IMG/VR virus record: IMGVR_UViG_3300032288_004964 | Location: 186,001-250,000 of that record | Reading direction: 5' to 3' (one strand) | DNA: 64,000 nucleotides | Part shown: piece by piece, positions 1-64,000 of the stretch | How the letters are laid out: the number at the start of each line of letters is the position of its first letter | Position numbering within the stretch: the stretch's first letter is position 1 | Translations under genes and position numbers: made by a program | Notes under the pieces: model-generated | Database searches by the model: none | What the model was told of the DNA's origin: nothing | Seen by the model: the letters and a program-made list of their open reading frames with translations, nothing else

Positions 1-1
1 T

Positions 2-2290
2 AATAATGATAACTTTGATTCTATTACTGGTAAAACAATAGATTTGACAGTAACTCCTGAATTACTTACTTGTAATGGTGGTACTCCAGATGTTGATATA
101 CAATATCTACAATCTAATAACACAGTAACTATTCATATACCAACTTCAATTACTTCATTTACTCCAACATCAGCTACTTTCTCAGGTACAACTGTTAGTG
201 TTGTGGGTAAAGGATTCTACGCCATTGATTCAGTAAAAATAGGTGGAGTTGAAGTTGCGACTTATTCACTTGATAGTTTTACTAATTTAAGTTTAGTTAC
301 AGGTACTGTTTCAGATGGTTCTGTTTCAATTACTGGTACTTATGGTTCAGCTTCCAAATCTGGATTTGAATGGGATGCTACCGTTAAGTTTAGTTATATT
401 GCCACTCCTTTAAATGTTTTACCAAATACTTGGACTGATTTATCGTCTTACTATAAAGATTTAGAAATTAAATCAGGCGTATCACTTGATACACTATATT
501 CAGTTTTATTTGATGGTAGTAATTCAGGATATGGAACTTCAAGTCAAATGACTGTAAAATACACAAATGGATTTACAATAGAAACTTGGGTTAATTTCTC
601 ATCATTAACATCTGCTAATTATATAATGCAGTTTGTTGATCAAGATTATACAAATACTAATCCAGATTTAACTCTACTTACTATTGATAATGATTTAAGA
701 ATTCAATCAAGTAATTCTGTTAGTTTTTCTACTAATATAACTGCTAATAAATTCATCAAGGCTGTTGTTACATATGATTCATCAAATGGTGAAACTAAAA
801 CATATATAAATGGTCAATTAACAAATACTAGTACACTTAATTTATCCACAAGCTATAAGAAAACAATTGGTAAACTTTTTGTTGGTAATATAGGATCTAA
901 TCAACCTATGAGAATAGGCATGTTAAACTTTGTAAATTATATACAAGATTCAACAACTATTCTTAATAATTATAACAATGAAAGAAACACTTATGATGAA
1001 GCTAAAGGAAGTTTCTTATTTAATTCATCAAGTAGTCAATACTTATCATCTAGCTCACCTGATTATGTAATTGGTACAAATAGCTTTACTTTAGAAGCAT
1101 TTGTTAAAACAACATCTCAAAGCGGTTATGATGGTGTGATTTCAATGTTAGATAACAATGCTCCATTTAATGGTGTTTCTATTAATATTTTTGATGGTAA
1201 TTTTGACTTCTATTCTAAAGGTGGTCAATATACTTCATATACTGCTTCTAATGATACATGGTACCATGTTGCTATAGCAAGAGATAATGGAACTATAAGT
1301 TATTTTGCTAATGGTAGATTGGTAGCTCAATACTCTGATTCTTATAATTATACTCTTCAAGATTTAGTTATAGGTAGATATTATACAGATCTTAATGACC
1401 ACTATATAGATGGTGTTATTGCACAACCTAGATTAACAATAGGCACTGCATTATATAATGGTACATTTAGTGTAACTCCTCCATTAACAAGCGGTTCTAA
1501 TACTAAATTATTATTATTAGATGCTTATAATAACCAATTATTAGATTCTTCTGGACTTACACACTCTGTTATCTCTAATAATAATGTTGGTTGGACAAGT
1601 AGTTTACCTTCAACTATAGGAAGTACTTATGTACAAGATGCTCTTCAGTTTTATGTAGATGCTTCATTAAATACATCTTATCCTGGTTCAGGTACAATTT
1701 GGTATGATATATCAGGAAACTCAAGAGATCTTTCTTGGGGTTATGGATTAACTTATGATTCTGCAAATGGTGGTAATATTCATTTTGATGGTACTAATAG
1801 AGCACTAAGTGGTTCTAACTATACAATTAACTTCTCTAATGGAATTACGGTTGAGGCGGTTGCTAAATATCATTCAGGTTTTTATGGTGGTGTATTTGCA
1901 TTCAATGGTGGTGGTGACTATATTAATGTTCAATTTATGTCTTCTGGTACACAACTTAGATTTGAGCTTGATGCGGGTCAATCCTTATACACAACTGGAG
2001 TCTCTCCTGATAATTGGTACCATATAATGTGTGTTTATGAAGGCGCTTCCAATGGTGGTAGTGCTACTGCTAGAATTTACATAAATGGAGTTCAAACTAC
2101 TTATACTACCTTATCTGCTAGTAGAAGTTATGGTAGTGTAAGTGGTGATCAAAATTCTCCTATCTATTTAGGTCTTCACGATGGTTATTTAAATGGTAAT
2201 ATTGGACTTTCAAGATTCTATAATAGAGCATTAAATTCTTCAGAAGTTCTACAAAACTTTAACTCATCAAAAGATAGATTTGGTTTATAA
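2..2290 (+). CDS. Virion structural/adhesin-like protein with an IPT/TIG-like segment and three LamG (concanavalin A-like) domains; 5' end truncated by the window
   Basis: Frame is open from position 2, so the TTG at 44 is not a real start; LamG hallmarks FTIETWVN, FTLEAFVK...WYHVAIAR, WYHIMCVY...RIYING, SRFYNRAL. Confidence 0.75.
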   Translation, partial: NNDNFDSITGKTIDLTVTPELLTCNGGTPDVDIQYLQSNNTVTIHIPTSITSFTPTSATFSGTTVSVVGKGFYAIDSVKIGGVEVATYSLDSFTNLSLVTGTVSDGSVSITGTYGSASKSGFEWDATVKFSYIATPLNVLPNTWTDLSSYYKDLEIKSGVSLDTLYSVLFDGSNSGYGTSSQMTVKYTNGFTIETWVNFSSLTSANYIMQFVDQDYTNTNPDLTLLTIDNDLRIQSSNSVSFSTNITANKFIKAVVTYDSSNGETKTYINGQLTNTSTLNLSTSYKKTIGKLFVGNIGSNQPMRIGMLNFVNYIQDSTTILNNYNNERNTYDEAKGSFLFNSSSSQYLSSSSPDYVIGTNSFTLEAFVKTTSQSGYDGVISMLDNNAPFNGVSINIFDGNFDFYSKGGQYTSYTASNDTWYHVAIARDNGTISYFANGRLVAQYSDSYNYTLQDLVIGRYYTDLNDHYIDGVIAQPRLTIGTALYNGTFSVTPPLTSGSNTKLLLLDAYNNQLLDSSGLTHSVISNNNVGWTSSLPSTIGSTYVQDALQFYVDASLNTSYPGSGTIWYDISGNSRDLSWGYGLTYDSANGGNIHFDGTNRALSGSNYTINFSNGITVEAVAKYHSGFYGGVFAFNGGGDYINVQFMSSGTQLRFELDAGQSLYTTGVSPDNWYHIMCVYEGASNGGSATARIYINGVQTTYTTLSASRSYGSVSGDQNSPIYLGLHDGYLNGNIGLSRFYNRALNSSEVLQNFNSSKDRFGL

Positions 2291-2307
2291 TTTTTAATAT
2301 ATAAACT

Positions 2308-3252
2308 ATGATTAAAAGATACTTTGAGTTTATAAAAGAAGATTTTAGTGGTTTTAATTCACTTGGTGAATGGGTTGAGTCTCTTATAGAAGATCAATAT
2401 GTTAAAAATATAATTAACCGTTATACACAAGATATTGATCCAGAGATTGAATTATCTAATGCTATTAACATTTTAGACAAAAGAATTCAAAATGAAATCA
2501 AAACTCAAATTGAAAACTATTTACAAAATGGTATTGATGAAAAAGAACCTGAAGTTTTAGCTTCTACTGATTTAGATATACTAACTGAATCTGCTGGTAA
2601 AGGTATATTTACTTCTTTTCTAAAAGCATTAACTGCTTTAGGTCAAAAAGAAACAAATCCTAATTGGGAAAAATGTCCTGATAACTTCTTATTATTTTAT
2701 TATTATCCTAATTTAGATGCTACTATTGTTAAACAAATATTCACAAGATTTAAATCACTTTCAATGTATTTAGATACTATTGACTATGGTAAAAATGAAG
2801 TTAATTTATACTTTGGATTAAAGTCAGATGGTGTATTTGAATATGGTATAGGTTATGATAACTTAACACCAATAGGTCAATTTAAAATAAATCAATCTAT
2901 TATTAAATGGATGTTAAGTTTAGAATCTAAATCAGCTCACTCATTAAAGAAAGAGTTAGTTAATTTGACTTTGGTTGATATTTTAACTTTAAGTAAAATT
3001 AAATCTGATATGAAAGAGTTTAATCCGGGATATCATGAAAAGAAAGGTCAAGTAATTATTAAAGATAGAATAATATCTTTTGCTTGGTATGGTGTTGGTA
3101 AATGGGATAATGGTAAGTTAGATGAAGGTGAGTTAATGAATATTAAAAACAATTTTACAAACTTTGTTTTAAGTAAGAAATGGGGAGAGAAAATATTAAT
3201 TTCTATAAAACCATCAAGCTTTTGGCTTAATATACACATCAAATTAAAGTAA
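2308..3252 (+). CDS. Hypothetical phage protein with capsid-targeting-like N-terminus (MIKRYFEFIKE)
   Basis: 314-aa ORF preceded by TAATATATA at 2295-2303. Confidence 0.6.
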   Translation: MIKRYFEFIKEDFSGFNSLGEWVESLIEDQYVKNIINRYTQDIDPEIELSNAINILDKRIQNEIKTQIENYLQNGIDEKEPEVLASTDLDILTESAGKGIFTSFLKALTALGQKETNPNWEKCPDNFLLFYYYPNLDATIVKQIFTRFKSLSMYLDTIDYGKNEVNLYFGLKSDGVFEYGIGYDNLTPIGQFKINQSIIKWMLSLESKSAHSLKKELVNLTLVDILTLSKIKSDMKEFNPGYHEKKGQVIIKDRIISFAWYGVGKWDNGKLDEGELMNIKNNFTNFVLSKKWGEKILISIKPSSFWLNIHIKLK

Positions 3253-3253
3253 T

Positions 3254-3997
3254 ATGAAAATTAAAAACTATAAACTATTCTTAGAATCAAATGAATTTGA
3301 TTTTGAATTTTTAGCAAATATTGGTAAAATGAAAGAAGCTATTCTTAAAATAGTCCAACTTCACGAACAAAAATGTTATGGTGATAATAAACTATCATCT
3401 TACGAAAGATTCAAAATTTCATTAAATGATCTAATAGATAGCGCTGTTAAAGGTGAATTTACAATTACTGAAGATTACTTATCTGTAATTAATTTATTCG
3501 AAAAAGAAGTTTATGGTAGGAGTTTACTAAATTCTTATGAGGAATCTATGTTTAGTCATATAGATGACTTAATATCTTGTTTTAATAGCTTATTAGATAA
3601 CAAGGAAAGAGATGAAGAAGATATTATGAGATTAGGTAAAGAAGCTGATCATTATTTAAATAAAATGGATGATACTTGGATTTATAGTTCAGAAGAATCT
3701 GATGATAGTGGTTCTGAAATTAATACTGATGGTATTGATGATGTTATTACCGGTTTGGAAGATAGATTATCTGAAGATGTTGATGATATGTGGACTTCTG
3801 AAGAAGATTTTGAAAAAGATATCGAAGGATATATTGGTAAAAAGATGGAAGATTTTGACTATTCTGAAAAACTTCAAGCTTATAAATATATTGAGAACAA
3901 ACAATGGGTAAAAAATATACTTGAAGGTGGTTCTCAAAAAGATAAAGATTTTGTTAATAATTTTCTTTCAGAAATGAAAGATTTATTTGAGCTATAA
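3254..3997 (+). CDS. Acidic hypothetical protein, putative head-internal protein (MKIKNYKLFLES)
   Basis: 247-aa ORF; N-terminal motif shared with several other ORFs in the window. Confidence 0.55.
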   Translation: MKIKNYKLFLESNEFDFEFLANIGKMKEAILKIVQLHEQKCYGDNKLSSYERFKISLNDLIDSAVKGEFTITEDYLSVINLFEKEVYGRSLLNSYEESMFSHIDDLISCFNSLLDNKERDEEDIMRLGKEADHYLNKMDDTWIYSSEESDDSGSEINTDGIDDVITGLEDRLSEDVDDMWTSEEDFEKDIEGYIGKKMEDFDYSEKLQAYKYIENKQWVKNILEGGSQKDKDFVNNFLSEMKDLFEL

Positions 3998-4012
3998 TTT
4001 AATATATACATT

Positions 4013-4237
4013 ATGAAATACTTAAAGAAATACAATGAATCTAATAGTTCAAAAATTGAAGAAATTGAATTAAAAATTCAAGACGCTGCTTATAGTTTGA
4101 AAACATTTGGAACTATGACTAAACAAGCATCATTTATAAACGGTGCTAAATGGGCTATTCACAATCTAACAGATGAAGAAATAAAACATTTAAGAGAAAA
4201 CTCGGATCCTGATGATCATAGTTTCTTTGGACTATAA
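4013..4237 (+). CDS. Small hypothetical protein, putative head-internal protein (MKYLKKYNE)
   Basis: 74-aa ORF; promoter-like motif plus first codons duplicated with the next gene. Confidence 0.6.
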   Translation: MKYLKKYNESNSSKIEEIELKIQDAAYSLKTFGTMTKQASFINGAKWAIHNLTDEEIKHLRENSDPDDHSFFGL

Positions 4238-4251
4238 TTAATATATACATT

Positions 4252-4563
4252 ATGAAATACTTAAAGAAATATAATGAGAATCAAGAACAACAAGATCCTA
4301 CCTTTGCTATTGCTAAAATTAAAGAAGAATATCCTGTTGCTAATGTAAAGGATATGTTAGAAAAAGAAATTAAAATGTGGGAACCTGAAGAATCGGATCC
4401 TGACTTTTATTCTACTTCAGGAAATGGTGAAGCAGAAGATGTTATTATCAATCAAATGATAGGTTGGTTTGAGAAAAAGTATTATTCTTTATCTGATGAA
4501 AACTTTGAAAGTGTAAAGGAACTGATTCTAAAAGAGTATGAATTCTTAAACTTTAACTACTAA
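4252..4563 (+). CDS. Small hypothetical protein, putative head-internal protein (MKYLKKYNE)
   Basis: 103-aa ORF; same first 9 aa as the preceding gene. Confidence 0.6.
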   Translation: MKYLKKYNENQEQQDPTFAIAKIKEEYPVANVKDMLEKEIKMWEPEESDPDFYSTSGNGEAEDVIINQMIGWFEKKYYSLSDENFESVKELILKEYEFLNFNY

Positions 4564-4573
4564 ACTAAAAACT

Positions 4574-4609
4574 AAAACTTTTCTATAATAAGAAAAGTTT
4601 TTTTGTTTT
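4574..4609 (+). terminator. Probable intrinsic terminator
   Basis: AAAACTTTTCT-ATAATA-AGAAAAGTTTT inverted repeat followed by TTTGTTTT; the stem is AT-rich. Confidence 0.5.
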
Positions 4610-5029
4610 ATGAATAAACCAAATAAAGAAGAAATAATGAAAAAATGGGCCAAGGCTTTAGGGTCTATTGAAGAAACTAAATCAGAAGAGTTTCCAAGTT
4701 TACTACCAATAGCTATGAAAGTATCCTCTAAACTAATATCAAATGATTTAATATTTGCTTCAAAAGAAGAAATTGATGCTGTAAAAAGTAGAGTACAATC
4801 TGATAACCGTGATGGTAAAATTGAAGCTATTATAGAAGATAAAGAATTTACGGAAAAGAAGTTAGAAGATGATGAAGAATATAAAGAGTTGATGAAAAAA
4901 GGAGTTACTCCAATGTCTGCCCCATCAGGTACTTTATTCTATTTAGATTATAAATATGGTGATGATTTACCTAAACCACACAAGAAAACAAGAAGAAGTA
5001 AAAAGAAGAAATCAAATGGGAGTATTTAA
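4610..5029 (+). CDS. Short protein resembling a fragment of a T4 gp23-like major capsid protein
   Basis: LLPIAMKV...ISNDL and PMSAPSGTLFYLDYKY resemble the N-terminal conserved block of gp23-type capsid proteins; only 139 aa. Confidence 0.5.
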   Translation: MNKPNKEEIMKKWAKALGSIEETKSEEFPSLLPIAMKVSSKLISNDLIFASKEEIDAVKSRVQSDNRDGKIEAIIEDKEFTEKKLEDDEEYKELMKKGVTPMSAPSGTLFYLDYKYGDDLPKPHKKTRRSKKKKSNGSI

Positions 5030-5198
5030 GAGTCCTGGTGTTTTTGTTAAAGAGGTAGATATATCTATTGTTAGACCTAATTTTTCTAAAAGATATTCAA
5101 GAAAAATAAAAATAGGTAAAATATTTGGAATAGATGTTCCTAATGTTATTATAACCTCTACACCAAAAGGACCAAACAACTTTCCACAAATCTGGTAG
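5016..5198 (+). CDS. Small protein with a tail-sheath-like N-terminus
   Basis: Likely start ATG 5016; MGVFKSPGVFVKEVDIS matches the SPGVxVxExDxS start typical of gp18-type sheath proteins; only 60 aa. Confidence 0.5.
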   Translation: MGVFKSPGVFVKEVDISIVRPNFSKRYSRKIKIGKIFGIDVPNVIITSTPKGPNNFPQIW

Positions 5199-5226
5199 GG
5201 AATCATGATGACAGAATATATACTCC

Positions 5227-5559
5227 ATGTATTTTGTCTATTTAATATGTGCTGAAATTGGAGGTGAAAGAGTTCATAAGATTGGTTATACCAGGAGAAC
5301 ACCAGAACAAAGAATTAAAGAGTTTAAGACTGGTAACGCATCTGATTTTTTTATTGTAGATTCATTTAAGTCTAAATGGGGTACTAAAATAGAAGCTAGT
5401 TTACACCGTTTATATAGAACAAAAAAGATAAATGGTGAGTGGTTTCTTTTAAATGAAGAAGAAATCAAGGATTTCAAACCACAATGTGAATTGTTACATA
5501 GAAATTTTGAAGCAATATCAACTCTGAATACCTACTACATAGATAGAGGTCACTTCTAA
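5227..5559 (+). CDS. GIY-YIG-superfamily (T5orf172-like) nuclease domain protein
   Basis: YFVYLI...HKIGYT..PEQRIKEF..GN...EASLH...NGEWF motif pattern. Confidence 0.75.
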   Translation: MYFVYLICAEIGGERVHKIGYTRRTPEQRIKEFKTGNASDFFIVDSFKSKWGTKIEASLHRLYRTKKINGEWFLLNEEEIKDFKPQCELLHRNFEAISTLNTYYIDRGHF

Positions 5560-5604
5560 ACAAATCATATATTTAATATATAAATAAAAAATAAACTTTC
5601 GAAT

Positions 5605-5877
5605 ATGAGCTCAATGAAAGAAATGGCAATCAGAGAATATGTATCTAATATTGATTTTAGCCATGATGATTGGAAACTATCAAAGATAAAAGAAGACATG
5701 AGAAGATTCTTAGGTGAAGAACCAGGAATTGAAGTTGTTTATAAAAAAGATGTAATGTTGAATGAGGTATCAGGAGAAGCAAAGGAATTTGTTGATGTTG
5801 ATAAGATTCAAATTATATTCACTGATACAGATGATAAATTCAAGAAATTAGAATTTATTGTTGGTCAAAAACTTTAA
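5605..5877 (+). CDS. Hypothetical protein
   Basis: 90-aa ORF after TAATATATA at 5574-5582. Confidence 0.6.
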   Translation: MSSMKEMAIREYVSNIDFSHDDWKLSKIKEDMRRFLGEEPGIEVVYKKDVMLNEVSGEAKEFVDVDKIQIIFTDTDDKFKKLEFIVGQKL

Positions 5878-5878
5878 T

Positions 5879-6091
5879 ATGAAAGTAGATAACTATTACT
5901 TAGATCTTAAAAAAGTATCTGAGATAAAAGACAAACAAGAAAGAGAGCAAATTCACTCTTATTACCGTGATATGTTACATTGTAACTTTGATGGTAGAAC
6001 CGAAATGGCTCAATCTTATATGAACACTCTTTTGAAATCTGGATATTTAGTTGATATAAGAAATGAAAAAATAGACCAAATTCTAAGCTAA
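5879..6091 (+). CDS. Small hypothetical protein with C-terminal RNEKIDQIL motif
   Basis: ATG at 5879 follows the previous stop; tightly coupled to the next gene. Confidence 0.55.
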   Translation: MKVDNYYLDLKKVSEIKDKQEREQIHSYYRDMLHCNFDGRTEMAQSYMNTLLKSGYLVDIRNEKIDQILS

Positions 6092-6447
6092 TGACTATAC
6101 AAACATCAATATTAGATTACATGGGAAAAATTGAACAAAGTATCTTTGTTTTAGTTTCTTTTGTTTATAATGATAAGTATTATGAAGGTATTTTTGTTTA
6201 TACAAATGAACAAATAATGCTTAATGTTGATGATGAATTAGAAGAAGTCTTAGGATGCACAATCAAGAAGCATAAGGAATATGAGGATATATTAAGATTC
6301 CTAATTAAAAATGTAGTTCCTTGGAGTGAAATGATAAATAGAATAGATGATATTGATTTATCAGTATATGAGCCGGTAACATCAGAAACGGTAGTTTTAG
6401 CTCAAGATATAGATAGTGACCAAATTACCTCAGCCACACAATCATAA
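6091..6447 (+). CDS. Hypothetical protein
   Basis: 118-aa ORF, stop/start overlap with the upstream gene. Confidence 0.6.
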   Translation: MTIQTSILDYMGKIEQSIFVLVSFVYNDKYYEGIFVYTNEQIMLNVDDELEEVLGCTIKKHKEYEDILRFLIKNVVPWSEMINRIDDIDLSVYEPVTSETVVLAQDIDSDQITSATQS

Positions 6448-6500
6448 TTACTAAACTTAAACTGGTTATTTCTATATAAAAATAAAAATAATCAATATTA

Positions 6501-8240
6501 ATGTTAATTAATGAACTAGGAATCAGAGGATTCAAAAGTTATGGCAATAACGAACAAATTTTAAAACTAAATACAGAAAGGGGGGAATTAATTCTCCTTG
6601 TTGGTAATAATGGTGCTGGTAAATCATCACTATTAGATTCATTTGATTATACAATTTACGGTAAAGTAAGAGGCCGTAAAAAAAGATGGGCTACACTTTC
6701 TACTCTGCCAAACCGTATAAACGGTGAACTATTAAATCGCATTAAATTTATTTCTAATGGAACTGAAGTTGAAATTAAAAGAGGTATATCTCCTAGTGTA
6801 TTAGAACTTTGGGAAAATGGAATTCTAAATGAAAGAGCCGGTAAATCTAATATAGATGAAAAGATTGAAGGATATGTTGGAATGGATATAGAAACATTCA
6901 AATCCTTTATCTCAATGTCAATAAATGATTTCAAAAATTTTATTTCACTTTCAAATGAAGAAAAACAATTACTACTTGATAAGTTATTTAACTTAGAAGT
7001 AATTAACATTCTTAACAATATCCTAAAAGATATTAACAAGAATAATAAAATCAGAATGGCTTCTCTGGATTCTGAAATCAGAACTTTAGATGATTCTATT
7101 GCTTCTATTAAAAGATCCATAGATAAAGCTATTGAAAGAGAAAAAGAAGAAGCTAGATTAGCAGCAGAAAGAGAAAAAGAAGATATTCAATCTGAAATTG
7201 ATAAGTTAGTTGAGGAAATGAACTCTAAAAAAGATGATTATAAAAGTCTTAAAGATAAGATGGATAAAATCAAAGAAAAAGAGAATGAACTCAATGAAGA
7301 GATTGATAAAGAAAAGAAGCAATATATCAATTGTCAAAATGATATTAAAAATGTTCAAAGAGAATTAGATTTATATGATTCTGGTAAATGTCCTACTTGT
7401 AAAACTGATTTTGATTCAGAACACTTTTCTAATTTAAGAACCGCTTTAGAAGAAAAGAAAAAAGGATTTGAAGATATTAAACTTGAAATTGAAGAGAATA
7501 TTAAAAAAGTTAAAGAAAGACAAGTTAAGTTAAAAACACTTTCTGAAAGCACAACAACTGCTTTTAATGATTTAAGTTATTTATTGAAAAATTACAAATC
7601 AGATATTGATAAGTTAACACAAAAGAAAGCTAATCAATCTGCTCAACCTGTTACAAAATCATCTGTTAATGTTCAAGAGTTTCAAAATACAATTACTGAA
7701 CTTGAAGATAAAAAAACAATTAGCTCAGATAGTGTTACTGTTTGTAAAGAGAAAGAACTTTACTACAAGGAAATGAATAGAATATTTGGTGAAGATGGTG
7801 TTAAAAAATCAATTATTGCTGGTATTATTAAACCAATCAACCACTTTATTTCCGAGAATATTAAGAAGATGGGTCTTAACTTTGAAGTTAAGTTAGATGA
7901 AACATTCACCGCTGAAATTAGACAATTAGGTTCAGTTATTGAACATGATTCTTTATCAACTGGAGAAACTAAAAAGATAAATATTGGCATCTTAATTGCT
8001 TACTTAAAATTAATTAGAACTAAGCGTCATATCAACATACTTTTCTTAGATGAGGTTTTCTCTTCAATTGACATAGAAGGTATAGATTCTATTTTGGCTC
8101 TCTTAAAATCATTTGCAAATGATTATAACATCAATATATTTGTTGTTCATCATGCTATTTTGAATCAAGAAATGTTTGATAGAATTCTGAAAATTAATAA
8201 AGAGGTTTTTTCTTCCATAGAGGAAGTTGTTTATGAATAA
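6501..8240 (+). CDS. Rad50/SbcC/T4 gp46-like recombination ATPase
   Basis: Walker A GNNGAGKSS, coiled coils with Zn-hook CPTC, signature LSTGE, Walker B LFLDEVFS and D-loop. Confidence 0.9.
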   Translation: MLINELGIRGFKSYGNNEQILKLNTERGELILLVGNNGAGKSSLLDSFDYTIYGKVRGRKKRWATLSTLPNRINGELLNRIKFISNGTEVEIKRGISPSVLELWENGILNERAGKSNIDEKIEGYVGMDIETFKSFISMSINDFKNFISLSNEEKQLLLDKLFNLEVINILNNILKDINKNNKIRMASLDSEIRTLDDSIASIKRSIDKAIEREKEEARLAAEREKEDIQSEIDKLVEEMNSKKDDYKSLKDKMDKIKEKENELNEEIDKEKKQYINCQNDIKNVQRELDLYDSGKCPTCKTDFDSEHFSNLRTALEEKKKGFEDIKLEIEENIKKVKERQVKLKTLSESTTTAFNDLSYLLKNYKSDIDKLTQKKANQSAQPVTKSSVNVQEFQNTITELEDKKTISSDSVTVCKEKELYYKEMNRIFGEDGVKKSIIAGIIKPINHFISENIKKMGLNFEVKLDETFTAEIRQLGSVIEHDSLSTGETKKINIGILIAYLKLIRTKRHINILFLDEVFSSIDIEGIDSILALLKSFANDYNINIFVVHHAILNQEMFDRILKINKEVFSSIEEVVYE

Positions 8241-8529
8241 GATAGATGAATTATTAATAGAAATGTTTGAATCTAAAAGATTGAAAAGTGAGGCTATAAG
8301 ATATCAGAAATATGAAGATGCTGCCTCTGCTAGAGATAAAGAAAGACAATTATCAGAACAGTTATATAAACTTATTATAGGAAGAGATGATGTTGGATTT
8401 ATTAAATGGGTTGAATGTGAGAAGGCGGTAGATGATTATTGTAAAGAAAAATATGGATTTTCATATATTGATTCTGATTCATTGGTTCAATTAAAAAGAC
8501 AAATTGCCCTTAAGAATTTAGGTATTTAA
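8233..8529 (+). CDS. UVR (UvrB/C-motif) domain small protein
   Basis: KSEAIRYQKYEDAASARDKERQL resembles the UVR coiled-coil motif. Confidence 0.5.
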   Translation: MNKIDELLIEMFESKRLKSEAIRYQKYEDAASARDKERQLSEQLYKLIIGRDDVGFIKWVECEKAVDDYCKEKYGFSYIDSDSLVQLKRQIALKNLGI

Positions 8530-8553
8530 TATATAAACAAAATTAAATCAAAT

Positions 8554-9246
8554 ATGAAATTAAAATTCACATTACTATTTTCACTAATTAGTTTATTAAG
8601 TTTTTCACAAGTAGACACAGTTACAATTAAACATTCAGGTTACACAACTCTTTGGAGTTCAACTTTAGATTATCCACTTATGGTTCAATGGTGGGACACA
8701 AAGTTAAGATGTGATTGTAATAGAATACCAAGAAAAGATGATTTTGGACCAGATCCGGCTTTGGTAAAACAAACAGATATTCAAAGTGAATATGATTCTG
8801 CTAATAAAACGGAAAAAGCTAAAGGTCTTAAAGGATTCGATAGAGGTCATATGACACCAGCGGCTGATAATCAATGTCCTTTAGTAAACAATGGTAAAAA
8901 AATTACTGCTGAAAAGTTACAAGAAGAGTGTTTTTATTTCACAAATATGGCTCCTCAATATCACTCATTAAATGCTGGTGATTGGAAAAAGCTAGAAGAA
9001 AGAACAAGAGAATTAACAACAACATATGATTCAGTTTATGTTTGGTGTGGTTCTGTGGGAACTAAAATGACAATTGATGGATTACATATTCCTACTAAAT
9101 GTTGGAAAGTTATTTACATTAAGAAAACTAAAACTTATGAATGTTATATCTTTAATAACACACCAGATAAACCAGTTGGTTTAGACAAGTGGAAAGTTAG
9201 AAAAGAGGAAGTTGAAAAATTAACAGGGTTTAAACTCAACTTATAA
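8554..9246 (+). CDS. Exported DNA/RNA non-specific endonuclease (NucA/EndoG family)
   Basis: N-terminal signal-like peptide; catalytic DRGH motif, FYFTNMAPQ...LNAGDWKKLE and IPTKCWKV motifs. Confidence 0.85.
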   Translation: MKLKFTLLFSLISLLSFSQVDTVTIKHSGYTTLWSSTLDYPLMVQWWDTKLRCDCNRIPRKDDFGPDPALVKQTDIQSEYDSANKTEKAKGLKGFDRGHMTPAADNQCPLVNNGKKITAEKLQEECFYFTNMAPQYHSLNAGDWKKLEERTRELTTTYDSVYVWCGSVGTKMTIDGLHIPTKCWKVIYIKKTKTYECYIFNNTPDKPVGLDKWKVRKEEVEKLTGFKLNL

Positions 9247-9268
9247 TTAACTTATTCATAAAATTAAA

Positions 9269-9496
9269 ATGAAAGCAAATATCCTAAATAATGTAATTGT
9301 GACTGGATCTGGAATTGCAATTGACAATTCTTCTGGATCAATAAATGTATCAATGAATTCTGATTTAATTCAGTTTCAGGAACTTATTTTAGCGGCACTT
9401 GGTGTTGACATCACATATGAGCAATTTTGTTCAATGTCAAATGATGAAAGAAAATCATTAATCAGAGATATAAAAATAAATAGAATATTATGTTAA
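9269..9496 (+). CDS. Small hypothetical protein with C-terminal RDIKINRIL motif
   Basis: 75-aa ORF. Confidence 0.5.
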   Translation: MKANILNNVIVTGSGIAIDNSSGSINVSMNSDLIQFQELILAALGVDITYEQFCSMSNDERKSLIRDIKINRILC

Positions 9497-9681
9497 TAAT
9501 AGAAGTTAATGAAAAGCAACCAATTGAGAAAGCTCTTAAAAAGTATAAGAAGAAATTTGACAAAATTAAAATTCTTAGAGAACTTAGAAACAGAAAAGAG
9601 TTTACTAAAAAATCTGTCAATAAAAGAGAGAAACTTAAAAAGGCTATTTATTTACAAAAGAAGTTTGGCAATAATGAGTAA
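9490..9681 (+). CDS. rpsU: 30S ribosomal protein bS21 (phage-encoded)
   Basis: MLIIEV..IEKALKKYKKKF...LRELRNRKEFTKKSV matches the Bacteroidota-type S21 pattern. Confidence 0.85.
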   Translation: MLIIEVNEKQPIEKALKKYKKKFDKIKILRELRNRKEFTKKSVNKREKLKKAIYLQKKFGNNE

Positions 9682-9919
9682 AGAATATATTGATATACCA
9701 CAATCACACTTATCAATGTGTTGTCCTAAATGTGGTTCTGAAAATGTCAAAAGAAGATTTATTGTATCTGTATCTAATTATGGACATTTACCAAATAAAA
9801 AACCAGTAGATATTTGTAGTGATTGTAGGTTCGAATCTATTGAATCCTTTACAGATATAAATTTTAGAAATAATAGAAATAAAAAAATTGAACAAATATT
9901 AAAAGAAGATGGGATTTAA
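9674..9919 (+). CDS. Small Zn-ribbon protein with C-terminal RNKKIEQIL motif
   Basis: Likely start ATG 9674 overlapping the rpsU end; CPKCGS...CSDC. Confidence 0.55.
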   Translation: MSKEYIDIPQSHLSMCCPKCGSENVKRRFIVSVSNYGHLPNKKPVDICSDCRFESIESFTDINFRNNRNKKIEQILKEDGI

Positions 9920-10109
9920 TAAAAGATATATCAATAAAGAAACATTGATGGAATATAAAAAACAGGGTTTGCAAAGTTTAATTAATTTTATTAAAAAGCC
10001 AGATTCTCTAATAATAGAAGATGAGTTTTCTCAAAAAGTTTGTAACATAGTATTAAAGACTGATGAAAAACTTCTTTTTGTTGAACTATCTAAAATAGGA
10101 TTTTACTAA
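9909..10109 (+). CDS. Hypothetical protein (MGFNKRYI)
   Basis: 66-aa ORF coupled to its neighbours. Confidence 0.55.
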   Translation: MGFNKRYINKETLMEYKKQGLQSLINFIKKPDSLIIEDEFSQKVCNIVLKTDEKLLFVELSKIGFY

Positions 10110-10816
10110 TGAATTTATCTAAAAACTACTACTCTATTCTTGGAGTAGATTCTCAGTCTGATGAGAAAACAATAAAAAAAGCCTACTATAAACTATCATT
10201 CACACACCACCCAGATAAAGGTGGTGATCAAGTTATTTTTGGTGATATTACAGAAGCATATGATGTTCTTTGTGGTGAACAGAGAGTAGATTATGATTTA
10301 AAAAGTAAATTTGGTAATAACTATAATGAATATTTTGAATTATTTGAAATTAAAATTGACTTAGACTATGATGCTGAGAAAGAAAGATACGAAACATTTA
10401 AAAAGAATGATGTTTATAATATTCATGTAAAAGTTGATGAAAATTTTGATGGTAATTTAGAATATGAAAGATGGGTTAAATGTAAAACTTGTGATGGTAC
10501 TGGAAAAGACCTTTCCTCTAAAATAGTAATAAGAGATATTAATGGTAATATAACTAAAACTTTTGATGCTGATGATGGTTGTGACTTTTGTGAAGGTACT
10601 GGAAAAGACTATATGGGTAATTCTTGTTCATTTTGTTCCGGTAAAGGCAAAGTAGGATTAACACCTTGTAAGACTTGTAAAGGTGAAAAAAGAATATTAG
10701 GTAAACAAAAACTTACAGGTATTAAATTAACTGGTAAAGAAACTAAAATAGAAGCTATGGGTCATTTTGCTAAAAATGAACCAGGTAAAGTAGGTTATTT
10801 GTTGATACTAAATTAA
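10109..10816 (+). CDS. DnaJ-like co-chaperone
   Basis: J domain with HPD motif (HHPDKGG) and four CxxCxGxG zinc-finger repeats. Confidence 0.85.
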   Translation: MNLSKNYYSILGVDSQSDEKTIKKAYYKLSFTHHPDKGGDQVIFGDITEAYDVLCGEQRVDYDLKSKFGNNYNEYFELFEIKIDLDYDAEKERYETFKKNDVYNIHVKVDENFDGNLEYERWVKCKTCDGTGKDLSSKIVIRDINGNITKTFDADDGCDFCEGTGKDYMGNSCSFCSGKGKVGLTPCKTCKGEKRILGKQKLTGIKLTGKETKIEAMGHFAKNEPGKVGYLLILN

Positions 10817-13800
10817 GGAGCACCTGGACCTTCGATATCAAATAATCCAAAGTCAAAATTAACCTGTGCAGACCCACCATCCACTACTATAACTCCACCA
10901 CCACTTTCTCCAACTGAAACACCAACTCCACTAACAGGTAAACTAGAGGAAACAACACTCACACTATCAAACCCTATTGATATATTATCAAGGAATGAAA
11001 AGTTAGAATTTGTATAATCTATAAAAGGAGCTACTCCTTGGAAAGGAATTTGAACAGATTTGTTAATATTAACTTCAGTAAAATATTTGAAGAATGGCAC
11101 CATGTCTATTTCAAAGAAATTTAAATTATCAATTATAAAAGTTGATAGAGAAGATCCGTATAATCCACTGCCTTTAAAATTCATTGATAGATTTGTTTTT
11201 CCATAAAAATACTCATACTTTCTTGTAGAGGGTATGTCTATTGTTTCATTAGATATATATTTACTGGTTGATAAGTGGTCAATATTTTGATATATTGGTA
11301 AATATGTTGCTGGTAAAACAGTTGGAACTATTGGACTAGCTGTTGCTCCAAGTGTGTTAAGATATGCTACGCTGTCATAGTAAACATCTCTAACTATAGT
11401 ATTTATATTATTAAAGTGTATAACTGGTTGTAACCAATTATCTCCTTTATTCTTTGATCCACCACTTTTTTTATTATCTTGTTCTAATACAAAATAGTCA
11501 GTATTAACAGAATATGTTAGTAAATCAAACTCAACAACTGTATATCTTTGTTTTTCTATTGATGATATACTTCTGTTTCTTATAATATTCGGTGGTTGTG
11601 TTATATTCAATATACCTCCATTTCCAAATGCCTCAACCTTTAACTCTTTTCCTGTTATAGGATCAATACCTGAGTCAGTTGTTCTAGAGAATGTTATAGA
11701 TCCGGTTATTGGAGTTGGGTTAAGAGCGTTAACGAATGATGCTGATGAATATGTCCATCCTTGGTCTACGAATAATTGAGCATCTGGTCCGGTAGGTCCA
11801 AAATAGTCTTCAAATTTAGAAGAGTCTCCAATATAGTCTTCAAATATTTTATATTTTGTTCCTAATTTATAATCTCTTTCAGTGATTGAAAAACTATCTC
11901 TAAATTTAGATGTACTTGATAAAACATCATATGTTGGCCATCCATATAAATTATTTTGTGAATATGATCTTCTAGATCCATCTAATAATGTTTGTGGTTT
12001 TCCTATATTAACAGCAGAATATGAATCAAAGTTAACATCTATCCATGAGTTATAAATAAAAACACTATCAGAATCAAGTGATGTAACTGATGTTATTGTT
12101 GACACATTATGACTTCTGAAGTCAAAATTTTGAACTAGTCCATTTGATATATGTGTATAAACCCATCCACTTTCACTTATATTTGTTGCTGTGCCCCAAT
12201 CTATATTAGTTATAATTTGATATTCACTAGGTACTTGCAATACAGTTGTCCATCCATTATATTGTGGATTTACACTGATATTATCTTTACTTATGTATAT
12301 GTTATCACCTACTGTTAATTTATGTGGTGTAGAAAAGGTTAATCCAACTTTAGATGATGGTCTTAACCCTACGGTAACTGATGAATATACAGTATTGCTA
12401 AATGTCATTCCTAATTGAGTGGCATTAAAGTGACCACCATCAAATACACCATCTATCCAATTTGATTCAAACATTTCTGTTATTAGAGGGTAACCTTTGA
12501 ATAATCCATAATTCCAAACACCTTTAAAATATCCATTTAGAAATGCTCCTGATAACCAAACATTTTTAGTTATAAGTATTCTATGATCTTCCGAATCTAT
12601 TTCAATTCTTCTTAATGGAAAATTATTTACAAGTTCAACTATAATATAATTTGATGTTGATAATGTAGTTGTTGTTGAATAATTAACTGATAATATTGTA
12701 AAATAATTCTTAATAAGCTTTCTATCCTCATTAATATCTATAGCTACTATATTACCGATAGATACTTTATCACCTACACTAAATTTAGAAACTGAAGATG
12801 GTGGTCCTGATATTACAAATTTCCAATTTTTACCTTTTGTATAATCATAATATTTATTTACCTCATAAAATTCATAAACACCATCATCATACCTCCAACC
12901 ACTATTCCAAACACCATTTTCCCAAATACCTGATTTAAATAATCCGTTTCCTATTTTAGAAAATAATTGACTAACATTTAATGATTGAGTAGCATTAATT
13001 GTATTCCCAACACCGATATATGTACTATATACTGCTGATGTTAATCCTATTGCTGACAGTGTTGTTGGATTTGAATATGTTGCAGAGTTTGTTAATAGAT
13101 ATTGTCTATTATTACCAGGATGATAACCACCATCTACTTTTAGATTACTCAATACTATTGATGAGTATGTTGCTGATTTATTAGCTACAATTAGTAAATA
13201 TTGGTTACCTAATAGTCCGTAAAATTGAGCATCTGCTGATGATTGAGTAATAGATGCAATTAAAGTGCCCCCTGGTGGTAAAGAAAATGTAGGCCCTGCC
13301 GATGATGGTAATGATGGTGATAAGTATACCTTAATACCATCATTTAATCCACCTTGAATCTTTTGATATATAAAACTTACATTAAAGAAAGGATAAGGTA
13401 TTAACTTACTTAGAAAATTATTACCTCTAAAGTCATATGATGGTGCTCCAATTTTACCAATAGAAGTATCTACAATACCACACGGGTAATATAAACTAGT
13501 TGAACTATCAAACCAAACATATGACTTACTATCATCATAATATGCCCAACCAAGTGTGTCACCACTTGGGAAATTAGGATTTGCATAAGTATTAGATAAT
13601 CTATAGAAAGAAAATCCTTGTATATAAAAATCTATTTCATGAATTTTTAAATCTACTAAACCCTCTGTTGGTGATGTATCTGGTCCAAATTTAGTATTGG
13701 CTTTATACACAGCATAAGTGTTTGATGAAACATCAGTACTTGGAGATGAATAAAAATGTAAATAACCATTGCCTGGTGACGCTGGTGTGGCTGTGGCATA

Positions 13801-14082
13801 TCCCGCAGGATACCCAGTTACTATTATTGGATAATTATCATACATGAAACTAATATTCCAAGGATTTGTTACCGAAAATGAAGTTCCGGTTGAGTAAAAA
13901 TTTTCTACTTGTGTTATATACTGATAGTTTTTATTACTATTAAATGTTTTTGCAGAATCAGTATATGTTAATGATGGATAGTCTAATAAATTAGAACTAG
14001 ACACTTTTAAACTACCGCTACTAAAAATCCAACTATTGTAATTAGTAGACATTGATGTATAATATGAAGATATCCAAGTCAT
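10813..14082 (-). CDS. Large virion structural protein with W/G/F-rich beta-solenoid-like repeats
   Basis: 1089 aa, S/T/G/N-rich; SGIWENGVWNSGW and WLSGAFLNGYFKGVW repeats; appears related to the adjacent gene. Confidence 0.5.
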   Translation of the reverse strand: MTWISSYYTSMSTNYNSWIFSSGSLKVSSSNLLDYPSLTYTDSAKTFNSNKNYQYITQVENFYSTGTSFSVTNPWNISFMYDNYPIIVTGYPAGYATATPASPGNGYLHFYSSPSTDVSSNTYAVYKANTKFGPDTSPTEGLVDLKIHEIDFYIQGFSFYRLSNTYANPNFPSGDTLGWAYYDDSKSYVWFDSSTSLYYPCGIVDTSIGKIGAPSYDFRGNNFLSKLIPYPFFNVSFIYQKIQGGLNDGIKVYLSPSLPSSAGPTFSLPPGGTLIASITQSSADAQFYGLLGNQYLLIVANKSATYSSIVLSNLKVDGGYHPGNNRQYLLTNSATYSNPTTLSAIGLTSAVYSTYIGVGNTINATQSLNVSQLFSKIGNGLFKSGIWENGVWNSGWRYDDGVYEFYEVNKYYDYTKGKNWKFVISGPPSSVSKFSVGDKVSIGNIVAIDINEDRKLIKNYFTILSVNYSTTTTLSTSNYIIVELVNNFPLRRIEIDSEDHRILITKNVWLSGAFLNGYFKGVWNYGLFKGYPLITEMFESNWIDGVFDGGHFNATQLGMTFSNTVYSSVTVGLRPSSKVGLTFSTPHKLTVGDNIYISKDNISVNPQYNGWTTVLQVPSEYQIITNIDWGTATNISESGWVYTHISNGLVQNFDFRSHNVSTITSVTSLDSDSVFIYNSWIDVNFDSYSAVNIGKPQTLLDGSRRSYSQNNLYGWPTYDVLSSTSKFRDSFSITERDYKLGTKYKIFEDYIGDSSKFEDYFGPTGPDAQLFVDQGWTYSSASFVNALNPTPITGSITFSRTTDSGIDPITGKELKVEAFGNGGILNITQPPNIIRNRSISSIEKQRYTVVEFDLLTYSVNTDYFVLEQDNKKSGGSKNKGDNWLQPVIHFNNINTIVRDVYYDSVAYLNTLGATASPIVPTVLPATYLPIYQNIDHLSTSKYISNETIDIPSTRKYEYFYGKTNLSMNFKGSGLYGSSLSTFIIDNLNFFEIDMVPFFKYFTEVNINKSVQIPFQGVAPFIDYTNSNFSFLDNISIGFDSVSVVSSSLPVSGVGVSVGESGGGVIVVDGGSAQVNFDFGLFDIEGPGAP

Positions 14083-14122
14083 TATTTTATATATTTATTT
14101 TTACTGTTTTATTAATTTTATT

Positions 14123-17100
14123 TTAAAGTTCTGTTTCCTCCGGTGCTACATAAGTTGGTGGATTAACTGGTGATCCTGGTGTTGCATCTATAACTAAAGT
14201 ATTACTTGAAGGATCTTCAAATATATTCCAAATATGACAAGATGAAGTTCCACTCCATGACATACCTCTAAATAATATTTGTCTAGTATAGTCGTCCGTT
14301 ACTGAACCATCAAATTCAAAAGATGAACCATACCAGTTACCATTTCTCCATAATCCATTTTCCCAAAATACATTAAAGGCATTCATATAGTTAGAAGTAC
14401 CATTCTGCCATATCATACCATTTGCTGTACCTAAAGTAAATAAACCATCATTCCATTTAGATATATTAAAATCACCACCACTAAACACACCATTTTTCCA
14501 AACACAAGTATCATCATTTATATTAAAAGAGTTTGTAAGTCCAAATTTATTTGATGAATCTAATCTTCTAACATAAGGATTAAAAGAACTATTATTAAAT
14601 GTTCCTTGTTCGAATGTACCATCTAACCAAACACAGTTATTCATTTGACCACTTCTATGACTAAAAGTCCCGGTGACCCATAAGGCATTTTTCATAGTTG
14701 CCCTTTTTCTATTAACCAATTCAGAAAATTTTATATTATTTGAGCTTCTCTCAACTGTTGTTAATAATTCTTTATTTTTAATAAATTTATCTTTTGTTTC
14801 AGTTACAAAACCATCTCTCCACAATCCATAATATGAATGTGTGAAAGAATCGACAAATGATATAGAATTTGACTGATATGGATCATCTAAATATTCTACA
14901 ATTGATAAATAACTTATAGCTAATGATCCGGCTTGAGGACCAGCACCATCATAAAATGCTCTTATATTAATAATATCCTCTGTACAAGTAACAACACCTG
15001 TGAATGTTCCGTTATATGAATATATATACGGACCACTTGTAAAATAAGATGTTGGTGTTACAATAAGCATATTATCCTCTCCTTCTATTGGAGAATATGT
15101 TGACGCTGATCCAAGAAATACAACAAGTCCAACAGGATCTGTTTCACCATAAGCATAATCAACTGTTATTGTTATTAAATACTTACTGCCTGGTGTTAGA
15201 TTCGCTGGTGTTGTATTATATATTGTTAGTGGTACCATATTTAGTGTTCTATAATACAATATATAGCCACCACTTTGAAAAACTCTACCAAATCTATCAT
15301 CACTTTCAGCATCTATTATAAAACTTCCTACTGATGAGAAAACATTAGATGTAAAGGAAGTACTTGGACAATATTCTATCAATGATTTTAAATTAGTAAC
15401 TGGACCAACAGATGACCAAGTAGAACCTCCTTGAAATTCACCAGATACTAATATTCCATTATTCCAAACTTTTCCCTTGAATATTCCTCCATGCATTTCA
15501 CCATTCCACCAATTAGAATTTGTTAGACCATCAGCGGTCCCGAATTCACCACCGTTAAATACGCCATTTTGCCAAGTATATTCAGATTGATTATTTGATA
15601 TAGTATATGTTGCCCCATAATAAGAAGTTAACTTACCACCATTAAATGTTCCATTTAACCAAACAGCTGTGTTTGTGAAATTTCCACCATTGAATGTTCC
15701 GCTGGCCCAAGTAGCAGTTGCTTGTGGATCATTAACATTATTTCCAAAAATACCTGATTGAAAAATACCATTTTGCCAATTTATTCCAGTAAATCCAGTT
15801 GAATATGTTCCACCTGAGTAAAAGTTTGAGTTAATTACAACACCACCACTAAATGTACCACCATAGAAGTTATTATCAGTAACATTAAATTTATCATCAC
15901 CAAAAATACCATCATAGAATATACCATCTGTCCATGTTGATTTATAAATTTTACCACCTTTAAATGAACCTCTTTCCCAAACAGACTCAAAAAACTGACC
16001 ATTATAAAATGTTCCATTTTCCCAAGTAAACCTATCATTTATCATAGCAAATGGAATGTTACCTGAACTCTTATAGTAGCTAGATTCCGAGTTATCAAAG
16101 AATAAATTATTATAAATAGATGTTTTATTTTGATAAAAAATTCCATTATTAAATGATCCATTTTTCCAATTAGATTCTACGAATGATCCATTATTAAAAT
16201 TAGCACCTTCCCATAAAGATCTCCAAAATACACCATTATACCATACATCATTATTAATATTACCTATTCTATTTATATAGCTTGTTGAAATTAATCCTGA
16301 CTTTATTGAATTTCCATTTTTTGAAAAAATAGAATCCATTATAACTAAACTTTTTAATTTAATTTTATCATTAAATAAATAATCAGAGTTATCAAATGTA
16401 TCTGAATATATTGTAGAATTAGATATAAAAGCTCTTCTAATTATTCCACTTTTAATAGTAGAATTATTAATTCTAACTTTATGTAAATAATTATATCTGT
16501 TTGTTCCAATTATACTACTTGTTAGTCCATCTGGTGATGTTAAAAATATACCACTACCTGTTAAAGATGATACTATTGTAGATGTTGTTCCAATTAAATA
16601 TTCACTTAATCTAAAAGGAAATATAGTATCAATTTTCCAAATATTTGTAAGTCTAGTTACACTATTACCATTATTGTAATCAATAGCATTAAGATAAACA
16701 ACATCACCAGCTTTGTAATATTCATCTTTTAGTCTAGTAGTATCAATTGGTAAAGTAGTTGATAATTGAGTAGATGAAACTACCGATATAGAATACGATC
16801 CATAGTTAGGATTACCATCAATTTTAGTATCTGAATTATAGTTATACAAATCACCACTGTTCCAATTAGACCTTTCAAATAAACCACTATTAAAGTAGGA
16901 ATCTACTATATAAGCATCTGATATATTTATATTGTTACCAATATAAGATAAAGTACCACCAATTGGTAAACTTTCAAATGTGTAGTTATAATCATTAGTG
17001 GTACTGAAAAATCCACCTATATATGATAAGTAAGGTTCGATTCTTACAGTTACATCAATAGACGGTAATTGAATATCATTTAATGAATATGTTCCAGTTA

Positions 17101-18820
17101 CATAAGTAATTCCCGTTAAGTAAGCACTTAATTTATAAGTATTTTCTGCTTTACTTGAAAGTTTACATGTAAAATCAATTGATTTTTTTGTAAATCCTGT
17201 AGTAGTTTCTACATCTTCATAATCTGAATAAGAATCTAATATAAATCCTCTATCAAAGAAATTTAATATCTTATTATATTTAAGTGTCCAATAATCTTCC
17301 GAATTTAATTTAAGTCCTTTTATAAAAAACTTATCTAAACTTTTCATTCTAGAATAATCTGATTCTGAAATATAAAATTTGTATATTTTATACTTAGTAT
17401 TGGAACTATTTCCATTTAAATGTGCGTTCCACTCATCATATGCTTGTATTTTAATAATATTATCACTATTATAATTTGATTTATAAAATACAGCATCAGT
17501 AAAATATGAGTTGATTGATTTTACATTTTCAAAATATGAGTTATTTGTTCTACTATTCTTAACAACAGAGTTATAAACATAAGAACTTTCAAAATCACAA
17601 GAAGTAAAATCACCTTTATTAATTTTATTTGAAACATCAACTGATAGATTTTGATAGTATTTATCAGCCACTGAATAAGTTGAACTAGCTAATCCTACAT
17701 TACAATGTATAAAATTACCATTATTAATTACAGATTTAGTAAAATCCATGTTTATAAAATAACTATATCCAAATCCTCTATTATTCACAATGTTATCTTT
17801 TTGAACTGGTAATCCAAACTCATCAAACTCAGCAAAATAACTTTTTTCAGGTATGAAGATTGAATTTATTGCTCCTGACTTCCATTCAGTATTTATAACA
17901 GTACCGTTATTCCAAGCTGAGTCAACACCTTCCCAATTTATCTTTTCATCATAAGATCCATAAACACCTTTATTCCACTTCCCCTTAAAATTACCTCTTC
18001 TAAAATTTGACTTAGTTATAAAAGGTCTCATATACTGTGGATCTATCTCCCAAGTATTTGTTGATGTTTTATAAAAATAAATATCATCTTCTCTAAACTC
18101 TTTACTACCATAAGTAAAATTCTCATTAATTACAATAACTCTACCATTATTACTAAAGTTAGTAGATAAATAAGAGGTTAAGTTATTAGATAAGAAATCA
18201 TTAGTTATATTAACCCAGTTAGCGGGTGAACTTGTATCTCTAACATAAAATCCAGACTGTGTTACACCACCATTATCACCTAAGTCTGTTAAAAGAGATG
18301 CTGGTGGTTTGCCATTATAAGCACCATCTACAAATATGATATTATTTTGACCAATTTCAAATTTATTAGCAAAAGAATCTCTAGCTATATATTGGTCATT
18401 AACATAATCAAATTCTCTTTGATTTCTAACATGGTGAACTTTAATAAAGTTATCATAATCATCTTCTATCCAAGGTAAATCACCGGTATAATCTAAATCA
18501 AGTGTGATTTTACATCTATCAATATCTAATATTTTATATCCATCTCTGCCTCTTTTATATCTATCAGCATCAATTAATAAATCACTATCATAATTACCAT
18601 TAATAATAAAAACTCTATCGCCTTTTTTTAGATTACTATCAATTTCAGTGTAAATAATAGTTTTTTCATACCCAGCAATAATAACAGGTTCAACCCAATT
18701 TATTAATCTAGGTGAAGCAGAAAGATTTGAATAATCAACAATAGCCCTTTTTCTAACAAGACTTCCTTCTGATTTTATGTTTCTACTAATATTTAAATTC
18801 CTTGTTGATAAATTAATCAT
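14123..18820 (-). CDS. Very large virion structural protein with WxxGxFxxG repeats
   Basis: 1565 aa; many W(E/Q/K)NGxFxGG-type 10-aa repeats. Confidence 0.55.
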   Translation of the reverse strand: MINLSTRNLNISRNIKSEGSLVRKRAIVDYSNLSASPRLINWVEPVIIAGYEKTIIYTEIDSNLKKGDRVFIINGNYDSDLLIDADRYKRGRDGYKILDIDRCKITLDLDYTGDLPWIEDDYDNFIKVHHVRNQREFDYVNDQYIARDSFANKFEIGQNNIIFVDGAYNGKPPASLLTDLGDNGGVTQSGFYVRDTSSPANWVNITNDFLSNNLTSYLSTNFSNNGRVIVINENFTYGSKEFREDDIYFYKTSTNTWEIDPQYMRPFITKSNFRRGNFKGKWNKGVYGSYDEKINWEGVDSAWNNGTVINTEWKSGAINSIFIPEKSYFAEFDEFGLPVQKDNIVNNRGFGYSYFINMDFTKSVINNGNFIHCNVGLASSTYSVADKYYQNLSVDVSNKINKGDFTSCDFESSYVYNSVVKNSRTNNSYFENVKSINSYFTDAVFYKSNYNSDNIIKIQAYDEWNAHLNGNSSNTKYKIYKFYISESDYSRMKSLDKFFIKGLKLNSEDYWTLKYNKILNFFDRGFILDSYSDYEDVETTTGFTKKSIDFTCKLSSKAENTYKLSAYLTGITYVTGTYSLNDIQLPSIDVTVRIEPYLSYIGGFFSTTNDYNYTFESLPIGGTLSYIGNNINISDAYIVDSYFNSGLFERSNWNSGDLYNYNSDTKIDGNPNYGSYSISVVSSTQLSTTLPIDTTRLKDEYYKAGDVVYLNAIDYNNGNSVTRLTNIWKIDTIFPFRLSEYLIGTTSTIVSSLTGSGIFLTSPDGLTSSIIGTNRYNYLHKVRINNSTIKSGIIRRAFISNSTIYSDTFDNSDYLFNDKIKLKSLVIMDSIFSKNGNSIKSGLISTSYINRIGNINNDVWYNGVFWRSLWEGANFNNGSFVESNWKNGSFNNGIFYQNKTSIYNNLFFDNSESSYYKSSGNIPFAMINDRFTWENGTFYNGQFFESVWERGSFKGGKIYKSTWTDGIFYDGIFGDDKFNVTDNNFYGGTFSGGVVINSNFYSGGTYSTGFTGINWQNGIFQSGIFGNNVNDPQATATWASGTFNGGNFTNTAVWLNGTFNGGKLTSYYGATYTISNNQSEYTWQNGVFNGGEFGTADGLTNSNWWNGEMHGGIFKGKVWNNGILVSGEFQGGSTWSSVGPVTNLKSLIEYCPSTSFTSNVFSSVGSFIIDAESDDRFGRVFQSGGYILYYRTLNMVPLTIYNTTPANLTPGSKYLITITVDYAYGETDPVGLVVFLGSASTYSPIEGEDNMLIVTPTSYFTSGPYIYSYNGTFTGVVTCTEDIINIRAFYDGAGPQAGSLAISYLSIVEYLDDPYQSNSISFVDSFTHSYYGLWRDGFVTETKDKFIKNKELLTTVERSSNNIKFSELVNRKRATMKNALWVTGTFSHRSGQMNNCVWLDGTFEQGTFNNSSFNPYVRRLDSSNKFGLTNSFNINDDTCVWKNGVFSGGDFNISKWNDGLFTLGTANGMIWQNGTSNYMNAFNVFWENGLWRNGNWYGSSFEFDGSVTDDYTRQILFRGMSWSGTSSCHIWNIFEDPSSNTLVIDATPGSPVNPPTYVAPEETEL

Positions 18821-18869
18821 TAACTAAATAGAATGTTTCTACTATATATAAATTTATTAATAGTTTCTA

Positions 18870-18900
18870 TTGTATAACTTGAGATTTTTACCTATCTTTG
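18870..18900 (+). promoter_or_regulatory. Bacteroidota-type sigma-A promoter (-33/-7)
   Basis: TTG (18870-72), 20-nt spacer, TATCTTTG (18893-900) upstream of the Sir2 gene. Confidence 0.65.
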
Positions 18901-18923
18901 TTATATAATTTCATATAAATTAA

Positions 18924-19664
18924 ATGAGAAAAAAAATATTAGTATTTACTGGGGCTGGAGTCTCTGCTGAAAGTGGAATACAGACCTTTAGAGACTTAAA
19001 TAACGGGCTTTGGTACAACTTCAAGGTTGAAGATGTAGCTACACCAGAAGGTTGGAAAAAAGATAGATTAAAGGTTCTTGATTTTTATAATCAAAGACGT
19101 TCTCAACTAAAAGATGTTCAACCTAATTTAGCACATAAAATAATTGCAGATTTAGAAAAAGAATTTGATGTTACTATTATTACACAGAATGTAGATGACT
19201 TACATGAAAGAGCTGGATCTACAAATGTTGTTCATCTTCATGGTGAACTAACAAAGGCAAGGGGATGTATGTATGACCAATCACTAGAATTAGATAATAT
19301 TATTGATATTGGATATAATCCTATTAATATAGGAGATAAATGTCCTAAAACTGGTTCTCAGTTAAGACCACATATTGTTTGGTTTGGTGAAATGTTAGAT
19401 TATGGAAATCTTGAATATTCAAGAAAAGTAGCCACAATGGCAGATGCTTGTGTTGTTATTGGGACTTCTATGCAAGTAACGCCTGCTAATATGATACCAT
19501 TCACAACAAAAGAAAATTGTTTGATTTACTATGTAGATCCAAGTGAGGTTGATTTTAAAATATCAGATTATAGAATGGCTTTCTTTTATCATTTTCAAGA
19601 AAAAGCAACAATTGGGATGAAAAAAGTATATGATGATTTAATTAACACTTTTAAAAATAAATAA
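18924..19664 (+). CDS. Sir2/CobB-family NAD-dependent protein deacylase
   Basis: GAGVSAESGIQTFR, TQNVDDLHERAG, HLHG, RPHIVWFGE and GTSMQV motifs. Confidence 0.9.
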   Translation: MRKKILVFTGAGVSAESGIQTFRDLNNGLWYNFKVEDVATPEGWKKDRLKVLDFYNQRRSQLKDVQPNLAHKIIADLEKEFDVTIITQNVDDLHERAGSTNVVHLHGELTKARGCMYDQSLELDNIIDIGYNPINIGDKCPKTGSQLRPHIVWFGEMLDYGNLEYSRKVATMADACVVIGTSMQVTPANMIPFTTKENCLIYYVDPSEVDFKISDYRMAFFYHFQEKATIGMKKVYDDLINTFKNK

Positions 19665-19665
19665 T

Positions 19666-20046
19666 ATGGAAAAGAAAAAAATCGAATTGGAATCACGTAT
19701 TTCCGAAATTATCAAAATGGATAATAAATGTCATGCTCATTTTGAATATAATAAATCTAATATCACCATAACAACATTTAATCCAATAAAGAATGAAACA
19801 TTCTTACTACTTAATATACCTTGTAGTAATGAAGTAGAAGGTTTGGAAAAAGCTTTAATTTGGGTTAAAGAACATTCAAGAGAAGAAGTATCTCATACAG
19901 TTATTTGGACAAAAAGAGGAGAAGCAAGTACATATAAATCATATTTTTACGCTTCAAATATGAGAAAAGTAATTGATAAATTTTATCATGATAAAAATGA
20001 ATTAGATTATATTATCTATGAAATTAAAGTAAATCCAATATCATGA
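19666..20046 (+). CDS. Hypothetical protein
   Basis: 126-aa ORF in operon. Confidence 0.55.
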   Translation: MEKKKIELESRISEIIKMDNKCHAHFEYNKSNITITTFNPIKNETFLLLNIPCSNEVEGLEKALIWVKEHSREEVSHTVIWTKRGEASTYKSYFYASNMRKVIDKFYHDKNELDYIIYEIKVNPIS

Positions 20047-20381
20047 TAAATATCTTAAAGTTTGATAATTATCGAGATGGTGGTACTATTGCTCTAAAGT
20101 GTAATATAGGTGGAACACAATGGTCTAAGTATCTATCTGACCATCATTTAAATAATGATGAGTATGAGATTTGCTTAGATGGAAGATCTGGTAAAGAACC
20201 TAAAATTTGGTTGGGTTATCCTGGTTCAGAAGACTCTCAATTAATTGAGGAAAAGGAACTGATTGATGATATTATTAAGAGAATAGAGTCATTTAAAAAG
20301 ACTCAAAATTGGAGAATGGATCAATTTATTAATTTTGAAGCAAATGTAAGAGATTGGAAAATTAAAAATATATTAAAATGA
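20043..20381 (+). CDS. Hypothetical protein with C-terminal RDWKIKNIL motif
   Basis: 112-aa ORF, ATGA overlap. Confidence 0.55.
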   Translation: MINILKFDNYRDGGTIALKCNIGGTQWSKYLSDHHLNNDEYEICLDGRSGKEPKIWLGYPGSEDSQLIEEKELIDDIIKRIESFKKTQNWRMDQFINFEANVRDWKIKNILK

Positions 20382-20656
20382 AAGAAGACTTTTTAGACAT
20401 ATATAAAAAATACTCAAAGAGTAAATTTGGAAAATATCATATCTCATATGATCCAGCTAATGAATCATTTGAAGTGAATGGATATCATGATAGTTCTAGT
20501 AGTTGGGGATATGAGGATTTAATTAAATATGCTACAGATTATTATAATGATCATACTATTGTAATGCCCGAAACTCCTGAAGAAAAAGCAGCTCGTGAGT
20601 TAAAAGAAAAGGCTATTAATCGAAATGAAAAAATAGATAAAATTTTAGGAGAATAA
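20378..20656 (+). CDS. Hypothetical protein with C-terminal RNEKIDKIL motif
   Basis: 92-aa ORF, ATGA overlap. Confidence 0.55.
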   Translation: MKEDFLDIYKKYSKSKFGKYHISYDPANESFEVNGYHDSSSSWGYEDLIKYATDYYNDHTIVMPETPEEKAARELKEKAINRNEKIDKILGE

Positions 20657-21216
20657 TGTCACAAATATCAATTATGAATTGGATTATGGCTTTTTTAATA
20701 GTAGTGCCTTTATTTGCTTTTTTTATTTCTATTCCAAGTTTCTCATCTATGTATAAGATTGGATTCAAATATTATTTTAAACAATTATCACTTCTAAGAA
20801 TAATGTTAAAGAAATTATCTCTTAGTTATAAAATTACTAAGCCTCAAACATATACATATACATATGGTAATTCTCAAATATCAAAATCTACAGTTATTGA
20901 AACCAATTACTTTTTTCCCATCTTTATTAATAAAGATCGCCTTTTAGTTATTTCTAAAAAAGAGGGAAAATTTAATACTTTGTATATTCAAGATTGTACT
21001 CAGAAAGATAGTGAATGGATAAGTAATAGTATTGAGATAAAAACATCTACCTGTTTATTAACACAAATTCTAAATGATAAGTTACAAAGAAAAGTTGATA
21101 ATCTTATGAAAGAATCTATTCAACTTGAAGATGTTGAAAATTTAAATGAATTATTGAATAGTGAAATAACTTCTATTAAAAGAGAAGATAAACTTAAAGC
21201 CTTGTTAGATGGATAA
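20656..21216 (+). CDS. Membrane-anchored hypothetical protein with C-terminal REDKLKALL motif
   Basis: N-terminal hydrophobic helix; 186 aa. Confidence 0.55.
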   Translation: MSQISIMNWIMAFLIVVPLFAFFISIPSFSSMYKIGFKYYFKQLSLLRIMLKKLSLSYKITKPQTYTYTYGNSQISKSTVIETNYFFPIFINKDRLLVISKKEGKFNTLYIQDCTQKDSEWISNSIEIKTSTCLLTQILNDKLQRKVDNLMKESIQLEDVENLNELLNSEITSIKREDKLKALLDG

Positions 21217-21373
21217 AAAAGATATTATTATAGTAGATCATATTAGTATGATAAGTCAGACTAAATATGATTCTAGTTTGATTGAGAGACTTAGTATAAA
21301 AGTTGCTAATATTCGTAAGTACAGAGGTAGAATTAATCGGAGAAAAGAAAAAATTAAAAGATTATATGAATAA
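21209..21373 (+). CDS. Small protein not in the ORF track; helicase Walker-B-like IIIVDHI segment
   Basis: Hand-translated 54 aa MDKKDIIIVDHISMISQTKY...RRKEKIKRLYE, overlapping both neighbours. Confidence 0.45.
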   Translation: MDKKDIIIVDHISMISQTKYDSSLIERLSIKVANIRKYRGRINRRKEKIKRLYE

Positions 21374-21554
21374 AGAAACTCTTGAGATATTTGGTCAATA
21401 TCTAAATGGTGGTAGGAAAATTATTATGTCAAAAGCTAGGCAAACTGGTAGATCAGATATAACTGTTTCTATAATGGCTTGGAAACATTTACATCATAAA
21501 TATGAAAGAAGATTATTAAGAAAAGAAACCATAAAACGGATCTTTAATATATAA
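21366..21554 (+). CDS. Small protein with a terminase Walker-A-like segment (IIMSKARQTGRS)
   Basis: Likely start ATG 21366; 62 aa. Confidence 0.45.
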   Translation: MNKETLEIFGQYLNGGRKIIMSKARQTGRSDITVSIMAWKHLHHKYERRLLRKETIKRIFNI

Positions 21555-21572
21555 TCAAACAAAAATAATTTT

Positions 21573-22133
21573 ATGAATTTACAGGAACTACTTAATAAAT
21601 GGAATATCAAATGTGATGTTAATACATTACTTTCAATGTGGAATGAATCACATAGAGCTTACCATACTTTAGATCATCTAAATGATGTTATAGACCAAAT
21701 AAATGAGAGTAAATCAAAATACTCTGAAAAAGAATATGAAAAGTTAATGCTAACAGCTCTTTTTCATGATTGTGTTTATGATCCTATGAGAAATGATAAT
21801 GAAGAAAAATCAGCTGATTTCTTTTTAGAATGTTGTTCAGATAAATCAAATTCAGACATTTTAGAAGTTAGACAAATGATTTTAGATACAAAGACTCATC
21901 AATCAACAACTAATCTTTCTGAGTCATTTAATCACTATGATATGAGTATTGTAGAAAGAAATTTTGACCAATTATTAGAGTGGGAAAATGGAATACATGA
22001 AGAGTTTAAAGGATATGGTAATGAAAAATATAAAGAAGGTAGATTGAAATTTTTAGAATCTATTTTAGACAAATATCCACATAACACCGACAACCTACTT
22101 AAATTAATTGATTGGGTAAAAGTTAACTACTAA
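21573..22133 (+). CDS. HD-superfamily metal-dependent phosphohydrolase
   Basis: RAYHTLDHL, ALFHDCVYDP..NDNEEKSA, ILDTKTH motifs. Confidence 0.8.
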   Translation: MNLQELLNKWNIKCDVNTLLSMWNESHRAYHTLDHLNDVIDQINESKSKYSEKEYEKLMLTALFHDCVYDPMRNDNEEKSADFFLECCSDKSNSDILEVRQMILDTKTHQSTTNLSESFNHYDMSIVERNFDQLLEWENGIHEEFKGYGNEKYKEGRLKFLESILDKYPHNTDNLLKLIDWVKVNY

Positions 22134-22555
22134 TGGAATACGGTATAATTTATATAAAAGTTTGTCCTGTTAAGGGTAGCAAAGCAGAATGGGTAAAATA
22201 CTGTCATATATTCTCATCAACTCCTCAATCATTTCAACAAAATGTTAAGGAAATTGCTAATGATATAAATACTAAATATTCTAGTGATATTGTAATACCT
22301 ATGGATATTAGAGTTCATCCTGGATGTACTACTACCTCGGAAAAAGTAGAAGAAATCGCTACTGATATGTATAATCAATTTCTAGAATTAGCTGATAGAC
22401 AAGGAATTCCTAACTCAGTTAGATGTGTCTATTCAATTGGTGAATTATCATATGTTGATGTTGATTCAACTCATAAATTAGGTAATGATGAGGTTATGAT
22501 AAAATTAGGAAGATTTTTAGATGAATCAGATGAACCAGGCATTTATAAGATATAA
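22133..22555 (+). CDS. Hypothetical protein
   Basis: 140-aa ORF, stop/start overlap. Confidence 0.55.
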   Translation: MEYGIIYIKVCPVKGSKAEWVKYCHIFSSTPQSFQQNVKEIANDINTKYSSDIVIPMDIRVHPGCTTTSEKVEEIATDMYNQFLELADRQGIPNSVRCVYSIGELSYVDVDSTHKLGNDEVMIKLGRFLDESDEPGIYKI

Positions 22556-22584
22556 AAAAACCTCTCAAAATTGAGAGGTTTTTT
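22555..22584. terminator. Bidirectional intrinsic terminator between convergent genes
   Basis: AAAAAA-CCTCTCA-AAAT-TGAGAGG-TTTTTT. Confidence 0.8.
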
Positions 22585-22592
22585 AATTAATA

Positions 22593-23168
22593 TTATTGAA
22601 ATATAGCAGCGTATCTAACACCGTTTGTTTCTTCATCCATGTGACTTTTTTGTAATTTCACTCCAAATGACTCTAATTCTTTTTTCAATAGTTCAGCTTT
22701 TGATTTGTGAACAATAACATCTAAATTTCCATTATCCCAAAGTTTAATATAGATATCAGGTTCACTATATTCACTTGATTGATCTACAGTTCTCATTTTA
22801 TTTTCTTTTGCCCAATTTACTAATTTATCAAAAGCTTCTTTGGCTGCTGGAATTTTATCACCTAATTCATTTTTTGGTTCTACAATTTTATTAACAGCAG
22901 ATAATTGTTTTTTAGTTTCTTCAACTATATAGGATGTATTTAATTGGTAAGTTTCACCTTTTTTCATTCCTTTATATTCAGTAGTTTTATTTTCTTCCAT
23001 TACTTCTCCAATGAAGTATTTATCATTGACAATTTTCACAACTTTAATTTTGAAAGGTGGATAATCTTGTACTCCTGATTTATAATTATATTCTTCACCA
23101 ACTTCTATATGAGCTGTTGAAGCCATTGCTTCATTTAAGAAATTTTCAAATAATTTAATATATTTCAT
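22593..23168 (-). CDS. Hypothetical protein, putative head-internal protein (MKYIKLFENFLNE)
   Basis: 191 aa; TAATATATA upstream on the minus strand (23191-23199). Confidence 0.6.
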   Translation of the reverse strand: MKYIKLFENFLNEAMASTAHIEVGEEYNYKSGVQDYPPFKIKVVKIVNDKYFIGEVMEENKTTEYKGMKKGETYQLNTSYIVEETKKQLSAVNKIVEPKNELGDKIPAAKEAFDKLVNWAKENKMRTVDQSSEYSEPDIYIKLWDNGNLDVIVHKSKAELLKKELESFGVKLQKSHMDEETNGVRYAAIFQ

Positions 23169-23201
23169 AATTTGTATTTTTTTTCTAATGTATATATTAA
23201 T

Positions 23202-23927
23202 TTAAAAATTCATAATTAGATACTCAGTGCCCATTATTGTAGCTTTTTTTTCAATTTTACAATTGGGATAAAGTTCTCTTAATCCATCAAAGTAAAAATA
23301 ACTTAAAAGAAATCTTCCTTTAATATTATTCAAAACTTTAGCTAATTCTAAATGTGAATCTTCTGTAAAATCATGGTTGATATAATATTTTTCCTTACCC
23401 ATATAAGGTGGATCAACATAAAAGAAAGCATCTTTAGAATCATACTTTTTAATAACATCTATATAATCTAATTTTTCAATTTCTGTTATTTTATCAACAT
23501 GATATTTATAAGCACCATATTTAATCTTGAATATGTCAAATTCTGAACTACCAACCCAAGAGTCTTCACCTACTTTATAAGGAGATGAACAAGTTAAAAT
23601 AACTAGCCAATAGAGTGAAAGCAATCTTTCATCTTTCTCTATAAATATATCTTTAAGACACTCTATATAAAATTCCTTATCAACCTTTGTGGATTTAACC
23701 AAGTCTATAAAATCTGAATCATCTTTAAGGTGTTTAAATAGTAGGTAGTTTAAATAGTTTTTATCATTATAGATAAAGTTGATATTCTTAAATTTAGTAA
23801 AATCTAAGCAAAAGAAAACACCAAACATCCCAGAGAATGGTTCTACATAAGTAGAAATATCTGTCGGAATGTAAGGTGTTATAAAATTAGCAAGTTTAGA
23901 TTTCTCACCAAGATATGGTATTAGCAT
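23202..23927 (-). CDS. Dam-like (D12 class) DNA adenine methyltransferase
   Basis: YxGxKS motif, YVEPFSG, catalytic FFYVDPPY. Confidence 0.8.
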   Translation of the reverse strand: MLIPYLGEKSKLANFITPYIPTDISTYVEPFSGMFGVFFCLDFTKFKNINFIYNDKNYLNYLLFKHLKDDSDFIDLVKSTKVDKEFYIECLKDIFIEKDERLLSLYWLVILTCSSPYKVGEDSWVGSSEFDIFKIKYGAYKYHVDKITEIEKLDYIDVIKKYDSKDAFFYVDPPYMGKEKYYINHDFTEDSHLELAKVLNNIKGRFLLSYFYFDGLRELYPNCKIEKKATIMGTEYLIMNF

Positions 23928-23936
23928 TCTTGATAA

Positions 23937-24179
23937 TTATTTTTTTCTAGACTCTTTAATTTCTTTGTGTAATTTCTTAAATACGGATTTTACTTCCCCG
24001 AACTTAATCTTACCACTTAGAGCTGCCATATAAGCAGTTTCTAAATTTGTCATTTTAGCACGAATTACTTTATTTACATCTAATTCTGCTTTCTTAACTA
24101 CTTTTTTAGTAGTTGTTTTCTTTTCAGCTTGAACAGGCTCTGCCTTAATTACTGCTGGTTTTTTTGTCTTTGTATTCAT
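23937..24179 (-). CDS. Small basic Lys-rich protein
   Basis: Likely start ATG 24179 (MNTKTKKPAVIKAE), immediately after the M16 gene stop. Confidence 0.5.
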   Translation of the reverse strand: MNTKTKKPAVIKAEPVQAEKKTTTKKVVKKAELDVNKVIRAKMTNLETAYMAALSGKIKFGEVKSVFKKLHKEIKESRKK

Positions 24180-24180
24180 T

Positions 24181-25299
24181 TTATTTGTTTTTACTTTTAA
24201 ATTCTTTCTTATCAGAAGAGATGTGAAATTTATCAAAGTCATAGTATTTATCATAGACTTCTCTAATTTTCTTTAGATTTACCTTATCTAAGATGTCATA
24301 TACTGACCAACCTTCTGGGTTAATCCACTGATTAACATTTTTATATCTTAAGATTTCATCTTTTTGTTTTCTTACTTTATAGTAATCTTTAACAAGGTCA
24401 AATCTTTCTTTTATTAAATACTTATCAGGATTATTAATTACTAATTTAGTAGCTTCTAAAACCTCATCAAAGTTTTTATTTGATGTTAAAGTTGAAATTG
24501 TATTAATTCCTTGATTATTCATTCTTGATTGATAACAATGAACATAGTAAACTAATCCTTTTTTCTCTCTAATTTCTTGATATAAAGGAGATTTCAAACC
24601 TAATGATAACATCGCATTTATGAAATGAACATAAGCAAAATCTTCTTCAATAATAGGTGAAAGAATAGCAATAGATGTTTTATCTTTGAATTCATTGTTT
24701 AACTCAAGTGTATTATTATAATCACCAAACTTAGTTACTTTTTCAATTTTTCTTTCAGCAAACTCAATAGTATTGTTTTTATATTGTTTGTTTTTAGAAA
24801 CATTTATAATTTTAGTTGGCTTAGCATATTGTAATTCAAAGAAATTAAGACAATCCATAAACTTAAGATTCTCTAAATCTTCATTAAGACCAATTGGGTC
24901 AAAATCATTAAATAATTTACGAGAAAGATTTAACATATGTGATTGAGTTTGGTCATTAAATGAATCCATATACTCTTCAAGAACAATATTTCTTTCATTT
25001 TCAAATTGTTCTTTAGTAACATTAAATTGACCAAGTAAGTTCATAAACTCACCTTTCCATTTATTTACTTTTTCATCTAATCCAGTTAAATAGAAAACAA
25101 TTTCATTTGATGATGTGTATGCGTTCCAGTCTATAGAATCCCTATCAAAGTCTTCTTGTAGATGATCAAAGTTCTTGCACATCAAATGTTCCATAAGATG
25201 ACTGATTCCATACCATCCCTTCTTCTCAAGGTTTGTTGAACCTTCGTATACAACATAGAACCCAGAAAGTTCTGTCTCGCTTTTTAAATTAATTATCAT
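24181..25299 (-). CDS. M16 (insulinase-family) zinc peptidase
   Basis: Inverted zinc motif HLMEH, NAYTS and ERNIVLEE motifs. Confidence 0.85.
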   Translation of the reverse strand: MIINLKSETELSGFYVVYEGSTNLEKKGWYGISHLMEHLMCKNFDHLQEDFDRDSIDWNAYTSSNEIVFYLTGLDEKVNKWKGEFMNLLGQFNVTKEQFENERNIVLEEYMDSFNDQTQSHMLNLSRKLFNDFDPIGLNEDLENLKFMDCLNFFELQYAKPTKIINVSKNKQYKNNTIEFAERKIEKVTKFGDYNNTLELNNEFKDKTSIAILSPIIEEDFAYVHFINAMLSLGLKSPLYQEIREKKGLVYYVHCYQSRMNNQGINTISTLTSNKNFDEVLEATKLVINNPDKYLIKERFDLVKDYYKVRKQKDEILRYKNVNQWINPEGWSVYDILDKVNLKKIREVYDKYYDFDKFHISSDKKEFKSKNK

Positions 25300-25453
25300 T
25301 TTCTTTTATATATTTTTTTATTAAAAATTCAATAAATCTTGACTTTTTATAGAATTTAGACTCCAATATCTTATCGACCTCTTTATTTAAAAGAGGATCA
25401 ATACTTATTGATATTTTAATTCTTTTTTCATCATCAGGTATTTTATTATTCAT
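25289..25453 (-). CDS. Ribbon-helix-helix DNA-binding protein (not in the ORF track)
   Basis: Hand-translated MNNKIPDDEKRIKISISIDPLLNKEVDKILESKFYKKSRFIEFLIKKYIKENDN: alternating beta-strand followed by two helices. Confidence 0.65.
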   Translation of the reverse strand: MNNKIPDDEKRIKISISIDPLLNKEVDKILESKFYKKSRFIEFLIKKYIKENDN

Positions 25454-25538
25454 TATATTTTATATAAATTAAATATTAAAAGTTTAAAATAAATACAAAA
25501 AAGTGTGTAGGAAAGTGGTAATTTTTAATATATAATAT

Positions 25539-26372
25539 ATGATTTTAGATAAGGAAGTTAGAATAAAAAATAATGGTAGAATTATTAATCACTATAGATC
25601 AATTGGATTAGATGTTAGTAGTGAATTCATAATAGTTCCAATAGGTCTCATAACAAACGGATCACATATAGAAGTATCTTGTTGTTGTGATACTTGTGGG
25701 ATGATTAATAGAATGATGTTTAAAACATATAAAGTTCATACAAAATATGACGGGTTATATTATTGCGAAAGATGTTCTTTGATAAAAAAGAGGAAAGTTA
25801 TTAGTGAAAAATATGGAGTAGATAGTTACACACAAACAGATGACTTTAAAAATAAATCAAAGGTTTCATGTTTAGAAAAATACGGAACTGAATTTTACCA
25901 AAGCTCTATTGAATATAAAGAACAGATTAGAAAGACATGCTTAGATAGGTATGGATGTGAGAATGTTATGCAAAGTTTTAGAATTTTTAATAATCAACAG
26001 AGTATTTCATATAATATCTACAAATATAAAGACACTGAAATAACTTATCAAGGAACTTATGAGTTAGATTTTTTAGAAAAATATTATAATGAAATAAAAA
26101 TTGAAAAAATAAATCCTGTTAAATATACTTTCAATGAAAAAGAACATTATTATCATCCGGACTTTTACTTACCTGATTATAATCTAATTGTTGAAATTAA
26201 ATCATCATATACTTATAACTATGATGTTAATAGAAATATATCAAAAAAAGACGAGTGTCTGAGAAAAGGATATAATTTTATATTTATAATAGATAAAAAC
26301 TATATTGAACTTAATGATATATTAAATTTCTTGGAACACTCAAGTAAATCTAGTTCAAGTCCCAAGGGTTGA
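25539..26372 (+). CDS. Putative homing endonuclease (Cys-rich N-terminus, EKYG repeats, PD-(D/E)xK C-terminal domain)
   Basis: CCCDTCG...YCERC, SEKYG/LEKYG/LDRYG repeats, YHPDFY...IVEIKS. Confidence 0.65.
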   Translation: MILDKEVRIKNNGRIINHYRSIGLDVSSEFIIVPIGLITNGSHIEVSCCCDTCGMINRMMFKTYKVHTKYDGLYYCERCSLIKKRKVISEKYGVDSYTQTDDFKNKSKVSCLEKYGTEFYQSSIEYKEQIRKTCLDRYGCENVMQSFRIFNNQQSISYNIYKYKDTEITYQGTYELDFLEKYYNEIKIEKINPVKYTFNEKEHYYHPDFYLPDYNLIVEIKSSYTYNYDVNRNISKKDECLRKGYNFIFIIDKNYIELNDILNFLEHSSKSSSSPKG

Positions 26373-26856
26373 AAGTATCAAAGCCAACCTCTGGATGCAT
26401 ATCACTTATTCTACTATAAACTTCTGATGTATTACTACTTACTTCTCTATAATCGCCTACTTGACCAACTACTATACAAAAAGTAATATTTAAACTAAGA
26501 TATCCTGATTTAAAACCATCTATAATTTCACTGATTGGTTTAGTAACCTCATTTGACCAATATAAGTTTTCTTCTATGTCTGGTGATTCAAATGAATATT
26601 CACCTCCTAATAAGTTTCCTTCAAATTCATTTTCTTTACTATGTAAATCTACTATAAATAATATTTTTTTATCCATTATAGTATTATCTTCATCATTATC
26701 ATCAGAGAATCTATTATCACTTACATGTCTTACATCTAAGTATTCCAATGAAACATCTTTTAAATCATAAAGAATATTAATCATATTACTTACTTCTAAG
26801 ACTTTATTTTCCCAATCTTCTCTGGAAAAACTCTCAAATAACTTCAGTCTTTTCAT
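26350..26856 (-). CDS. Hypothetical acidic protein (MKRLKLFESF), putative head-internal protein
   Basis: 168 aa; shared N-terminal motif. Confidence 0.55.
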   Translation of the reverse strand: MKRLKLFESFSREDWENKVLEVSNMINILYDLKDVSLEYLDVRHVSDNRFSDDNDEDNTIMDKKILFIVDLHSKENEFEGNLLGGEYSFESPDIEENLYWSNEVTKPISEIIDGFKSGYLSLNITFCIVVGQVGDYREVSSNTSEVYSRISDMHPEVGFDTFNPWDLN

Positions 26857-26859
26857 AGT

Positions 26860-26988
26860 CTACTTCTTTTCCTCTTTATTTATGTCTACTTTTTCAGTAG
26901 ATTCATCTACTGATTTTTCATCATAGAAATCAGGATCAATATATCCGACATCACTATCATTAAAAAAAATTTTAGTTTCCATATACAT
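26860..26988 (-). CDS. Possible 42-aa acidic peptide
   Basis: Fills the gap between two minus-strand genes; ends with TAG. Confidence 0.3.
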   Translation of the reverse strand: MYMETKIFFNDSDVGYIDPDFYDEKSVDESTEKVDINKEEKK

Positions 26989-27525
26989 TTAATTATTTCT
27001 AGATATAAAATCTTCAAAGTTGTAATTGGCGAGTTCTTGTAATCCTAATTCCTTAACCTTTGGTAAATAAACATCTGCTATTATACTAATAATATCCATA
27101 TAAGTTACTCCTTGTTCTTCAAAAGTTTCTAATTCTTCTTTATTATTAACATCATCAACATAGATATAAATATCATAATTATTCATAGAATTGATTTTAA
27201 TACCTAAAATCAATAGGTGTGTTTTTGACTCCACCATGAAGTTATAATAATCTTCTTCTTCATCATACTTTGTGTATAATTTAAAATTATCAAACTTAAT
27301 TTCACTATCATCATTATTAGTAGCATCAGTGAATGCTCTCATAAATGGATAATGTATATCTGATATTTTATTAATAAGATTTCCTATATTTTCAGTTTTG
27401 AAGTCATAATCTATTTTATTACCAAATGAATAAGAAGTATCTCCCGTTAATTTCATTAACTCATGCTCTGGTAAGTCTCTCAATTCTTCTGAATCAAAAA
27501 ATTCATTAAATTTCTTTAGTTTCAT
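26989..27525 (-). CDS. Hypothetical acidic protein (MKLKKFNEFF), putative head-internal protein
   Basis: Likely start ATG 27525; shared N-terminal motif. Confidence 0.55.
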   Translation of the reverse strand: MKLKKFNEFFDSEELRDLPEHELMKLTGDTSYSFGNKIDYDFKTENIGNLINKISDIHYPFMRAFTDATNNDDSEIKFDNFKLYTKYDEEEDYYNFMVESKTHLLILGIKINSMNNYDIYIYVDDVNNKEELETFEEQGVTYMDIISIIADVYLPKVKELGLQELANYNFEDFISRNN

Positions 27526-27580
27526 AGTTATTTGTTTTTTTAATTTATTATCTATATATTTGTATTCTAAAGTGTAAATT

Positions 27581-28207
27581 ATGATCAAAGTAGGACTAAC
27601 GGGAAATAGATATTCTGGAAAAGATACAGTAGCTTCTTTATTTAAGAAAATTAGTATTCCAGTATTTGATGCTGATGTTATTATTAAATTTCTTATAAAT
27701 CATAACTTTGAAATGGATTATAAGATTAAAAAGAAAATTGATAGTTCATTTTTTAAGAATGACCGATTGGATTTAAGTAAACTAACCGGTCCAGTTTTAG
27801 ATCAAATTATTGATATTGTTGAGTATGATTTATTTGATGCTTATAAAAAGTATGAATTAAAAAATATGAACTCTATTTATACCATTTTTCATTCCTCAGT
27901 CTTATTTGAAAGAGATTGGAATAAAAAAATGGATTTTACTATTTCTGTTTTTTCACCAATATCTGATAGAGTTGAAAGATGTCAGAAAGAATCCGATCTT
28001 AAATTAGCAAATATTTATAACTTATCACAAAGAGAAATGAAAGATCTTTCTAAAAATTCTCTTTCTGATTATGTTATACACAATTATAATGATGAAATTA
28101 ATCCATTTGGTGATATATTGACACAAGTAAATAAAATTGACCAAAGACTAATAGATAACTACTTGTCAAGCGAACGTAAACTTAGATTAAAAAATGGAAT
28201 GTATTAG
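27581..28207 (+). CDS. coaE: Dephospho-CoA kinase-like protein
   Basis: IKVGLTGNRYSGKDTV...IPVFDAD N-terminus, RVERCQKE lid, SDYVIHN C-terminus. Confidence 0.7.
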   Translation: MIKVGLTGNRYSGKDTVASLFKKISIPVFDADVIIKFLINHNFEMDYKIKKKIDSSFFKNDRLDLSKLTGPVLDQIIDIVEYDLFDAYKKYELKNMNSIYTIFHSSVLFERDWNKKMDFTISVFSPISDRVERCQKESDLKLANIYNLSQREMKDLSKNSLSDYVIHNYNDEINPFGDILTQVNKIDQRLIDNYLSSERKLRLKNGMY

Positions 28208-28595
28208 TATTAAATTGATTTATCCTTCAAATACCAAGCTAAAACTTGTTAAGTTGATTAAGGATTGTAGTGGTCTTGGTCTAAAAGACTCAAAAGATAT
28301 ATGTGATGAATTACACTCAAATCCTGGTAAGTCTGTTAAAATGCAAGTTCTACCTGTTGCATCTGATGGTACTAATTACATCAGGAAGTTTATCAATGAA
28401 CTGAAAGAGGTAGATGGTATGTTTGAAGTAACTGGTGGAAGAGAATGGCAAAGAAACTATAAAATGCTTGCTATTGGATTAGGTGATAAGTCTGAATATG
28501 TTGATTTTATAAGTGAACATATTTCTGACAATAGAACACTAGAGGAATCAAAAAATTTGATTAAATTTATAATTGAAAAACTTTCCGAAAAATAA
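28194..28595 (+). CDS. Protein with an N-terminal ribosomal L7/L12 C-terminal-like motif
   Basis: KLKLVKLIKDCSGLGLKDSKDICD resembles the L12 CTD KIxVIKxVRxxTGLGLKEAKDLVE. Confidence 0.55.
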   Translation: MECISIKLIYPSNTKLKLVKLIKDCSGLGLKDSKDICDELHSNPGKSVKMQVLPVASDGTNYIRKFINELKEVDGMFEVTGGREWQRNYKMLAIGLGDKSEYVDFISEHISDNRTLEESKNLIKFIIEKLSEK

Positions 28596-28630
28596 ATTCA
28601 AGAAGTTTTTTCTAAAATTAAAATTGACAT

Positions 28631-29359
28631 ATGATAGTTATTTGTAAAAAAGCAACAAAGAAAATGGTTAAAGGACTTCGATATGAAGTTTTAAATCTAC
28701 ATAATGACGGCACCAGTCAAAGATGGCAAGAAGGTAAGGTAGAAATTCTTGGATTTGGTAGATTTGTAGTAGGTAATTTTACAGACACTGATGGTAATCC
28801 TCTTCCAAAAATTAAAATAGTAAATCCTATTCCTCGTGTAGCAAATTTAGAATTTACTACCTTAAGAAAAGGTGATATACTTGTTTGTAAATCAGACCGT
28901 TATAAAACAATAGCTAAAGGAGCTATGTATAAAATAGAGTCTCTGAAAGAAGTAGTAACTACAAAGGTTGGATGGAATAAACAACCATATAATCATACTG
29001 AAAGAACTATTAAACTTGAAGGTCTACCAAGGTCTATGAAGTTTAAATCTTGGGTTTTTAGAAAATTAACACCTGAAGAAAGTAGAGAAATTAATTTAAA
29101 TAAAATTCTTCACAATGAAGATGCTAAAATAGTTACCGACTCTAAAACTAGAAAAATAGAATTAGTAATTAATAAAAATTTAGAATTAATGAAAAATCTT
29201 TCTAAATCTATTATAGATGAAAATAGACATCATCTTTCTATATTAGATTGGTCTTGTTATAAAACAGGATCTACAATGGGTATTGTAAAGGAAGACTACA
29301 ATGAACTTATGAATATGTCTCTAAAAGATATTTTAGGACTAATAGAAACTTCTAAATAA
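28631..29359 (+). CDS. Hypothetical protein
   Basis: 242-aa ORF. Confidence 0.6.
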   Translation: MIVICKKATKKMVKGLRYEVLNLHNDGTSQRWQEGKVEILGFGRFVVGNFTDTDGNPLPKIKIVNPIPRVANLEFTTLRKGDILVCKSDRYKTIAKGAMYKIESLKEVVTTKVGWNKQPYNHTERTIKLEGLPRSMKFKSWVFRKLTPEESREINLNKILHNEDAKIVTDSKTRKIELVINKNLELMKNLSKSIIDENRHHLSILDWSCYKTGSTMGIVKEDYNELMNMSLKDILGLIETSK

Positions 29360-29622
29360 TGAAGTATAACAAAGGTGATATTATAGTTTGTTCTAACAAT
29401 AAAATTAATTCATATGAATATAACCTTGTAGTAGGTGATAAATATGAGATTATTGGATCTATGCTAATTCACGGTGGTGGAAATGATGGACTTAGTAAAG
29501 TAGCATTAGATGTTAGAAAATGTAATAGTAATGACAATACTGTCCAATACATGCAGCCGGATAATTTATTTATACCACTTGATGTTTATAGAGAGTTTAA
29601 GTTAAGACAAATTTTGGATTAA
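29359..29622 (+). CDS. Small hypothetical protein with C-terminal REFKLRQIL motif
   Basis: 87 aa, stop/start overlap. Confidence 0.55.
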   Translation: MKYNKGDIIVCSNNKINSYEYNLVVGDKYEIIGSMLIHGGGNDGLSKVALDVRKCNSNDNTVQYMQPDNLFIPLDVYREFKLRQILD

Positions 29623-29647
29623 TATATTTTATCCTTATATTTACAAT

Positions 29648-30388
29648 ATGTATAATAAAATCTATGATTTTTGTAAAGTAAGAAATAAGGGAAGTATTTA
29701 TCAAAATGATAATAACCCTACACCAAGAGTTCAATTTCTAATGAGCCTTCTTGATAATGAATGTATTTCTTATGAGTTAGATAAATTTAATACTGATAAA
29801 GTAACTGGTTATAATATTATCATGAAAGGAAATTCTACTAGAATGGTAGTTGCTCATCATGATATTTCCAATCCAAATATTGACAATGCTAATGATAATT
29901 CAGCATCTGTTATCAATGCTATAATGATTAAGAAGTTAATGCCTGAGATGAATGTTGTTCTTTTGGATGGTGAAGAATGTGGTGGTATTGGTTCTCAAAG
30001 ATGTTCTGAAAGGATAAATGAAGGATATTTTGGAAAAATTGATTGGGTTCTTAACCTAGAGCTAACTGGTAGAGGGGGTAAACACTTTTTTATTGGTGAT
30101 TATCCTGGTACACTAACTAATCATATTAAATCTATATTTAACTGTCCTATTACAAGAACTCCTTATAATGATTCTGTTACTTTTAGAAAAAATGGAATTG
30201 ATTCTTGTGTTATTAATCCGCTACCACCTCTTAATGAAGGAACATCACAGGTTAAATGGGATGAAAATACTTATCTAGACTACTCTATGTTATTTAACTG
30301 CCATTCTTCTAAAGACACTATTGATACAATTGATATTAGTGATATGAAAGAATTTGTAGAAGATGTTGTTTTAAAGATACTTTCTTAA
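29648..30388 (+). CDS. M28-family aminopeptidase-like protein
   Basis: VVAHHD, ANDNSASV, DGEECGGIGS, LNLEL and C-terminal HSSKDT metal-ligand motifs. Confidence 0.8.
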   Translation: MYNKIYDFCKVRNKGSIYQNDNNPTPRVQFLMSLLDNECISYELDKFNTDKVTGYNIIMKGNSTRMVVAHHDISNPNIDNANDNSASVINAIMIKKLMPEMNVVLLDGEECGGIGSQRCSERINEGYFGKIDWVLNLELTGRGGKHFFIGDYPGTLTNHIKSIFNCPITRTPYNDSVTFRKNGIDSCVINPLPPLNEGTSQVKWDENTYLDYSMLFNCHSSKDTIDTIDISDMKEFVEDVVLKILS

Positions 30389-30423
30389 TTTAATATATAA
30401 TATATTAAAATAAAGAATTATTA

Positions 30424-30873
30424 ATGAAACATATTACTAAATTTGACCAGTTTATAAATGAAGAGTTTTATAAAAAAAATCAAAGCCTAACTTATCTTAA
30501 ACAACCTGTTGAAATCAGAATTGATGTTGAGAAAGTATCTCACGCAACTGATAGACAATTCAGACACGGTCTTTCTGATAAAATATCAAATGATGATATT
30601 ATTGAAACTATTGAACTTGCAATTGAACAAATAACTATTGATTTAATGCAAGATAACTTTGATATCTACCAAGATGAGGATAATTATCCATCAAAAGGTG
30701 TCAAAGCTGGAGAACCAAATAGATTTATAATTAAGAATAAAACAAATAACTTAAATGTTGTTTGTCAGTTAGAACCAGGTGATAATGAATTCACATTAAC
30801 AGTTATAACAGTTATGACTAAACCTGATTTCAAAGCTTATCCAGGACAATATATTGTTGAAGTACAATCTTAA
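30424..30873 (+). CDS. Hypothetical protein (MKHITKFDQFINE), putative head-internal protein
   Basis: 149 aa; TAATATATA at 30391-30399. Confidence 0.6.
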   Translation: MKHITKFDQFINEEFYKKNQSLTYLKQPVEIRIDVEKVSHATDRQFRHGLSDKISNDDIIETIELAIEQITIDLMQDNFDIYQDEDNYPSKGVKAGEPNRFIIKNKTNNLNVVCQLEPGDNEFTLTVITVMTKPDFKAYPGQYIVEVQS

Positions 30874-30876
30874 AAT

Positions 30877-30906
30877 AAAAAACCTCAGAGAAATCTGAGG
30901 TTTTTT
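30877..30906. terminator. Bidirectional intrinsic terminator between convergent genes
   Basis: AAAAAA-CCTCAGA-GAAA-TCTGAGG-TTTTTT. Confidence 0.85.
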
Positions 30907-30907
30907 A

Positions 30908-33900
30908 TTATCTTAGTAAAGTAACATGTCCGAATTTATCTACAACATCACCATCTGAAGTTTTGAATTTTATTCTATAAACATAAACTTCTTCTTTAGC
31001 AGGATTTCCTTTATAAAGACCATCCCATCCTTTTTTATAATCATTAGTACTGAATAGTAATGATCCCCATCTATCAAAAATCTCTAGTTGATAGAATCTC
31101 TGATCAAATCCATATGTAGTAAATACTGGTAGAAAAACATCATTCAATCCATCGTAGTTTGGAGTAAATGAATTTGGTATTGTTATATTAAAATCATTTT
31201 TAACTTCTACCCATTTAGTCATCCAATCTTTACAACCTTCTGGTGTAATTGATATTAAAGTTACTTCATACTTACCCACTTTAGGAAATACAACAATAGG
31301 ATTAACCTCATTTGAAGTAAAACTCATACTTGGTATTGACCAAGTGTAAGTGCAAGATCCTAGTATATTTGTTTTATTACTTAGTTGTAACTTTGGATCA
31401 GATATTAAAACATCATTAACTATAAAGTTAGTAACCGGCTTTGAGAAAACACTTACATTAGGAATTGATACTAAGTTAGCTACACAACCCTCAGCACTTA
31501 TGTAACTAAAATTAGCAGTATAAGTTCCATTTGATGTATAAGTATGTGATGTATATAATCCCTTAGACTCGCTACCATCATCAAATTTCCAAGAACCAAC
31601 ACCATCATTTCTATCAGTTCTAAATATAACTTGTAATGGATTACAACCTGATAATTCACTTGTTAAAACATTAACTGTTGGTGTCTCAGAAACAAATATA
31701 TTAATCATTGAACTATCTTTACAAACATTATTGATTGAGTTTGTCCAATAGATAACACGATTGTTACCAACATTGGCTAGGTTCGGATGAAACATATTAC
31801 CAATTACACCAGGACTACCTGACCAAGTATAGCCAGGATTTTGAACAAGTGAGTTAAGATTAAATGGAAATTCAGATCCTTTACAATAAGCCGATTTAGG
31901 ATATTTATCAAAATCAGCAGAGATAAACTTTTCAACACTGATAGTTGTTTGTGCATAAGCAACACAAGGACCAGCAGTGATACTATAATTAACAATGTTA
32001 TTACCATTTACACCAAATGCTGGGTTAAAGACACCATTTAGTGAAACGGCGTTATTATTAAACCCACCAAATATGCCACCAACTGGAGTTACTATTAACT
32101 GAAACGGTGTTGATGTGTTACAGATTCTATTCACACTTGTTATAATAGGAGAAGATAGTGAATAAACTTTAACCGCAACAGTTGAACTGTTAGGGCATAA
32201 CCCACTTGGTGAAGTAGATGTGCTGTGAGTTAATACAATGTTTCCAGTACCAGAAGTTGATGGATTAAATAGTGATCCAGAAATACCAGGACCAGACCAA
32301 ACACCTGATGATAAAGCATATGGTCCTAAATTTATAGCTGCGCTTGTATTACACAAATCAGGAATTTGATTTGTGATTGTAGATGGAACATAAGCTTCAA
32401 CATTAATAACTTTAGTTTGTTGAGCAAAACATGTATTTGTACCAACAACATAAGATACTTGATTAGAACCGATTGAAGCAAGACTTGGAGTAAATACGCC
32501 TGATGTTGATAGATATGAAGAAGCCACCCAGTTACCAGTATTTGGTGTGACTGATAATTGTATTGGAGAATTCATATTACAAACTGTAGGTACATTTTCT
32601 ATATTAGGCATTATAGGATTATAAACAGATACATTTATAGTTTTAGTATCTGGACATAAAGTAGAATTCGGTGTAGAAGTAGTGTTATAAGTTAATGTAT
32701 AAACACCAGTTGGTAAATTAGGATTAAGATAGTTATTACTAATATTAGGACCGTTCCAATATCCTGTAGTATTTTGAATAATGGCCATTAGATTAACTAA
32801 ACCACCATAAGAACACTGGTTGTTTACAGTACCTGTAATTATAGCTGGTCTGAAAATAGAAGGTGAAATTGAAGTAGATCCAGTATTAATACAAGGTCCT
32901 ATATTAACTGTGTAAGTAACTAATGTATTTTGAGGCGCAGAATTAGAAGGCGTTACTACACCAAGTGATGAAACAGCTTGATTTGAGCCCCAAGTACCAC
33001 CTGATGGACTAGCATTCATCACAAATGAAGAAGCATTTGTACAAAAAGGTGATATCTGTATAATACTAGGCACTAAAGTAGATGTCACTGATACATTTAG
33101 AATTGTACTTGATGGACAAACACTAGCATTTGGATTTGATTGAGTTGAATAAGTTAATTGATAATTACCAGTAGATAAACCACTTGGATTAAAGATACCA
33201 TTACTAACATTAGATCCTGTCCAAGTCCCTGTTGTGTTTTGAACTATTGTCATTAAATTAATAGTTGGGTTAGTAACACAAATAGGACTTACACTTGATG
33301 TTAAATTAGAGTTATTGAAATGATTTAACTGAAATGTTACTGAGTTAGAAGCTGAACAACTATTAGTTAAAGTTGAGTAAGTAATTAAGTTAGTTCCAAT
33401 TGTATATGTATTTGAAGTTGGTATAATAATACCATTAGGTATGTTAAAAGTACCACCAGATGGAGTAGCCTGAATAGTATAAGGATTTCCATTATCACAC
33501 ATATTAGGTATAGCAACAAATGTTGGAGTCATTGGATTTGTTACTAATAAAGACATTGTTTTTGTTTGAGGACAATTAATAACAGAAGGAGTAACTGTAA
33601 CTGAATAGGTTATAAGAGTTGAAGTACCTGGTGCCACACTTGCACTTATGATATTGTTTTGAAATGTACTACCAAATAACATAGTATTAGGAGTCCAATT
33701 GTATAAATATTGATTTGGTGAAACAACATATCCAAAACTAACACCACCAGCAATTTGTTGACCTTGACATAATGTGCTATTACCTGGTGATAAAGTCCAA
33801 GTAAAAATATGAGTAGGTACATTCAATGTTGTTGAATAAGAACAAGAACCATCAAATACATTAATGCTATAAGTACCTGCAGATAAGTTATTAAATGTAT

Positions 33901-35551
33901 AAGTTGTTAATGGTGTTGTTATTAAAGATGAAGTATATGCTAATGTGTTTGATGTAACAATAAAGTAATTTGTATTTGGCGGTGAACCAGCAGCAGGCGA
34001 TAGATTAATTGTTCCAGTGCCATTACTTCCATTCGGACAAACAGATGATGATGAAACTGAAATAGCACCCGGAGGAGAAGCCATTAGTGTATATGAGATA
34101 ACTTCATTACAATTATAAATTGATGTATAAGTTAGATTATAAACAGCACCATTTGTTGGAGATGTTACGGTATAACTTGATGCGATACCAGTTGATCCAG
34201 TTATTGCAGAATTACCAAGAAACCATTGAAAGTTAGTACCACCACCGGTTGTTAAATAAGCTTGACCATTACAGTAAGGCTTTAGAACATTCTGTGGAAT
34301 TGGTGTGCCAGATCCTACAGCAACTGTAGCTGAAGCTGTTCCACACATAGCATTACCCAAACCAGCAATAGTAACAGAATAAATACCCGCTGGTAAGTTT
34401 ACGGCAACAGATGAGTTACCAACAACAGAGTTTGATGAGTTTGTCCAGGTATAAGTATAACCTGAACCACTACCATTACCTTGTACCGTAGCAGAACCAG
34501 AAGAACCATTCAAACATGTTGTTGATGATCCAATACCAGCAATACTAATTGTTGATGTGTTTAAGGTATTGATTGACATTAATTGACAACCACCCTGAGA
34601 CATTAATTGAACTGTGTAAGTTTGACCGGGTATAGGATTTGTAACTGTTAATACAGGCATTGTTCCTTGAGGAGCAGCAATTATACCATTAGGTCCATAC
34701 CATTGATAAGTGTTATAACCTAAGGGTGCTGCGATTGTAGCAACACCTGAACCAGAACAATAAGAAACAGGTCCCGGTATTTGACCACCTGGTATTCCAC
34801 CAAGTCCTTGACCTATTAATTGACCACCACACATCGCATCAAAGAAAGTAGTACCATAGTGACCACCAAAGTTACAATCAGCAGTCCAAACTTCTATAGT
34901 AACACAACCTCCGATATAAGGTGTTAAATCGATAGCTTTTACTTGCCAGTTAGTCATCACACCAGCAGTTCCACAATTTGTGAAAGAAACATTGGCTAAT
35001 GAACCACAATTAGCGGCTAATGTCATTGAAGAGCATGAGGCAACGGTATTACCACTACAAGCATTAAGAACTCGTAAATAAAGTCCTGGTTGATCACAGC
35101 AACTATGACCACCATTTTCATAATAACCAGCAAAAGCAAATTGAAATAAAGTATTGGCTGATGTTACGTTAAATGTAGTAGCCATTTTATTTCTTGAATA
35201 ATTTGCTGTATTATCTCCAATCTTAGCAACTTGAGTGCCCCCAAAAGGAGAATTACCTAATATGAAAGAACACCCACCAGAAGAACTATTATAAGTTAAT
35301 GGTGTATTTACTATGTAGAATTCATTAGCACCTAAATTATAAGGTGTTCCTAAGTTAGCACAATTGTAACCAGCATTAGTAGCGTAGTTACCGTATAATG
35401 TCCAACTTGTTACAGCATAAGCATTACCAGATCCATTATAAGTCCCGGATGGTGTTTGTTCAAAGTTTATGTTTGTGGGACATTGAGCGTTTCCAAATAT
35501 AGTTACTAAACTAAAAAGAAAACTAATAAGTATTTTACTTAGATTCTTCAT
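30908..35551 (-). CDS. Large secreted surface protein with Ig/PKD-like repeats and a gliding-motility-associated (T9SS type B) C-terminal domain
   Basis: Sec signal peptide; PKD-like WKFDDG..SHTY; C-terminal IPNSFTPNYDGLNDVF...IFDRWG...GWDG...GHVTLLR. Confidence 0.85.
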   Translation of the reverse strand: MKNLSKILISFLFSLVTIFGNAQCPTNINFEQTPSGTYNGSGNAYAVTSWTLYGNYATNAGYNCANLGTPYNLGANEFYIVNTPLTYNSSSGGCSFILGNSPFGGTQVAKIGDNTANYSRNKMATTFNVTSANTLFQFAFAGYYENGGHSCCDQPGLYLRVLNACSGNTVASCSSMTLAANCGSLANVSFTNCGTAGVMTNWQVKAIDLTPYIGGCVTIEVWTADCNFGGHYGTTFFDAMCGGQLIGQGLGGIPGGQIPGPVSYCSGSGVATIAAPLGYNTYQWYGPNGIIAAPQGTMPVLTVTNPIPGQTYTVQLMSQGGCQLMSINTLNTSTISIAGIGSSTTCLNGSSGSATVQGNGSGSGYTYTWTNSSNSVVGNSSVAVNLPAGIYSVTIAGLGNAMCGTASATVAVGSGTPIPQNVLKPYCNGQAYLTTGGGTNFQWFLGNSAITGSTGIASSYTVTSPTNGAVYNLTYTSIYNCNEVISYTLMASPPGAISVSSSSVCPNGSNGTGTINLSPAAGSPPNTNYFIVTSNTLAYTSSLITTPLTTYTFNNLSAGTYSINVFDGSCSYSTTLNVPTHIFTWTLSPGNSTLCQGQQIAGGVSFGYVVSPNQYLYNWTPNTMLFGSTFQNNIISASVAPGTSTLITYSVTVTPSVINCPQTKTMSLLVTNPMTPTFVAIPNMCDNGNPYTIQATPSGGTFNIPNGIIIPTSNTYTIGTNLITYSTLTNSCSASNSVTFQLNHFNNSNLTSSVSPICVTNPTINLMTIVQNTTGTWTGSNVSNGIFNPSGLSTGNYQLTYSTQSNPNASVCPSSTILNVSVTSTLVPSIIQISPFCTNASSFVMNASPSGGTWGSNQAVSSLGVVTPSNSAPQNTLVTYTVNIGPCINTGSTSISPSIFRPAIITGTVNNQCSYGGLVNLMAIIQNTTGYWNGPNISNNYLNPNLPTGVYTLTYNTTSTPNSTLCPDTKTINVSVYNPIMPNIENVPTVCNMNSPIQLSVTPNTGNWVASSYLSTSGVFTPSLASIGSNQVSYVVGTNTCFAQQTKVINVEAYVPSTITNQIPDLCNTSAAINLGPYALSSGVWSGPGISGSLFNPSTSGTGNIVLTHSTSTSPSGLCPNSSTVAVKVYSLSSPIITSVNRICNTSTPFQLIVTPVGGIFGGFNNNAVSLNGVFNPAFGVNGNNIVNYSITAGPCVAYAQTTISVEKFISADFDKYPKSAYCKGSEFPFNLNSLVQNPGYTWSGSPGVIGNMFHPNLANVGNNRVIYWTNSINNVCKDSSMINIFVSETPTVNVLTSELSGCNPLQVIFRTDRNDGVGSWKFDDGSESKGLYTSHTYTSNGTYTANFSYISAEGCVANLVSIPNVSVFSKPVTNFIVNDVLISDPKLQLSNKTNILGSCTYTWSIPSMSFTSNEVNPIVVFPKVGKYEVTLISITPEGCKDWMTKWVEVKNDFNITIPNSFTPNYDGLNDVFLPVFTTYGFDQRFYQLEIFDRWGSLLFSTNDYKKGWDGLYKGNPAKEEVYVYRIKFKTSDGDVVDKFGHVTLLR

Positions 35552-35819
35552 CTTTCCTCCTAACTGTAAAAAACTTTTGATTTATGTAGTCTCTTTTAAG
35601 TTGCTTAATGTGATTCTCTAATTCTGAACCAACTACATTATTAAACTTTAGTTTTTCTCTTATTTCAGATTCATTGAACCCTTTCAAAGAGTCTATAGGA
35701 TATTTATCCATATCTGGAGTGAAGGTTTGTGACTTTATCACAAAAGGTAGTAGAATTGCGATGAATAATATTAGCCTTGCCAACTTCTCCATCTTTTTAA
35801 TTTTCATATTATTTTTCAT
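35535..35819 (-). CDS. Small exported protein
   Basis: Signal-like hydrophobic segment; directly upstream of the T9SS cargo gene. Confidence 0.5.
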   Translation of the reverse strand: MKNNMKIKKMEKLARLILFIAILLPFVIKSQTFTPDMDKYPIDSLKGFNESEIREKLKFNNVVGSELENHIKQLKRDYINQKFFTVRRKDEESK

Positions 35820-35896
35820 ACCTAAATTGATTTAGATGTTTATTTATATATTCTATGATATTATTGGACAAAGATATACACTAATCAGTGAGCAAT

Positions 35897-35924
35897 AAAA
35901 AACCCCTGATATAATCAGGGGTTT
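35897..35924 (-). terminator. Intrinsic terminator downstream of the S1-like gene
   Basis: Minus strand AAACCCCTGAT-TAT-ATCAGGGG-TTTTTT. Confidence 0.8.
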
Positions 35925-35980
35925 AGTGTTTTAGAATGTCCCACGGGTGAGTGAGTGATACTAGTTACTTAGCGAATGAA

Positions 35981-37054
35981 TTACCCTAAAGTTAAAAATA
36001 TCTTTCTATTCATTCTATCAACTGATAGAACTTTCACTTTCAACTGTTGACCAGATGTGAATCTTTTACCCAGTTTCTCCATTTCTGAAGTGTGAATAAG
36101 ACCAACAGTCTCGCTGTCTAAGTTGATAAGTGTACCAAATTGTTTGGTGTCTCTAACAACACCATCTAATACTTGGCCGTTCTTAATATTATCCCAAAGA
36201 GTTTCTCTTAAGATCTGAGTAAGAATAATCTTATCCTTAATCACTTCTTTAATATAAAACTGGATTTCAAATCCTGGTTTAATAGAAGTTAATTTCTCTT
36301 GCCACTCTGGGTCAACATTTGCTTTGTGGATCATTCCAGTCAAACACTCATTGAATTCAACGAATACTCCAAAAGGAGTTGTTCCTGTAACATGTCCATT
36401 GTAAACTTCACCACTTTGAAGTTCTTTGATTGCTGAAGGAATTAGTCCTTGTAGGTATCTGCGTCTACTTACAATATAGGTTCCTTCGTCACCTGAATAA
36501 GATTCAATCATAACCTCAAGTGTTTTACCAACAATAGAAGTTGGGTCATGAAGTTTATTGATACCAGCTAATGTGTTTGGCATAAATGCCGGTAGTGTTA
36601 CACCACCGTGTGATAACTCGATATCATAACCAGCTGGGTTAAGTGATTTGATATAAGCTGTCACTGATTGACCTTCTTCCAAAGTCATAAGATTGTGGTG
36701 AGCTCTTGATTCATAGATAGCAGCGATGCTACCTGTGATATAATAATTATCTTGGTCAATATCAAGAATTAGAACATCAATCATGTCACCAACATTAGAA
36801 TTCTTCAGATATTTAGACTCAGACAATCTGTCTTCAATTCTAATATCATCTTTGTATCCTAATACACTGAACAAGTGTTGGTCTGCTAATTTTCCGCGGT
36901 ATTTAGCAGAAACAACTCCTCCTTTTTCAGGAGATTTTGCTTCGTAAGCATCATAGAGCTTACTCATTTCAATAAATTTTGAAGTGTTTTTTGAACTTTC
37001 TTCTTCAAATAAGAAAGCTAATTCGGGATTACCCATTGTTTTTTCCATATACAT
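35981..37054 (-). CDS. rpsA: Ribosomal protein bS1-like multi-S1-domain RNA-binding protein
   Basis: Repeated S1 motifs (GEVYNGHVTGTTPFGVFVEF...GMIHK; DGVVRDTKQFGTLINL...GLIHTSE); YIVSRRRYL. Confidence 0.75.
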   Translation of the reverse strand: MYMEKTMGNPELAFLFEEESSKNTSKFIEMSKLYDAYEAKSPEKGGVVSAKYRGKLADQHLFSVLGYKDDIRIEDRLSESKYLKNSNVGDMIDVLILDIDQDNYYITGSIAAIYESRAHHNLMTLEEGQSVTAYIKSLNPAGYDIELSHGGVTLPAFMPNTLAGINKLHDPTSIVGKTLEVMIESYSGDEGTYIVSRRRYLQGLIPSAIKELQSGEVYNGHVTGTTPFGVFVEFNECLTGMIHKANVDPEWQEKLTSIKPGFEIQFYIKEVIKDKIILTQILRETLWDNIKNGQVLDGVVRDTKQFGTLINLDSETVGLIHTSEMEKLGKRFTSGQQLKVKVLSVDRMNRKIFLTLG

Positions 37055-37109
37055 AATTTTTAAAGTTACTTGGTTTGTAGTTGAAAATAATTCAGAAGTT
37101 TTAATTTAA

Positions 37110-37517
37110 TTAAAAATTATTTAATCTTTTTATTCCATTTTTCATCATATAATCTCTTACTCTAGCTGCCTCTTCAAACTTCTCTCCTTTAATAAGATTA
37201 TCTAATTTTTGATTAATGTCTTTAGTTAGTTCTTCTAAACTCTTTTCTTTTGATATTTGACTTATATCATCTAAAAATGAATCATAAAAATCATTCATTT
37301 GTGTTATATTGACAAAATATACTGGAATATTTACTGATTTATCAGAATCATCTGATATTTTTTTAAGTTTATCGCTATTTGTTAGCTTATTAATAAAATC
37401 ACTATTAAGTGCTGAATTTTCTATTAAATATTTAGCTAGATGATAAGGTCTATTCTTAAACATCTTTAGTAAGACAACTAAACTTTTATTTAATTCCTCA
37501 TTTTTATCCATAAACAT
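37110..37517 (-). CDS. Hypothetical protein with C-terminal UVR motif
   Basis: KLDNLIKGEKFEEAARVRD. Confidence 0.55.
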   Translation of the reverse strand: MFMDKNEELNKSLVVLLKMFKNRPYHLAKYLIENSALNSDFINKLTNSDKLKKISDDSDKSVNIPVYFVNITQMNDFYDSFLDDISQISKEKSLEELTKDINQKLDNLIKGEKFEEAARVRDYMMKNGIKRLNNF

Positions 37518-37540
37518 TTTATGGATTTTAATTAATAAGT

Positions 37541-38230
37541 TTAAATTTTTTCAAAGAAAAGATTAAAGTAGTAATTAAAACTATACTTGGAACTTGGTTG
37601 CTCCTGACTAAATGTTACTTTAACAGAAGAATAATCATATGCTGTCTCAGTTTGTATCTTTTTTAAAGCCGTACCCGTTTTTAAAATATCAACATTCCAA
37701 GAATTACTGTATTTTAATACATTTTGATCTCTTAAATCAATATACTTTATATACAACTCTAATTTAGAATATTTATATCTATTTAAAACATTTTTTGATA
37801 TGTAATCTTTCATTGCAAAATTAACATCATTATAAATAGTCATTCCGTTTCTAACACCTTCAAATGTTCTATTCTCCTTTAACTTAGCAAAAAGATAATT
37901 AGTAAGAATTTCATTTAGATTTATATCTAAAATCCATTTTGTATTATTATTCTTATCAAATTCAGTTTGAGCTTCATCTATTTTTATAGTATGATTAGCT
38001 AACTTATCATTACTTGAATTATAAATATAAGGTGTTAGAGTATTCTCTGTAGTTAAATCTATTTGTTCATTATTTAAATTTTGATAATAAATTAAATTAC
38101 CACTATCTATAGAAATAGAATCTTCTATTTCAAGCATTTTAGACCCAAAGAAAGAACTTTCTTCTTTCATATTGTATGTTCCATAAACCGGATTATATTT
38201 AAATTCAGGTGATATATAATGTCTTCTCAT
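37541..38230 (-). CDS. Putative virion structural protein
   Basis: Likely start ATG 38230 (MRRHYISPEF), just downstream of the previous structural gene. Confidence 0.55.
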   Translation of the reverse strand: MRRHYISPEFKYNPVYGTYNMKEESSFFGSKMLEIEDSISIDSGNLIYYQNLNNEQIDLTTENTLTPYIYNSSNDKLANHTIKIDEAQTEFDKNNNTKWILDINLNEILTNYLFAKLKENRTFEGVRNGMTIYNDVNFAMKDYISKNVLNRYKYSKLELYIKYIDLRDQNVLKYSNSWNVDILKTGTALKKIQTETAYDYSSVKVTFSQEQPSSKYSFNYYFNLFFEKI

Positions 38231-38243
38231 ATCTATTTTTATT

Positions 38244-41200
38244 TTATGATGGTAGTGGCCCTGGCGGAGGTGGAGTTGGTGGTGCTGTTGTAGTTGTAGT
38301 TGTATCAATTGATAATGTCAACTCACTTAACTCATTCATTATATTATTTGATATAAAGCTCATATTAATTGATTCTACAATATCTTCAGTTGCTCTACTA
38401 TTGGTATTTACATTTTCTAAACACTCATAGTGGTAATTAAAATCCCATGTTGATTTGAAAATAAAGAAATCTACTGTTGTATATCCAAATTCATCTAACA
38501 TTGGATATATTGATCTAAAATCATTTCTATCTTTAAGTTTTAAAATAGATTTCTTTCTATTTACTTTAGAGATTATTCTTTGTTTAACTCTACCAAAATT
38601 AGTTAATTCGGTATCAAATTTATAATTACCATATAAAGATGAAGTTATACCAGGTCTTTTGAATAAGTCTATTTCATAGAAAATAGGCATGTAATATCCA
38701 CTATGTCTATAAATGTTATTATAAACTATATTCTTAATTCCATGAGTACTTCTAGAAACCACTCTCATTGGTGGATTAGAAGCATCTGTTGCAGCCGTTG
38801 GATTTGTATTAAATTCACCCATTTTGCTTATTTTATAAGCCGGAATTAAACTATTATAGTAGTTTAACTTGCTGATATTATCTAAAATACCGCCAACTAG
38901 TGCTCTATTAGGTTTCATTAAATTTATAGGAGATAATTCCTCTTTATAGTTTAATGAGTCCACTCTTATATTTAACTCATCCGGATATTCACACTTTATC
39001 AGGTGTGTAAGTCCAGTCAAATTCTTATAGTTATAAGTTTTTGATGTACCGTCTTCACTTATAACTATATAGTTTAAATAATCAGTAAATCCATATTTAT
39101 TACTCAAGTCATTTATACAACTCATAACATTAGCAGCAGTTAATTTTACATTAACTGGACTATCTAATCCTACTGAATAAGTCATTCCAAGTTGATACAT
39201 ATTAAATCCATATAAATGGTCTCTATCTACATTTGAAATGTTTTTAATAGTGTTATCATCTATTGAAATATTTACTAATATATTTTTCCATTTTTTATTT
39301 ATATAGATGTTTATACCATTCTGTAATGTAGCATTAGATGTATTACTTTGTATAATATAGTATTTATCATTTAAATATATAACAGCATTATTTGAAGTGT
39401 TGTAAACAACATCAGTATCTGGTATTATAGAAGATACTCTACTCCAATGTTCTTTATTTGTAGGTGCTTTTGTATCAGTGCTTCCTGTAAAGTTAGAATT
39501 TATACACTTATAAACGACATCGTAATAAACAACAATATTATTTACAGAATATGTTTTATTAACATCATACAATTCAATTAATTCCCATTTACAATTATAG
39601 CTCGCATTGGATACTGTCCAATATTGGTTGACTCCTTTTTTTGTAACTTGACCTGATGATGGTCTATTAGTATTACTAGATGTTGATGATGCCCAAAAAA
39701 TTCCTTTATATAAAACAACATCACCAAGAGCGTATGTTGAATATGGATTCCATAGAGAATGTGTTGATCCTGGACTAACATATTTATAATATTCACCACT
39801 ATTATAAATAACATCATTTATTGAATAACTTCCACCTAATTCATAGTTAGGATTCCAAAGTAATGATCCGGTAACTCCTGGATGATTGTATGTTGACCAA
39901 CCAGAATATAACCAAGGACAAAATTGATTACCTAATATAGTGGTAATTGGACCAGATTGCGTTGATACTTGAAATAACATGTCATCAAAAACAACTATAG
40001 ATCCTGGGTAATATATTTCTTTATTATTCCACTCATCAACAATATACCAACTCATATCATTATCAACATTATCCGATAATAATATAGAAAATTTATAATC
40101 AGAAAATGTATTAGAAGTCTTTAAACTAATATCAGTAAGATTACCATTCTCATATTTAATATTTTCAACATCATACATTAAGAATTTAATATTTCTAAAT
40201 AAGGTAATATTTGGAGTATCTTTATCTCCTAAATTAAATTCAGAATACTTTTTAGTGTTTTTAACTATATTTCCATTATTAAAATATGTCTTCTTTCCAA
40301 AGAAATAAGAAAAATAATCAAAACTATAAGTTGCTGATGATGTACCAATAGAATATGTTCCAGTATTTAAATACTTATCTAATTCAAATCTAAAATTTGT
40401 ATTTAGATATCCATTTGTATGATCCTCAACATGTAAAGTGTGATGTATATAAGAGGAAGTAGATGAGTTAACAGTATAGAAATAATCTAAATTTCTTTCA
40501 ATCCTTGATGGAATTGGTAAAAATAAATTAGCACTTCTGTTAAAGTCTTCAAATAAATCCGAGTTATTTAAAAGGTATGGTTGATCATTTGCTGAAAGTG
40601 ATCCTTCGAATCCCCATCTAGAATAAACCGCATTTTTTCTCCATATTTCTGTTAAATCATTATTAACAATTCTAAATGTTTCAAGACCTGATGTATATTC
40701 AGATGCTGATGGTATATTAATAACATCTCCATTGTAAACATAGTCATCATAATCATTAGGAAATGACTTACTTCTTAAGTCAGGAAAATACATTTTAGTC
40801 TCATCAGTATCTGTAAGTGAGGTTGATTTTTCATATTCATATTTAGAATACTCAGTGTCTATTATTGCGGTATCAAAATCTTTAATGTCTAAAAAGTTAA
40901 GTCTGTATATTTTAAAGTTTTTAGGTACATTATTAAAATCAACGGTTAAGTCAACCTTTTTTGTATATGATGTATCTGACTGATTTATATAATATTTATA
41001 ACTATCTATTGTGAATTCAAAAGCATAATCAGTGTTAACTTTTAATTTACCACCATCATTAATAATATTGTGCATTTTACTATCAATCTCAATTAACCAA
41101 ACATCGACATCATCAAATCCATCAATAGTAAATGATGAATAATCTGAATATTTAATTATATGATTTGTACTATCAAATAAACAAATATTCTTGTTAATGT

Positions 41201-42386
41201 AAGATTCTTTACCATAAAGGCTAATATTACTTACAATTTTATAAGTATATAACTCAGGTTGAGTAAATTGTTCAACAGTTACTGGATTTTTAGTATTACT
41301 AGTAAATTTTTTAACAGTTGGTACTTTTGTTTTAGTAAGGGGTTGTTTTACTTTATACTGCTCTACTTTATAGAAATTACCTAAATATTCAACATAATAA
41401 TATCTATCACCAAATGTGTCTTCACTTTTTTTATCATTAAATGGATAGTTTCCAGTAGATAATGATTTAATATTATTATTTGAATCAATATAAATATCAG
41501 ATTTTAATTGAATAGGTATATAAGGAGATATTGAAGTAACCAATTCTATATCTTTTAAATAAAATCCAAAATATCTATTTAAACTCCATTTTCTTAGTGA
41601 TGTTGGAGTTGCGGGTGTATCATCAAATAAAAATGAAAAATTAATAATATTAGGAAATACTACTTTATTTCTTTGATATCCATCAAATACAAACTTTTCT
41701 AAATCAAAAATAGGATTTTCATATTCTAAAGTTTCATTTAAAAAAGCTGATTTGTAAGAATAACCACCTGTTGTAAAATCTATACCATACCATCTAGTAA
41801 ATTCATCTCTTCTGAAATCAACTTCTAATGGAGTGTCTGGGAATAAGGTATTTTTTGTAAAGTTTTTTTCAACCCATTGACCAAGTAATGTATTTCTTGT
41901 TAGGTCAAATATTTTAATACATTTTAATTTATTAATTATTTCAGATTTAAAATTATCTTTATTTAGATTAATTAATCCCGGTCCATCAGCTCTGAATATT
42001 ATAAAATATTTAGGGAATTTACTTTTAGTGAAATAAATTGGTGCAAAAAATTCAAATTCTTCTGTATAACTTTTATTATTATCAATGTTTCTAGCACCCA
42101 TTTGATATAAATCATCATATTGATTCTCAAAAGTAGTGAATTGATTATCATTATCATCTTCATATTTAATATGAAATGCTATTTCAGCAGGTAGATTCTT
42201 ATAAAAGAAAGAAAAAAACTCATCAAAATAATTATCTTTATTGAATCTAACTCTTTTAAATTTAGATGCAGACAATTCAGTAGCAGAGTCAATACTCTCC
42301 ATGAATAATCCATAGTTTGAGTCAACAACTATTTTTAGATTGGTTGTTAGACCTACATTTGTTTTAAGTATAGAAAAACTATCCAT
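38244..42386 (-). CDS. Large virion structural protein with CBM5/12-like aromatic repeats and a Thr/Pro-rich tail
   Basis: 1380 aa; WxxxxxYxxGxxVxYxxxxY repeats; C-terminal TTTTTTAPPTPPPPGPLPS. Confidence 0.55.
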   Translation of the reverse strand: MDSFSILKTNVGLTTNLKIVVDSNYGLFMESIDSATELSASKFKRVRFNKDNYFDEFFSFFYKNLPAEIAFHIKYEDDNDNQFTTFENQYDDLYQMGARNIDNNKSYTEEFEFFAPIYFTKSKFPKYFIIFRADGPGLINLNKDNFKSEIINKLKCIKIFDLTRNTLLGQWVEKNFTKNTLFPDTPLEVDFRRDEFTRWYGIDFTTGGYSYKSAFLNETLEYENPIFDLEKFVFDGYQRNKVVFPNIINFSFLFDDTPATPTSLRKWSLNRYFGFYLKDIELVTSISPYIPIQLKSDIYIDSNNNIKSLSTGNYPFNDKKSEDTFGDRYYYVEYLGNFYKVEQYKVKQPLTKTKVPTVKKFTSNTKNPVTVEQFTQPELYTYKIVSNISLYGKESYINKNICLFDSTNHIIKYSDYSSFTIDGFDDVDVWLIEIDSKMHNIINDGGKLKVNTDYAFEFTIDSYKYYINQSDTSYTKKVDLTVDFNNVPKNFKIYRLNFLDIKDFDTAIIDTEYSKYEYEKSTSLTDTDETKMYFPDLRSKSFPNDYDDYVYNGDVINIPSASEYTSGLETFRIVNNDLTEIWRKNAVYSRWGFEGSLSANDQPYLLNNSDLFEDFNRSANLFLPIPSRIERNLDYFYTVNSSTSSYIHHTLHVEDHTNGYLNTNFRFELDKYLNTGTYSIGTSSATYSFDYFSYFFGKKTYFNNGNIVKNTKKYSEFNLGDKDTPNITLFRNIKFLMYDVENIKYENGNLTDISLKTSNTFSDYKFSILLSDNVDNDMSWYIVDEWNNKEIYYPGSIVVFDDMLFQVSTQSGPITTILGNQFCPWLYSGWSTYNHPGVTGSLLWNPNYELGGSYSINDVIYNSGEYYKYVSPGSTHSLWNPYSTYALGDVVLYKGIFWASSTSSNTNRPSSGQVTKKGVNQYWTVSNASYNCKWELIELYDVNKTYSVNNIVVYYDVVYKCINSNFTGSTDTKAPTNKEHWSRVSSIIPDTDVVYNTSNNAVIYLNDKYYIIQSNTSNATLQNGINIYINKKWKNILVNISIDDNTIKNISNVDRDHLYGFNMYQLGMTYSVGLDSPVNVKLTAANVMSCINDLSNKYGFTDYLNYIVISEDGTSKTYNYKNLTGLTHLIKCEYPDELNIRVDSLNYKEELSPINLMKPNRALVGGILDNISKLNYYNSLIPAYKISKMGEFNTNPTAATDASNPPMRVVSRSTHGIKNIVYNNIYRHSGYYMPIFYEIDLFKRPGITSSLYGNYKFDTELTNFGRVKQRIISKVNRKKSILKLKDRNDFRSIYPMLDEFGYTTVDFFIFKSTWDFNYHYECLENVNTNSRATEDIVESINMSFISNNIMNELSELTLSIDTTTTTTAPPTPPPPGPLPS

Positions 42387-45300
42387 TATCTAGTTTCTTG
42401 ATTTGCTGGGCTAGCTGTCTTTCTAACAACTACCTGACTTCTGTTAATGATAAATTTAATGGAAAATTGGAATGCTTTATTATCAGCTTCATTTTCTAAG
42501 AAAAATTTCACTTTTTTAATATGTTTAATTGTGCTTCTAGTTGAATTTAAATCAATGAATTCATAATTCAATCCAGAATTAGTAGGATCAAGAGAATTCA
42601 TTTTAAAGTATATGTTTATTGGAACTAAAATAGCTTTATTATCACCACCATTTACTGTTTTTACTTTTTCTGTATTTGTTTCAGTTAAATCCTCTAAAGT
42701 TGGAGTAACTGGATGAATAGTAGTTAATAGCTTACTTTGAGAAGTAGCAGTAGGAACAGTATCTATCCACTTTTTAGTATCTAATAATGATTTATTATTA
42801 CCAACAAATGATAATAAAGTTGTTTCATTATACCCAACATTAAATTCACTTGATGCTAAAACCGAAGTAATAGAATTTGAATTATTAGTAACAAACGCAT
42901 TTCCTATATTTTCAGATAGCTTTGTAACTATTGTCTGTGAATCATTTACAGTTTCAAAGTTAACATTCCATAAGAATTGATTGTTTAACTGAGATCTTGT
43001 TTGACCAGTTGCTGCTGAAGCTAATAACTCATCTTTATCATTTACCCAGAACACTTGAGGTGCTCCGGTGTTATACATATCTGAGTTTTGAACATAACTT
43101 CTATTTGAAAGTAGACCTAATGGTGAATCAATAGAGTTATTTCTAACCTTAACAACAAAATCTTTAATAACATAAATATTATTAGCATAAATTCTTCCTG
43201 CTTGAACTTGCCTAGATAGAGCAGATCCAACAAATTTATCTAAATAGTCTTCACATTCTATATTGAATGTAACTTCAGCTCCATTATCAACAATAAATTC
43301 TTTATTGTTTCTAAGAATAACAACTTGAAGCTCACCTTTAACTCTTTTAATTTTATCTTCTAATGAAGAAATTCTATCCTGAAGAGACTTTAAATATGTT
43401 AATAGATCAAGTGATACACCATTAGCATCTTTGAATCCTGATAAAATAGCATCAGCCGTATGATTATATGTTTTATTACCAACAACTATTGTTCCGGATA
43501 AATGCTGATCTAATCCTTTAGCAGAAAGTTCAGCATTTAATCCAGTTTTTAATTCTTCTTTTGATGCTTCCTTTAGAATAAAGTCATTCTCATTTAAAAC
43601 ATTGTTTAAATCATCTGGAAACTGAACAGTTAATACATCAGACCAATCTGATTCAACTGCTGATTCAGGCCAACCAACTTCAGAGATAGATTTAATTCTA
43701 ATTTCAACCTTTTCATTTGACTGAATTGGAATATCTATCTGATTAATATTTGGAGTATCAGCATTTTCAATATCTTCTATTTGCCAAGTATAAGTTCCAT
43801 TAGTTGTATTATAAACTCTTTTTCTGGCATCTGTTTTAAATTCAGTCCAGTTAGAAAAAACTGCTGTTTGGTTTTTACCAGCTAAACTTTTTACTTTGAA
43901 AGTTTCAGTAGGAGTTTCTTTACCATCTTTAGAAATATATCTATATTGAACTCTAAACTGAACAATTTCTTGCGGAGCGGTTCCTTTAGTTATAATAGCC
44001 TCTGGTATGTTCCAAAAGCCTCTAACAGAGAATTTTGGTTGTATTTTAGTAAGAGAAGGTGATTTTGAAAGATCAATAATCTCTTGAGTAATAGTAGATA
44101 ATAATTTAGATTTACTTTCTCTTTGCTTTGTAAGTAAATCTTTTTCTAAATCTATTTGTTTTCTTTCAGAATCTGAGGTAAATCTTTGTACTTTAGATTT
44201 TTTATTCTTAGACTCAATTGATTCATTAATCTGAGTAACTTCAGACTTCAAAGACATCATTAAATTATGTTTTGTCTTTATTAAATTTGAATCAGGAGAA
44301 TCTGTTAAATGTTTATTAATCTGAACAACTTTAAAGTTTTCAGAGTTTAATGTTGGAGCAACTGGTGTACCAGCTAATTTATTAGGAGTTTTCTTTGCTA
44401 CCAAATCTTGTAGAACTTCACCATAATCATATACATAATCAATATAATATTGTTCCATAGTAAGACCATTACTATTATCAGTAGATGATAGTCTTAAATC
44501 ATTAGTCCAAAATGCAGTACCACCACTCCAATTCTTAGCCATTAAATTAGTTTCAGCATTCATTGGTTTTAAGAAAATAACATTTCTCTCATTATAACCA
44601 ACACTTACTTTAACAGTTTTTGTATAAACAACCGGTGAGTATATTTTCAAAGTACCTAATCCTACTGGAATTGGCTGATTTCCTTCTACTCTTTCAAATC
44701 TAACTCTGTAGTTGGATTCAACTTTAGAAAGTTCAATAATTTTATATCTTGTATTAGATTGTGCTGTATTTATAATTACTTCATCATTAAGAGATAATTG
44801 TCTTACTTCATTTGTATCAGTAACTAAATAGTCAAATGTATTTAAATAATACCAAAGTTTTCTATTTAATTTATCTTCTTCTGTACCTAATACACTAAAA
44901 ACACCATCATATAATAATTGATTAGGATCTAAATCAAAAACTTGCTCATCATAATTTGGATTTGTTGGATTTACTAACCCAGCGGTTGTGGAATACCAAT
45001 CAACAAAGTCATCAATATTAATATTAGATTTACCACTAAATTTTGTATTAAAACTATTAAGTGCTGACTGACCAAGTGGTGTTAGATTACCAGCTGCATC
45101 TACTGCAAAATCAACAATATATCTTCTAACTAAACATTTTCTAACATTATCTTCAACTTTACCAGAAAGATCTATCTCAACAGAGAGCATTGGGTTCATT
45201 AAACCATCAAATATCCAGTTTTTGCTTGATTTAAATGTAGTTAAAGTTTGAAGTTCAGCAATAGGAGAAGGTTCTTTATTAAGATCAATAGTAATAACCT

Positions 45301-45583
45301 TCTTAAATTTATTAGCAGAGGTTCCAGATACTAGAGCACCTGATGTATTTAAATTATAAAGTGAATTTATATTATTATTAAGCCTATCAATTTCACCTTT
45401 CAAATATGAAAAAGATGGTAATGAATATTGAGTAATAACACCACTTGCATCAACTATTTGAACATTAATTACAGGTTCTGTAGTTGTTGTAAGCGAATTT
45501 ATTTTTGAAAGAACTTCAGTTAAATTCTTATTATATGTTATTATTTGTTCTGCTACTGCTGGAAATGAACTTCTTGCTGACAT
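42386..45583 (-). CDS. Large virion structural protein with coiled-coil segments
   Basis: 1065 aa; TAATATATA upstream on the minus strand (45605-45613). Confidence 0.55.
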   Translation of the reverse strand: MSARSSFPAVAEQIITYNKNLTEVLSKINSLTTTTEPVINVQIVDASGVITQYSLPSFSYLKGEIDRLNNNINSLYNLNTSGALVSGTSANKFKKVITIDLNKEPSPIAELQTLTTFKSSKNWIFDGLMNPMLSVEIDLSGKVEDNVRKCLVRRYIVDFAVDAAGNLTPLGQSALNSFNTKFSGKSNINIDDFVDWYSTTAGLVNPTNPNYDEQVFDLDPNQLLYDGVFSVLGTEEDKLNRKLWYYLNTFDYLVTDTNEVRQLSLNDEVIINTAQSNTRYKIIELSKVESNYRVRFERVEGNQPIPVGLGTLKIYSPVVYTKTVKVSVGYNERNVIFLKPMNAETNLMAKNWSGGTAFWTNDLRLSSTDNSNGLTMEQYYIDYVYDYGEVLQDLVAKKTPNKLAGTPVAPTLNSENFKVVQINKHLTDSPDSNLIKTKHNLMMSLKSEVTQINESIESKNKKSKVQRFTSDSERKQIDLEKDLLTKQRESKSKLLSTITQEIIDLSKSPSLTKIQPKFSVRGFWNIPEAIITKGTAPQEIVQFRVQYRYISKDGKETPTETFKVKSLAGKNQTAVFSNWTEFKTDARKRVYNTTNGTYTWQIEDIENADTPNINQIDIPIQSNEKVEIRIKSISEVGWPESAVESDWSDVLTVQFPDDLNNVLNENDFILKEASKEELKTGLNAELSAKGLDQHLSGTIVVGNKTYNHTADAILSGFKDANGVSLDLLTYLKSLQDRISSLEDKIKRVKGELQVVILRNNKEFIVDNGAEVTFNIECEDYLDKFVGSALSRQVQAGRIYANNIYVIKDFVVKVRNNSIDSPLGLLSNRSYVQNSDMYNTGAPQVFWVNDKDELLASAATGQTRSQLNNQFLWNVNFETVNDSQTIVTKLSENIGNAFVTNNSNSITSVLASSEFNVGYNETTLLSFVGNNKSLLDTKKWIDTVPTATSQSKLLTTIHPVTPTLEDLTETNTEKVKTVNGGDNKAILVPINIYFKMNSLDPTNSGLNYEFIDLNSTRSTIKHIKKVKFFLENEADNKAFQFSIKFIINRSQVVVRKTASPANQETR

Positions 45584-45663
45584 TTTAATCTAATGATTTT
45601 TTATTATATATTAAATTCTCTCTTTTTCTTTATTATTTGTTTATTTATTTTTATATTTGTATT

Positions 45664-45903
45664 ATGTTAAAAATATGGACAGTTACATTTAATGATGGTG
45701 GTTGGCATAGTTCCAGACCCGAATATCAAGTAGTAGCCGAATCAAAAGAAGTGGCTATTGAAAAAGTTTTACAAGAAAATCCTCGATACAGAACAGGACA
45801 TGATAAATGGGCCTATGAGTTCAAAATTGAAGGATATGTAATTGAGGTTTATGATGAAAAAACATATAATCGTGATAAAAATTTAGAAAAGCTTGATATT
45901 TAA
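45664..45903 (+). CDS. Small hypothetical protein
   Basis: Likely start ATG 45664 just after TATATTTG (45652-59). Confidence 0.55.
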   Translation: MLKIWTVTFNDGGWHSSRPEYQVVAESKEVAIEKVLQENPRYRTGHDKWAYEFKIEGYVIEVYDEKTYNRDKNLEKLDI

Positions 45904-45922
45904 AAATAATTACTTATCTTTG
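45893..45922 (+). promoter_or_regulatory. Bacteroidota-type sigma-A promoter (-33/-7)
   Basis: TTG, 19-nt spacer, TATCTTTG immediately before the ligase start, suggesting a nearly leaderless mRNA. Confidence 0.6.
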
Positions 45923-45926
45923 TAAT

Positions 45927-47795
45927 ATGATAGAACAATTAAAAGAACAGATTATTAAAGCCAATGATGCTTATCGCTCTGGTAAATCTATAATTTCAGA
46001 TGTTAAATATGACCAACTAATTGAAGAATTATCTTTACTATCACCTGATGATGAACTACTTACAAAAGTAGGACATGTGGTTGTTGATGAAACTCGTAAG
46101 AGTAAACTACCTATTGAAATGGCTTCAATGAATAAAATTAAGTCTATGGGAGACATAGATAATTGGACTCGTCTTAAAGGAATAAATCAAAATGAATTAG
46201 TTATAATGACACCTAAGTTTGATGGTCTTTCTCTTTGTGTTAAAGAAGATGATAATGAAGCTTGGACTCGTGGTGATGGTGAATTTGGTCAAAAATCTGA
46301 CGAACACTATAAACTAATTCAAAATCACTTATATGAAGATGGATTTACTGATGATACAACCGATCCATTTGCACCCATTGAATTCAAATATACTTATGGT
46401 GAGGTGATGATGCCTAAGAAAGTATTCATTGATAAATATTCTACTGACTTTGCTAATCCAAGAAACTTGGTAGCTGGTCTTATTAATAATAAAGAAGCTA
46501 CAAATCCTTTATCAGATTGTCAGTATATTAAATATGGTGGAATGCCTTCCAAAGCTTTTAATCCAAAAACTAAAAAAGAAATACTTGATACTCTTAACAA
46601 TGGCCAGAGAAGTAAAGTAAACTATCATATCTGTAAAGTTTCTGAATTAACAGAAGAACTACTAATCGGATTATTCCATAAGTGGTCTGTTGATTTTGAA
46701 ATTGATGGAATTATTATTGAAATTAATGACTTAACATTACAAAATAAATTAGGTCGCGAAACCTCATCAAACAATCCTGTTTGGGCTCGCGCTTTCAAAC
46801 ATCCTTCTTTTGAACAATCTGCTGAAACAGATGTTATTGGAATCTCTTGGAATATTTCTAAACAAGGTTTATTAAAACCAACTCTACATATTAATCCTGT
46901 TAAATTAGACGGTGTTACAGTGTCTAATGTTACTGGTAACAATGCTCGTTTTGTAAAAGACTTAGGACTTGGTGTAGGTGCTAAAGTAGTTGTAAAACGC
47001 TCAGGAATGGTTATTCCAATCATTGCTGATGTTATCAAACCCGTTGATTTTGTTCAACCTACTATTGATGGAGTTGAAATAGATTGGAATGAGGCTGGCA
47101 TTGAGTTAATTACTTTAACAGAAACTGACGATCAAAAATTAAAAAAGATTGTTGCTTTCTTTGAAATCTTAGAAGCAGACAATGTGTCAGAAGGAGTTAT
47201 TACTCAACTATGGGATGCTGGTTATAAAACAATAAAAGATATTTTAAGTCTAAAAACTTCTGACTTAGAAAAAATTGACAGATTTGGTAAGCGTAAGGCT
47301 CAAATTGTTTTTGATTCAATTCAAAAATCTGTTAGTAATGTTCAGTTGTCTAAACTACAACACGCTACTGGTATCTTCAAAGGATTAGGATCTAAGAAAT
47401 TAGTTCTTTTAGAAGATTTCAAAACTAAACCAACTATTGACCAAGTAATGTCAATTGAAGGATTTGCTGAAGTATCTGCTAAATCATATATTGATTCATA
47501 TGATGTATTCTTTGATTTTATCAAAGATTTGCCTGTCACAATTGTAGAAAAAGTAGAAGCTGCAAAAGTTGGCACGGATCTTGATGGTAAACAATTTGTA
47601 TTTACTGGAGTAAGACGTGCTGATTTAGAATCAGTTATTGAATCCCGTGGTGGTAAGATTGGTAGTGGTGTATCTAAAAATACAACATATTTAGTTATGA
47701 AAGCAGTAGGTAGTGGTTCTTCTAAAGAGAAGAAGGCTATTGAATTGGGAGTACAAGTTATTACAGTTGAACAATTAGAAAAATTATTATCATGA
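45927..47795 (+). CDS. ligA: NAD-dependent DNA ligase
   Basis: Adenylation motif PKFDG, TRGDGEFG, NPRNLVAG, EIDGIII, OB fold (RSGMVIP), HhH motifs, C-terminal BRCT (GKQFVFTG...GVSKNT); no Zn-finger cysteines. Confidence 0.92.
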   Translation: MIEQLKEQIIKANDAYRSGKSIISDVKYDQLIEELSLLSPDDELLTKVGHVVVDETRKSKLPIEMASMNKIKSMGDIDNWTRLKGINQNELVIMTPKFDGLSLCVKEDDNEAWTRGDGEFGQKSDEHYKLIQNHLYEDGFTDDTTDPFAPIEFKYTYGEVMMPKKVFIDKYSTDFANPRNLVAGLINNKEATNPLSDCQYIKYGGMPSKAFNPKTKKEILDTLNNGQRSKVNYHICKVSELTEELLIGLFHKWSVDFEIDGIIIEINDLTLQNKLGRETSSNNPVWARAFKHPSFEQSAETDVIGISWNISKQGLLKPTLHINPVKLDGVTVSNVTGNNARFVKDLGLGVGAKVVVKRSGMVIPIIADVIKPVDFVQPTIDGVEIDWNEAGIELITLTETDDQKLKKIVAFFEILEADNVSEGVITQLWDAGYKTIKDILSLKTSDLEKIDRFGKRKAQIVFDSIQKSVSNVQLSKLQHATGIFKGLGSKKLVLLEDFKTKPTIDQVMSIEGFAEVSAKSYIDSYDVFFDFIKDLPVTIVEKVEAAKVGTDLDGKQFVFTGVRRADLESVIESRGGKIGSGVSKNTTYLVMKAVGSGSSKEKKAIELGVQVITVEQLEKLLS

Positions 47796-48166
47796 TATTA
47801 TTTTTAGGAATTATTATAGGATTTATATTAGGTCTTCCAATTGGTTTTATCAAGTGGAAGAAAAAACCCGCTATTGAGAAATACTCAAGAAGGGGTTTAT
47901 TAGAAAAGAGTTTTTCTGTTATGGGTATGGTTGAAAAAGAAACAGTTGATGTTTTATTTGAGATTGGTGAGTTAGAATCAACTGATGTATTATCAAAAAT
48001 TGAAGTCATTAATCTCAAACCAAATAAGTCAGAGTATAATTCAGAGTATAATAAAAAAAGATTAACGGATATGGTTGATAATTCTTGGGTAAATAGTAAA
48101 GATATTACCTGGATTACAACTGCTGCTGATACAAGAAATAAAAAAATAGACCAAATACTTAATTAA
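47792..48166 (+). CDS. Membrane-anchored hypothetical protein with C-terminal RNKKIDQIL motif
   Basis: N-terminal TM helix; ATGA overlap. Confidence 0.55.
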   Translation: MILFLGIIIGFILGLPIGFIKWKKKPAIEKYSRRGLLEKSFSVMGMVEKETVDVLFEIGELESTDVLSKIEVINLKPNKSEYNSEYNKKRLTDMVDNSWVNSKDITWITTAADTRNKKIDQILN

Positions 48167-48167
48167 T

Positions 48168-48464
48168 ATGAATTTTGAAGATTTAGTACTTCCTCATATT
48201 ATGTATATTTCTTTTCCTGATTCTGAAAGGATAGGGCTGTGGTACTTAGGTGGAGAACCAGAGGAAAATCATAGTAGATTAACTGTTGGTAAATTGTATC
48301 ATCTTAATACAAAGCTATACTCACCAACCAGAGATATAGAAAGAGTTAAGGTTTGGACTACAGAAGATAATGAAAATAGAGGAAGACTTTGTAAAGTTAA
48401 GTTAGAAAATTTTGGTACCTTAGCTGACTTAAGAAATAAAAAAATAGAACAAATATTAAAATAA
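48168..48464 (+). CDS. Hypothetical protein with C-terminal RNKKIEQIL motif
   Basis: 98 aa. Confidence 0.55.
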   Translation: MNFEDLVLPHIMYISFPDSERIGLWYLGGEPEENHSRLTVGKLYHLNTKLYSPTRDIERVKVWTTEDNENRGRLCKVKLENFGTLADLRNKKIEQILK

Positions 48465-48863
48465 ATGGCACTGACTTGTCCTAAATGTGAAAAAACAAAC
48501 AAATGTGATTGTAAAACTTGCAACCCAGATGGTACCGCAACTGATTTAGTTATTATACTTGAAGATGAAAGACTTTATCAATGTTGTTTTTGTGGTCATA
48601 AGTTTGATGAACAAGACTCATTAGATTTTGACTGGGATAGAATGATTGCTCATATTGCTGAAAAAGCAACACCCGAATTGTGTTTAGAGTGGTTGTCATT
48701 AGTTCATAAGGAAAGAATTGCTTTAGAGGAAAAGGTTGGTGTAGGTGAGTTTGGATTTGAACAAGCATTTAGATATCATTTCAAAATGAATTGGGGTGAT
48801 TGCGATAGAGCAACATTTATAACACTTAAAAGAGATTTAAAAATAAATAAAATTATAAATTAA
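48465..48863 (+). CDS. Cys-rich Zn-binding hypothetical protein with C-terminal RDLKINKII motif
   Basis: CPKC..CDCKTC...CCFC. Confidence 0.55.
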   Translation: MALTCPKCEKTNKCDCKTCNPDGTATDLVIILEDERLYQCCFCGHKFDEQDSLDFDWDRMIAHIAEKATPELCLEWLSLVHKERIALEEKVGVGEFGFEQAFRYHFKMNWGDCDRATFITLKRDLKINKIIN

Positions 48864-48864
48864 T

Positions 48865-49380
48865 ATGGGTTGTGACATACACTTTTTTACCGAAAGATGG
48901 ACTTCAGACAATAAATATGAAGGTCCAAAAGATTTAGCTGAAGATAGAGATTCTAAGCTAGAAGAAATATTAGAAAATACCGAACCTACTTATAGGTGGG
49001 TTTCTGCTGATAAGTGGTCCACTGATAGATATGGTGATGATAGTTGGTCTGCGGATGAACTTTATGGTGGTAGAAACTATTTTCTATTTGCTGTTTTAGC
49101 TGATGTAAGAAATGGATACGATATAGATCCGATAGATTACCCAAGGGGAATACCTGATGATTTATCATCTGGATATAAGTATATTACAAATAGATGGGAT
49201 GGTGATGGACATTCACACTCTTATTTTACTTTAGATGAATTACTAAATGTTAATTGGTCAAAATATGAAAAATCGGATAGAGTAGGTTGGTTATATGAGT
49301 TTATGGAAACTATTGAACAAATGAAATCTATTGATCCTGATCCAAAAAATGTAAGATGTTGTTTCTTTTTTGACAACTAA
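48865..49380 (+). CDS. Conserved phage hypothetical protein (MGCDIH...RNYFLFAVLADVRN...FFFDN)
   Basis: Motif pattern commonly seen in phage hypothetical proteins; 171 aa. Confidence 0.6.
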   Translation: MGCDIHFFTERWTSDNKYEGPKDLAEDRDSKLEEILENTEPTYRWVSADKWSTDRYGDDSWSADELYGGRNYFLFAVLADVRNGYDIDPIDYPRGIPDDLSSGYKYITNRWDGDGHSHSYFTLDELLNVNWSKYEKSDRVGWLYEFMETIEQMKSIDPDPKNVRCCFFFDN

Positions 49381-49405
49381 ATATTAAATTACTAAAACCA
49401 GATAT

Positions 49406-49606
49406 ATGAAACAGAAAAAATTAAAAAAACTCGGATACGGAGTAGCTATTCATTATAATGAATATAAGGGTATCTTTGAAGTTTATCAGATTGGTACTTA
49501 CAATCCAAGTGATCCAAGTATTAATAAGGAATCACAAATTGTGACTAAAAATAAAAGCCTGAAGAAAGCTGTTAAAAGTTTTCAAAATTACCGTAAATTA
49601 GTTTAA
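49406..49606 (+). CDS. Small basic hypothetical protein
   Basis: 66 aa. Confidence 0.5.
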   Translation: MKQKKLKKLGYGVAIHYNEYKGIFEVYQIGTYNPSDPSINKESQIVTKNKSLKKAVKSFQNYRKLV

Positions 49607-49739
49607 AGGAGTTGAAACTTTTTTATATATATTTTATATAAATTATTCCAATAAACGGAAATTAACGGCAATAAAAAGAAATTAAAAACCCAAATTGATA
49701 GCTAATAAAGGCAGTCAACAAAAAAATAAATGGCAATAT

Positions 49740-50348
49740 ATGCAATCTAAAGCAAAGACAACAATTCTATTCTCTGAACAAGAGAAAGTTTTCAAAGAAA
49801 GAACAGGAAAAGACTTTAACAGTCTTTACACAAAGTACTACCCTAAATTAGTTTACTTCACTTCTAAAATCTGTAATGATACTCAAAAAGCTGAAGACAT
49901 TTCAACAGAATCATTTTTATCAGCATTTGATAAAATTGAAAAATATGAAAAAGACAAATCACAATTTTCTACTTGGCTTTTTACAATAGCCAAAAACTTA
50001 GCACTTCAAGAAATTAAAATTCAAAAGAAAACAACTTCTATGGATCTTGAATATGATGAGGAAGGAACAACTATGAAAGACTTTATTCAAGAAGATGAAG
50101 ACTATTCATATCTACATGAGGTACATGCTAAAAAGGCAGATATCATGAAAAGTAAAATATCTCAATTAAAAAACCCATATAAAAAGGTGATTGAAATGAG
50201 AGAAATTAAAAAGATGTCATATAAAGATATCTCTGATGAATTAAATCTTAATTTATCAACAGTTAAATCACAAATTAGAAACGGAAGAGCTATCCTTATC
50301 AAAGAAACTCAAAAGGAATTTGATGAGATAGATGAAATGTATTTATAA
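49740..50348 (+). CDS. Sigma-70-family (ECF-like) RNA polymerase sigma factor
   Basis: Likely start ATG 49740; region 2 ([16 protein letters not shown]...[11 protein letters not shown]) and region 4 ([24 protein letters not shown]). Confidence 0.85.
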
Positions 50349-50362
50349 ATAATAAATACCTT

Positions 50363-50450
50363 GGAGAAATGGCAGAGTGGTCGATTGCGGCAGTCTTGAA
50401 AACTGTTGAACCGTGAGGTTCCTGGGGTTCGAATCCCTATTTCTCCGCCA
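50363..50450 (+). tRNA. tRNA-Ser(UGA), canonical type II
   Basis: GGAGAAA/TTTCTCC acceptor, CT-TGA-AA loop, long variable arm, TTCGAAT T-loop, G73 and encoded CCA. Confidence 0.95.
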
Positions 50451-50474
50451 AGGTATTTTTTAAACCTAGTAAAA

Positions 50475-51776
50475 ATGAATATAGAATCTTTAGGCAGACA
50501 AGCTATAGACAGGATTAAATCTCAATGGGGTTTACCTAAAAATGGTTTTATCGCCGGTGGGTCAATCGCCAACATTGTTTGGGAATTGGTATCTGGTAAT
50601 AAAGCTATCATTAATGATATTGATGTTTTTGTTTTTGATGGTATTCAAGACGAGTTAGATAAATCTGACAAATCTTCATTATTTAACTATCAAGAAAAAG
50701 AAACCAAATATGGTGAAGATTATACTGGTATGTGTTTCAATACATATACTAAGGACTTTTATTCTATAGTTGAGTCTACTAAAGATGATATATTTAATAT
50801 TGTTAAATACAAATCAAATAGTAAAGATCCTTCTTTAATTATTAAATCATTTGATATTAACTCAACAAGAATTGGATATTCTATCGAGAAAGATGAAATA
50901 TACTGGACTCCTGATTTTGAAGAGTTCTTAAAAACAGGTGAGTTAAAAATCACAAATCTTATGACACCTTCTCATACAGCAGTAAGAATTGCTAAGAAAA
51001 GTAAAGAGTTAAAAGCTAAAATAGACATTTTTGAATTTAAACTTTTACAATATGCGCTTTGCCATGGATTTTCTGATAGAATTAAGTTTAGATTTAAGGA
51101 AAGATATCACCAGATGTATAAAGATAACTTAGATATACTTGATAGTATGTTTTGTTTATCTAGAGATACTGAGGCTGAACAATATGTTAGATCTCAATAT
51201 GGTGATATTACTGAACTTTATTACTTAAGTCCTAAAGTAGAAGATGGTAATCCAGAACTTGAAATTCCTCATTATATTAATACTAGTCCTTCTTTTGGTA
51301 AAATTTTTGGAGAATCAGATAATAATGTTAATATTATAAGTAAGTCTATAGATTTTTTATTTTATATGAGAAATATCTGGGGTAATGAAAATCTTCAAAA
51401 CATTTGGAAAAATGTTTATTACTTCTTTACTGATGTTAATTATATTGATAGAGAGATAAATAATGAGGATTTAGAATTGTTATCAAGGTTTTCACAATAT
51501 GCTCCTAAATCTATTGAGAATCTTAAAGGAATGAAAATATCTGAACAAATTGATATCATTAAAACATTTTTAGATAAATTTAAAGATGATCCTTTAGTTG
51601 CCATTTCCATAATAGAGAAGATTAAAGTAACTAAAGACTTGATATTGGATGATGAAACAACTCTTATTTTAGAATTATCTGTTAGAAAAGAAATTGTAAA
51701 TGATACAAGAAATAAGGTTAGAAGAATTTTGAATAATGAAAATGATAGAAATCAAAACTTTTTAGCAGATTTTTAA
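50475..51776 (+). CDS. Nucleotidyltransferase-superfamily protein (poly(A) polymerase/CCA-enzyme-like head)
   Basis: Likely start ATG 50475; GFIAGGS...NDIDVF and downstream FDIN motifs. Confidence 0.55.
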   Translation: MNIESLGRQAIDRIKSQWGLPKNGFIAGGSIANIVWELVSGNKAIINDIDVFVFDGIQDELDKSDKSSLFNYQEKETKYGEDYTGMCFNTYTKDFYSIVESTKDDIFNIVKYKSNSKDPSLIIKSFDINSTRIGYSIEKDEIYWTPDFEEFLKTGELKITNLMTPSHTAVRIAKKSKELKAKIDIFEFKLLQYALCHGFSDRIKFRFKERYHQMYKDNLDILDSMFCLSRDTEAEQYVRSQYGDITELYYLSPKVEDGNPELEIPHYINTSPSFGKIFGESDNNVNIISKSIDFLFYMRNIWGNENLQNIWKNVYYFFTDVNYIDREINNEDLELLSRFSQYAPKSIENLKGMKISEQIDIIKTFLDKFKDDPLVAISIIEKIKVTKDLILDDETTLILELSVRKEIVNDTRNKVRRILNNENDRNQNFLADF

Positions 51777-51800
51777 TATAAAAAAGAAAAATATAAAATT

Positions 51801-52127
51801 ATGGTGGTTTATACAACTGAATTAAATAATGAAAACTATAATACATTCGTAGGATCTAATTTGGCTCTTGTGGATGTTTGGGCAACTTGGTGTGGTCCTT
51901 GTAGAATGATCTCTCCTATTGTAGATGAAATTTCTTCTGAATATCATGATAAAGGATTATCTGTTGGTAAATTAGATGCAGATGCTAATAGAGAAACTGT
52001 TACTGAACTTGGAATTAGAAACATCCCAACAATTCTTCTTTATAAGAATGGTGAGATTGTTGACAAAAGCACAGGTGCTGTAACCAAACAAAAATTAGTA
52101 GAAATGATTGATAAACACCTTTCTTAA
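51801..52127 (+). CDS. trxA: Thioredoxin
   Basis: WATWCGPC active site, IRNIPT cis-Pro motif. Confidence 0.92.
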   Translation: MVVYTTELNNENYNTFVGSNLALVDVWATWCGPCRMISPIVDEISSEYHDKGLSVGKLDADANRETVTELGIRNIPTILLYKNGEIVDKSTGAVTKQKLVEMIDKHLS

Positions 52128-52705
52128 TGAAAGATATTAATTATCTATTTGATCTATTAAAGCAATCTAATGTATCTCTTTTAGGATATACATTTAGACA
52201 AGAAAGACTCAAAGACGAGATTATTTCAAAATTACCTCATGTTGTAATTCCGGAAATAGACTCGTCTTTTTCTTTTAAATCTTTTTTAAGAGATTTGAAA
52301 TTAAAATCAATTTTAGAAACTGGAGAGATTGTAAATAATCCAGAGTATTTTGTTTTAGATTTAAATAATATCAGATCTGTTGAGTCTGATATAATTGGTA
52401 GACAAAGACAAATAAAGAGTATTGTAAATAACATTGTGGTGAGTAGCATGTCTATGTCTCATTCTTATAAACTTTTATTACTTACTACACTATATAAAAG
52501 TGGAACTAATACAGATAATTCTGATATTACAAATTTTTCAGGAGGTAGTCAACCAATCTATATGAGTGATATTGCTATTGTAATGAAAGATAAATCTATG
52601 AAGGTAATAAAAAATAGATTTGGTAATGATGGTGATGATATATTAATATCATTTGATAAATTAAAAGAATATAATTACATTTGTAACTATGAACATAACA
52701 ACTAA
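52127..52705 (+). CDS. Hypothetical protein with a DnaB/RecA-like helicase C-terminal-like segment
   Basis: SGGSQPIYMSD...KVIKNRFG; no Walker A motif. Confidence 0.45.
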   Translation: MKDINYLFDLLKQSNVSLLGYTFRQERLKDEIISKLPHVVIPEIDSSFSFKSFLRDLKLKSILETGEIVNNPEYFVLDLNNIRSVESDIIGRQRQIKSIVNNIVVSSMSMSHSYKLLLLTTLYKSGTNTDNSDITNFSGGSQPIYMSDIAIVMKDKSMKVIKNRFGNDGDDILISFDKLKEYNYICNYEHNN

Positions 52706-53123
52706 TAGAAAAGCACATTATGAATTCTCAATACTTCAAGAGTTTGAGGCAGGTATTGTGCTTATAGGAACTGAAGTTAAATCTATTAGAAAAGGTGATG
52801 TAACTATTGGTGATTCCTTTATCTATATTAAAAATGGTGAAGTTTGGGCCAAAAATGTCAAAGTAGCTAAATACAAACAATCTTATTCTGGAGATACTCA
52901 CGATGATAACCGTGATAAAAAACTACTACTAAACAGATCTGAAATTAATAAAATAGAAAAACTTCTTCAAGATAAAGGAGTAACTATTGTTCCCTTAAGT
53001 ATTTTTACTTTAAACAATAAAATCAAAATGAAGATTGCTGTTGTAAAAGGTAAAAAGATGTATGATAAAAGGGAAACTATCAAAAAGAGAGATGTTGAAA
53101 GAGATTTAAGAAGAGTTGCTTAA
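52689..53123 (+). CDS. smpB: SsrA-binding protein SmpB
   Basis: NRKAHYEF...EAGIVLIGTEVKSIR...RDKKLLL...GKKMYDKRETIKKRDVER. Confidence 0.95.
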   Translation: MNITTNRKAHYEFSILQEFEAGIVLIGTEVKSIRKGDVTIGDSFIYIKNGEVWAKNVKVAKYKQSYSGDTHDDNRDKKLLLNRSEINKIEKLLQDKGVTIVPLSIFTLNNKIKMKIAVVKGKKMYDKRETIKKRDVERDLRRVA

Positions 53124-53125
53124 TC

Positions 53126-53491
53126 ATGAAAAGAGAAGAGAAATTTCAACAAGTATTAAAGCTTTTAGAGAACTCTCAAAATGAGGAAGAAGTTATTTCT
53201 CATCTTACTAAAATGCTTAAAGAATTTAGTATCTACTTTTATAAAGATATTATCTTTTCAAATCCTTACTTTAAATCCCTTATTCCTGAAATAAAAGAAG
53301 TTGTTAAAATAGATTTATTATCAGTGAAGAAATCTATTTTAGATGAGTTAAAATCTATTCAAAAAGAAATAGATATGTTTAAGGGATATGGTAATGTTAA
53401 TAATTTAGAAAAATACAAAGATCTTAAAAGAGATTGTTTATTACTATTAGATGAAGTTATTGAAAGAGAGAAGGAATTAGACTCACTTTAA
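53126..53491 (+). CDS. Hypothetical protein
   Basis: 121 aa. Confidence 0.5.
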   Translation: MKREEKFQQVLKLLENSQNEEEVISHLTKMLKEFSIYFYKDIIFSNPYFKSLIPEIKEVVKIDLLSVKKSILDELKSIQKEIDMFKGYGNVNNLEKYKDLKRDCLLLLDEVIEREKELDSL

Positions 53492-55105
53492 TATAGAGTT
53501 AATTGCCTTTTCAATATGTTTTAGTCTTTCTTTAGTTTCCTCTAAATCTTTCTTATTTACTCTATCCATGTAATAGCTAACATCTGATAAATCATTGAAG
53601 TATTTTAATATAGCTTGAACTCTATCTGGCAACAAAAAGACATCTTCATTTATTATATTTCTAATAGTATCTACTTTAGATTTAATAACTCTCATATCTT
53701 CAATACTATTAGCTTCTTGAGAGTAAATTATATCAAATATTTTAGAACCGATTTCTGTACATTTAGATATAATTTCCCTAATTAAAACATCTTCTTCACT
53801 TTCACTATTGTGATTTTTCATAATCCAATTGTATGATTTTTCATATTCTTTTTTAAAATTTGAAGACCTATTATAAATTGTTTTATATTGTTCCATTAAT
53901 TCTTTAAAATAGTACTGTCTATCTTCTTGACTATTTTTAAAATGTCTTATAAAATTATATAAGTAGTTTATAAAATTATCAACTGGTTTATAACTACCAG
54001 AATAAATAGAAAACAATGAATATTTACCAACTAGTGAGGTTGCAATAACCTTTTGTAAATTTTTAACATCTGACTTATCTACTGAGACTCCAAATTTTAA
54101 TATCAATTGATTTAAATATCTTTCTAAATTAACCTTTTTGATTTCTTCATCAGACATTAGTTTAAGAGCTCCTTTACGAGATTCCTTTCTTTCTTTTGAA
54201 ATATCAGAAGGCATTTCATAGAATGCTGCTTTATCTGGGTTAATCATATCATCAAAGAATAAAATTATTGAAAAGTCTGCTTCTTGTAATAAACCATCAT
54301 TATCTATACTTGAAAAGGAATTTTCCCATTTTGTTATTGTACCATCTGATCTAACTGGTAGATTCCAATCTAATGGGTTTTCTAAATCTTCAATAATATC
54401 ACTTTCTAATCTAAAAGGTTTATCATCTATAATATAATGGTGTAATTTACAATGATCATCTCCTATATTATTTAATCTACCAAGATTCCAACTATATCTA
54501 CCAAATTGATTCCAGTCTATATAATCACTTGGAGAATCTCCATCAGCAACATTCTGTATAGCAAATAATCTATCTCTTTCTAATATAATAGTAGCCGGTG
54601 CTGTGTAATCTTTTTCTGGATAACTCGCAAAACAACCAACCACTTCATCACCTGTTTTAAGTGATGAGTAATTTTTTACAGGAACTAACTTACCAGAGTT
54701 ATAATCAAATTTATTTTTTATAAATTCCAACTCACTTTCACTGAAAGGTTCATTTTTACCCGGTTTTGACAATGTGTATTTATAATTCTTATTTGATGTG
54801 GCTGTATATCCTAAATATCCTGATTCTAATGAAAACCAAAACTTTAAGCAATATATACCCCAACGGTTATTTAATTCACCATCAAATTTTATTTTAAGAG
54901 CTTCTTTTCTATTTGTGTATTTTATGAAAGAATCATCTATTTTATCAATTGGATAATCATAATTATCCTTCATTTTTCTTAATACTTTAAGAAATTGTTC
55001 CTTAGATTTTTTAGACCTTTTATCTAAAAATCCTAATGTTTTTGAAATAGCTTTTGAATCAAAAGCTTCATTTAAAAATTGATATCTTTGTTTGATATAT
55101 TTCAT
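53483..55105 (-). CDS. Hypothetical protein (MKYIKQRYQFLNE), putative head-internal protein
   Basis: 540 aa; TAATATATA upstream on the minus strand (55112-55120). Confidence 0.6.
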   Translation of the reverse strand: MKYIKQRYQFLNEAFDSKAISKTLGFLDKRSKKSKEQFLKVLRKMKDNYDYPIDKIDDSFIKYTNRKEALKIKFDGELNNRWGIYCLKFWFSLESGYLGYTATSNKNYKYTLSKPGKNEPFSESELEFIKNKFDYNSGKLVPVKNYSSLKTGDEVVGCFASYPEKDYTAPATIILERDRLFAIQNVADGDSPSDYIDWNQFGRYSWNLGRLNNIGDDHCKLHHYIIDDKPFRLESDIIEDLENPLDWNLPVRSDGTITKWENSFSSIDNDGLLQEADFSIILFFDDMINPDKAAFYEMPSDISKERKESRKGALKLMSDEEIKKVNLERYLNQLILKFGVSVDKSDVKNLQKVIATSLVGKYSLFSIYSGSYKPVDNFINYLYNFIRHFKNSQEDRQYYFKELMEQYKTIYNRSSNFKKEYEKSYNWIMKNHNSESEEDVLIREIISKCTEIGSKIFDIIYSQEANSIEDMRVIKSKVDTIRNIINEDVFLLPDRVQAILKYFNDLSDVSYYMDRVNKKDLEETKERLKHIEKAINSILK

Positions 55106-55127
55106 GTTACTTATATATTAAAATTTT

Positions 55128-55159
55128 TTTGGATAATTAAAACTTTAACTCTATATTTG
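55128..55159 (+). promoter_or_regulatory. Bacteroidota-type sigma-A promoter (-33/-7)
   Basis: TTTG, 20-nt spacer, TATATTTG; followed by about 410 nt without a convincing ORF. Confidence 0.7.
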
Positions 55160-55164
55160 TGTAA

Positions 55165-55535
55165 TAATAAAATAAGTTATTAGAATAGTATCACAATAGA
55201 TTTTTGATATGATTTCTTTTAATGTTTATGGTAGTAAGTAGCTGTTAAATAAGTTAATACCCTTGTTAAACACAGTGAACTACCTTGTATTATAATATAT
55301 GATATAAGTTAAGGGTGTAGGCATTGAAGTTGTATTGGTGATAGATGTCTCAAATTATAATGTAGTAAATCCAATATTGTGAAGATTAATTCGAGTAGAA
55401 TGGTAACACTACTCAACCAAAGACCGAATAGACTGGATCGAAAGGTTTTTAAGAGATAAGTCCAAGTGATTAGATCACTAAAAGTTAGGTTAAGGTTATA
55501 GGCTTTCGACCATACCTAACAGAAGTTCCAACAAT
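55165..55535 (+). ncRNA. Candidate structured non-coding RNA or long 5' leader, class unknown
   Basis: Own promoter; several helices in a locally G/C-enriched stretch (see findings). Confidence 0.35.
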
Positions 55536-55571
55536 TTTCACATTAATATTAAACAATTAAAATAAAATAAA

Positions 55572-55997
55572 ATGACACTAAAAGAAAGAATAAATGCTGA
55601 CTATATTAAAGCATTTAAGGAAAAGAACAGTATTGAAAAGAATTTGCTTTCAGTAGTAAAAGCTGAAATCACTACAATTGAAAAAAATACCTCGGTTGAG
55701 AATCTTTCGGATGCTGATGTTACAAAGATTCTTAATAAAACAGCTAAATCACTGAATGAAACTATTAAATCTTTAACATCTACTGATCATAGTGAAAATT
55801 TAGTACAAGCTTGTATGGAATTGGATATCATTCAAAGTTATCTTCCAAAACAAATGTCTAAAGAAGAAGTTGATGCAAAAGTAAATGAACTTGTTACATC
55901 TGGTATTACTCAAATTGGTGCTATTATGAAAGAATTTGCAACTTTACCAGTCGACAAGAAAATGGTTTCTGAGTCAATAAAAGAAATTGTAAAATAA
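55572..55997 (+). CDS. GatB/YqeY domain protein
   Basis: MTLKERINADYIKAFKEKN...YLPKQMSKEEV...IGAIMK. Confidence 0.85.
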   Translation: MTLKERINADYIKAFKEKNSIEKNLLSVVKAEITTIEKNTSVENLSDADVTKILNKTAKSLNETIKSLTSTDHSENLVQACMELDIIQSYLPKQMSKEEVDAKVNELVTSGITQIGAIMKEFATLPVDKKMVSESIKEIVK

Positions 55998-56045
55998 AAT
56001 AAACAAAAAGAATATTTTTGAATATATAAAATAAAATATAATTTT

Positions 56046-56255
56046 ATGAGTCTTAGAAATAACGGAATAATTTCAGAATCTGAATACAAAGGAAAAACCA
56101 TTGAAGAAGCTAAAAGATATGCTGAAGAAGGTGGATTTGTTACTAGAGTAGTAGAAGAAAATGGAATTGCTCTTATGTTAGACATGACTGCTAAATCTAA
56201 CAGAATTAACTTTAGAGTTAGAGATGGATTTGTAACCGCAGCATTTGGCGGATAA
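56046..56255 (+). CDS. Small protein resembling I78/potato-I-type peptidase inhibitors
   Basis: RVVEENG...DMTAKSNRINFRVRDGFV...GG pattern. Confidence 0.45.
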   Translation: MSLRNNGIISESEYKGKTIEEAKRYAEEGGFVTRVVEENGIALMLDMTAKSNRINFRVRDGFVTAAFGG

Positions 56256-56275
56256 TTTTTAATATATATAATAAT

Positions 56276-56320
56276 ATGATGTAGATTTTAACATATAACA
56301 ACTTAGAAAGACCTCCTTAA
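56276..56320 (+). promoter_or_regulatory. Leader ORF with internal amber codon: MM*ILTYNNLERPP (stop TAA)
   Basis: ATG ATG TAG ATT TTA ACA TAT AAC AAC TTA GAA AGA CCT CCT TAA after TAATATATA (56260-68); its last codons overlap the 5' arm of the terminator. Confidence 0.65.
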
Positions 56321-56385
56321 TAGGAATTTAACTGACTAGCTAAATAGCACTCGGTTAGACACTTATTATGGAGGTATTTTATTTT
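56311..56385 (+). terminator. Attenuator-type terminator upstream of the Pth2-like gene
   Basis: ACCTCCTTAATAGG (56311-24) pairs with CTTATTATGGAGGT (56362-75) with one mismatch, enclosing TAACTGA/TCGGTTA; followed by ATTTTATTTT. Confidence 0.6.
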
Positions 56386-56407
56386 AAACAAAAACAAAAA
56401 AACAATT

Positions 56408-56764
56408 ATGAACAATTAGATTAATGAAACAAAATTAATAGTTATCACAAGAAGTGATATCTCAAATGGCTACCAAGTAGTACAATCAACACATTCAATA
56501 GCAGACTTTGCCTTTGAATTTCCTCAAACATTCTCCCAATGGAAAGGAGAATCAAATTCTATTATCTGCCTTTCAGTTAAAAATGAATTTGAATTACAAA
56601 AACTTTATCATAAATACAAAGACCTGACCGAAACAGTTATGTTTTTTGAACCTGATGTAGATCAGTTTACATCACTGTGTCTTTATGGTACACCAAAAAT
56701 CCGTAAAAGCCTTTCTCACTTACCCCTGGCTCTAAAAAATAAAAATCAAGAAAATGAAATTTAA
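56408..56764 (+). CDS. Peptidyl-tRNA hydrolase 2 (Pth2)-like protein with in-frame TAG at codon 4 (not in the ORF track)
   Basis: MNN*INETKLIVITRSDISNGYQVVQSTHSIADF...W..ESNSIICLSV..EFEL...FFEPD...TSLCL...LPLAL; 118 codons with no other stop. Confidence 0.7.
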
Positions 56765-57437
56765 TTTATTCAAAAAAAAGGAAAAAGTGGTAGAACCAGT
56801 TTTACCTAAACCAGTAATATACACAGTTAATAATACAAATTATACTATAGAAGATAGTTTTCCAATAAAGATACAATCACAAGCTGGTGATGTTTCTGTA
56901 TATGGTTATACATTAGAAGTTAGATGGAAAGACCAAAAAGGAGAATGGTATAGTTGGATGACTTACTGGAATCATAGAATCTATGTTAGTAGAAGTTCAG
57001 CTTTAGATGCTGCTATTAAAGTATTCCCAAGCTATAGAGATGGATATGAATGGAGAATAACTCCACTTTACAAAATGACTGAACCAGAATACAGAGATTA
57101 TAAAATTGACCAATTATTATCAGAGAAAAAAGTTAATAGAGAACCAATTGTATATGAGATTAAAGCTTGGAAAGTAAAAGATGATTGTGAAATTCATTAT
57201 GAAAAAACAAACCATACTTACAAATACTCAAAAGGAACTTTATTCATCCAAATGGAGAATGGTAATATTGTAACAATAAAGGATCCAAGGACTTTTGTTG
57301 GATATGGTAGTAGACATCATCTATTTAATGAATTGGTTAAAGATGAAAGAGTAGAAGAAGTAGACATTCAAAATGAAAAGTGGGCACATCCTCACTTATG
57401 TAAAGAATTAAAAACAAAAATAAAAAATAAAAACTAA
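56754..57437 (+). CDS. Hypothetical protein with internal RDYKIDQLL motif
   Basis: 227 aa; overlaps the end of the Pth2-like gene. Confidence 0.6.
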   Translation: MKFNLFKKKEKVVEPVLPKPVIYTVNNTNYTIEDSFPIKIQSQAGDVSVYGYTLEVRWKDQKGEWYSWMTYWNHRIYVSRSSALDAAIKVFPSYRDGYEWRITPLYKMTEPEYRDYKIDQLLSEKKVNREPIVYEIKAWKVKDDCEIHYEKTNHTYKYSKGTLFIQMENGNIVTIKDPRTFVGYGSRHHLFNELVKDERVEEVDIQNEKWAHPHLCKELKTKIKNKN

Positions 57438-57441
57438 AATT

Positions 57442-58029
57442 ATGTTGTAGATTACAAAACAAGAATTAAGTCAAAAAATGACTGAATGTTATCAGACCAA
57501 AGGTCAGTCTGTTTTAGAACACGGCATTTCAGTTAAAAATTACTTATTTGATTTAGTCAATCATTTAAGAAGTAATGATCCATTACAATATGAATGGAAT
57601 CTACCAGATTGGTTATTGCAAAATAAAGACCTTATTTTATCATCATCACCAGATGATGAAACTCTAGAACTATACACAGTCTATCATGATTGTGGTAAAC
57701 CCTTTTGTACAGAAATAGATGAAAATGGTAAGAGACATTTTCCAAATCACGCGGAAGTATCTTATAACTATTTCAACCAAGTATTTAGTAACCCAGTCGC
57801 TGCAGATTTAATACTACATGATATGGACATTCATTTATTGAAATCCGATGGTGTTGTAGAATTCTGTCAGAATCCTCAAGCTTTAACTTTATTATTAACA
57901 GGTTTAGCCGAGTTACATTCAAATGCTCAAATGTTTGGTGGTACTCAATCAACCTCTTTCAAGATTAAATGGAAGAGTATTAATCAAAGAGGTAAACAAA
58001 TTATTAATCAACTAAAAAATAAAAACTAA
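57442..58029 (+). CDS. HD-domain hydrolase; probable true start 57442 with in-frame TAG at codon 3
   Basis: EHG...YHDCGKPF...HFPNHAEVS...HDMDIH motifs; ATG TTG TAG ATT is in frame with the annotated ATG at 57478. Confidence 0.7.
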
Positions 58030-58033
58030 AATT

Positions 58034-58417
58034 ATGAAAACAACAGAACAAATCAAATCAGAAATCGTTAATTATTTAACAAAAACATCAATTCACACTT
58101 TTGCGAAACCAAAATCAACTTATAAATATGGAAAAGAAGGTTCATATTATGAGTATGACTATGAAAACTTTACTTATTTCAAAGTATTTAAAAAAGATGA
58201 AGACTTTTATGTATTAGAGAATAGCAATGGTCAAAATACACCTACAACTTATAAGTTGAGAAAAATTGATATTGATTATTATATAACTTATTATGGTAAT
58301 AATGCTAAATGTGTTATTAGTAATAATTTATTCTTAGATAAAAAAATGAAGAGCACTAAGAAGAACAAGTATGTTATGTCTGAGATTGATGAAATTACTA
58401 AAAATATTACAAAATAA
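58034..58417 (+). CDS. Hypothetical protein
   Basis: 127 aa. Confidence 0.55.
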   Translation: MKTTEQIKSEIVNYLTKTSIHTFAKPKSTYKYGKEGSYYEYDYENFTYFKVFKKDEDFYVLENSNGQNTPTTYKLRKIDIDYYITYYGNNAKCVISNNLFLDKKMKSTKKNKYVMSEIDEITKNITK

Positions 58418-58449
58418 TTTGGTGGGTTAAAAAATTCATCTTATATTTG
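58418..58449 (+). promoter_or_regulatory. Bacteroidota-type sigma-A promoter (-33/-7)
   Basis: TTTG, 20-nt spacer, TATATTTG. Confidence 0.7.
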
Positions 58450-58455
58450 TATTCA

Positions 58456-58535
58456 TAAGGGTGTTAGTATAATACGCAAAACTTAATTATGATAAGCGCT
58501 TCCCATCTCGAAGGATAAAATCATAACCCTTTTTT
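58456..58535 (+). ncRNA. Candidate stand-alone small RNA of about 80 nt
   Basis: Starts about 7 nt after the -7 element; 5' AAGGG pairs with 3' CCCTT, TTATGAT pairs with ATCATAA, ends in a T-run. Confidence 0.45.
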
Positions 58536-58643
58536 GAAAAAAAATTAAAAAATATTAGGTAGATATAAAACTTTTATCTATATTTGTATAAAATAAGAAA
58601 AAAATAACAAAAGAGAGAATAATTTTTTAATATATAAGAAATA

Positions 58644-58739
58644 ATGACAACAATTCGCACACATAAACATTTTAGTAAATCGAGTAAGTGGTTTAGTCTC
58701 CACGGGTTCGGTACTAATAGCGTATTGTTTAAATTTTAA
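58644..58739 (+). promoter_or_regulatory. His/Phe/Trp(/Lys)-containing leader peptide MTTIRTHKHFSKSSKWFSLHGFGTNSVLFKF
   Basis: 31-aa ORF after TATATTTG (58579-86) and TAATATATA (58628-36), upstream of a terminator and tRNA-His/Phe/His/Trp. Confidence 0.75.
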
Positions 58740-58774
58740 GTATGATAAAATTATAAATTGACAATATTCAAATT

Positions 58775-58810
58775 AAGTCCGAACTAAAAAGTTCGGACTT
58801 TTTTGTTTTT
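58775..58810 (+). terminator. Intrinsic terminator (attenuator) directly upstream of the first tRNA
   Basis: AAGTCCGAACT-AAAA-AGTTCGGACTT perfect 11-bp stem plus TTTTGTTTTT, 4 nt before tRNA-His. Confidence 0.85.
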
Positions 58811-58814
58811 ATAT

Positions 58815-58906
58815 GGTATCGTTAATGTTAGCGGTTAGTGTTGAGAAATCAACCAGCATATGGCTCTGTGAAAGCCAAGGGATGGATTCGAATTCCATAC
58901 GATACC
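58815..58906 (+). tRNA. tRNA-His(GUG) with G-1 and a hairpin insertion in the D-loop
   Basis: GGTATCGT/ACGATACC, TGGCT-CTGTGAA-AGCCA, ATGGA-TTCGAAT-TCCAT; D-loop contains GTTGA-GAAA-TCAAC. Confidence 0.85.
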
Positions 58907-58911
58907 CAAAA

Positions 58912-58987
58912 GGAACCTAAGCTAATCAGGTGAAAGCACTAGACTGAAAATCTAGGGAGCCCGGATCGATACCGGGAGGTTCCACCA
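58912..58987 (+). tRNA. tRNA-Phe(GAA)
   Basis: GGAACCT/AGGTTCC, CTAGA-CTGAAAA-TCTAG, CCCGG-ATCGATA-CCGGG, encoded ACCA. Confidence 0.92.
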
Positions 58988-58993
58988 AAATAT

Positions 58994-59067
58994 GGTGTGT
59001 GTAGCTCAATCGGTAGAGCGTTGGTTTGTGGAGCCAAAGGCAGCGGGATCGTAACCCGTCACACACC
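58994..59067 (+). tRNA. tRNA-His(GUG), second copy
   Basis: GGTGTGTG/CACACACC (G-1:C73), GCTC/GAGC D-stem, TTGGT-TTGTGGA-GCCAA, GCGGG-ATCGTAA-CCCGT. Confidence 0.9.
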
Positions 59068-59185
59068 CTGTAAGGATGGTAATCCCCTACTTTGAGTGAA
59101 AAGTAACGATGTGACGACAATCACAGAAGAGTGAAAAGTAACAAAAAAAGTAAAATTGTACTCCTCTCTTGTCGGAGAGGTAAAT

Positions 59186-59256
59186 ACGTCATACAGACAA
59201 GGTGTCGGTCAGGTCTCCAAAACCTCGATGGCTGGGTTCGATTCCTGGATGGCGTG
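59186..59256 (+). tRNA. tRNA-Trp(CCA)
   Basis: ACGTCAT/ATGGCGT acceptor, AGGT-CTCCAAA-ACCT, CTGGG-TTCGATT-CCTGG, G73. Confidence 0.85.
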
Positions 59257-59262
59257 CAAAAA

Positions 59263-59307
59263 ATGAAATATAAAAAAATGAAAACTAAAATGAAATATAA
59301 ACGATAG
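59263..59307 (+). promoter_or_regulatory. Lys-rich mini-ORF MKYKKMKTKMKYKR followed by an 11-bp hairpin, upstream of three tRNA-Lys genes
   Basis: 7 AAA codons in 14; stop TAG overlaps GGCAACGGTTC-ATAC-GGATCGTTGCC (59307-59332). Confidence 0.45.
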
Positions 59308-59345
59308 GCAACGGTTCATACGGATCGTTGCCCAAACAAGACAAT

Positions 59346-59418
59346 GATTCCGTAGCTCAATTGGTGGAGCTTCTGGCTTTTAACCAGAAGGTTGTGGGTT
59401 CAAACCCCACCGGGATCA
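59346..59418 (+). tRNA. tRNA-Lys(UUU), canonical type I
   Basis: GATTCCG/CGGGATC, TCTGG-CTTTTAA-CCAGA, GTGGG-TTCAAAC-CCCAC. Confidence 0.92.
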
Positions 59419-59427
59419 CTAAAAATA

Positions 59428-59512
59428 GATCCTGTCGCTTAGCGGCTATAGCAACTGGCTTTTAACCAGTAGAGAGAAATCTCAACCGTGGGTTCGAGTC
59501 CCACCAGGATCA
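59428..59512 (+). tRNA. tRNA-Lys(UUU) with long variable arm
   Basis: GATCCTG/CAGGATC, ACTGG-CTTTTAA-CCAGT, 17-nt variable region A-GAGA-GAAA-TCTC-AACC. Confidence 0.88.
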
Positions 59513-59517
59513 CTAAA

Positions 59518-59598
59518 GCTTTCGTCGCTTAGTGGCTATAGCAACTGGCTCTTAACCAGTCGAGAAATCAACCGTGGGTTCGAGTCCCACCGAAAGCA
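59518..59598 (+). tRNA. tRNA-Lys(CUU) with extended variable arm
   Basis: GCTTTCG/CGAAAGC, ACTGG-CTCTTAA-CCAGT, 13-nt variable region C-GA-GAAA-TC-AACC. Confidence 0.88.
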
Positions 59599-59607
59599 CA
59601 AATATAT

Positions 59608-59737
59608 GGGGAGTTAGCTCAGTGGTAGAGTATATATAACCTCTTTTGAAATTTTACCTCACAAGAGTGTTGATTAAAAGAGTTACTTCGTTTGAATTGA
59701 AATCAAAAGGTCATAGGTTCGAATCCTATACTCCCCG
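59608..59737 (+). tRNA. Interrupted tRNA-like gene of uncertain identity, with a 58-nt insertion between the D-arm and anticodon arm
   Basis: GGGGAGT/ACTCCCC acceptor, GCTC-AGTGGTA-GAGT D-arm, ATAGG-TTCGAAT-CCTAT T-arm, TTTGA-ATTGAAA-TCAAA arm. Confidence 0.6.
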
Positions 59738-59756
59738 CAAAAAAGAAAAATAAATT

Positions 59757-59831
59757 ATGAAAAATATTAATACATCAAAGTCGTCAAGTAGTCGCTCGTC
59801 AAGAATGAGTGAGATTCGATTGTATTCATAA
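59757..59831 (+). promoter_or_regulatory. Ser/Arg-rich leader peptide MKNINTSKSSSSRSSRMSEIRLYS
   Basis: 24 aa with 9 Ser and 3 Arg codons, upstream of a terminator and tRNA-Arg plus three tRNA-Ser. Confidence 0.8.
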
Positions 59832-59850
59832 TAGTCAGAAGATATTTATG

Positions 59851-59888
59851 AAACCCTCGAATCTAATGATTTGAGGGTTTTTTATTTT
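59851..59888 (+). terminator. Intrinsic terminator (attenuator) directly upstream of tRNA-Arg
   Basis: AAACCCTCGAATC-TAAT-GATTTGAGGGTTT 13-bp stem (one G-U) plus TTTATTTT. Confidence 0.85.
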
Positions 59889-59893
59889 AATAT

Positions 59894-59967
59894 GGTTCCA
59901 TCGTTCAACTGGATAGGACACTCGGCTACGAACCGAGAGATTGGGGATTCGAATTCCTCTGGAACTA
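59894..59967 (+). tRNA. tRNA-Arg(ACG)
   Basis: GGTTCCA/TGGAACT, CTCGG-CTACGAA-CCGAG, GGGGA-TTCGAAT-TCCTC. Confidence 0.92.
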
Positions 59968-59972
59968 CAAAA

Positions 59973-60059
59973 GGAAAAGTAACTTAGCCGGCGCTAAGCA
60001 CAGTCTTGAAAACTGCTGGTACCTACGGGTATGGGGATCGACACCTCACTTTTTCGCCA
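59973..60059 (+). tRNA. tRNA-Ser(UGA), atypical (6-bp D-stem, can fold 8/4)
   Basis: GGAAAAGT/ACTTTTTC, CTTAGC-CGGC-GCTAAG, CAGT-CTTGAAA-ACTG, long variable arm, GCCA end. Confidence 0.85.
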
Positions 60060-60062
60060 AAT

Positions 60063-60148
60063 GGAGAGTAATCTAGTCTGGTGACTAGCACCGCCTGCTA
60101 AGCGTGTGGTACGTTTAATCGTATGGAGTTCAATTCTTCTACTCTCCG
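60063..60148 (+). tRNA. tRNA-Ser(GCU), 8/4 cloverleaf
   Basis: GGAGAGTA/TACTCTCC 8-bp acceptor, GGAG-TTCAATT-CTTC 4-bp T-stem, CTAGTC-TGGT-GACTAG D-arm, CT-GCT-AA loop. Confidence 0.85.
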
Positions 60149-60153
60149 CAAAA

Positions 60154-60239
60154 GGAAGATAATCTAGTCTGGTGACTAGCCACGCCTGGAAAGCGTTGGG
60201 TGCGTTCAATCGCATGGGATTCGATTTCTCTATCTTCCG
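60154..60239 (+). tRNA. tRNA-Ser(GGA), 8/4 cloverleaf
   Basis: GGAAGATA/TATCTTCC 8-bp acceptor, GGGA-TTCGATT-TCTC 4-bp T-stem, same D-arm, CT-GGA-AA loop. Confidence 0.85.
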
Positions 60240-60242
60240 CAA

Positions 60243-60539
60243 ATGGTAGCAATAGTTAAAATAAAAATTACATACTTTAGAAAGTCAGCAAGTGCTGAAG
60301 ATGGTAGTATTATTTGGGTTTATAAAACTAAAGATGAATCATTACATAACGGTAGTGGAATAAGTGAATCAGCTTTAGACAGAAGTGGTTATAAATTAAT
60401 GAAATATAATAGTGATTTAGAACAATATGCAATTGACTTATCATTTAATGGTAAAAAAGATATAATTTATTCATCAATTGAAAGTGAAATTAGACCTTTA
60501 TTAAGAAACAAATTATTAACAGAATTATTAGAATATTAA
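60243..60539 (+). CDS. Hypothetical protein with C-terminal RNKLLTELL motif
   Basis: 98 aa starting just after the last tRNA. Confidence 0.5.
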   Translation: MVAIVKIKITYFRKSASAEDGSIIWVYKTKDESLHNGSGISESALDRSGYKLMKYNSDLEQYAIDLSFNGKKDIIYSSIESEIRPLLRNKLLTELLEY

Positions 60540-60540
60540 A

Positions 60541-60852
60541 ATGGAAACAATATATTTAAGACATAGAAGAGGTTCTACCTCATTTGAAGGAACTTTGAGT
60601 TTACTTCAAGATTTATTAACATCTAGATTACTTCCTGGATATAGAAGAATTTGGGTACAAGGTAGTAACTCAGGTAGAGCAAATTTAGTATTTACTATTT
60701 TTCAAGATGGTAGAGATTATAGAATGGAGTTTTTAACTATTTCAAGTTTTAGACAATGGAGACCTGACGGTGACATTGAAACAGAAATTAGATTAATTGA
60801 AGAATTGATTGATAGATTAAAATCGGATATTTTATCAAAAATTATAGAATAA
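60541..60852 (+). CDS. Hypothetical protein
   Basis: 103 aa. Confidence 0.5.
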   Translation: METIYLRHRRGSTSFEGTLSLLQDLLTSRLLPGYRRIWVQGSNSGRANLVFTIFQDGRDYRMEFLTISSFRQWRPDGDIETEIRLIEELIDRLKSDILSKIIE

Positions 60853-60958
60853 AGAAAGGATAAATGATATATAGAATTATGAAAGTCATAAAATATATCA
60901 TTTATCCCTTTGTTTATTATATTCAATGTAGAATTGAATCTAGAAAGAACTTTTAAAA

Positions 60959-63900
60959 CTAATCATATACTCTTATTTCAATTGATGCTCCCATGAGGCC
61001 GTCAACTAATACATTAAAATTGAAATAAGTAGCTAATAATATTTGAGATGTATAAACTGCCGGTACAACTGTTCTATCAGGTGCTGCAGTATTAGTAATA
61101 AAAACAACACATTTAGTTGGATCAAACAACACATTTGTTGCTTGATAGACACCAGTTGATACATAGTCCCATGTTGGATTAAATCCAAGTGTATTTTTAA
61201 AAACCTGTGTTGTTGTTAATGATGATGTAACACCATATCCATTACCAATTAGATTGGCAACATATACTTTATATCCATTGGATAAATTAGATGATGCTGT
61301 CCAAGTACCAACACCATTAGTATCAGATACTAAAACATAACCATCTGATTGTGTTGTATCTTCTAATCTAAATGCTCCTGATTGTGTAGCATAAACATGC
61401 AATTTAGCAGTAGATGATGCTGTTCCTATACCCACTTGACCATTAAATACATATTTATGTAGAGTACCAGATTCTCCAAAATTAAATTCATTATCTTGTG
61501 TAGTTATAGAATTATATCCAATTGCCCAAGAGTTATTATGTGATGACACAGCATTTCTACCTATTGCTACACCTCTAACACTTGAGTTAACAGTCGATGA
61601 TCTACCAATTGCTATACCATCTGTTGTACCTGAAACAATATTTGAAAATAAACCAACCGCTATACCATCATCAGATGAGACTACACCAGACCCAATAGCA
61701 ATAGCTCCACCATTTCCAGAGTCATTAAGTGTATTACCATTACCTATTGATATATTAGGTGCTCCAAATCCTTGACTCATCTTAATAGCTGTATAAGATC
61801 CAATATTATATGAACTAGAAAGTCCTGATAATTTAATATTACCACTTACTTCTAATTTTTCGGAAGGAGTTGTGGTTCCAATTCCAACATTTGAGCCAGT
61901 TACATAAATAGAACTTGTTGATGAAAGTGTTGTAGATGATGTATAATAAGGCACATAATTAGTACTTCCTGATAATGAAGTGCTTGATGTTGCTATCAAT
62001 AATCCATCAACACTTACTGCTACAAGACAAGAAACTGATGATGTCATAGATGTTATAATGATATCATTAGCATGAGCCGTATATTGTCTACTTGCGGTTA
62101 TGTTAGATCCTAAAATAGAAGATCCTGTCATACCATTTGTAGTATTATTACATCCACCAATTATAGAACCAAATGGTGCATTTGAAGTATTACAATAACC
62201 CCCACCTATAGCAGAATAAGATGAGCAATATCCAGAAATTGTATTTTGTTGACCACCTCCTATTGTTGAAAATGATGAATTAGTACCTGATATTGTATTT
62301 GCTATACCACCTCCTATTGTTGAATTAATTGAAGAATACCCAGAGATTGTATTTGAATTACCACCATTTATAGTTGAGTGATACGAATAATAACCTGAGA
62401 TTGTATTTTGTTGACCACCACCTATATTTGAGTTATTTGAATATTGACCACTTATTGAGTTTAATGATCCACCATTTATAGTTGAGTTGTATGAGTTGAA
62501 TCCAGATATTGTATTTTGTTGACCACCTCCTACTGTTGAACTATATGAATTAAATCCAGATATTGTATTTAATGTACCACCGCTTATAGTTGATCTATAT
62601 GAATTTGTACCAGATATTACGTTTTGAACACCTCCGCTTATAGTTGAGCAATGTGAATAAGTACCACATATTTTGTTTAAGCGTCCGCCTCCTATTGTTG
62701 AATCTATTGAGCAGTATCCAGATATTTCGTTTTGTCTACCACCAGATATAGTTGATTGATGAGAGAATTGACCTGAGATTGTATTTTGACATCCACCACT
62801 TATAGTTGAAGAGTTACTAGTAGCTCCAGAGATAATATTACAAGAACCTCCACTTATTGTTGAATAATATGAAATATTTCCAGAGATTAAATTACAATAT
62901 CCACCGCTTATAGTTGAAATAGTAGAAGTATTACCAGAGATTGTATTAAGTTTACCACCACCTATAAATGATTGATATGAGTAAAGACCAGAAACTATAT
63001 TATAATAACCACCACTTATAGTTGAAAAACATGAATTGGTACCAGAAATTGAATTAGATCTACCACCGCTTATAGTTGAATATTCCGAATTAATTCCAGA
63101 TATTATATTGGCGTTTCCTCCTCCTATTGCTGAAAAAAATGAGTTAGAACCAGAGATTGTATTACAAGAACCTCCTCCTATTGTCGAATTATCTGAATTA
63201 GGACCAGATATTGTGTTCGTCTGTCCACCGGATATAGTAGAGTAATATGAATTAATTCCAGAAATTGTATTATCACATCCACCACTTATAGTTGATTGAT
63301 ATGAATTTGTACCTGAAATTTTATTTAATTGACCACCAGATATAGTGGAATAATAAGAAGATTTACCAGAGATTGTATTAGTACTACCACCACCTATAGC
63401 TGAGTAATATGAACATTCTCCAGAGATTGTATTTGTTAGACCACCACTTATTGTAGATCTATATGAATTTGTACCTGAAATTATATTATTATAACCCCCA
63501 CCTATAGTAGAAGAATCTGAATTATATCCTGATATTGTATTAGTACCACCACCACTTATAGTTGATTGATATGAATAACAACCAGAGATTGTATTAGTAC
63601 TACCACCACTTATAGTTGATTTTTGTGAGTAAAAACCAGAGATTGTATTAGTACTACCACCACTTATAGTTGATTTTTGTGAATAATATCCAGATATTGT
63701 ATTTTGCTGACCACCTCCTATAGTTGATAAGCACGCACTGTAGTATGATGAAACTGTATTACAACATCCACCACTTATAGTTGATAAACATGAACTCTCT
63801 ATACAATTACAATAACCACCACTTATAGTTGAACAATTTGAGCTAGATATATAATTAAAATAACCACCACTTATAGTTGATCTATATGAATAAGAGCAGA

Positions 63901-64000
63901 TCATATTTGCTTCACCACCACTTATAGTTGATAAGCATGAGTCAGTTATACAATTATTCCAACCGCCGCCTATATTAGAGTAATTTGATGCTCTTATTGT
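60959..64000 (-). CDS. Tail fibre/adhesin-like protein with many STISGGxxNxISG repeats and a YadA-head-like segment; 5' end truncated by the window
   Basis: Frame remains open from 63904 to 64000; about 17-18-aa tandem repeats, AIAIG/GIAVG/GIAIG/GVAIG motifs, NVGIGTTTPSEKLEV motif. Confidence 0.75.
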   Translation of the reverse strand, partial: TIRASNYSNIGGGWNNCITDSCLSTISGGEANMICSYSYRSTISGGYFNYISSSNCSTISGGYCNCIESSCLSTISGGCCNTVSSYYSACLSTIGGGQQNTISGYYSQKSTISGGSTNTISGFYSQKSTISGGSTNTISGCYSYQSTISGGGTNTISGYNSDSSTIGGGYNNIISGTNSYRSTISGGLTNTISGECSYYSAIGGGSTNTISGKSSYYSTISGGQLNKISGTNSYQSTISGGCDNTISGINSYYSTISGGQTNTISGPNSDNSTIGGGSCNTISGSNSFFSAIGGGNANIISGINSEYSTISGGRSNSISGTNSCFSTISGGYYNIVSGLYSYQSFIGGGKLNTISGNTSTISTISGGYCNLISGNISYYSTISGGSCNIISGATSNSSTISGGCQNTISGQFSHQSTISGGRQNEISGYCSIDSTIGGGRLNKICGTYSHCSTISGGVQNVISGTNSYRSTISGGTLNTISGFNSYSSTVGGGQQNTISGFNSYNSTINGGSLNSISGQYSNNSNIGGGQQNTISGYYSYHSTINGGNSNTISGYSSINSTIGGGIANTISGTNSSFSTIGGGQQNTISGYCSSYSAIGGGYCNTSNAPFGSIIGGCNNTTNGMTGSSILGSNITASRQYTAHANDIIITSMTSSVSCLVAVSVDGLLIATSSTSLSGSTNYVPYYTSSTTLSSTSSIYVTGSNVGIGTTTPSEKLEVSGNIKLSGLSSSYNIGSYTAIKMSQGFGAPNISIGNGNTLNDSGNGGAIAIGSGVVSSDDGIAVGLFSNIVSGTTDGIAIGRSSTVNSSVRGVAIGRNAVSSHNNSWAIGYNSITTQDNEFNFGESGTLHKYVFNGQVGIGTASSTAKLHVYATQSGAFRLEDTTQSDGYVLVSDTNGVGTWTASSNLSNGYKVYVANLIGNGYGVTSSLTTTQVFKNTLGFNPTWDYVSTGVYQATNVLFDPTKCVVFITNTAAPDRTVVPAVYTSQILLATYFNFNVLVDGLMGASIEIRVYD

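What the first reader, a model, noticed from the sequence alone, without database searches (positions are those of the whole stretch)
57422..58036. Identical 23-nt initiation regions support the TAG-interrupted start of the HD gene
AAAAAATAAAAACTAAAATTATG occurs at 57422-57444 and 58014-58036. The second copy is the start of an ordinary gene, so the first ATG (57442, followed by TTG TAG ATT) is probably a real start, 12 codons upstream of and in frame with the annotated ATG 57478. Ribosomes loading there either make a dipeptide or read through.
Basis: seen in the sequence. Interest (0 to 1): 0.65.

Follow-up and report, generated by a model that had tools for sequence, protein, structure and literature searches.

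The report
Amber codon gates phage tRNA enzymes
In this 385-kb phage and dozens of other large phages, two neighbouring genes for tRNA-end enzymes start with ATG, one or two codons and then a TAG stop that the phage's own suppressor tRNA most likely reads through, so the upstream start is real and suggests what jumbo-phage suppressor tRNAs are for.

Summary
The 23-nt repeat is real (24 nt with the preceding T), but relatives do not keep it, so it is weak evidence.

'ATG, 0-6 codons, TAG', in frame with the HD gene, occurs in cultured jumbo phages (RsoM2USA, XacN1, RAS14, pT24) and in 37 of 42 distinct IMG/VR leader contexts. TAG is the first in-frame stop upstream of the conserved Met in 50 of 69 loci, against 21% background (p 2e-19).

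The neighbouring PTH2-like gene (56408-56764) starts the same way. Its conserved core has no other start codon.

All seven complete genomes examined carry a tRNA with anticodon CUA, often 1-2 kb from these genes.

The decisive result is covariation. The three loci whose leader has TGA instead come from contigs with tRNA(UCA) and no tRNA(CUA) found.

The genome otherwise uses the standard code.

Best reading: translation starts at 57442 and the phage amber-suppressor tRNA decodes TAG, gating a PTH2-like hydrolase and an HD enzyme resembling the HD part of tRNA nucleotidyltransferase. The XacN1 paper could not find its suppressor's targets. No protein-level evidence exists, and the purpose of the gate is inferred.

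The parts
57422..57444 (+). Repeat copy 1: C-terminal codons and TAA of the 227-aa ORF, then AAATT, then ATG 57442
58014..58036 (+). Repeat copy 2: C-terminal codons and TAA of the HD gene, then AAATT, then ATG 58034 of the next ORF
57442..57450 (+). Leader ATG TTG TAG. Proposed true start of the HD gene, with an in-frame amber codon at codon 3 (57448-57450) followed by A (ATT)
57451..57477 (+). Nine codons (ITKQELSQK) between the TAG and the conserved Met. Conserved at protein level in relatives and predicted to form the N-terminal helix
57442..58029 (+). Full HD-domain gene: 195 codons with X at the TAG (P0002). The standard-code ORF begins at ATG 57478
56408..56764 (+). PTH2-like gene: ATG AAC AAT TAG(56417-56419) ATT ..., 118 codons (P0001). 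There is no ATG/GTG/TTG between the TAG and 56639, so the conserved core needs read-through
56754..57437 (+). 227-aa ORF of unknown function lying between the PTH2-like and HD genes. Seen here only in the window's nearest relatives; RsoM2USA has an unrelated gene in that position
58034..58417 (+). Ordinary 127-aa ORF that follows repeat copy 2. Conserved in L001, L004 and L005
58912..59968 (+). tRNA cluster (Phe, His, three Lys, Arg) just downstream. The tRNA(CUA) itself lies outside the window, at genome 370132-370204
52689..53123 (+). SmpB homologue (context: island of translation-rescue genes)
55572..55997 (+). YqeY-like protein (context)

Best explanation
Translation of the HD gene starts at ATG 57442. 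Codon 3, TAG (57448-57450), is decoded by the phage's own amber-suppressor tRNA (anticodon CUA, genome 370132-370204), giving a 195-residue protein whose first helix is the ITKQELSQK leader. Ribosomes that terminate at the TAG instead release only Met-Leu. The neighbouring PTH2-like gene (56408-56764, TAG at codon 4) works the same way. Together with the tRNA they form a conserved three-part module of large phages: tRNA(CUA), a PTH2-fold hydrolase and an HD enzyme whose best structural match is the A. aeolicus tRNA nucleotidyltransferase, residues 265-377 by sequence profile. Both enzymes are made only when functional suppressor tRNA is present. Shown here: the conservation, the tRNA linkage and the codon-anticodon covariation. 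Inferred: that suppression actually happens, which residue is inserted, and why the gate exists. Placing the stop at codon 2-8 makes a failed read-through nearly free, and the A at +4 favours suppression, which is established knowledge about amber context effects in E. coli. The rest of the genome uses the standard code.
For: Window: the leader is in frame. tRNA(CUA) is found by ARAGORN and by Rfam (59.5 bits). In the whole genome, only the HD and PTH2-like genes combine ATG-x-TAG-AT with a long open frame. The PTH2 core has no alternative start codon. Cultured relatives: ATG-x-TAG leaders occur in RsoM2USA, pT24, XacN1, Xoo-sp13 and RAS14, and RAS14 has no other start before the conserved N-terminus. 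GAP32-type phages carry the TAG at codon 47 instead. All 7 complete genomes examined carry tRNA(CUA). IMG/VR: 79 loci were found. Of these, 43 have a leader TAG, 8 are fusions with the TAG at the start of the PTH2 part, and 10 have a TAG in the body. The first upstream in-frame stop is TAG in 50 of 69 loci, against 21.4% background (p 1.8e-19), and ATG+TAG opens only 2.8% of other long frames. Shine-Dalgarno sites precede the leader ATG. The PTH2-like neighbour starts M-x(0-6)-TAG in 56 of 74 ORFs. tRNA(CUA) lies within 10 kb in 46 of 79 loci, always on the gene's strand, at a median of 1.2 kb against 5.1 kb for other tRNAs. It is the only tRNA present in 7 loci. Covariation: the three loci with M-x-TGA leaders come from contigs with tRNA(UCA) and no tRNA(CUA) found. 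One of these is a complete 343-kb genome in which both genes carry TGA. Context: +4 is A in 28 of 42 leader TAGs, against 42 of 182 terminator TAGs (p 1.6e-7). T is 2 of 42 against 72 of 182. The leader is part of the protein: TAG-free homologues start 12-13 codons before the conserved Met, phrog_14850 aligns from residue 5, and AlphaFold2 puts residues 3-12 in a helix at pLDDT 95-97. Also seen in the LR7565xx huge phages and in mycobacteriophage HyRo.
Against: There is no protein, ribosome-profiling or tRNA-charging data, so read-through is inferred. ATG 57478 has its own A-rich leader and the Met is nearly invariant, so a shorter product starting there is possible. That Met is equally conserved inside PTH2-HD fusions, where it cannot be the start. 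The closest complete relative, LR745206.1, keeps both TAG leaders, yet no tRNA(CUA) was found among its tRNAs or at the syntenic site. TAG still ends about 9% of long ORFs here, so an efficient suppressor would extend those proteins, and no enrichment of back-up stops after TAG was seen. The amino acid inserted is unknown; the tRNA is class I with A73 and is not clearly derived from any other tRNA in its genome. In the AlphaFold2 input, only the window sequence carried the leader.
Confidence: 0.8

Rival explanations
1. The TAG is a true stop. ATG-TTG-TAG is a two-codon upstream mini-ORF that captures ribosomes and passes them by termination-reinitiation to ATG 57478, which is the only start of the HD protein.
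For: ATG 57478 lies 27 nt after the TAG, is preceded by an A-rich stretch, and corresponds to a nearly invariant Met. Coupled restarts are common in phages (general knowledge).
Against: This does not explain why the stop is TAG in 50 of 69 loci and always in frame. It does not explain why the codons after the stop are conserved as protein. RAS14 HD and the PTH2-like genes of this window and GAP32 have no start codon before their conserved cores. GAP32-type genes carry the TAG at codon 47. The stop type switches to TGA exactly where the suppressor is tRNA(UCA).
Confidence: 0.1
2. The phage uses a TAG-reassigned genetic code (code 15) genome-wide, and these two genes are just examples of it.
For: A tRNA(CUA) is present, and TAG is the rarest terminator.
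Against: ORFs of 100 aa or more under the standard code already cover about 97% of the genome. TAG ends 40 of 443 such ORFs. Reading TAG as sense fills no more gene-less gaps than reading TGA as sense, in any of the 7 genomes. Only two genes in the genome show the leader pattern.
Confidence: 0.03
3. The upstream ATG and TAG are chance features, or a decaying 5' end. The 23-nt repeat is a coincidence of two Lys/Asn-rich C-termini in A-rich DNA.
For: The exact repeat is not conserved in relatives. Short A-rich matches are easy to get in 29% GC DNA.
Against: The leader architecture recurs in dozens of independent phages from hosts of several phyla, far above background.
Confidence: 0.03
4. The G of the TAG marks a 3' splice site or landing site, and the 227-aa ORF is an insertion (intron or bypassed segment) in an ancestral PTH2-HD fusion gene like that of pT24.
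For: pT24 encodes a contiguous PTH2-HD protein whose linker resembles the window's leader.
Against: Rfam finds no intron here or in relatives. RsoM2USA has an unrelated upstream gene but the same leader. pT24's fusion itself starts M-K-TAG. The ORF fills nearly the whole putative insert, leaving no room for a ribozyme core.
Confidence: 0.02

Closest known systems
Stop-codon recoding in phages with phage-encoded suppressor tRNAs (code 15 / code 4 phages; Borges et al. preprint 10.1101/2021.08.26.457843; PMC9523058)
   Same: In-frame TAG (or TGA) in phage genes, with a matching suppressor tRNA carried by the phage. A proposed role in timing gene expression.
   Different: There, tens to hundreds of genes are recoded, mostly late and lysis genes, and coding density collapses under the standard code. 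Here the genome is standard-code. The stop sits at codon 2-8 of just two specific translation-related genes, which lie next to the tRNA across many lineages.
prfB (RF2) autoregulation through an early in-frame UGA (established knowledge, not tested here)
   Same: An early in-frame stop codon in a translation-factor gene makes its synthesis depend on the balance between termination and an alternative decoding event.
   Different: prfB escapes by +1 frameshifting and senses its own product. Here escape would be by a dedicated suppressor tRNA, and any feedback is hypothetical.
Synthetic suppressor-tRNA feed-forward gate (PMC7969014)
   Same: Amber codons placed in a gene so that the protein appears only when a suppressor tRNA is expressed, which removes leaky expression.
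   Different: That system is engineered. This one would be a natural, widely conserved counterpart.
Lambda bar minigenes (AUG-AUA-stop) and Pth dependence (established knowledge, not tested here)
   Same: A ribosome-binding site plus a 2-3 codon ORF ending in a stop. A link to peptidyl-tRNA hydrolase biology, since short peptidyl-tRNAs drop off and need Pth.
   Different: bar minigenes stand alone. Here the mini-ORF is always in frame with a conserved coding sequence, and it heads the hydrolase gene itself.
Unexplained suppressor tRNAs of cultured jumbo phages (XacN1, PMC5852040; RsoM2USA, PMC8504454)
   Same: The same tRNA(CUA) genes.
   Different: The XacN1 authors read through 18 annotated amber stops, found nothing, and stated that they could not identify target genes. 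A 2-3 codon ORF is never annotated, so the leader TAG of ORF364 was outside their test.

Membership tests
Suppressor-tRNA-dependent read-through of an in-frame stop | In-frame stop inside sequence conserved as protein on both sides or downstream | tested here: met
Suppressor-tRNA-dependent read-through of an in-frame stop | Cognate suppressor tRNA available in the same genome | tested here: met
   tRNA(CUA) at genome 370132-370204. Present in all 7 complete genomes examined. Not found in LR745206.1.
Suppressor-tRNA-dependent read-through of an in-frame stop | Stop codon identity matches the suppressor's anticodon across lineages | tested here: met
   TAG occurs with CUA in the bulk of loci. 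The three TGA-leader loci come from contigs with tRNA(UCA) and no CUA found.
Suppressor-tRNA-dependent read-through of an in-frame stop | Protein product containing an amino acid at the stop position | not testable with these tools
   Needs proteomics or a reporter assay.
Genome-wide TAG reassignment (code 15) | Many genes interrupted by TAG; low coding density under the standard code | tested here: not met
HD-domain phosphohydrolase (PF01966) | Pfam score above the gathering threshold | tested here: not met
   20.8-20.9 bits against a cut-off of 22.
HD-domain phosphohydrolase (PF01966) | Conserved His / His-Asp / Asp metal-ligand pattern and HD fold | tested here: met
   H24, H79-D80, H100, D124 and H128 are invariant in 52 sequences. 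The model has pLDDT 97. Best PDB matches are the A. aeolicus tRNA nucleotidyltransferase chains 3WFO/3WFR (TMq 0.59-0.64, E 0.016), followed by other HD proteins. The match is weak by E-value.
Peptidyl-tRNA hydrolase PTH2 (PF01981) | Pfam score above the gathering threshold | tested here: not met
   20.3 bits against a cut-off of 23.
Peptidyl-tRNA hydrolase PTH2 (PF01981) | PTH2 fold and profile-level homology to solved Pth2 structures | tested here: met
   Profile against 2ZV3, E 5.7e-8. Foldseek matches 2ZV3, 3ERJ, 1Q7S and 1XTY at TM 0.70-0.76, E about 2e-6.
Peptidyl-tRNA hydrolase PTH2 (PF01981) | Canonical catalytic residues and hydrolase activity | not tested
   Invariant residues are Q22, H25 and E77. 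Comparison with the published catalytic Lys/Asp would rest on memory alone, so activity is unknown.
Upstream mini-ORF with termination-reinitiation | A usable start codon shortly after the mini-ORF stop | tested here: inconclusive
   Met for this window's HD gene (ATG 57478). Not met for this window's PTH2-like gene, RAS14 HD or GAP32 PTH2.

The most novel reading that the evidence does not exclude
The tRNA(CUA) is not a general decoder but a dedicated reporter tRNA in a feedback loop. The two enzymes it gates act on tRNA 3' ends (ester hydrolysis by the PTH2-like protein, phosphoester chemistry by the HD protein). Their synthesis is therefore set by the charged, intact fraction of a tRNA that no essential codon needs, in competition with RF1. 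This would be a tRNA-based homeostat for tRNA-end repair and recycling, or a sensor of host attacks on tRNA or of termination capacity, analogous in logic to prfB autoregulation.
Probability: 0.25. Interest if true: 0.9.

Novelty: new variant of a known kind. Interest (0 to 1): 0.8.

Why it matters
Cultured jumbo phages that use the standard code carry amber or opal suppressor tRNAs, and the papers read here found no targets for them (XacN1 states this outright). This result names specific, conserved targets: a PTH2-like hydrolase and an HD enzyme, each with the stop at codon 2-8. The two genes are often fused to each other and often lie next to the tRNA. The pattern is found from Bacteroidota-type phages to proteobacterial and mycobacterial phages.

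It also corrects annotations. Many of these genes are truncated, split or missing in GenBank, for example pT24 BPT24_235, RAS14 WAX21615, GAP32_397-399 and an unannotated gene in RsoM2USA.

It gives a natural example of suppressor-gated expression that can be tested in culturable phage-host pairs. It may also represent the minimal state from which wider stop-codon recoding in phages evolves.

Tried and rejected
**Group I intron or other structured RNA.** I looked around the 227-aa ORF for one; Rfam found nothing in the window or in 5 related loci.

**Frameshift in the PTH2 region.** I first read 56508-56627 plus 56639-56764 as a frameshifted gene (note 1). This was wrong: one frame, 56408-56764, with a TAG explains it.

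**tblastn test for TAG-spanning homology across the genome.** It was uninformative, because non-coding frames of conserved DNA align for all three stop codons.

**Gap-filling test.** No excess for TAG over TGA, so there is no general recoding.

**Back-up stops after terminator TAGs.** No enrichment.

**Identity of the suppressor tRNA from similarity to other tRNAs.** No clear parent. The only alignment hint is that the GAP32-type TAG aligns with Val in Arash and ME3, which is too thin to use.

**Other ATG-x-TAG-ATT sites in the genome (373360-, 199640-, 380228+).** These are non-coding-looking frames and I treat them as chance.

**tRNA(CUA) in LR745206.1.** Sought in all Rfam tRNA hits and at the syntenic site; not found.

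**Not used.** The large protein searches, the reads tools and complex prediction. The family scans and locus searches answered the question.

**Code used.** TAG was read only as X. No other genetic code was named.

Full report
**Setting.** The window is bases 186,001-250,000 of a single 385,333-bp contig with 28.7% GC. It carries 37 tRNA genes, and its relatives are jumbo phages. ORFs of at least 100 aa under the standard code already cover about 97% of the genome.

**Observation.** The 23-mer occurs exactly twice, at the stated coordinates. About 0.05 matches are expected by chance, and no shuffle out of 100 gave two. The identity is 24 nt if the preceding T is counted. Each copy is the end of the preceding ORF (both end KNKN-TAA), then AAATT, then ATG. 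The first ATG is followed by TTG TAG ATT and is in frame with ATG 57478, 12 codons downstream. The second ATG opens a conserved 127-aa ORF. Gene starts in this genome have A/T-rich, G-poor leaders with no Shine-Dalgarno sequence, and AAATTATG is enriched at starts: 17 of 424 long-ORF starts, out of 59 occurrences genome-wide. ATG 57442 therefore has an ordinary-looking initiation region. The exact repeat is absent from the three nearest relatives, so its identity is probably incidental and carries little weight.

**The leader is conserved far beyond this genome.**
- In the 634-kb phage LR745206.1, the two nearest IMG/VR relatives and Ralstonia phage RsoM2USA, the HD gene is preceded by ATG, one or two codons, TAG, and then ATT/ATC. 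This is in frame with the conserved Met.
- Between the window and RsoM2USA, the codons after the TAG differ the way coding sequence does (ITKQEL against ISKEEL, with Leu TTA against CTT).
- tblastn found the protein in 29 phage records, nearly all over 200 kb; the exception is Salmonella phage Arash at 181 kb.
- Reading the frame through TAG gave these patterns. M-x-TAG starts the gene in XacN1, Xoo-sp13 and RAS14, where HD is fused to a C-terminal PTH2 domain. It also does in pT24, where PTH2 is fused N-terminally to HD. The TAG is at codon 47 in GAP32, XbC2, Kaldavass, CBB, BF and fHe-Yen9-04. There is no TAG in the HD genes of Arash and ME3.
- XacN1 and RAS14 have a Shine-Dalgarno site before the leader ATG. 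RAS14 has no ATG, GTG or TTG between the TAG and the conserved N-terminus, so its annotators chose a GTG inside the domain.
- TAG-free homologues start 12-13 codons before the conserved Met, so the leader is part of the protein.

**Scale and statistics.**
- A profile scan of IMG/VR returned 79 loci. Of these, 43 have a leader TAG preceded by ATG, 8 are PTH2-HD fusions with the TAG at the very start, 10 have a TAG in the body, and 17 were first scored as having none.
- In 69 non-redundant loci, the first in-frame stop upstream of the conserved Met is TAG in 50. The background among other long ORFs of the same loci is 21.4% (p 1.8e-19). An ATG within seven codons before a TAG opens only 2.8% of other long frames.
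- Among 42 distinct leader contexts, 37 have the ATG 1-7 codons before the TAG, often with AAGGAG- or GGAGG-type sites in front.
- The base after the TAG is A in 28 and G in 8. At TAGs that end long ORFs in seven genomes, A is 42 of 182 and T is 72 of 182 (Fisher p 1.6e-7 for A, 2.8e-6 for T). A purine at +4 favouring amber suppression is established E. coli knowledge and was not tested here.

**The neighbouring gene does the same.**
- A genome-wide scan for ATG, 1-4 codons, TAG and then at least 100 open codons found only two sites in this genome. One is the HD gene. The other is at 56408: ATG AAC AAT TAG ATT... running to 56764.
- That frame has no start codon of any kind until 56639, so two-thirds of the protein, including its invariant residues, needs read-through.
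- It has a PTH2 fold. The Pfam score is below threshold, but a 38-sequence profile hits solved Pth2 at E 5.7e-8. A model with pLDDT 93.5 matches Pth2 structures at TM 0.70-0.76.
- The same start is seen in RsoM2USA (in an unannotated gap, with an SD site), Arash, GAP32, pT24 and ME3. It is also seen in 56 of 74 PTH2-like ORFs next to HD in IMG/VR, in the huge phages LR756500-504 and LR745206, and as ATG TAG GTG in mycobacteriophage HyRo.

**The suppressor tRNA.**
- This genome has a tRNA with anticodon CUA at 370132-370204 (Rfam 59.5 bits).
- All seven complete genomes examined have one. In pT24 it is one of only four tRNAs and lies 3 kb from the fusion gene. In Arash, GAP32 and HyRo it is within 0.3-2 kb.
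- In IMG/VR, a tRNA(CUA) lies within 10 kb of HD in 46 of 79 loci, always on the same strand. Its median distance is 1.2 kb, against 5.1 kb for 409 other tRNAs. It is the nearest tRNA in 31 of 49 loci that have any tRNA, and the only one in 7.
- These tRNAs are class I, share the loop CUCUAAA, and resemble one another more than they resemble other tRNAs of their own genomes.

**Covariation.** Three of the loci first scored as having no TAG turned out to have M-x-TGA leaders: ATG TCA TGA GTT, ATG TTG TGA GTG, and ATG ACA TGG TCG TGA GTC. Their contigs carry tRNA(UCA) opal suppressors, and no tRNA(CUA) was found among the 15, 49 and 40 tRNAs examined. One of them is a complete 342,591-bp genome with two tRNA(UCA) genes 2.8 kb upstream of HD. 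In that genome the PTH2-like gene also begins ATG GAA TCG TGA. A switch of stop codon matched by a switch of anticodon is what suppression predicts, and none of the rival explanations predicts it.

**Not a recoded genome.** TAG ends 40 of 443 long ORFs. Treating TAG as sense fills no more gene-less gaps than treating TGA as sense, in any of the seven genomes.

**What the proteins are.**
- The HD protein scores just under Pfam's HD threshold but matches phrog_14850 at 1e-63 from residue 5.
- A 52-sequence alignment keeps the His, His-Asp and Asp pattern.
- The model has pLDDT 97.1, and the leader forms helix 3-12.
- Its best solved matches, by sequence profile (E 0.0018) and by fold (TMq about 0.6, E 0.016), are chains of the A. 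aeolicus tRNA nucleotidyltransferase, residues about 265-377. These matches are weak.
- With the PTH2 fold, the repeated fusion of the two genes in both orders, and the neighbours SmpB, YqeY and tRNA genes, the pair most likely acts on tRNA acceptor ends. That is an inference.

**Mechanism and its limits.** Ribosomes most likely load at 57442. At the TAG they either terminate, releasing a dipeptide, or accept the suppressor tRNA and make the full protein. Putting the stop at codon 2-8 makes failure cheap, and the A at +4 favours suppression.

Why these two enzymes are gated is not shown. Possible reasons are a timer set by tRNA expression, protection from premature or excess tRNA-directed hydrolases, or a feedback loop that senses charged suppressor tRNA or RF1 activity.

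Caveats:
- There are no protein-level data.
- A second start at 57478 is possible.
- LR745206.1 keeps the TAGs but has no detectable tRNA(CUA).
- The inserted residue is unknown.

**Literature.** The XacN1 paper read through 18 annotated amber stops and reported that it could not identify targets of its two suppressor tRNAs. The RsoM2USA paper only notes the tRNA. A jumbo-phage review notes PTH2 but no stop codons. The phage-recoding preprint does not mention peptidyl-tRNA hydrolase. Four full-text searches found no report of this module. Papers in subscription journals were not searchable.

Noticed in passing
window 56408-56764: PTH2-like gene with TAG at codon 4. Under the standard code only a 41-aa C-terminal fragment (56639-56764) is an ORF.
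   Followed up: yes
window 52689-53123: Full-length SmpB homologue (PF01668, E 1e-51). ARAGORN found no tmRNA gene anywhere in the 385-kb genome.
   Followed up: partly
window 56277-56318: Another ATG ATG TAG ATT..., followed by only 10 sense codons before TAA, just after the 69-aa ORF 56046-56255. Probably chance, since the motif is common in this AT-rich genome.
   Followed up: partly
window 59428-59513 and 59518-59599; genome 263450, 281611, 282845: Unusually long tRNA-Lys genes (86 and 82 nt). Three tRNA-like genes that ARAGORN reads with four-base anticodons (acat, agta, attc). These may be introns or odd loops.
   Followed up: no
window 50406-51776: 456-aa ORF with a weak nucleotidyltransferase match (NTP_transf_6, below threshold), next to tRNA-Ser and upstream of SmpB. 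Possibly another tRNA-end enzyme.
   Followed up: no
L068 1561-1632 (Salmonella phage Arash); L328 2102-2175 (Mycobacterium phage HyRo): The Arash tRNA annotated as tRNA-Phe is read by ARAGORN with anticodon CTA. HyRo has an unannotated tRNA(CTA) 250 nt downstream of its peptidyl-tRNA hydrolase gene, which is itself preceded by ATG TAG.
   Followed up: partly
RAS14 genome c302428-302502: Stenotrophomonas phage RAS14 also carries a tRNA with anticodon TTA (ochre type) besides its tRNA(CTA).
   Followed up: no
L001 / LR745206.1: This 634-kb relative keeps M-N-T-TAG (HD) and M-N-N-TAG (PTH2), but none of its roughly 60 tRNAs has anticodon CTA. The site syntenic to this genome's suppressor is empty.
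   Followed up: partly
L327 (LR756500.1), just after the PTH2-like gene: The next frame again opens M-K-TAG-I-K-I-T..., so a second early-TAG gene follows directly. It was not identified.
   Followed up: no
L002, L003, L062, L064 (GenBank annotations): Read-through changes several annotations. pT24 BPT24_235 is annotated from an internal ATG that cuts the PTH2 domain. RsoM2USA's PTH2-like gene is unannotated (gap 68848-69291). GAP32_398 and GAP32_399 are two pieces of one HD gene. RAS14 WAX21615 is started at an internal GTG.
   Followed up: yes

Follow-up and report, generated by a model that had tools for sequence, protein, structure and literature searches.

Predicted leader-peptide attenuators preceding tRNA genes in a clade of very large freshwater phages

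Some phage genomes contain dozens of tRNA genes, and the question arises of how these genes are kept silent when they are not needed. One tRNA array lies in a 64,000-nucleotide stretch of the IMG/VR record IMGVR_UViG_3300032288_004964 (positions 186,001 to 250,000; hereafter the window). In this array, blocks of tRNA genes follow short open reading frames whose codons appear to be the ones read by those tRNAs. The first-pass annotation proposed that the blocks are controlled by leader-peptide attenuators, and the current work examined whether the arrangement is real, whether it is maintained in relatives, and which mechanism explains it best.

Structure of the tRNA array

All three blocks of leader and tRNA genes were confirmed at 58.6-60.2 kb, on the plus strand. 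Transcription of the first block is expected to start from a Bacteroidota-type promoter (58555-58586), read from the sequence as a -33-like TTAG (58555-58558) and a -7 box TATATTTG (58579-58586), 20 nt apart. A conserved 21-nt block comprising part of the 5' UTR and the start codon (58627-58647) leads into leader ORF 1 (58644-58739, 31 codons), in which the control codons 7-18 (58662-58697) spell H K H F S K S S K W F S. An antiterminator segment, region 2 (58704-58715), lies inside the ORF and is predicted by duplex calculation to pair with the 5' arm (58777-58785) of an intrinsic terminator with an 11-bp stem and a T-run (58775-58810). In the full-length fold, region 2 pairs with the control-codon segment.

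Four tRNA genes follow. The first, tRNA-His(GTG) (58815-58906), was missed by both ARAGORN and Rfam because a hairpin is inserted after the D arm; it aligns to the ARAGORN-called His(GTG) of two relatives and has the anticodon GTG and G-1:C73. It is followed by tRNA-Phe(GAA) (58912-58987) and a second tRNA-His(GTG) (58995-59068), both found by ARAGORN at default settings and by Rfam, and by a weak-scoring tRNA-Trp(CCA) (59186-59257), which was found by relaxed ARAGORN and by Rfam (23.7 bits) and whose homolog was called in one of the same relatives.

The second block begins with a Lys-rich mini-ORF (59263-59307), whose conserved core (59278-59307) encodes M K T K M K Y K R and is found before tRNA-Lys in 11 unique loci. 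An 11-bp hairpin (59307-59332) starts at the last base of its stop codon, and five unrelated stem sequences in relatives keep a hairpin of 11-12 bp at the same position. This hairpin has no U-tract, so that the element is not a canonical attenuator, a point on which the first-pass annotation needs qualification. Three tRNA-Lys genes follow (59346-59599), with anticodons TTT (74 nt), TTT (86 nt) and CTT (82 nt), of which the last two carry an extra variable arm. A fourth gene not noted in the first-pass annotation, a tRNA-like gene of unknown identity (59608-59738), lies between the Lys block and the next leader. It contains a structured insert of about 45 nt between the D arm and the anticodon arm, and is conserved with compensatory changes in two related loci.

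The third block consists of leader ORF 3 (59757-59831, 24 codons), with control codons 7-16 (59775-59804) spelling S K S S S S R S S R, a region 2 (59812-59819) complementary to the terminator 5' arm (59857-59864), and an intrinsic terminator with a 14-bp stem and a T-run (59850-59889). It precedes tRNA-Arg(ACG) (59894-59968) and three type-II tRNA-Ser genes (59973-60240), namely TGA (59973-60059), GCT (60062-60148) and GGA (60154-60240). ARAGORN at default settings found the Arg and the three Lys genes; relaxed settings added Ser(TGA) and Ser(GGA), and Rfam alignments show the anticodon loops UGA, GCU and GGA. Leaders of this type are conserved before Arg(ACG) and Ser tRNAs in 9 loci.

Short ORFs are frequent in AT-rich DNA, and 61 ORFs of 20 or more codons overlap this 4 kb. 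Nevertheless, codons 7-18 of leader 1 are 12 of 12 decodable by the tRNAs of the array, against a background of 0.243 (p about 4e-8), and this is the only run of 10 or more in all six frames of the window. Codons 7-15 of leader 3 are 9 of 9 decodable. Leader 1 was first described as rich in His, Phe and Trp (and Lys) codons; it also carries Ser and Lys codons, so it samples the whole array. Terminator-like hairpins with T-runs, including those at 58775-58800 and 59850-59881, number 8 in the region against 1.8 expected, and the full leader folds have z-scores of -4.3 and -5.1. Long ORFs are intact under code 11 and the leaders end in TAA, TAG or TGA interchangeably, so the standard code was kept.

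Leaders and tRNAs in related phages

The first-pass annotation proposed testing whether leader codon content tracks the downstream anticodons across relatives, and it does. An initial scan of viral contigs with a 17-nt AT-rich pattern was too unspecific, giving 47 loci of which only three and the window's own contig were related. An exact-match scan with the conserved 21-nt block retrieved about 60 related leaders in metagenome and viral contigs; a group with the leader M-K-R-K-G-V-K-K and two further loci, which have a different context and no tRNAs, were discarded as chance matches. A scan of genome contigs returned only two chance hits, a transporter start in a Bacteroidales MAG and a gammaproteobacterial gene, and gave no host clue.

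About 60 related contigs and two phage genomes of 634-642 kb share the same promoter and 5' UTR but carry different leaders, each in front of the matching tRNAs. All 53 unique homologous upstream regions have TAnnTTTG 54-67 nt before the leader ATG, and 46 of 53 have TTTG/TTAG 15-26 nt further upstream. An ATG-to-stop ORF of 15-38 codons (or the Lys mini-ORF, 9-11 codons) with a conserved A-rich 5' context is present in every homolog. The leader classes are H/F/W/K/S, Q/P/D and L/N/I/T/M/V/C/R; K, S/R and Q; and Y/E and I/G/A, the last two in LR745206. The Y/E class was confirmed there because, in another locus with a Y/S/E leader, the first downstream tRNA could not be typed by ARAGORN. A cross-class matrix is diagonal, with 0.50, 0.38 and 0.73 on the diagonal against 0.00-0.24 off it. 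In complete class-3 arrays, 94-100% of core codons are decodable, down to separate Leu isoacceptor codons, against a 40% background. The true assignment of 8 leaders to 8 tRNA units is the single best of 40,320 permutations. Unrelated AT-rich phage loci were also tried as a negative control, but they hold essentially no tRNAs and the control failed. Some control positions hold codons with no matching tRNA in the same array, such as Asn in some class-1 leaders, AGA in leader 3 of the window, and N/V/I in class-2 leaders.

The ORF of leader 1 is open in all homologs and its control block is nearly invariant at the nucleotide level, whereas leader sequence is poorly conserved outside the control codons and region 2. 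Every leader ORF also holds a copy of its terminator's 3' arm, the antiterminator, and this copy changes together with the terminator across lineages. Examples are GTTCGG/CCGAAC, ATTCGA/TCGAAT, GAACTTGG/CCAAGTTC and TCTGAGGGTT/AACCCTCAGA. Own-arm duplexes average -11.9 kcal/mol against -7.8 for other arms, and 0 of 200,000 reassignments do as well. A GTTCG motif raised the possibility that region 2 and the terminators derive from tRNA T-arms; other classes use unrelated sequences, and this was rejected. The gap between the terminator and the first tRNA is 2-18 nt in 35 of 49 loci, which leaves no space for a tRNA promoter. Moreover, an initiator-like tRNA-Met, which elongation stalling cannot sense, sits behind the same promoter and UTR start without any leader.

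A proposed attenuation mechanism and its alternatives

These observations, drawn from sequence and folding models alone, are probably best explained by ribosome-mediated transcription attenuation in which the regulated genes are tRNAs. In this model, a ribosome translates the short leader while the polymerase proceeds. If the control codons are read quickly, the ribosome runs onto region 2 before the terminator is finished, the terminator hairpin forms, and the tRNA genes are not transcribed. If the ribosome stalls because a cognate charged tRNA is scarce, region 2 stays free and pairs with the terminator's 5' arm, the polymerase reads through, and new tRNA then relieves the stall. The result would be a negative feedback loop that holds decoding capacity for each codon set. 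In the window, leader 1 would gate the whole operon (His, Phe, Trp, Lys and, further on, Ser codons), and leader 3 would be a second gate for Arg and Ser. The Lys mini-ORF does not fit this model.

Folding with a ribosome footprint on transcripts cut before the terminator's 3' arm is consistent with such a switch. The antiterminator is predicted (P 0.8-1.0) while the A site is on any control codon and is lost (P 0.1-0.4) once the ribosome passes the last one, and this boundary coincides with the end of the control codons in all seven classes tested. Truncated transcripts were used as a kinetic proxy because equilibrium folding with the full terminator showed no switch except in class 3; the full terminator wins in most classes, so the switch must be kinetic, as it is in trp. 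In several classes region 2 lies 19-31 nt before the stop codon, a ribosome parked at the stop no longer covers it, and the model then predicts the antiterminator again. Shut-off therefore depends on timing or steric effects beyond the reach of the calculation. Untranslated leaders are predicted to read through, unlike trp.

The same attenuator might instead report amino-acid starvation or host growth state, with the phage tuning tRNA transcription to host physiology. This is possible, though less likely: stalling reports charged tRNA rather than tRNA as such, and nothing in the data distinguishes low charging from low tRNA abundance. However, more tRNA does not relieve amino-acid starvation, so the loop would have no corrective effect, and the leaders sample individual isoacceptor codons (four different Leu codons, three Ser codon families) that match the isoacceptors encoded downstream, which fits sensing of tRNA species better. 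A reversed logic, in which efficient leader translation is needed for readthrough, for example because a stalled ribosome uncouples from the polymerase, appears unlikely. The Lys hairpin, which abuts the stop codon and would be melted only by a ribosome completing the ORF, fits such a translation-dependent step, but in the terminator-bearing leaders the region complementary to the terminator's 5' arm lies downstream of the control codons and is predicted to be free exactly when the ribosome sits on them, favoring readthrough on stalling.

Very little weight is given to an RNA-only sensor in which the codon track pairs with tRNA anticodons without translation. The track does match the downstream anticodons, but in all of about 60 copies it lies in frame between an ATG in a conserved A-rich context and a stop codon, and it holds 10-17 different codons rather than one specifier. 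An Rfam scan at E up to 1 gave no T-box hit; the only hits were sub-threshold matches to His_leader and Thr_leader over the terminators (28.0 bits against a gathering threshold of 49 and 22.3 bits against 55), a resemblance in architecture only. It is equally improbable that the ORFs are micro-protein genes or chance ORFs, each with its own terminator, beside separately transcribed tRNAs. The permutation tests, the poor conservation outside the control codons and region 2, the short gaps to the first tRNA, and the reuse of one promoter and UTR with different control codons all argue against it.

Relation to known attenuators and biological meaning

The leader-peptide attenuators of amino-acid biosynthetic operons (trpL, hisL, pheL and leuL of enterobacteria) have a short translated leader with regulatory codons, mutually exclusive antiterminator and terminator hairpins, the choice between which is set by ribosome position, and an intrinsic terminator immediately before the regulated genes. 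In the phage elements the output is tRNA genes rather than biosynthetic enzymes, the control block is a mixed sampler of 3-9 amino acids rather than a run of one, region 2 lies well inside the ORF, and the system is phage-encoded with Bacteroidota-type promoters. The thr leader (Thr and Ile codons) and the ilvGMEDA leader (Leu, Val and Ile codons) also sense several amino acids at once, but there the mix reflects shared pathway end products, whereas here it reflects the list of tRNA genes in the operon. The pheST attenuator of E. coli (pheM leader) may offer a related case, in which a component of the translation apparatus handling the sensed tRNA is controlled; its output would be the synthetase, however, and a single amino acid would be sensed. 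T-box riboswitches likewise read the status of a specific tRNA through codon-anticodon recognition, but bind uncharged tRNA directly with one specifier codon and need no ribosome. Clusters of tRNA genes also occur in T4, T5 and the crAss-like Bacteroides phage DAC15, some thought to replace host tRNAs that are depleted or cleaved; no leader ORF or terminator precedes the DAC15 tRNA genes inspected. No description of leader-peptide control of tRNA genes was found in the literature searched, and the huge-phage paper PMC7162821 does not mention it.

The first-pass annotation suggested loss of specific tRNAs, for example by host anticodon nucleases, or phage codon demand as the trigger; this is inference only, and the part played by host tRNA nucleases is speculation. 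A wider reading, which remains tentative, is that huge Bacteroidota phages run a codon-by-codon tRNA homeostat. A set of modular attenuators, together covering all 20 amino acids, would monitor the speed at which ribosomes of the infected cell read each codon family, and would switch on the matching phage tRNA operon when host tRNAs are depleted, for example by anticodon nucleases, by host shut-off or by the phage's own AT-rich codon demand. The tRNAs delivered include structurally unusual versions, such as class-I tRNAs with an extra arm, that may escape host tRNA-targeting defences.

tRNA genes are generally thought to be controlled at the promoter, through growth rate and stringent control, and by processing. 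A leader peptide that tests the ability of the cell to read particular codons and then releases transcription of exactly those tRNAs would be a new regulatory logic built on a textbook mechanism, with direct feedback from decoding capacity to tRNA supply. Each leader lists the codons its array is meant to serve, which helps with tRNAs too atypical for standard predictors, and the leaders offer a ready-made family of modular, codon-specific sensors of translation speed. For the phages themselves, such control would explain how genomes with dozens of tRNA genes avoid making them when they are not needed, and it links tRNA arrays to the conflict over host tRNAs, including cleavage, depletion and codon bias.

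Organization of the tRNA array and its leaders

The window is a low-G+C phage region belonging to contig IMGVR_UViG_3300032288_004964 (385 kb). Between 58.5 and 60.3 kb, all on the + strand, a promoter of the Bacteroidota type (TTAG at 58555-58558 and TATATTTG at 58579-58586) is followed by a 5' UTR of about 55 nt, leader ORF 1 (58644-58739, 31 codons) and an 11-bp hairpin with a T-run (58775-58810). Five bases later the tRNA genes begin with tRNA-His, Phe and His, then a 117-nt spacer and Trp. A Lys-rich mini-ORF (59263/59278-59307) with a hairpin (59307-59332) precedes three tRNA-Lys and a tRNA-like gene with a large insert (59608-59738). Leader ORF 3 (59757-59831, 24 codons) and a 14-bp hairpin with a T-run (59850-59889) are then followed by tRNA-Arg(ACG), Ser(TGA), Ser(GCT) and Ser(GGA), ending at 60240. 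The arrangement reported in the first-pass annotation, in which each block of tRNA genes lies behind a short ORF rich in the amino acids of the tRNAs that follow, is thus confirmed.

Only six of these tRNAs were detected by ARAGORN at default settings. The rest were recovered with relaxed settings, with Rfam and by homology, because several are structurally unusual. Many tRNAs of families that normally lack a long variable arm (Lys, Asn, Cys, Gln, Pro, Thr, Val, Met) occur in these arrays, in the window and in related loci L050-L121, in two forms: a canonical 72-77 nt version and an 82-95 nt version with an extra arm. Most Leu(TAA) genes, by contrast, are short. In the window, the same small hairpin motif (GAGAAATC core) forms the extra arm of two tRNA-Lys (59428-59513 and 59518-59599) and is inserted after the D arm of the first tRNA-His (58815-58906). 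The tRNA-like gene at 59608-59738 has normal acceptor, D and T arms but a structured insert of about 45 nt between the D arm and the anticodon arm. It is conserved, with compensatory changes, at the same position in two relatives (L068:11601-11733 and L083:8782-8911, - strand); its anticodon loop reads AUUGAAA in the window but seems to be 8-9 nt long in the relatives. The spacer between tRNA-His and tRNA-Trp (59069-59185) holds a direct repeat (GAGTGAAAAGTAAC, twice) and two small hairpins, and no homologue of it was found in any of the fetched loci.

At 58430-58560, directly upstream of the leader-1 promoter, a second Bacteroidota-type promoter (TATATTTG near 58444-58451) is followed by a non-coding stretch of about 90 nt ending in a short hairpin and T-run. 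This stretch is 96% identical in related locus L084 only and may be a small RNA. The surrounding genes include an HD-domain protein immediately upstream of the array (57478-58029), an ECF-type sigma factor (49695-50348) ending just before a lone tRNA-Ser(TGA) at 50363-50450, an NAD-dependent DNA ligase (45927-47795) and an SbcC/Rad50-like ATPase (6501-8240). A 981-aa ORF at 60959-63904 (- strand) is made of dozens of Ser/Gly/Thr/Asn-rich repeats of about 20 residues with a recurring S-T-I-S-G-G motif, and is probably a fibre or surface protein.

Correspondence between leader codons and downstream tRNAs

With simple wobble rules, the nine anticodons of the array read 24.3% of the codons in the long ORFs of the window. 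Codons 7-18 of leader 1 (H K H F S K S S K W F S), however, are all readable by the tRNAs of the array (p about 4e-8), and this is the only run of ten or more such codons in any of the six frames of the 64 kb window. Codons 7-15 of leader 3 (S K S S S S R S S) are also all readable, and they use codons of all three Ser isoacceptor families plus CGC for Arg(ACG). Moreover, terminator-like sites are enriched in the region, with 8 found against 1.8 expected.

The array region matches two unannotated "uncultured phage" genomes of 634,780 and 642,428 bp (LR745206 and LR756502) at 70-75% identity. Their sizes correspond to the Mahaphage clade of Al-Shayeb et al. 2020, whose members were predicted to infect Bacteroidetes (PMC7162821). 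All three leaders are conserved in those genomes. A 21-nt block spanning the end of the 5' UTR and the start codon is identical in all of them. An exact scan of metagenome contigs with that block returned 72 loci, mostly from freshwater lakes, of which about 60 are true relatives. In LR756502, an ORF carrying the KMSKS motif of class I aminoacyl-tRNA synthetases, TrpRS/TyrRS-like by eye, is embedded in the tRNA array between the Lys block and the S/R block (locus L002:4425-5140).

The relatives share the promoter, the UTR and the first few codons, but fall into classes with different central codons, and each class precedes a different tRNA set. The H/F/W/K/S leaders are followed by Phe, His, Trp and Lys; the Q/P/D leaders by Gln, Pro and Asp; and the L/N/I/T/M/V/C/R leaders (class 3) by Leu (four anticodons), Asn, Ile, Thr, Met, Val, Cys and Arg(TCT). 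The K mini-ORF precedes Lys, the S/R leaders Arg(ACG) and Ser, the Q-run leaders Gln, and the Y/E leaders Tyr and Glu. The I/G/A leader is followed by Ile(TAT), Gly(TCC) and a CAT tRNA, with Gly(GCC) and Ala(TGC) lying 2.5 kb further on. Together the classes cover all 20 amino acids.

The cross-class matrix of decodable core codons is diagonal (0.50, 0.38 and 0.73 against 0.00-0.24). In complete class-3 arrays, 94-100% of core codons are decodable against 40% background, and the four different Leu codons in the leader correspond to the four Leu anticodons. When whole ORFs were used, with no choice of a core, the true assignment of eight leaders to eight tRNA units was the single best of all 40,320 permutations. 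There are also hints of co-variation within a class: related locus L055 lacks the initial Leu tRNAs and has fewer Leu and more Arg codons, while L052 has an Arg codon in place of His, and Arg(ACG) sits in the same block. Some control positions, however, carry codons without a tRNA in the same array. An initiator-like tRNA-Met in LR745206 (L124:18871-18943) sits behind the same promoter/UTR start but has no leader ORF and no terminator, as would be expected because elongation stalling cannot sense an initiator tRNA. The first-pass annotation had proposed testing whether leader codon content tracks the downstream anticodons across related phages, and its interpretation of the leaders as attenuators is supported by this comparison.

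Attenuator anatomy

In every class, the 3' part of the leader ORF contains a near copy of the 3' arm of the terminator. This segment (region 2) can pair with the 5' arm of the terminator (region 3). When the terminator stem differs between lineages, region 2 differs with it, as in GTTCGG/CCGAAC, ATTCGA/TCGAAT, GAACTTGG/CCAAGTTC, AATCCGA/TCGGATT, GACTAAC/GTTAGTC, AGATTGA/TCAATCT and TCTGAGGGTT/AACCCTCAGA. Across 12 lineages with distinct stems, predicted duplexes between an ORF and its own 5' arm average -11.9 kcal/mol, against -7.8 for other arms, and none of 200,000 random reassignments did as well. In the full-length folds of the two window leaders, region 2 is paired with the control-codon segment (a 1:2 helix) and the terminator is formed, with z-scores of -4.3 and -5.1.

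All 53 unique upstream regions carry TAnnTTTG 54-67 nt before the ATG. The first tRNA begins 2-18 nt after the T-run in 35 of 49 loci, and the larger values are cases in which ARAGORN misses an atypical first tRNA. The tRNAs can therefore only be transcribed by reading through the terminator.

The Lys mini-ORF does not fit this scheme. It is conserved in 11 unique loci and is always followed by an 11-12 bp hairpin that begins at the last base of the stop codon (59307-59332 in the window). The hairpin is built from five unrelated sequences and is never followed by a U-tract. It is clearly selected, but it is not a canonical attenuator; a terminating ribosome would have to melt it, and it may act in processing, pausing or U-less termination.

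Proposed mechanism and relation to known attenuators

The mechanism matches leader-peptide attenuation of amino-acid operons, in particular the multivalent thr and ilv leaders, and in spirit it resembles the pheM-pheST attenuator and T-boxes. The regulated genes and the resulting logic, however, are different. The element is not a member of any Rfam leader family or of the T-box family. A crAss-like Bacteroides phage, DAC15, shows no such leaders before the tRNA genes inspected. No description of leader-peptide control of tRNA genes was found in a full-text literature search, although most subscription-journal papers lay outside its reach and an earlier report cannot be excluded.

With the full terminator present, equilibrium folding favors the terminator in most classes. 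This is also true of the trp attenuator, so the choice must be made kinetically. As a proxy, transcripts ending before the 3' arm of the terminator were folded with a ribosome footprint blocked at each A-site position. In all classes tested, region 3 is predicted to be paired (antiterminator, P 0.8-1.0) while the ribosome sits on any control codon, and becomes free (P 0.1-0.4) as soon as the ribosome moves past the last control codon onto region 2. The switch point falls after F17 in window leader 1, after R17 in the S/R leader, after D19 in Q/P/D, after I21 in class 3, after I12 in the Q leader and after R15 in Y/S/E, which is exactly at the end of each control block.

Stalling on cognate codons is therefore predicted to favor readthrough, and smooth translation to favor termination. 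Translation of the leaders and the timing between polymerase and ribosome are inferred in this model, as is the behavior of a ribosome parked at the stop codon, which lies 19-31 nt downstream of region 2 in the main classes. The physiological trigger suggested in the first-pass annotation, loss of specific functional tRNAs through host anticodon nucleases or phage codon demand, remains speculative. In the window, leader 3 has no promoter of its own, whereas in LR745206 it has one. Here, then, leader 1, which also carries Ser and Lys codons, most likely gates the whole operon, and leader 3 is a second gate. With tRNA genes as the output, such an arrangement would make a negative feedback loop on decoding capacity.

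Follow-up and report, generated by a model that had tools for sequence, protein, structure and literature searches.

In a huge phage, a short leader ORF rich in His, Lys, Phe and Trp codons sits before a transcription stop signal and the tRNA genes for those amino acids. Related phages repeat this design for their other tRNA clusters, suggesting that they make tRNAs only when the matching codons are read slowly. The window analysed here, a stretch of 64,000 nucleotides, comes from a 385-kb IMG/VR phage contig (IMGVR_UViG_3300032288_004964, positions 186,001 to 250,000). The nearest records in the phage collection are LR745206 (634 kb) and LR756502 (642 kb), genomes of the ‘Mahaphage’ clade predicted to infect Bacteroidetes (PMC7162821), and in both of them the ORF, terminator and array are conserved. 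An initial annotation, made from the sequence alone, had proposed a His/Phe/Trp leader with terminator-antiterminator pairing. We confirm what it observed, and our analysis supports its interpretation, with the corrections and amendments given below.

The region 58400-60300 is AT-rich and carries a dense array of tRNA genes on the plus strand. Its features, all on the plus strand, are as follows.

58555-58586 (+), promoter-like site of Bacteroidota type: TTAG (58555-58, one mismatch to the -33 TTTG), a 20-nt spacer, then the -7 box TATATTTG (58579-86).
58628-58646 (+), invariant 19-nt translation start region TAATATATAAGAAATAATG, without a Shine-Dalgarno sequence, shared by leader families with different peptides.
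58644-58739 (+), leader ORF of 31 codons plus stop, encoding MTTIRTHKHFSKSSKWFSLHGFGTNSVLFKF.
58662-58694 (+), proposed sensor codons 7-17 (H K H F S K S S K W F).
58672-58684 (+), region 1, the protector: UUAGU (58672-76) and AUCGAG (58679-84), which pair with region 2.
58705-58718 (+), region 2, the 5' strand of the antiterminator: GGUUCGG-U-ACUAAU, over codons 21-25.
58775-58810 (+), intrinsic terminator: 5' arm 58775-85 (region 3), loop AAAA, 3' arm 58790-58800 (region 4), then the T-run TTTTTTGTTTTT ending at 58810.
58815-58901 (+), tRNA-His-like gene (anticodon GUG, G-1/C73) with an aberrant D region, starting 4 nt after the T-run.
58912-59068 (+), tRNA-Phe(GAA) 58912-58987 and tRNA-His(GUG) 58995-59068.
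59186-59257 (+), tRNA-Trp(CCA), non-canonical.
59278-59332 (+), Lys mini-ORF MKTKMKYKR* (59278-59307; the longer form MKYKKMKTKMKYKR starts at 59263), followed by an 11-bp hairpin (59307-59332) that abuts the stop codon and has no T-run.
59346-59599 (+), tRNA-Lys(UUU) 59346-59419, tRNA-Lys(UUU) 59428-59513 and tRNA-Lys(CUU) 59518-59599, the last two with long variable-arm insertions.
59757-59831 (+), second leader ORF MKNINTSKSSSSRSSRMSEIRLYS, with 9 Ser codons (TCA x4, TCG x2, AGT x3) and 3 Arg codons (CGC, AGA, CGA).
59812-59887 (+), second attenuator: antiterminator AGAUUCGA (59812-19) pairs with UCGAAUCU (59857-64); the terminator stem 59850-59881 has 14 pairs and is followed by a T-run.
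59894-60240 (+), tRNA-Arg(ACG) 59894-59968, tRNA-Ser(UGA) 59973-60059, tRNA-Ser(GCU) 60062-60149 and tRNA-Ser(GGA) 60157-60240.

The 31-codon ORF contains His x3 (CAT, CAT, CAC), Phe x5, Trp x1 and Lys x4, as the initial annotation had counted. After a further 35 nt comes a canonical intrinsic terminator with a stem at 58775-58800 (11 pairs and a 4-nt loop), which is one of the two best terminator-like sites in a 4-kb scan. The proposed complementarity is also where it had been placed: GTTCGG(T)ACT lies at 58706-15 and AGTCCGAAC at 58776-84, and they pair as 9 bp with one bulge. Folding of the alternative states had been suggested as a check on the proposal. When 58700-58788, the RNA present before the 3' arm of the terminator is made, was folded with RNAfold, the result was a helix between 58705-15 and 58776-85, i.e. 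the proposed pairing extended by a G.U pair, three A-U pairs and an inner helix, at -17 kcal/mol. Folding the whole leader instead gave the terminator together with a helix between 58672-84 (codons 10-14) and 58707-17, and this fold is better than all 200 shuffles (z = -3.85). Region 2 can therefore pair either with region 1 or with the 5' arm of the terminator, which is the classical 1:2 / 2:3 / 3:4 layout of mutually exclusive helices.

Two points of the initial annotation required correction. The gene it named as tRNA-His, 4 nt after the T-run, has an anticodon loop CUGUGAA, a T arm and a 7-bp acceptor stem with G-1/C73, but its D region is aberrant, and neither ARAGORN nor the Rfam tRNA model calls it. 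The gene was recognized by eye; the homologous gene in LR745206 is called tRNA-His, and a similar aberrant form is carried by L070 (L numbers denote individual loci recovered in the searches described below). The first tRNAs called at default thresholds are Phe (58912) and His (58995), which ARAGORN calls and which score 56.1 and 59.6 bits against the Rfam tRNA model. The second correction concerns the protector. TTAGT (58693-97) and ACTAA (58713-17), which had been proposed to hold the antiterminator, exist, but their pairing is not supported: it shows no covariation, and its end pair is broken in 12 of 17 relatives. The helix supported by both folding and covariation is 58672-76 plus 58679-84 pairing with 58707-17.

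Downstream of tRNA-Phe and tRNA-His, the array continues with tRNA-Trp, called by ARAGORN at a relaxed threshold and homologous to the tRNA-Trp called in LR745206, the three tRNA-Lys genes, an interrupted tRNA-like gene, tRNA-Arg and three tRNA-Ser genes. The Ser genes were called by ARAGORN at relaxed thresholds, and Rfam places them in the tRNA clan through hits to the tRNA-Sec model, which reflect the long variable arm. An Rfam scan of 57500-61500 at E <= 1 returned only tRNAs above threshold; the hits to leader families are below threshold and rest mostly on the terminator hairpin. The short stretch between a first promoter-like site (58421-50) and a T-run at 58530-35 shows no significant structure (z = -0.10), and a Pfam scan of the flanking ORFs gave only a sub-threshold HD-domain hit.

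Lack of conservation of the ORF had been named in advance as an outcome that would refute the proposal, and the ORF proved to be conserved. It is kept, with 28-33 codons, in 17 distinct relatives of the same peptide family (family A), and pN/pS over codons 2-18 is 0.37, with synonymous variation at K8, S13, K15 and S18. We then examined the helices on a MAFFT alignment not fitted to any structure. The antiterminator is paired in 85% of cells, 6 of 10 pairs change on both sides, the covariation score is reached by 0 of 500 shuffles, and slid controls give 6-53%. The terminator is paired in 95% of cells, with 8 of 11 pairs changing on both sides, and the protector is paired in 95% of cells, with 3 of 11 pairs changing on both sides and slid controls of 29-48%. 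In each case, slid controls fall to 6-63%. The inner helix of the antiterminator (GUAUUG/CAAUAU) was 29% paired in columns one position out of register and 79% paired at the -1 slide, and was not pursued further. The conservation of the ORF and its covarying helices puts the feature far beyond chance.

Concrete examples of the coordinated change are GTTCGG/CCGAAC in the window, ACTTGG/CCAAGT in L014, L048, L079 and L087, AGATCCGG/CCGGATCT in L018, TCTGAGGGTT/AACCCTCAGA in L106 (a locus of another leader family, family C) and, for the second attenuator, ATTCGA/TCGAAT versus ATCCGA/TCGGAT in L097. In an alignment-free test on 44 distinct leaders of five families, the 3' part of the ORF pairs with its own terminator 5' arm at a mean of -11.1 kcal/mol, against -6.5 for arms of other loci, and in 30 of 44 no foreign arm does better. 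Several family-B loci with a swapped terminator (L016, L068, L123) show no better pairing with their own arm than with foreign arms. The pairing site is always at codons 19-27. All 44 leaders carry a terminator 14-36 nt after the stop codon (22-36 nt in 41 of 44), and in 38 of 44 a tRNA gene starts within about 40 nt of the terminator stem, which leaves no room for a promoter.

To find further leaders, we used the 19 nt of the start region (TAATATATAAGAAATAATG) as an unbiased probe, since they say nothing about the peptide or the tRNAs. Exact matches were found at 4 viral and at least 120 metagenome loci. Fifty-nine of these loci carry short leaders that fall into five peptide families, and each family precedes a matching set of tRNA genes. 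The families, with a second form of each pattern in parentheses, are listed here.

HKHFSK..KWFS (M.TI.THKHFSKSSKWFS): His, Phe, Trp, Lys.
QVNPQPQDQD (MKTINVNIAQVNPQPQDQD): Gln, Pro, Asp.
MNLNINLNLTMVVNTLCIR (MKTMNLNINLNLTMVVNTLCIRT): Leu, Arg(UCU), Asn, Thr, Cys, Val, Ile, Met.
SSSSSRSSR (MKTIINISSSSSRSSR): Arg(ACG), Ser.
MKTVNTYYSYESEE: sequence cut off by the contig end.

A second scan did not use the start region and looked only for a terminator directly before a run of tRNA genes. It added more leaders.

YYYEAYEE: Glu x3, Tyr.
ITIAIIGGGAGAG: Ile(UAU), Gly.
QQLQQQQ: Gln.
LNLLLN: Leu x6.

In the complete genome LR745206, of which 95 kb were examined, the three tRNA regions found all carry matched leaders, including NIASYESYYEE before Tyr/Glu genes. 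A TAnnTTTG box is found 54-67 nt before the ATG in 38 of 41 distinct upstream regions, with TTTG lying 19-20 nt upstream of it in 23, and this is the consensus of Bacteroides promoters. The remaining 19-mer hits are unrelated genes. ‘Family E’ (MKRKGVKKTVPTDGAATILR) shares the 19-mer but lies next to a membrane-protein gene, with no tRNA and no RNA family hit, and we treat it as unrelated, as we do the long proteins MDNQLKRN... and MTSIIQRAF... and the 46-aa MMTAKVC... A scan of a one-genome-per-species set of cellular genomes with the 19-mer gave 11 hits, none of them a leader plus tRNA unit, and the cassette was not found in this set.

The correspondence between peptide and tRNA genes was tested using one representative of each of ten families. 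The summed fraction of residues 2-19 that match the tRNA set behind them is 5.17, whereas permuting the sets among leaders gives 1.79 +/- 0.53, and none of 200,000 permutations reaches the observed value. Matched residues concentrate in codons 5-19 (87 of 150), upstream of region 2, rather than in later codons (23 of 100; Fisher p = 4e-8), and this is the zone where a stalled ribosome would leave region 2 free. The leader in the window also holds Thr, Asn and Ile codons (the shared MxTIN start) that its array does not match, and its Ser codons are matched only by the tRNA-Ser genes behind the second attenuator. The match also holds at codon level: three of the four Ile codons are ATA in the leader before tRNA-Ile(UAU), against ATC/ATT before Ile(GAU); leaders of Arg(UCU) arrays use AGA or AGG in 8 of 8 Arg codons; and leaders of Arg(ACG) arrays use mainly CGN. 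Within one family, the leader follows the content of the array. In L022, the Leu genes form a separate array behind their own Leu-rich leader, and the neighbouring leader has more Arg and fewer Leu codons.

The window holds a second unit of this type. Codons 19-21 of the Ser/Arg leader (59757-59831) pair with the 5' arm of the terminator at 59850-81, the leader folds with z = -4.84, and tRNA-Arg(ACG) and three tRNA-Ser genes follow. Its Ser codons are TCA, TCG and AGT, which the UGA and GCU anticodons read, and homologues lie in front of tRNA-Arg/Ser genes in L001, L002, L048, L049, L070, L075, L079, L097 and L115. The Lys mini-ORF, before the three tRNA-Lys genes, is conserved as MKTK.KYK(R/Q) in ten of the distinct loci listed, with a divergent Lys/Arg-rich form in L049. 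The sequence of its hairpin differs between loci but stays paired, and tRNA-Lys genes always follow. The hairpin has no T-run, this element does not fit the same scheme, and we have no explanation of how it works.

The best explanation, which we hold with fairly high confidence, is ribosome-mediated transcription attenuation of the trp/his-leader type that controls tRNA genes rather than biosynthetic genes. In this view, transcription starts at the Bacteroidota-type promoter (58555-86), and the leader is translated from the conserved start region. When decoding is fast, the ribosome would run over region 2, or region 1 would hold region 2, so that the terminator forms and RNA polymerase stops 4 nt before the first tRNA gene. 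When His, Lys, Phe, Trp or Ser codons 7-17 are read slowly, the stalled ribosome would cover region 1, region 2 would pair with the 5' arm of the terminator, and transcription would run into the array of His-like, Phe, His, Trp and Lys tRNA genes. The newly made phage tRNAs would then speed up leader translation and shut the array off again, giving a negative feedback loop that supplies tRNA on demand. The second unit would gate tRNA-Arg and three tRNA-Ser genes in the same way. Relative to the initial annotation, the leader reports on Lys (and probably Ser) codons in addition to His, Phe and Trp, the protector is a different segment, and the leader is one member of a modular family that covers most or all phage tRNA clusters, which is the stronger argument. 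What the sequences themselves establish is the conserved ORF, the covariation in all three helices and the codon-to-tRNA correspondence across many leader families; that the leader is translated, that transcription terminates at the predicted site, the direction of the response, the coupling of ribosome and polymerase, and the feedback are our inferences, made without expression, ribosome or termination data. The interpretation, as supported here, widens into a general design of this phage clade.

We modelled a 28-nt ribosome footprint on the nascent RNA at equilibrium. With the A site on codons 1-17, the 5' arm of the terminator is paired upstream with P = 0.98, and on codons 19-27 this falls to 0.22-0.41. 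However, a ribosome at the stop codon does not cover region 2, and the 5' arm is still paired upstream with P = 0.71; with no ribosome, the antiterminator wins (P = 0.95). Termination in replete conditions must therefore rest on kinetics, which were not modelled, i.e. on the ribosome being on codons 19-27 while the terminator is transcribed or on early folding of 1:2. The scheme also requires that Bacteroidota couple translation to transcription tightly enough, on which we have no information. Slow decoding caused by amino-acid starvation would not be relieved by more tRNA, so the loop only makes sense if tRNA supply is what limits decoding. For the second leader, the model was uninformative, because the 5' arm finds local partners whatever is masked, and direct folds were used instead.

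Of the alternatives, the one that survives best, although we consider it unlikely, is that the leader is translated and controls read-through but reports general translation capacity or amino-acid starvation (charging), for example to time tRNA expression to a stage of infection. A leader-peptide attenuator cannot by itself tell low tRNA abundance from low charging, as is established for the trp and his leaders, and all leaders share one promoter type and one start region. Against this alternative, a general sensor would need neither a different codon set for each array nor codon-level matching to the anticodons present, such as ATA with Ile(UAU) and AGR with Arg(UCU), and these array-specific and anticodon-specific codon sets argue that tRNA supply is the relevant variable.

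Still less likely is that two unrelated things lie side by side, a small-peptide gene ending with its own constitutive terminator or insulator and tRNA genes expressed by leaky read-through or from elsewhere, with no regulatory role for the complementarity. The terminator is strong and canonical, the peptide tail (GT.SVL) is fairly conserved in family A, and there is no experimental proof of switching. However, the pairing between ORF and terminator arm covaries, which a passive terminator does not explain, the peptide composition tracks the tRNA identities across ten families and even within a family (L022), there is no room for a promoter between T-run and tRNA, and peptides of different families share only the first four or five residues. 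The weakest alternative, RNA-only sensing in which the leader binds tRNAs through codon-anticodon contacts like a T-box and the ORF is incidental, draws on the presence of the codons of the downstream tRNAs and on a switch resembling the expression platform of T-box RNAs, but it is very unlikely because nothing in 57500-61500 matches a T-box or any riboswitch family even at E <= 1, the reading frame, ATG and stop position are kept in all relatives, synonymous changes are tolerated, runs of many different codons (QQQQ, SSSSSS, YYY, GGG) fit ribosome stalling rather than a single specifier codon, and an invariant translation start region precedes every leader.

A more speculative possibility, which we regard as doubtful but not excluded, is that the leaders form a per-codon surveillance network that detects loss of host tRNAs during infection, including cleavage by host anticodon nucleases used as anti-phage defence, and switches on exactly the matching phage tRNA genes. 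Several of these genes have unusual arms (long variable arms in tRNA-Lys, aberrant D regions in His and Trp) that might make them poor nuclease substrates. On this reading, the system would be an inducible counter-defence as well as a supply regulator, a possibility of great interest if true.

Why phages carry tRNA genes is a long-standing question, and the proposals include codon-usage compensation, replacement of degraded host tRNAs and escape from tRNA-cleaving defences. An attenuator whose sensor codons mirror the tRNA genes behind it says that the phage makes these tRNAs when, and only when, decoding of those codons is slow, which turns the question into one of which perturbation opens which array. 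As far as our literature searches show, it would be the first case of tRNA genes regulated by leader-peptide attenuation, and the first autoregulatory loop in which the product of the controlled gene is the very molecule read by the sensor. It is also a natural, modular set of codon-specific translation-speed sensors, covering at least 19 amino acids in the loci examined and usable as reporters of decoding capacity.

Arrays of phage tRNA genes occur in large phages such as T4 and T5 and in the huge phages of Al-Shayeb et al. 2020 (PMC7162821), the study that includes the 634-kb and 642-kb genomes nearest to the window. That paper reports tRNA counts but does not contain the words ‘attenuator’ or ‘leader peptide’. 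Full-text searches of about 8.4 million papers and preprints found no report of leader peptides or attenuators in front of tRNA genes, in phages or in cells, although absence from that library is not proof of novelty; one mention of a ‘tRNA operon’ in a pheL paper was irrelevant. T-box riboswitches likewise use a terminator/antiterminator switch that responds to the state of a specific tRNA and controls translation-related genes, but they bind uncharged tRNA directly and need no translation, whereas here the ORF is under coding constraint and the scan of 57500-61500 gave no T-box match.

Mechanistically, the element satisfies every sequence-level criterion of the leader-peptide transcription attenuators of amino-acid operons (trpL, hisL, pheL, thrL, leuL and the multivalent ilvL of ilvGMEDA). 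It has a short ORF conserved as an ORF, codons that relate to the regulated genes, an intrinsic terminator between leader and genes, an antiterminator that shares a strand with the terminator and has its other strand in the ORF, and an upstream protector helix overlapping the regulatory codons, whose possible pausing role was not tested. Whether read-through rises when these codons are translated slowly was not measured here. In those operons, stalling on the regulatory codons frees the antiterminator, and ilvL and thrL are precedents for leaders that sense several amino acids at once. Here, by contrast, the regulated genes are tRNA genes, so the product acts back on the sensor itself, the leader is a mixed ‘barcode’ of up to eight amino acids that mirrors the array, the family is modular, sits in a phage and shares one promoter type and one start region, and the stop codon lies about 20 nt past region 2, not over it. 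The element is not a member of the Rfam leader families: Thr_leader (RF00506) scores 22.3 bits at 58751-58807 against a gathering threshold of 55, and His_leader (RF00514) scores 28 bits at 59772-59886 against 49. Conceptually, the nearest case is the pheM leader of the pheST operon (Phe-tRNA synthetase) in E. coli, a leader-peptide attenuator that regulates a component of the decoding machinery in response to charged tRNA-Phe. It is cellular, controls a synthetase and senses a single amino acid, whereas here the tRNA itself is controlled and many codon sets are involved.

The window contains a second promoter-like site of the same type as the one before the first leader. It lies just after the upstream gene, with TTTG at 58421-24 and TATATTTG at 58443-50, and is followed by about 80 nt ending in CCCTTTTTT (58421-58536 in all). 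The stretch after the promoter-like site has no significant structure when folded (z = -0.10) and gave no Rfam hit.

Some of the tRNA genes behind the first leader also depart from the usual forms. The tRNA-His-like gene at 58815-58901 has a normal anticodon arm, T arm and acceptor stem, but a long aberrant D region containing a GAAA-capped hairpin. A similar form recurs in another phage contig (L070), so it is probably not a decayed copy. Between tRNA-His and tRNA-Trp, the stretch 59069-59185 has no called tRNA, whereas LR745206 and LR756502 have a second tRNA-Phe at the same place, and LR745206 has a further tRNA-like sequence. This is probably gene loss in the window's phage.

At 59263-59332, directly before three tRNA-Lys genes, we see a Lys-rich mini-ORF (MKYKKMKTKMKYKR; conserved core MKTK.KYK(R/Q)) whose stop codon abuts an 11-bp hairpin with no T-run. 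The hairpin differs in sequence between loci but stays paired. The element does not fit the terminator/antiterminator scheme, and it could be a pause, processing or ribosome-opened element. Two of the tRNA-Lys genes that follow, at 59428-59513 and 59518-59599, carry insertions of 9-13 nt in the variable region, as seen in the Rfam alignment, although tRNA-Lys is normally a short-arm tRNA.

A tRNA-like gene at 59608-59756 has a GGGGAGT...ACTCCCC acceptor stem and good D and T arms, but it is interrupted by tens of nucleotides around the anticodon region. Running ARAGORN in its intron mode gave an implausible Phe(AAA) with a 34-nt intron, and Rfam matches only the 3' half of the gene. Directly after a tRNA-like gene, and with no promoter box in the window, comes a second complete attenuator (59757-59887), which consists of a Ser/Arg-rich leader, an antiterminator at 59812-19 and a 14-pair terminator, and which gates tRNA-Arg(ACG) and three tRNA-Ser genes. 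In LR745206, a TACATTTG box precedes this second unit.

In two loci of family C, one of the leader peptide families (L061 and L106), 170-200 nt holding a further short ORF lie between the leader's terminator and the first tRNA. In LR745206, at about 364,830-364,945 (positions 19830-19945 of the segment L139), a tRNA-Met(CAT) gene is preceded by the first part of the conserved 5' region (CCTTTTTAATATATA) but has no leader ORF and no terminator, and this tRNA appears to be expressed without attenuation.

The same 19-nt start region that heads the leaders also precedes a long protein beginning MDNQLKRNTLFNPSGD, in the locus L130 and in many metagenome loci (for example L015, L019 and L024), including in a contig of a Prevotella MAG. 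By eye, this protein looks like a ribonucleotide reductase small subunit, an assignment that was not tested, and the start region of the leaders may copy a strong Bacteroidota translation start. Within the window, the ORF two genes upstream (57478-58029) has a sub-threshold match to the HD domain (20.9 bits against 22), and it has DNA-level relatives in Tenacibaculum phage pT24 and Ralstonia phage RsoM2USA.

Follow-up and report, generated by a model that had tools for sequence, protein, structure and literature searches.

Can a tRNA that decodes lysine carry a long variable arm and, if so, what is the arm for? Long variable arms normally belong to Leu, Ser, Sec and bacterial Tyr tRNAs. An earlier note on a 64,000-nucleotide stretch of DNA (the window; positions 186,001 to 250,000 of IMG/VR record IMGVR_UViG_3300032288_004964) described two adjacent tRNA-Lys genes, UUU and CUU, with variable regions of 17 and 13 nt, GAAA-capped stems and a 3-bp D stem, next to a canonical tRNA-Lys(UUU). 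It suggested that they might be nuclease-resistant backups or be charged with a different amino acid. Several questions should be addressed in assessing such a claim. Are the genes real? Is the arm that of a class II tRNA? Which amino acid is likely to be attached? Does the hairpin offer protection against the tRNA-cutting defences of bacteria? We now consider these issues. The features of the locus are collected in the table.

Coordinates of the tRNA genes and related features, numbered along the window, with the support for each assignment
Position (strand)	Feature	Support
59428..59513 (+)	tRNA-Lys(UUU) with a hairpin in the variable region (V region 59471-59487; hairpin GAGA-GAAA-UCUC at 59472-59483; 3' tail AACC)	ARAGORN; Rfam tRNA model 62.0 bits; fold; covariation of the stem in 37 homologues
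59518..59599 (+)	tRNA-Lys(CUU) with a short hairpin in the variable region (V region 59561-59573; GA-GAAA-UC at 59562-59569; tail AACC)	ARAGORN; Rfam 60.3 bits; a gene with an identical D arm-to-T arm core (acceptor stem differs) in LR756502; weak fold
59346..59419 (+)	Canonical tRNA-Lys(UUU), 74 nt, 5-nt variable loop, A73	ARAGORN; Rfam 71.8 bits
58775..58800 (+)	Terminator-like hairpin just upstream of the tRNA operon	11 pairs plus a T run
58815..58908 (+)	Probable tRNA-His(GUG) variant (tentative): 8-bp acceptor, D region carrying the hairpin GUUGA-GAAA-UCAAC	Direct reading and fold; Rfam tRNA 25.3 bits, below the gathering score
58912..58987 (+)	tRNA-Phe(GAA)	ARAGORN; Rfam
58995..59068 (+)	tRNA-His(GUG), canonical	ARAGORN; Rfam
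59185..59256 (+)	tRNA-like (tentative), anticodon loop CUCCAAA (Trp CCA)	Weak Rfam hit; fold not significant; relatives (loci L001, L003 and L005) have tRNA-Trp at this position
59609..59741 (+)	tRNA-like gene whose anticodon arm is replaced or expanded by about 77 nt	Partial Rfam hit 30.6 bits; fold; a related strain has a normal Asn(GUU) arm here (a contig in sequencing run X8 replaces 59631-59707 with 19 nt that give GGUGG-UUGUUAA-CCAC(U))
59850..59881 (+)	Terminator-like hairpin closing the Lys-containing tRNA operon	14 pairs plus a T run
59894..59968 (+)	tRNA-Arg(ACG)	ARAGORN; Rfam
59973..60238 (+)	Three tRNA-Ser genes (UGA 59973-60055, GCU 60062-60148, GGA 60154-60238) with an 8-bp acceptor, 6-bp D stem with 4-nt loop, and 4-bp T stem (allo-tRNA / tRNA-Sec-like shape)	Rfam tRNA-Sec model 40.9, 51.3 and 50.0 bits; folds; missed by ARAGORN
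52689..53123 (+)	SmpB (tmRNA partner), part of the phage's translation gene set	Pfam PF01668 E = 1.3e-51; PDB SmpB E = 3e-36
55572..55997 (+)	YqeY-family protein	Pfam PF09424 E = 2e-19

The observation is confirmed. Both Lys genes score well above the gathering score of 29 for the Rfam tRNA model (RF00005), which places the extra bases as one insertion in the variable region. By direct reading the variable regions are AGAGAGAAAUCUCAACC in the UUU gene, with a 4-bp stem, and CGAGAAAUCAACC in the CUU gene, where the stem is of 2 bp only. The D stem has three pairs plus a U13-U22 mismatch. The anticodon loops, CUUUUAA and CUCUUAA, are of 7 nt with U33 and A37, and the discriminator is A73, as in bacterial tRNA-Lys, in both genes. 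The minimum-free-energy fold of the UUU gene is the cloverleaf plus the extra hairpin (z = -3.9, with none of 200 shuffles as good), whilst the CUU gene folds less convincingly (z = -1.8). Independent metagenome contigs from other studies cover both genes, in a comparison restricted to DNA contigs and to 1,501 nucleotides, and no difference is listed inside 59428-59598, so that an assembly error is unlikely.

The hairpin is under selection. In an alignment of 37 distinct homologues from related phages the variable stem is 90% paired, all four pairs show changes on both sides, and none of 500 shuffles reaches the observed score. Sliding the partner columns drops the pairing to 33-48%. This is far more than chance. 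The alignment, made with MAFFT and without a covariance model, is out by one column for a subclade with a 3-nt tail, which slightly lowers the pairing figure. The stem and loop sequences are not conserved. Loops include GAAA, GCAA, GAGA, UUUU, AUUA and longer ones, although GNRA loops are frequent. The sequence drifts freely but the pairing is maintained, which suggests that shape is what matters.

Might the genes have no use in translation, serving as decoys that soak up a nuclease or simply decaying as pseudogenes? GenBank labels the homologous Asn gene of Cellulophaga phage phi4:1 'tRNA-OTHER / tRNA-Pseudo', the same operon holds the clearly aberrant tRNA-like genes at 59609-59741 and 59185-59256, and competition for the nuclease has been raised as a possibility (PMC12409363). 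However, all stems are intact, the conserved tRNA bases are present (A14, G18G19, U33 and the T loop), identity elements are retained, the sequence is conserved across independent samples and there is strong compensatory evolution in the anticodon, T and variable stems. We consider this reading very unlikely.

Of the criteria by which a class II tRNA may be recognised, the two genes satisfy one, a variable region of over 10 nt forming a stem-loop, and fail two others, the arm geometry and the identity. The arm has one unpaired 5' nt, a stem of 3-4 bp, a 4-nt loop and four unpaired 3' nt. In the same phages Ser tRNAs have 1 nt / 5 bp / 4 nt / 1 nt and Leu tRNAs 0 / 4 bp / 4 / 1. Four unpaired 3' nt are found in 25 of 38 Lys and 10 of 10 Asn genes, as against one in 15 of 19 Ser and 11 of 15 Leu genes. 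The description 'type II-like' in the earlier note holds only on the surface. The arm looks like a hairpin inserted after nucleotide 44 of an ordinary 5-nt class I loop.

The note's alternative of charging with another amino acid is disfavoured. In its favour, the genes have a long variable region, a 3-bp D stem and A73, which is also the Leu and Tyr discriminator, SerRS and LeuRS do not read the anticodon, and there are precedents in nematode nev-tRNAs and bacterial allo-tRNAs with non-cognate anticodons (PMC3333845, PMC7609411). Yet the discriminator follows the anticodon class rather than one class II identity. A73 is present in both genes and in 33 of 38 homologues, with U73 in a subclade that encodes CCA. 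Hairpin Asn keeps G73 and U1-A72, hairpin Thr keeps U73, G1-C72 and C2-G71, and hairpin Gln keeps U1-A72 and, in most cases, G73. Cognate signatures are kept in hairpin Ile also. There is no consistent Ser (G2-C71, A3-U70), phage Leu (G1-U72, C2-G71) or Tyr (GGG/CCC) acceptor signature. Lysines encoded by AAA and AAG align with conserved lysines in SmpB, and Lys(CUU) is almost always the only phage AAG reader (15 of 16), so that mischarging would damage the phage's own proteins. Charging with Ser, Leu or Tyr is thus improbable, and charging with Lys by the host enzyme likely, although aminoacylation was not assayed. A reassigned genetic code was considered and rejected, since code 11, the only code used in this work, already gives dense ORFs and the SmpB lysines are conserved; there is, however, a tRNA(CUA) gene at 370132-370204 of the phage genome sequence (G000).

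The genes belong to a 385-kb, 28.7% GC freshwater phage that carries about 41 tRNA genes. An orthogonal, phage-encoded partner was sought and not found. PF00152, PF00587 and PF01921 are all absent from a genome estimated as 95% complete, so that there is no class II or class I LysRS core and no AsnRS or ThrRS core; of the synthetases only GluRS and GlnRS are present. RtcB-type repair is absent, and an RNA-ligase family hit is weak at 32.7 bits and was not pursued. The genome also encodes a CCA-adding enzyme (G000 383124-383492), a PP-loop TilS-like protein, a NUDIX-kinase fusion, YqeY and SmpB. This wealth of tRNA-directed proteins raises the possibility that the hairpin marks the tRNA as phage-owned, either as a handle for a phage enzyme (the CCA-adding enzyme, TilS-like or YqeY-like protein, GluRS or GlnRS; a hairpin Glu tRNA could pair with the phage GluRS) or to spare it from a phage nuclease that destroys host tRNAs during takeover. 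We judge this unlikely. The stem and loop sequences vary, and phages of very different gene content carry the design, including T5-like phages and phiKZ, which has only about six tRNA genes, a number not checked here. A shared, dedicated partner is therefore unlikely.

An argument from Lys alone, as in the earlier note, is too narrow. In this genome and its relatives the same design occurs in Asn, Thr(UGU), Gln, Glu, Met and Ile tRNAs. In the sampled loci the hairpin is present in Lys CUU 15/16, Lys UUU 23/38, Asn 10/21 and Thr UGU 4/11, and in none of the Ala, Arg, Asp, Gln, Gly, His, Phe, Pro or Trp genes. In the fuller inventories of three relatives it is also present in Gln(UUG) in all three, and in Glu, Met and Ile in one or two. 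Cultured phages carry it: phiKZ Asn, XacN1 Lys(CUU), about 100 T5-like Thr(UGU) records and about 590 Asn records. T5 itself is not a carrier, as its Thr, Lys and Asn genes are normal in length; an 87-nt Thr belongs to its relatives. These numbers derive from pattern searches, which carry a sampling bias, and not from a collection-wide census. The design is nearly absent from cellular genomes. A single scan of 185,579 species genomes returned mostly Leu(UAA), intron-bearing archaeal Lys genes and tmRNA ends, with only six true hairpin Lys(CUU) genes, all in dense tRNA arrays. The pattern fixed one T arm, so this count is a lower bound.

The distribution bears on the main rival, that these are ordinary codon-supply tRNAs and the hairpin a tolerated passenger, fixed at a site that accepts extra length, spread by duplication, anticodon shifts and horizontal transfer, and kept paired only because an unpaired insert would disturb folding. 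The D loop and variable region, where the inserts sit, are the length-tolerant sites of tRNA. The duplicated isoacceptors match the most used codons of the phage (AAT 62, AAA 61, GAT 58 and GAA 47 per 1000). Hairpin Asn and one family of hairpin Lys share a 93% identical core, so part of the spread is common descent, and we caution that covariation proves only that the tRNA must fold. Against this, the design persists in unrelated phage groups and hosts (phiKZ, XacN1, phi4:1, T5-like, Klebsiella T4-like and freshwater megaphages), keeps a fixed geometry of 1 nt, stem, 4-nt loop and 4 nt, and is confined to a recurring subset of isoacceptors. A neutral insert should be lost often and should scatter across isoacceptors. 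The passenger explanation is possible but appears the less likely.

Does the hairpin protect the tRNA? Lys(UUU), Thr(UGU) and Asn(GUU) are the targets of PARIS AriB, which cuts at 40/41. Its model also contacts D-loop positions 16-17, and restoring the cleavage site alone does not restore cutting (PMC12409363). RorSlfn5 and PrrC also prefer tRNA-Lys(UUU) (PMC13056530, PMC10264068). The genes are therefore phage-encoded copies of an isoacceptor that defence tRNases attack. Whether they differ from the host tRNA at the recognition elements is left undecided by what was observed. The hairpin Lys has C16, no U17 and C39 C40 A41, but the canonical phage copy also has C39 C40 A41, and neither the host nor its defence systems are known. 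Indirect support comes from phage Bas33 (HildyBeyeler). In the 18 kb around its tRNA cluster, the only part of that genome read, the only Thr(UGU) and Asn(GUU) genes, of 87 and 86 nt, are hairpin-type and keep the AriB site, U36AAUC|A41 and U36AAUC|C41 respectively. T5 tRNA-Lys alone is reported to rescue Bas33 from PARIS, whereas T7 needs Lys plus Thr, which suggests that the Bas33 Thr and Asn tRNAs survive AriB. This joins a published phenotype to our sequence reading, and the hairpin was not tested by those authors. Bas34 (SelmaRatti) needed all three T5 tRNAs although it encodes its own Asn, a gene that we did not examine. Further points weigh against protection. Loop-directed nucleases such as PrrC accept isolated anticodon stem-loops, which a variable-arm hairpin would not shield; the phage retains a canonical Lys(UUU); the hairpin also occurs in Glu, Gln, Met and Ile tRNAs, which are not known AriB targets; and the CUU hairpin has two pairs only.

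The explanation we favour, though with no more than even confidence, is that both genes are working lysine tRNAs, co-transcribed in an operon (58815-59881) bracketed by terminator-like hairpins, finished at the 3' end by the phage CCA-adding enzyme, charged by the host lysyl-tRNA synthetase and reading AAA, the second most used codon of the phage, and AAG. The tRNA core would stay class I-like. The most likely role of the hairpin is steric, making the phage copy a poor substrate for enzymes that dock on the body of the tRNA, such as the AriB dimer, while synthetase, EF-Tu and ribosome still accept it. D-loop hairpins, 8/4-shaped Ser tRNAs and arm-less Leu tRNAs in this genome and its relatives could serve the same purpose. 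The analysis itself demonstrates the genes, their structure, its conservation and distribution, the retention of cognate identity elements and the absence of a phage LysRS, whereas charging with Lys, decoding and, above all, protection from nucleases are inferences; no RNA run contained the locus, and there are no expression, aminoacylation or cleavage data for these genes. The interpretation in the earlier note is thus partly supported: the anatomy and the class to which long arms normally belong were right, and the nuclease-resistant backup survives as a plausible but unproven idea, which gains indirect support from the overlap with AriB targets and from the Bas33 case.

A bolder and more doubtful proposal is that hairpins added to the variable or D loop, and the reverse case of arm-less Leu tRNAs, are a general, so far unrecognised phage counter-defence in which the change of shape, rather than point substitutions at the cleavage site, hides phage tRNAs from body-reading tRNases such as the AriB Toprim dimer, while host synthetases and ribosomes still use them. 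Bas33 Thr(UGU) and Asn(GUU) would then be the first worked example, and the Lys genes the same device applied to the most attacked tRNA. If the hairpin blocks defence nucleases it is a new structural route of immune evasion, would explain why phages carry apparently redundant tRNA copies, and would give tRNA engineers a natural scaffold that synthetases accept and nucleases may not. A class I core with an inserted hairpin is a further, recurrent tRNA design, common in phages, including model phages such as phiKZ and T5 relatives. Literature searches found no description of phage Lys, Asn or Thr tRNAs with long arms, although a prior mention is not excluded, and annotation would benefit because such genes are now labelled 'tRNA-OTHER/Pseudo' or missed.

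Comparisons with known systems are informative. The class II tRNAs (bacterial Leu, Ser, Tyr and Sec) share a stem-loop in the variable region and a 3-bp D stem with position 13-22 unpaired, but the anticodons here are Lys, the unpaired bases of the arm total five, as in a class I loop, and the acceptor signatures are not those of Ser, Leu or Tyr. Nematode nev-tRNAs (PMC3333845) also combine a long variable arm with the anticodon of a class I amino acid. They are eukaryotic and, according to the title of the paper ('decode an alternative genetic code for leucine'), linked to leucine, whereas here the acceptor identity follows the anticodon, which argues for cognate charging. The allo-tRNAs and selC-like tRNAs (Mukai et al. 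2017, reviewed in PMC7609411) are non-canonical bacterial cloverleaves with a long variable arm and unexpected anticodons, serylated, in the case of allo-tRNAs, whatever the anticodon. Their 12-bp acceptor/T domain, in 8/4 or 9/3 form, and long D stem are not found in the Lys genes, which have a normal 7/5 domain and a normal D loop, but the three neighbouring Ser genes do fit, in the 8/4 form and with a 6-bp D stem.

Homologous hairpin tRNAs are already deposited, apparently without comment, for phiKZ tRNA-Asn (NC_004629 269557-269645), XacN1 tRNA-Lys(CUU) (AP018399 30565-30651), the phi4:1 'tRNA-OTHER' and T5-like tRNA-Thr and tRNA-Asn (e.g. Bas33, MZ501074). None of the papers searched mentions the arm. 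These tRNAs involve other isoacceptors, hosts and phage families, yet display the same insert geometry of 1 nt, a 3-4 bp stem, usually a GNRA loop, then a tail of 3-4 nt (CACC and CAUC in phiKZ and XacN1; AAA and CGUU in Bas33 Asn and Thr). Phage T5 tRNA-Lys(UUU), Thr(UGU) and Asn(GUU), which neutralise PARIS/AriB (PMC11464382, PMC12409363), are likewise phage-encoded copies of the same isoacceptors, kept beside the host's tRNAs and proposed or shown to withstand a defence tRNase, a property not measured here for the Lys genes. The T5 copies escape through base substitutions at 39, 41 and 16, whereas the genes described here carry a structural insert, and the hairpin Thr and Asn of Bas33 even keep the AriB site.

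The window, bases 186001-250000, lies within a single 385,333-bp IMG/VR virus record that is estimated to be 95% complete. Its GC content is 28.7% and the standard bacterial code reads it well; no alternative genetic code was used in the analysis. The nearest public records are uncultured huge phages of 634-642 kb, LR745206 and LR756502. Near-identical DNA occurs in freshwater, plankton, groundwater and aquatic metagenomes from about ten studies, although none of those runs is RNA.

ARAGORN identifies three adjacent lysine tRNA genes of 74, 86 and 82 nt, and the Rfam tRNA model scores them 71.8, 62.0 and 60.3 bits, respectively, against a threshold of 29. In the two long genes the model places all of the extra bases as one insertion in the variable region. 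The variable regions are AGAGAGAAAUCUCAACC (17 nt, hairpin GAGA-GAAA-UCUC) in the UUU gene and CGAGAAAUCAACC (13 nt, only GA-GAAA-UC) in the CUU gene. The D stem has three pairs plus a U13-U22 mismatch, the discriminator is A73 and no CCA is encoded. The long UUU gene folds by itself into a cloverleaf plus hairpin (z = -3.9), while the CUU gene is weaker (z = -1.8). Contigs from independent metagenomes cover both genes with no listed difference inside them. The earlier note had described two tRNA-Lys genes with long variable arms beside a canonical tRNA-Lys(UUU), and that description is accurate.

Pattern scans of IMG/VR and the two GenBank megaphages gave 38 distinct long Lys tRNAs, counting the two in this window, from about 20 phage contigs of 4-635 kb. 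Alignment of 37 of these reveals that the variable stem is 90% paired and that all four pairs change on both sides; the third pair, for example, is GC 14, AU 6, CG 6. None of 500 shuffles reaches the observed scores and sliding the partner columns drops pairing to 33-48%. The loops are mostly GNRA but also UUUU, AUUA and longer, so it is the pairing that is conserved rather than the sequence. Within the set a subclade of hairpin Lys(UUU) and Lys(CUU) genes (IMG/VR contigs L006, L008, L010-L012 and L014) encodes CCA, has U73 instead of A73 and has a 3-nt tail after the hairpin. The amino-acid identity of these is less certain than for the A73 genes.

The arm is not that of a true class II tRNA. 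In Lys (25/38) and Asn (10/10) the insert has one unpaired 5′ base, a 3-4 bp stem, a 4-nt loop and four unpaired 3′ bases, typically CAYC or AACC and ending in C48 opposite G15. The Ser and Leu tRNAs of the same phages leave one unpaired 3′ base. One plus four unpaired bases make up the ordinary 5-nt class I loop, and the simplest description is a hairpin inserted after nucleotide 44 of a class I tRNA. Arm orientation is what SerRS, LeuRS and TyrRS distinguish, and so this geometry argues against recognition by those enzymes.

The design is not confined to Lys. The same genome has Glu(UUC) with a hairpin (ACAUC-GAAA-GAUGU), Asn(GUU) with a hairpin and Thr(UGU) with a 12-13-nt variable region but no clear stem, and each has a canonical twin elsewhere in the genome. 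Other expanded tRNAs in this genome are Gly(UCC), Cys(GCA) and Pro(UGG) with hairpins in the D loop, and a tRNA(CAU) with an insert in the anticodon loop. Across 318 distinct tRNAs from the sampled loci, variable regions of 12 nt or more occur in Lys CUU (15/16), Lys UUU (23/38), Asn (10/21), Thr UGU (4/11), Val UAC (2/11), Ile GAU (2/12), Cys (1/7), Glu (1/12) and Met (1/13), and in none of the Ala, Arg, Asp, Gln, Gly, His, Phe, Pro or Trp tRNAs. We note that this sampling favours Lys and Asn because the search patterns were built on them. Near-complete tRNA inventories of three relatives (53-58 ARAGORN genes each) give a similar list. Lys UUU, Lys CUU and Asn are long in all three, as is Gln(UUG) although none was seen in the sampled loci. 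Thr(UGU) is long in two, and Glu, Met and Ile in one or two. The reverse oddity also occurs, in the megaphage relatives and in Bas33, where tRNA-Leu genes have a class I shape. All bacterial tRNA-Leu are normally long-armed.

The design also occurs in cultured phages. Examples are the tRNA-Asn of phiKZ (annotated at 89 nt), the tRNA-Lys(CUU) of XacN1 (87 nt), the Asn of Cellulophaga phage phi4:1, labelled ‘tRNA-OTHER / tRNA-Pseudo’, an 87-nt Thr(UGU) in about 100 T5-like records and 83-86-nt Asn homologues in 587 records, including Klebsiella T4-like and rV5-like phages. T5 itself has Thr, Lys and Asn genes of normal length. In 185,579 species genomes a pattern for hairpin Lys(CUU) hit only six true cases, all in dense arrays of 3-29 tRNA genes on contigs of metagenome-assembled genomes that are mostly alphaproteobacterial. 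Such arrays (contigs L035, L043, L101, L119, L041 and L113), on alphaproteobacterial, Coxiellaceae and other metagenome-assembled genomes, have up to 29 genes in 2.7 kb and contain hairpin Lys(CUU), a 94-nt Lys(UUU) and an 85-nt Asn. They may be prophages or mobile arrays. The design therefore belongs to phage and mobile tRNA sets, not to housekeeping sets. We found no description of it in the searchable literature, although many members already sit in GenBank.

In the window, two terminator-like hairpins bracket an operon that holds a probable tRNA-His with a D-region hairpin, then Phe, His, a Trp-like gene, the three Lys genes and an aberrant Asn-derived gene. The last of these could be the product of an insertion or a replacement, or a decaying gene, and is unexplained. 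A second unit carries Arg(ACG) and three Ser tRNAs that have the 8/4 shape of allo-tRNAs and resemble tRNA-Sec. The homologue in LR745206 has the ordinary 7/5 shape. The phage thus repeatedly pairs a canonical tRNA with a copy of different shape. That fits shape-based evasion, but it would also fit relaxed constraint on redundant copies.

Coordinates of the tRNA genes and associated features (window positions unless marked; G000 C1, the whole virus record; L numbers, individual loci)
Location	Strand	Feature	Observations
58775-58800		Terminator-like hairpin	
58815-58908	+	Probable second tRNA-His(GUG)	8-bp acceptor; GAAA-capped hairpin GUUGA-GAAA-UCAAC in the D region; just upstream of a canonical His gene; Rfam only 25.3 bits
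59346-59419		tRNA-Lys(UUU)	74 nt
59428-59513		tRNA-Lys(UUU)	86 nt
59518-59599		tRNA-Lys(CUU)	82 nt
59609-59741	+	tRNA-like gene	Acceptor, D and T arms intact; about 77 nt where the anticodon arm should be, ending in a stem-loop with anticodon UGA; a contig from another metagenome (run X8) has 19 nt there instead, which restore a normal Asn(GUU) arm
59850-59881		Terminator-like hairpin	
59973-60055, 60062-60148, 60154-60238	+	Three tRNA-Ser genes (UGA, GCU, GGA)	8-bp acceptor stem, 6-bp D stem with 4-nt loop, 4-bp T stem; match the Rfam tRNA-Sec model better than its tRNA model; missed by ARAGORN
50363-50450		Canonical tRNA-Ser(UGA)	
52689-53123		SmpB	
55572-55997		YqeY-like protein	
G000 C1:257051-257133, 262751-262833, 271470-271555 (L127, L128, L129)		tRNA-Gly(UCC), Cys(GCA) and Pro(UGG)	Short D-loop hairpins GGC-GAAA-GCC, GUC-GAAA-GAC and UCC-GUAU-GGA; all score 56-61 bits with the tRNA model; canonical Gly(UCC) and Pro(UGG) copies nearby
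G000 C1:254407-254502 (L127:108-203)		tRNA(CAU)	96 nt; about 23 extra nt in the anticodon loop (an intron-like insert); Rfam 54.8 bits
G000 C1:370132-370204 (L131)		tRNA with anticodon CUA	Amber suppressor type; labelled ‘Pyl’ by ARAGORN
G000 C1:264465-265922, 271877-273511, 259730-260317, 278396-279478, 383124-383492, 154209-154673		GluRS, GlnRS, TilS-like PP-loop protein, NUDIX plus AAA_33 kinase fusion, CCA-adding enzyme, RNA-ligase family protein	GlnRS is next to the two tRNA-Gln genes
L143:3527, L147:2080/3020/3267, L156:2082/2349/2933, L164:1829/6791		tRNA-Leu genes (UAA, UAG, CAA)	Variable loop of only 4-6 nt; A73 kept, except that one of the nine, L143:3527, has U73

Which amino acid is attached to the hairpin Lys tRNAs? 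The phage has no class II (PF00152) or class I (PF01921) LysRS core and no PF00587 core, although it does encode GluRS and GlnRS. A host enzyme must therefore charge the Lys genes. The identity elements follow the anticodon. Hairpin Lys keeps A73 (33/38), hairpin Asn keeps G73 (10/10) and U1-A72 (9/10), hairpin Thr keeps U73, G1-C72 and C2-G71 (4/4), hairpin Gln keeps U1-A72 (3/3) and G73 (2/3), and hairpin Ile keeps A73. None carries the phage Ser, Leu or Tyr acceptor pattern. Hairpin Asn and one family of hairpin Lys share a 93% identical core but differ in acceptor stem and discriminator, the pattern expected if selection keeps cognate charging after an anticodon shift. Lysines encoded by AAA/AAG align with conserved lysines of SmpB, and AAA is the second most used codon at 61 per 1000. 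The genome has a tRNA with anticodon CUA, but treating TAG as sense lengthens ORFs only slightly (321 to 336 kb), so genome-wide recoding is not evident. We conclude that the Lys genes are lysine-accepting decoders; whereas the genes and their retained identity elements are observed directly, this conclusion is inferred and not demonstrated. Charging with a different amino acid, one of two possibilities raised in the earlier note, is unlikely.

The other possibility, that these tRNAs are nuclease-resistant backups, is the best-supported functional reading, though we regard it as only about as likely as not, and its main rival is a neutral, tolerated insertion. The interpretation offered in the earlier note is supported only in part. 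tRNA-Lys(UUU) is the preferred target of several defence nucleases, namely PrrC, AriB of PARIS and the bacterial Schlafen RorSlfn5. The validated targets of AriB are Lys(UUU), Thr(UGU) and Asn(GUU), the three isoacceptors that most often carry the hairpin. AriB cuts between positions 40 and 41, three to four bases before the insertion point, and an AlphaFold 3 model places the second subunit on D-loop bases 16-17. A U16-to-C change impairs cutting. Restoring the cleavage site in T5 tRNA-Lys does not restore cutting, so features of the tRNA body matter (PMC12409363).

The strongest indirect support comes from comparison with Bas33 (phage HildyBeyeler, MZ501074). In the 18-kb stretch around its tRNA cluster that we read, the only Thr(UGU) and Asn(GUU) genes are hairpin-type, and both still carry the AriB motifs, U36AAUC|A41 and U36AAUC|C41. 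No Lys(UUU) gene is present there. T5 tRNA-Lys alone is reported to rescue Bas33 from PARIS, whereas T7 needs Lys plus Thr (PMC12409363). Together these facts suggest that hairpin Thr and Asn tRNAs work in E. coli and are not depleted by AriB despite an intact site, with the caveat that the authors of that study did not test this and that Bas34, which needed all three T5 tRNAs, was not examined here. That leaves the hairpin as the obvious candidate for protection.
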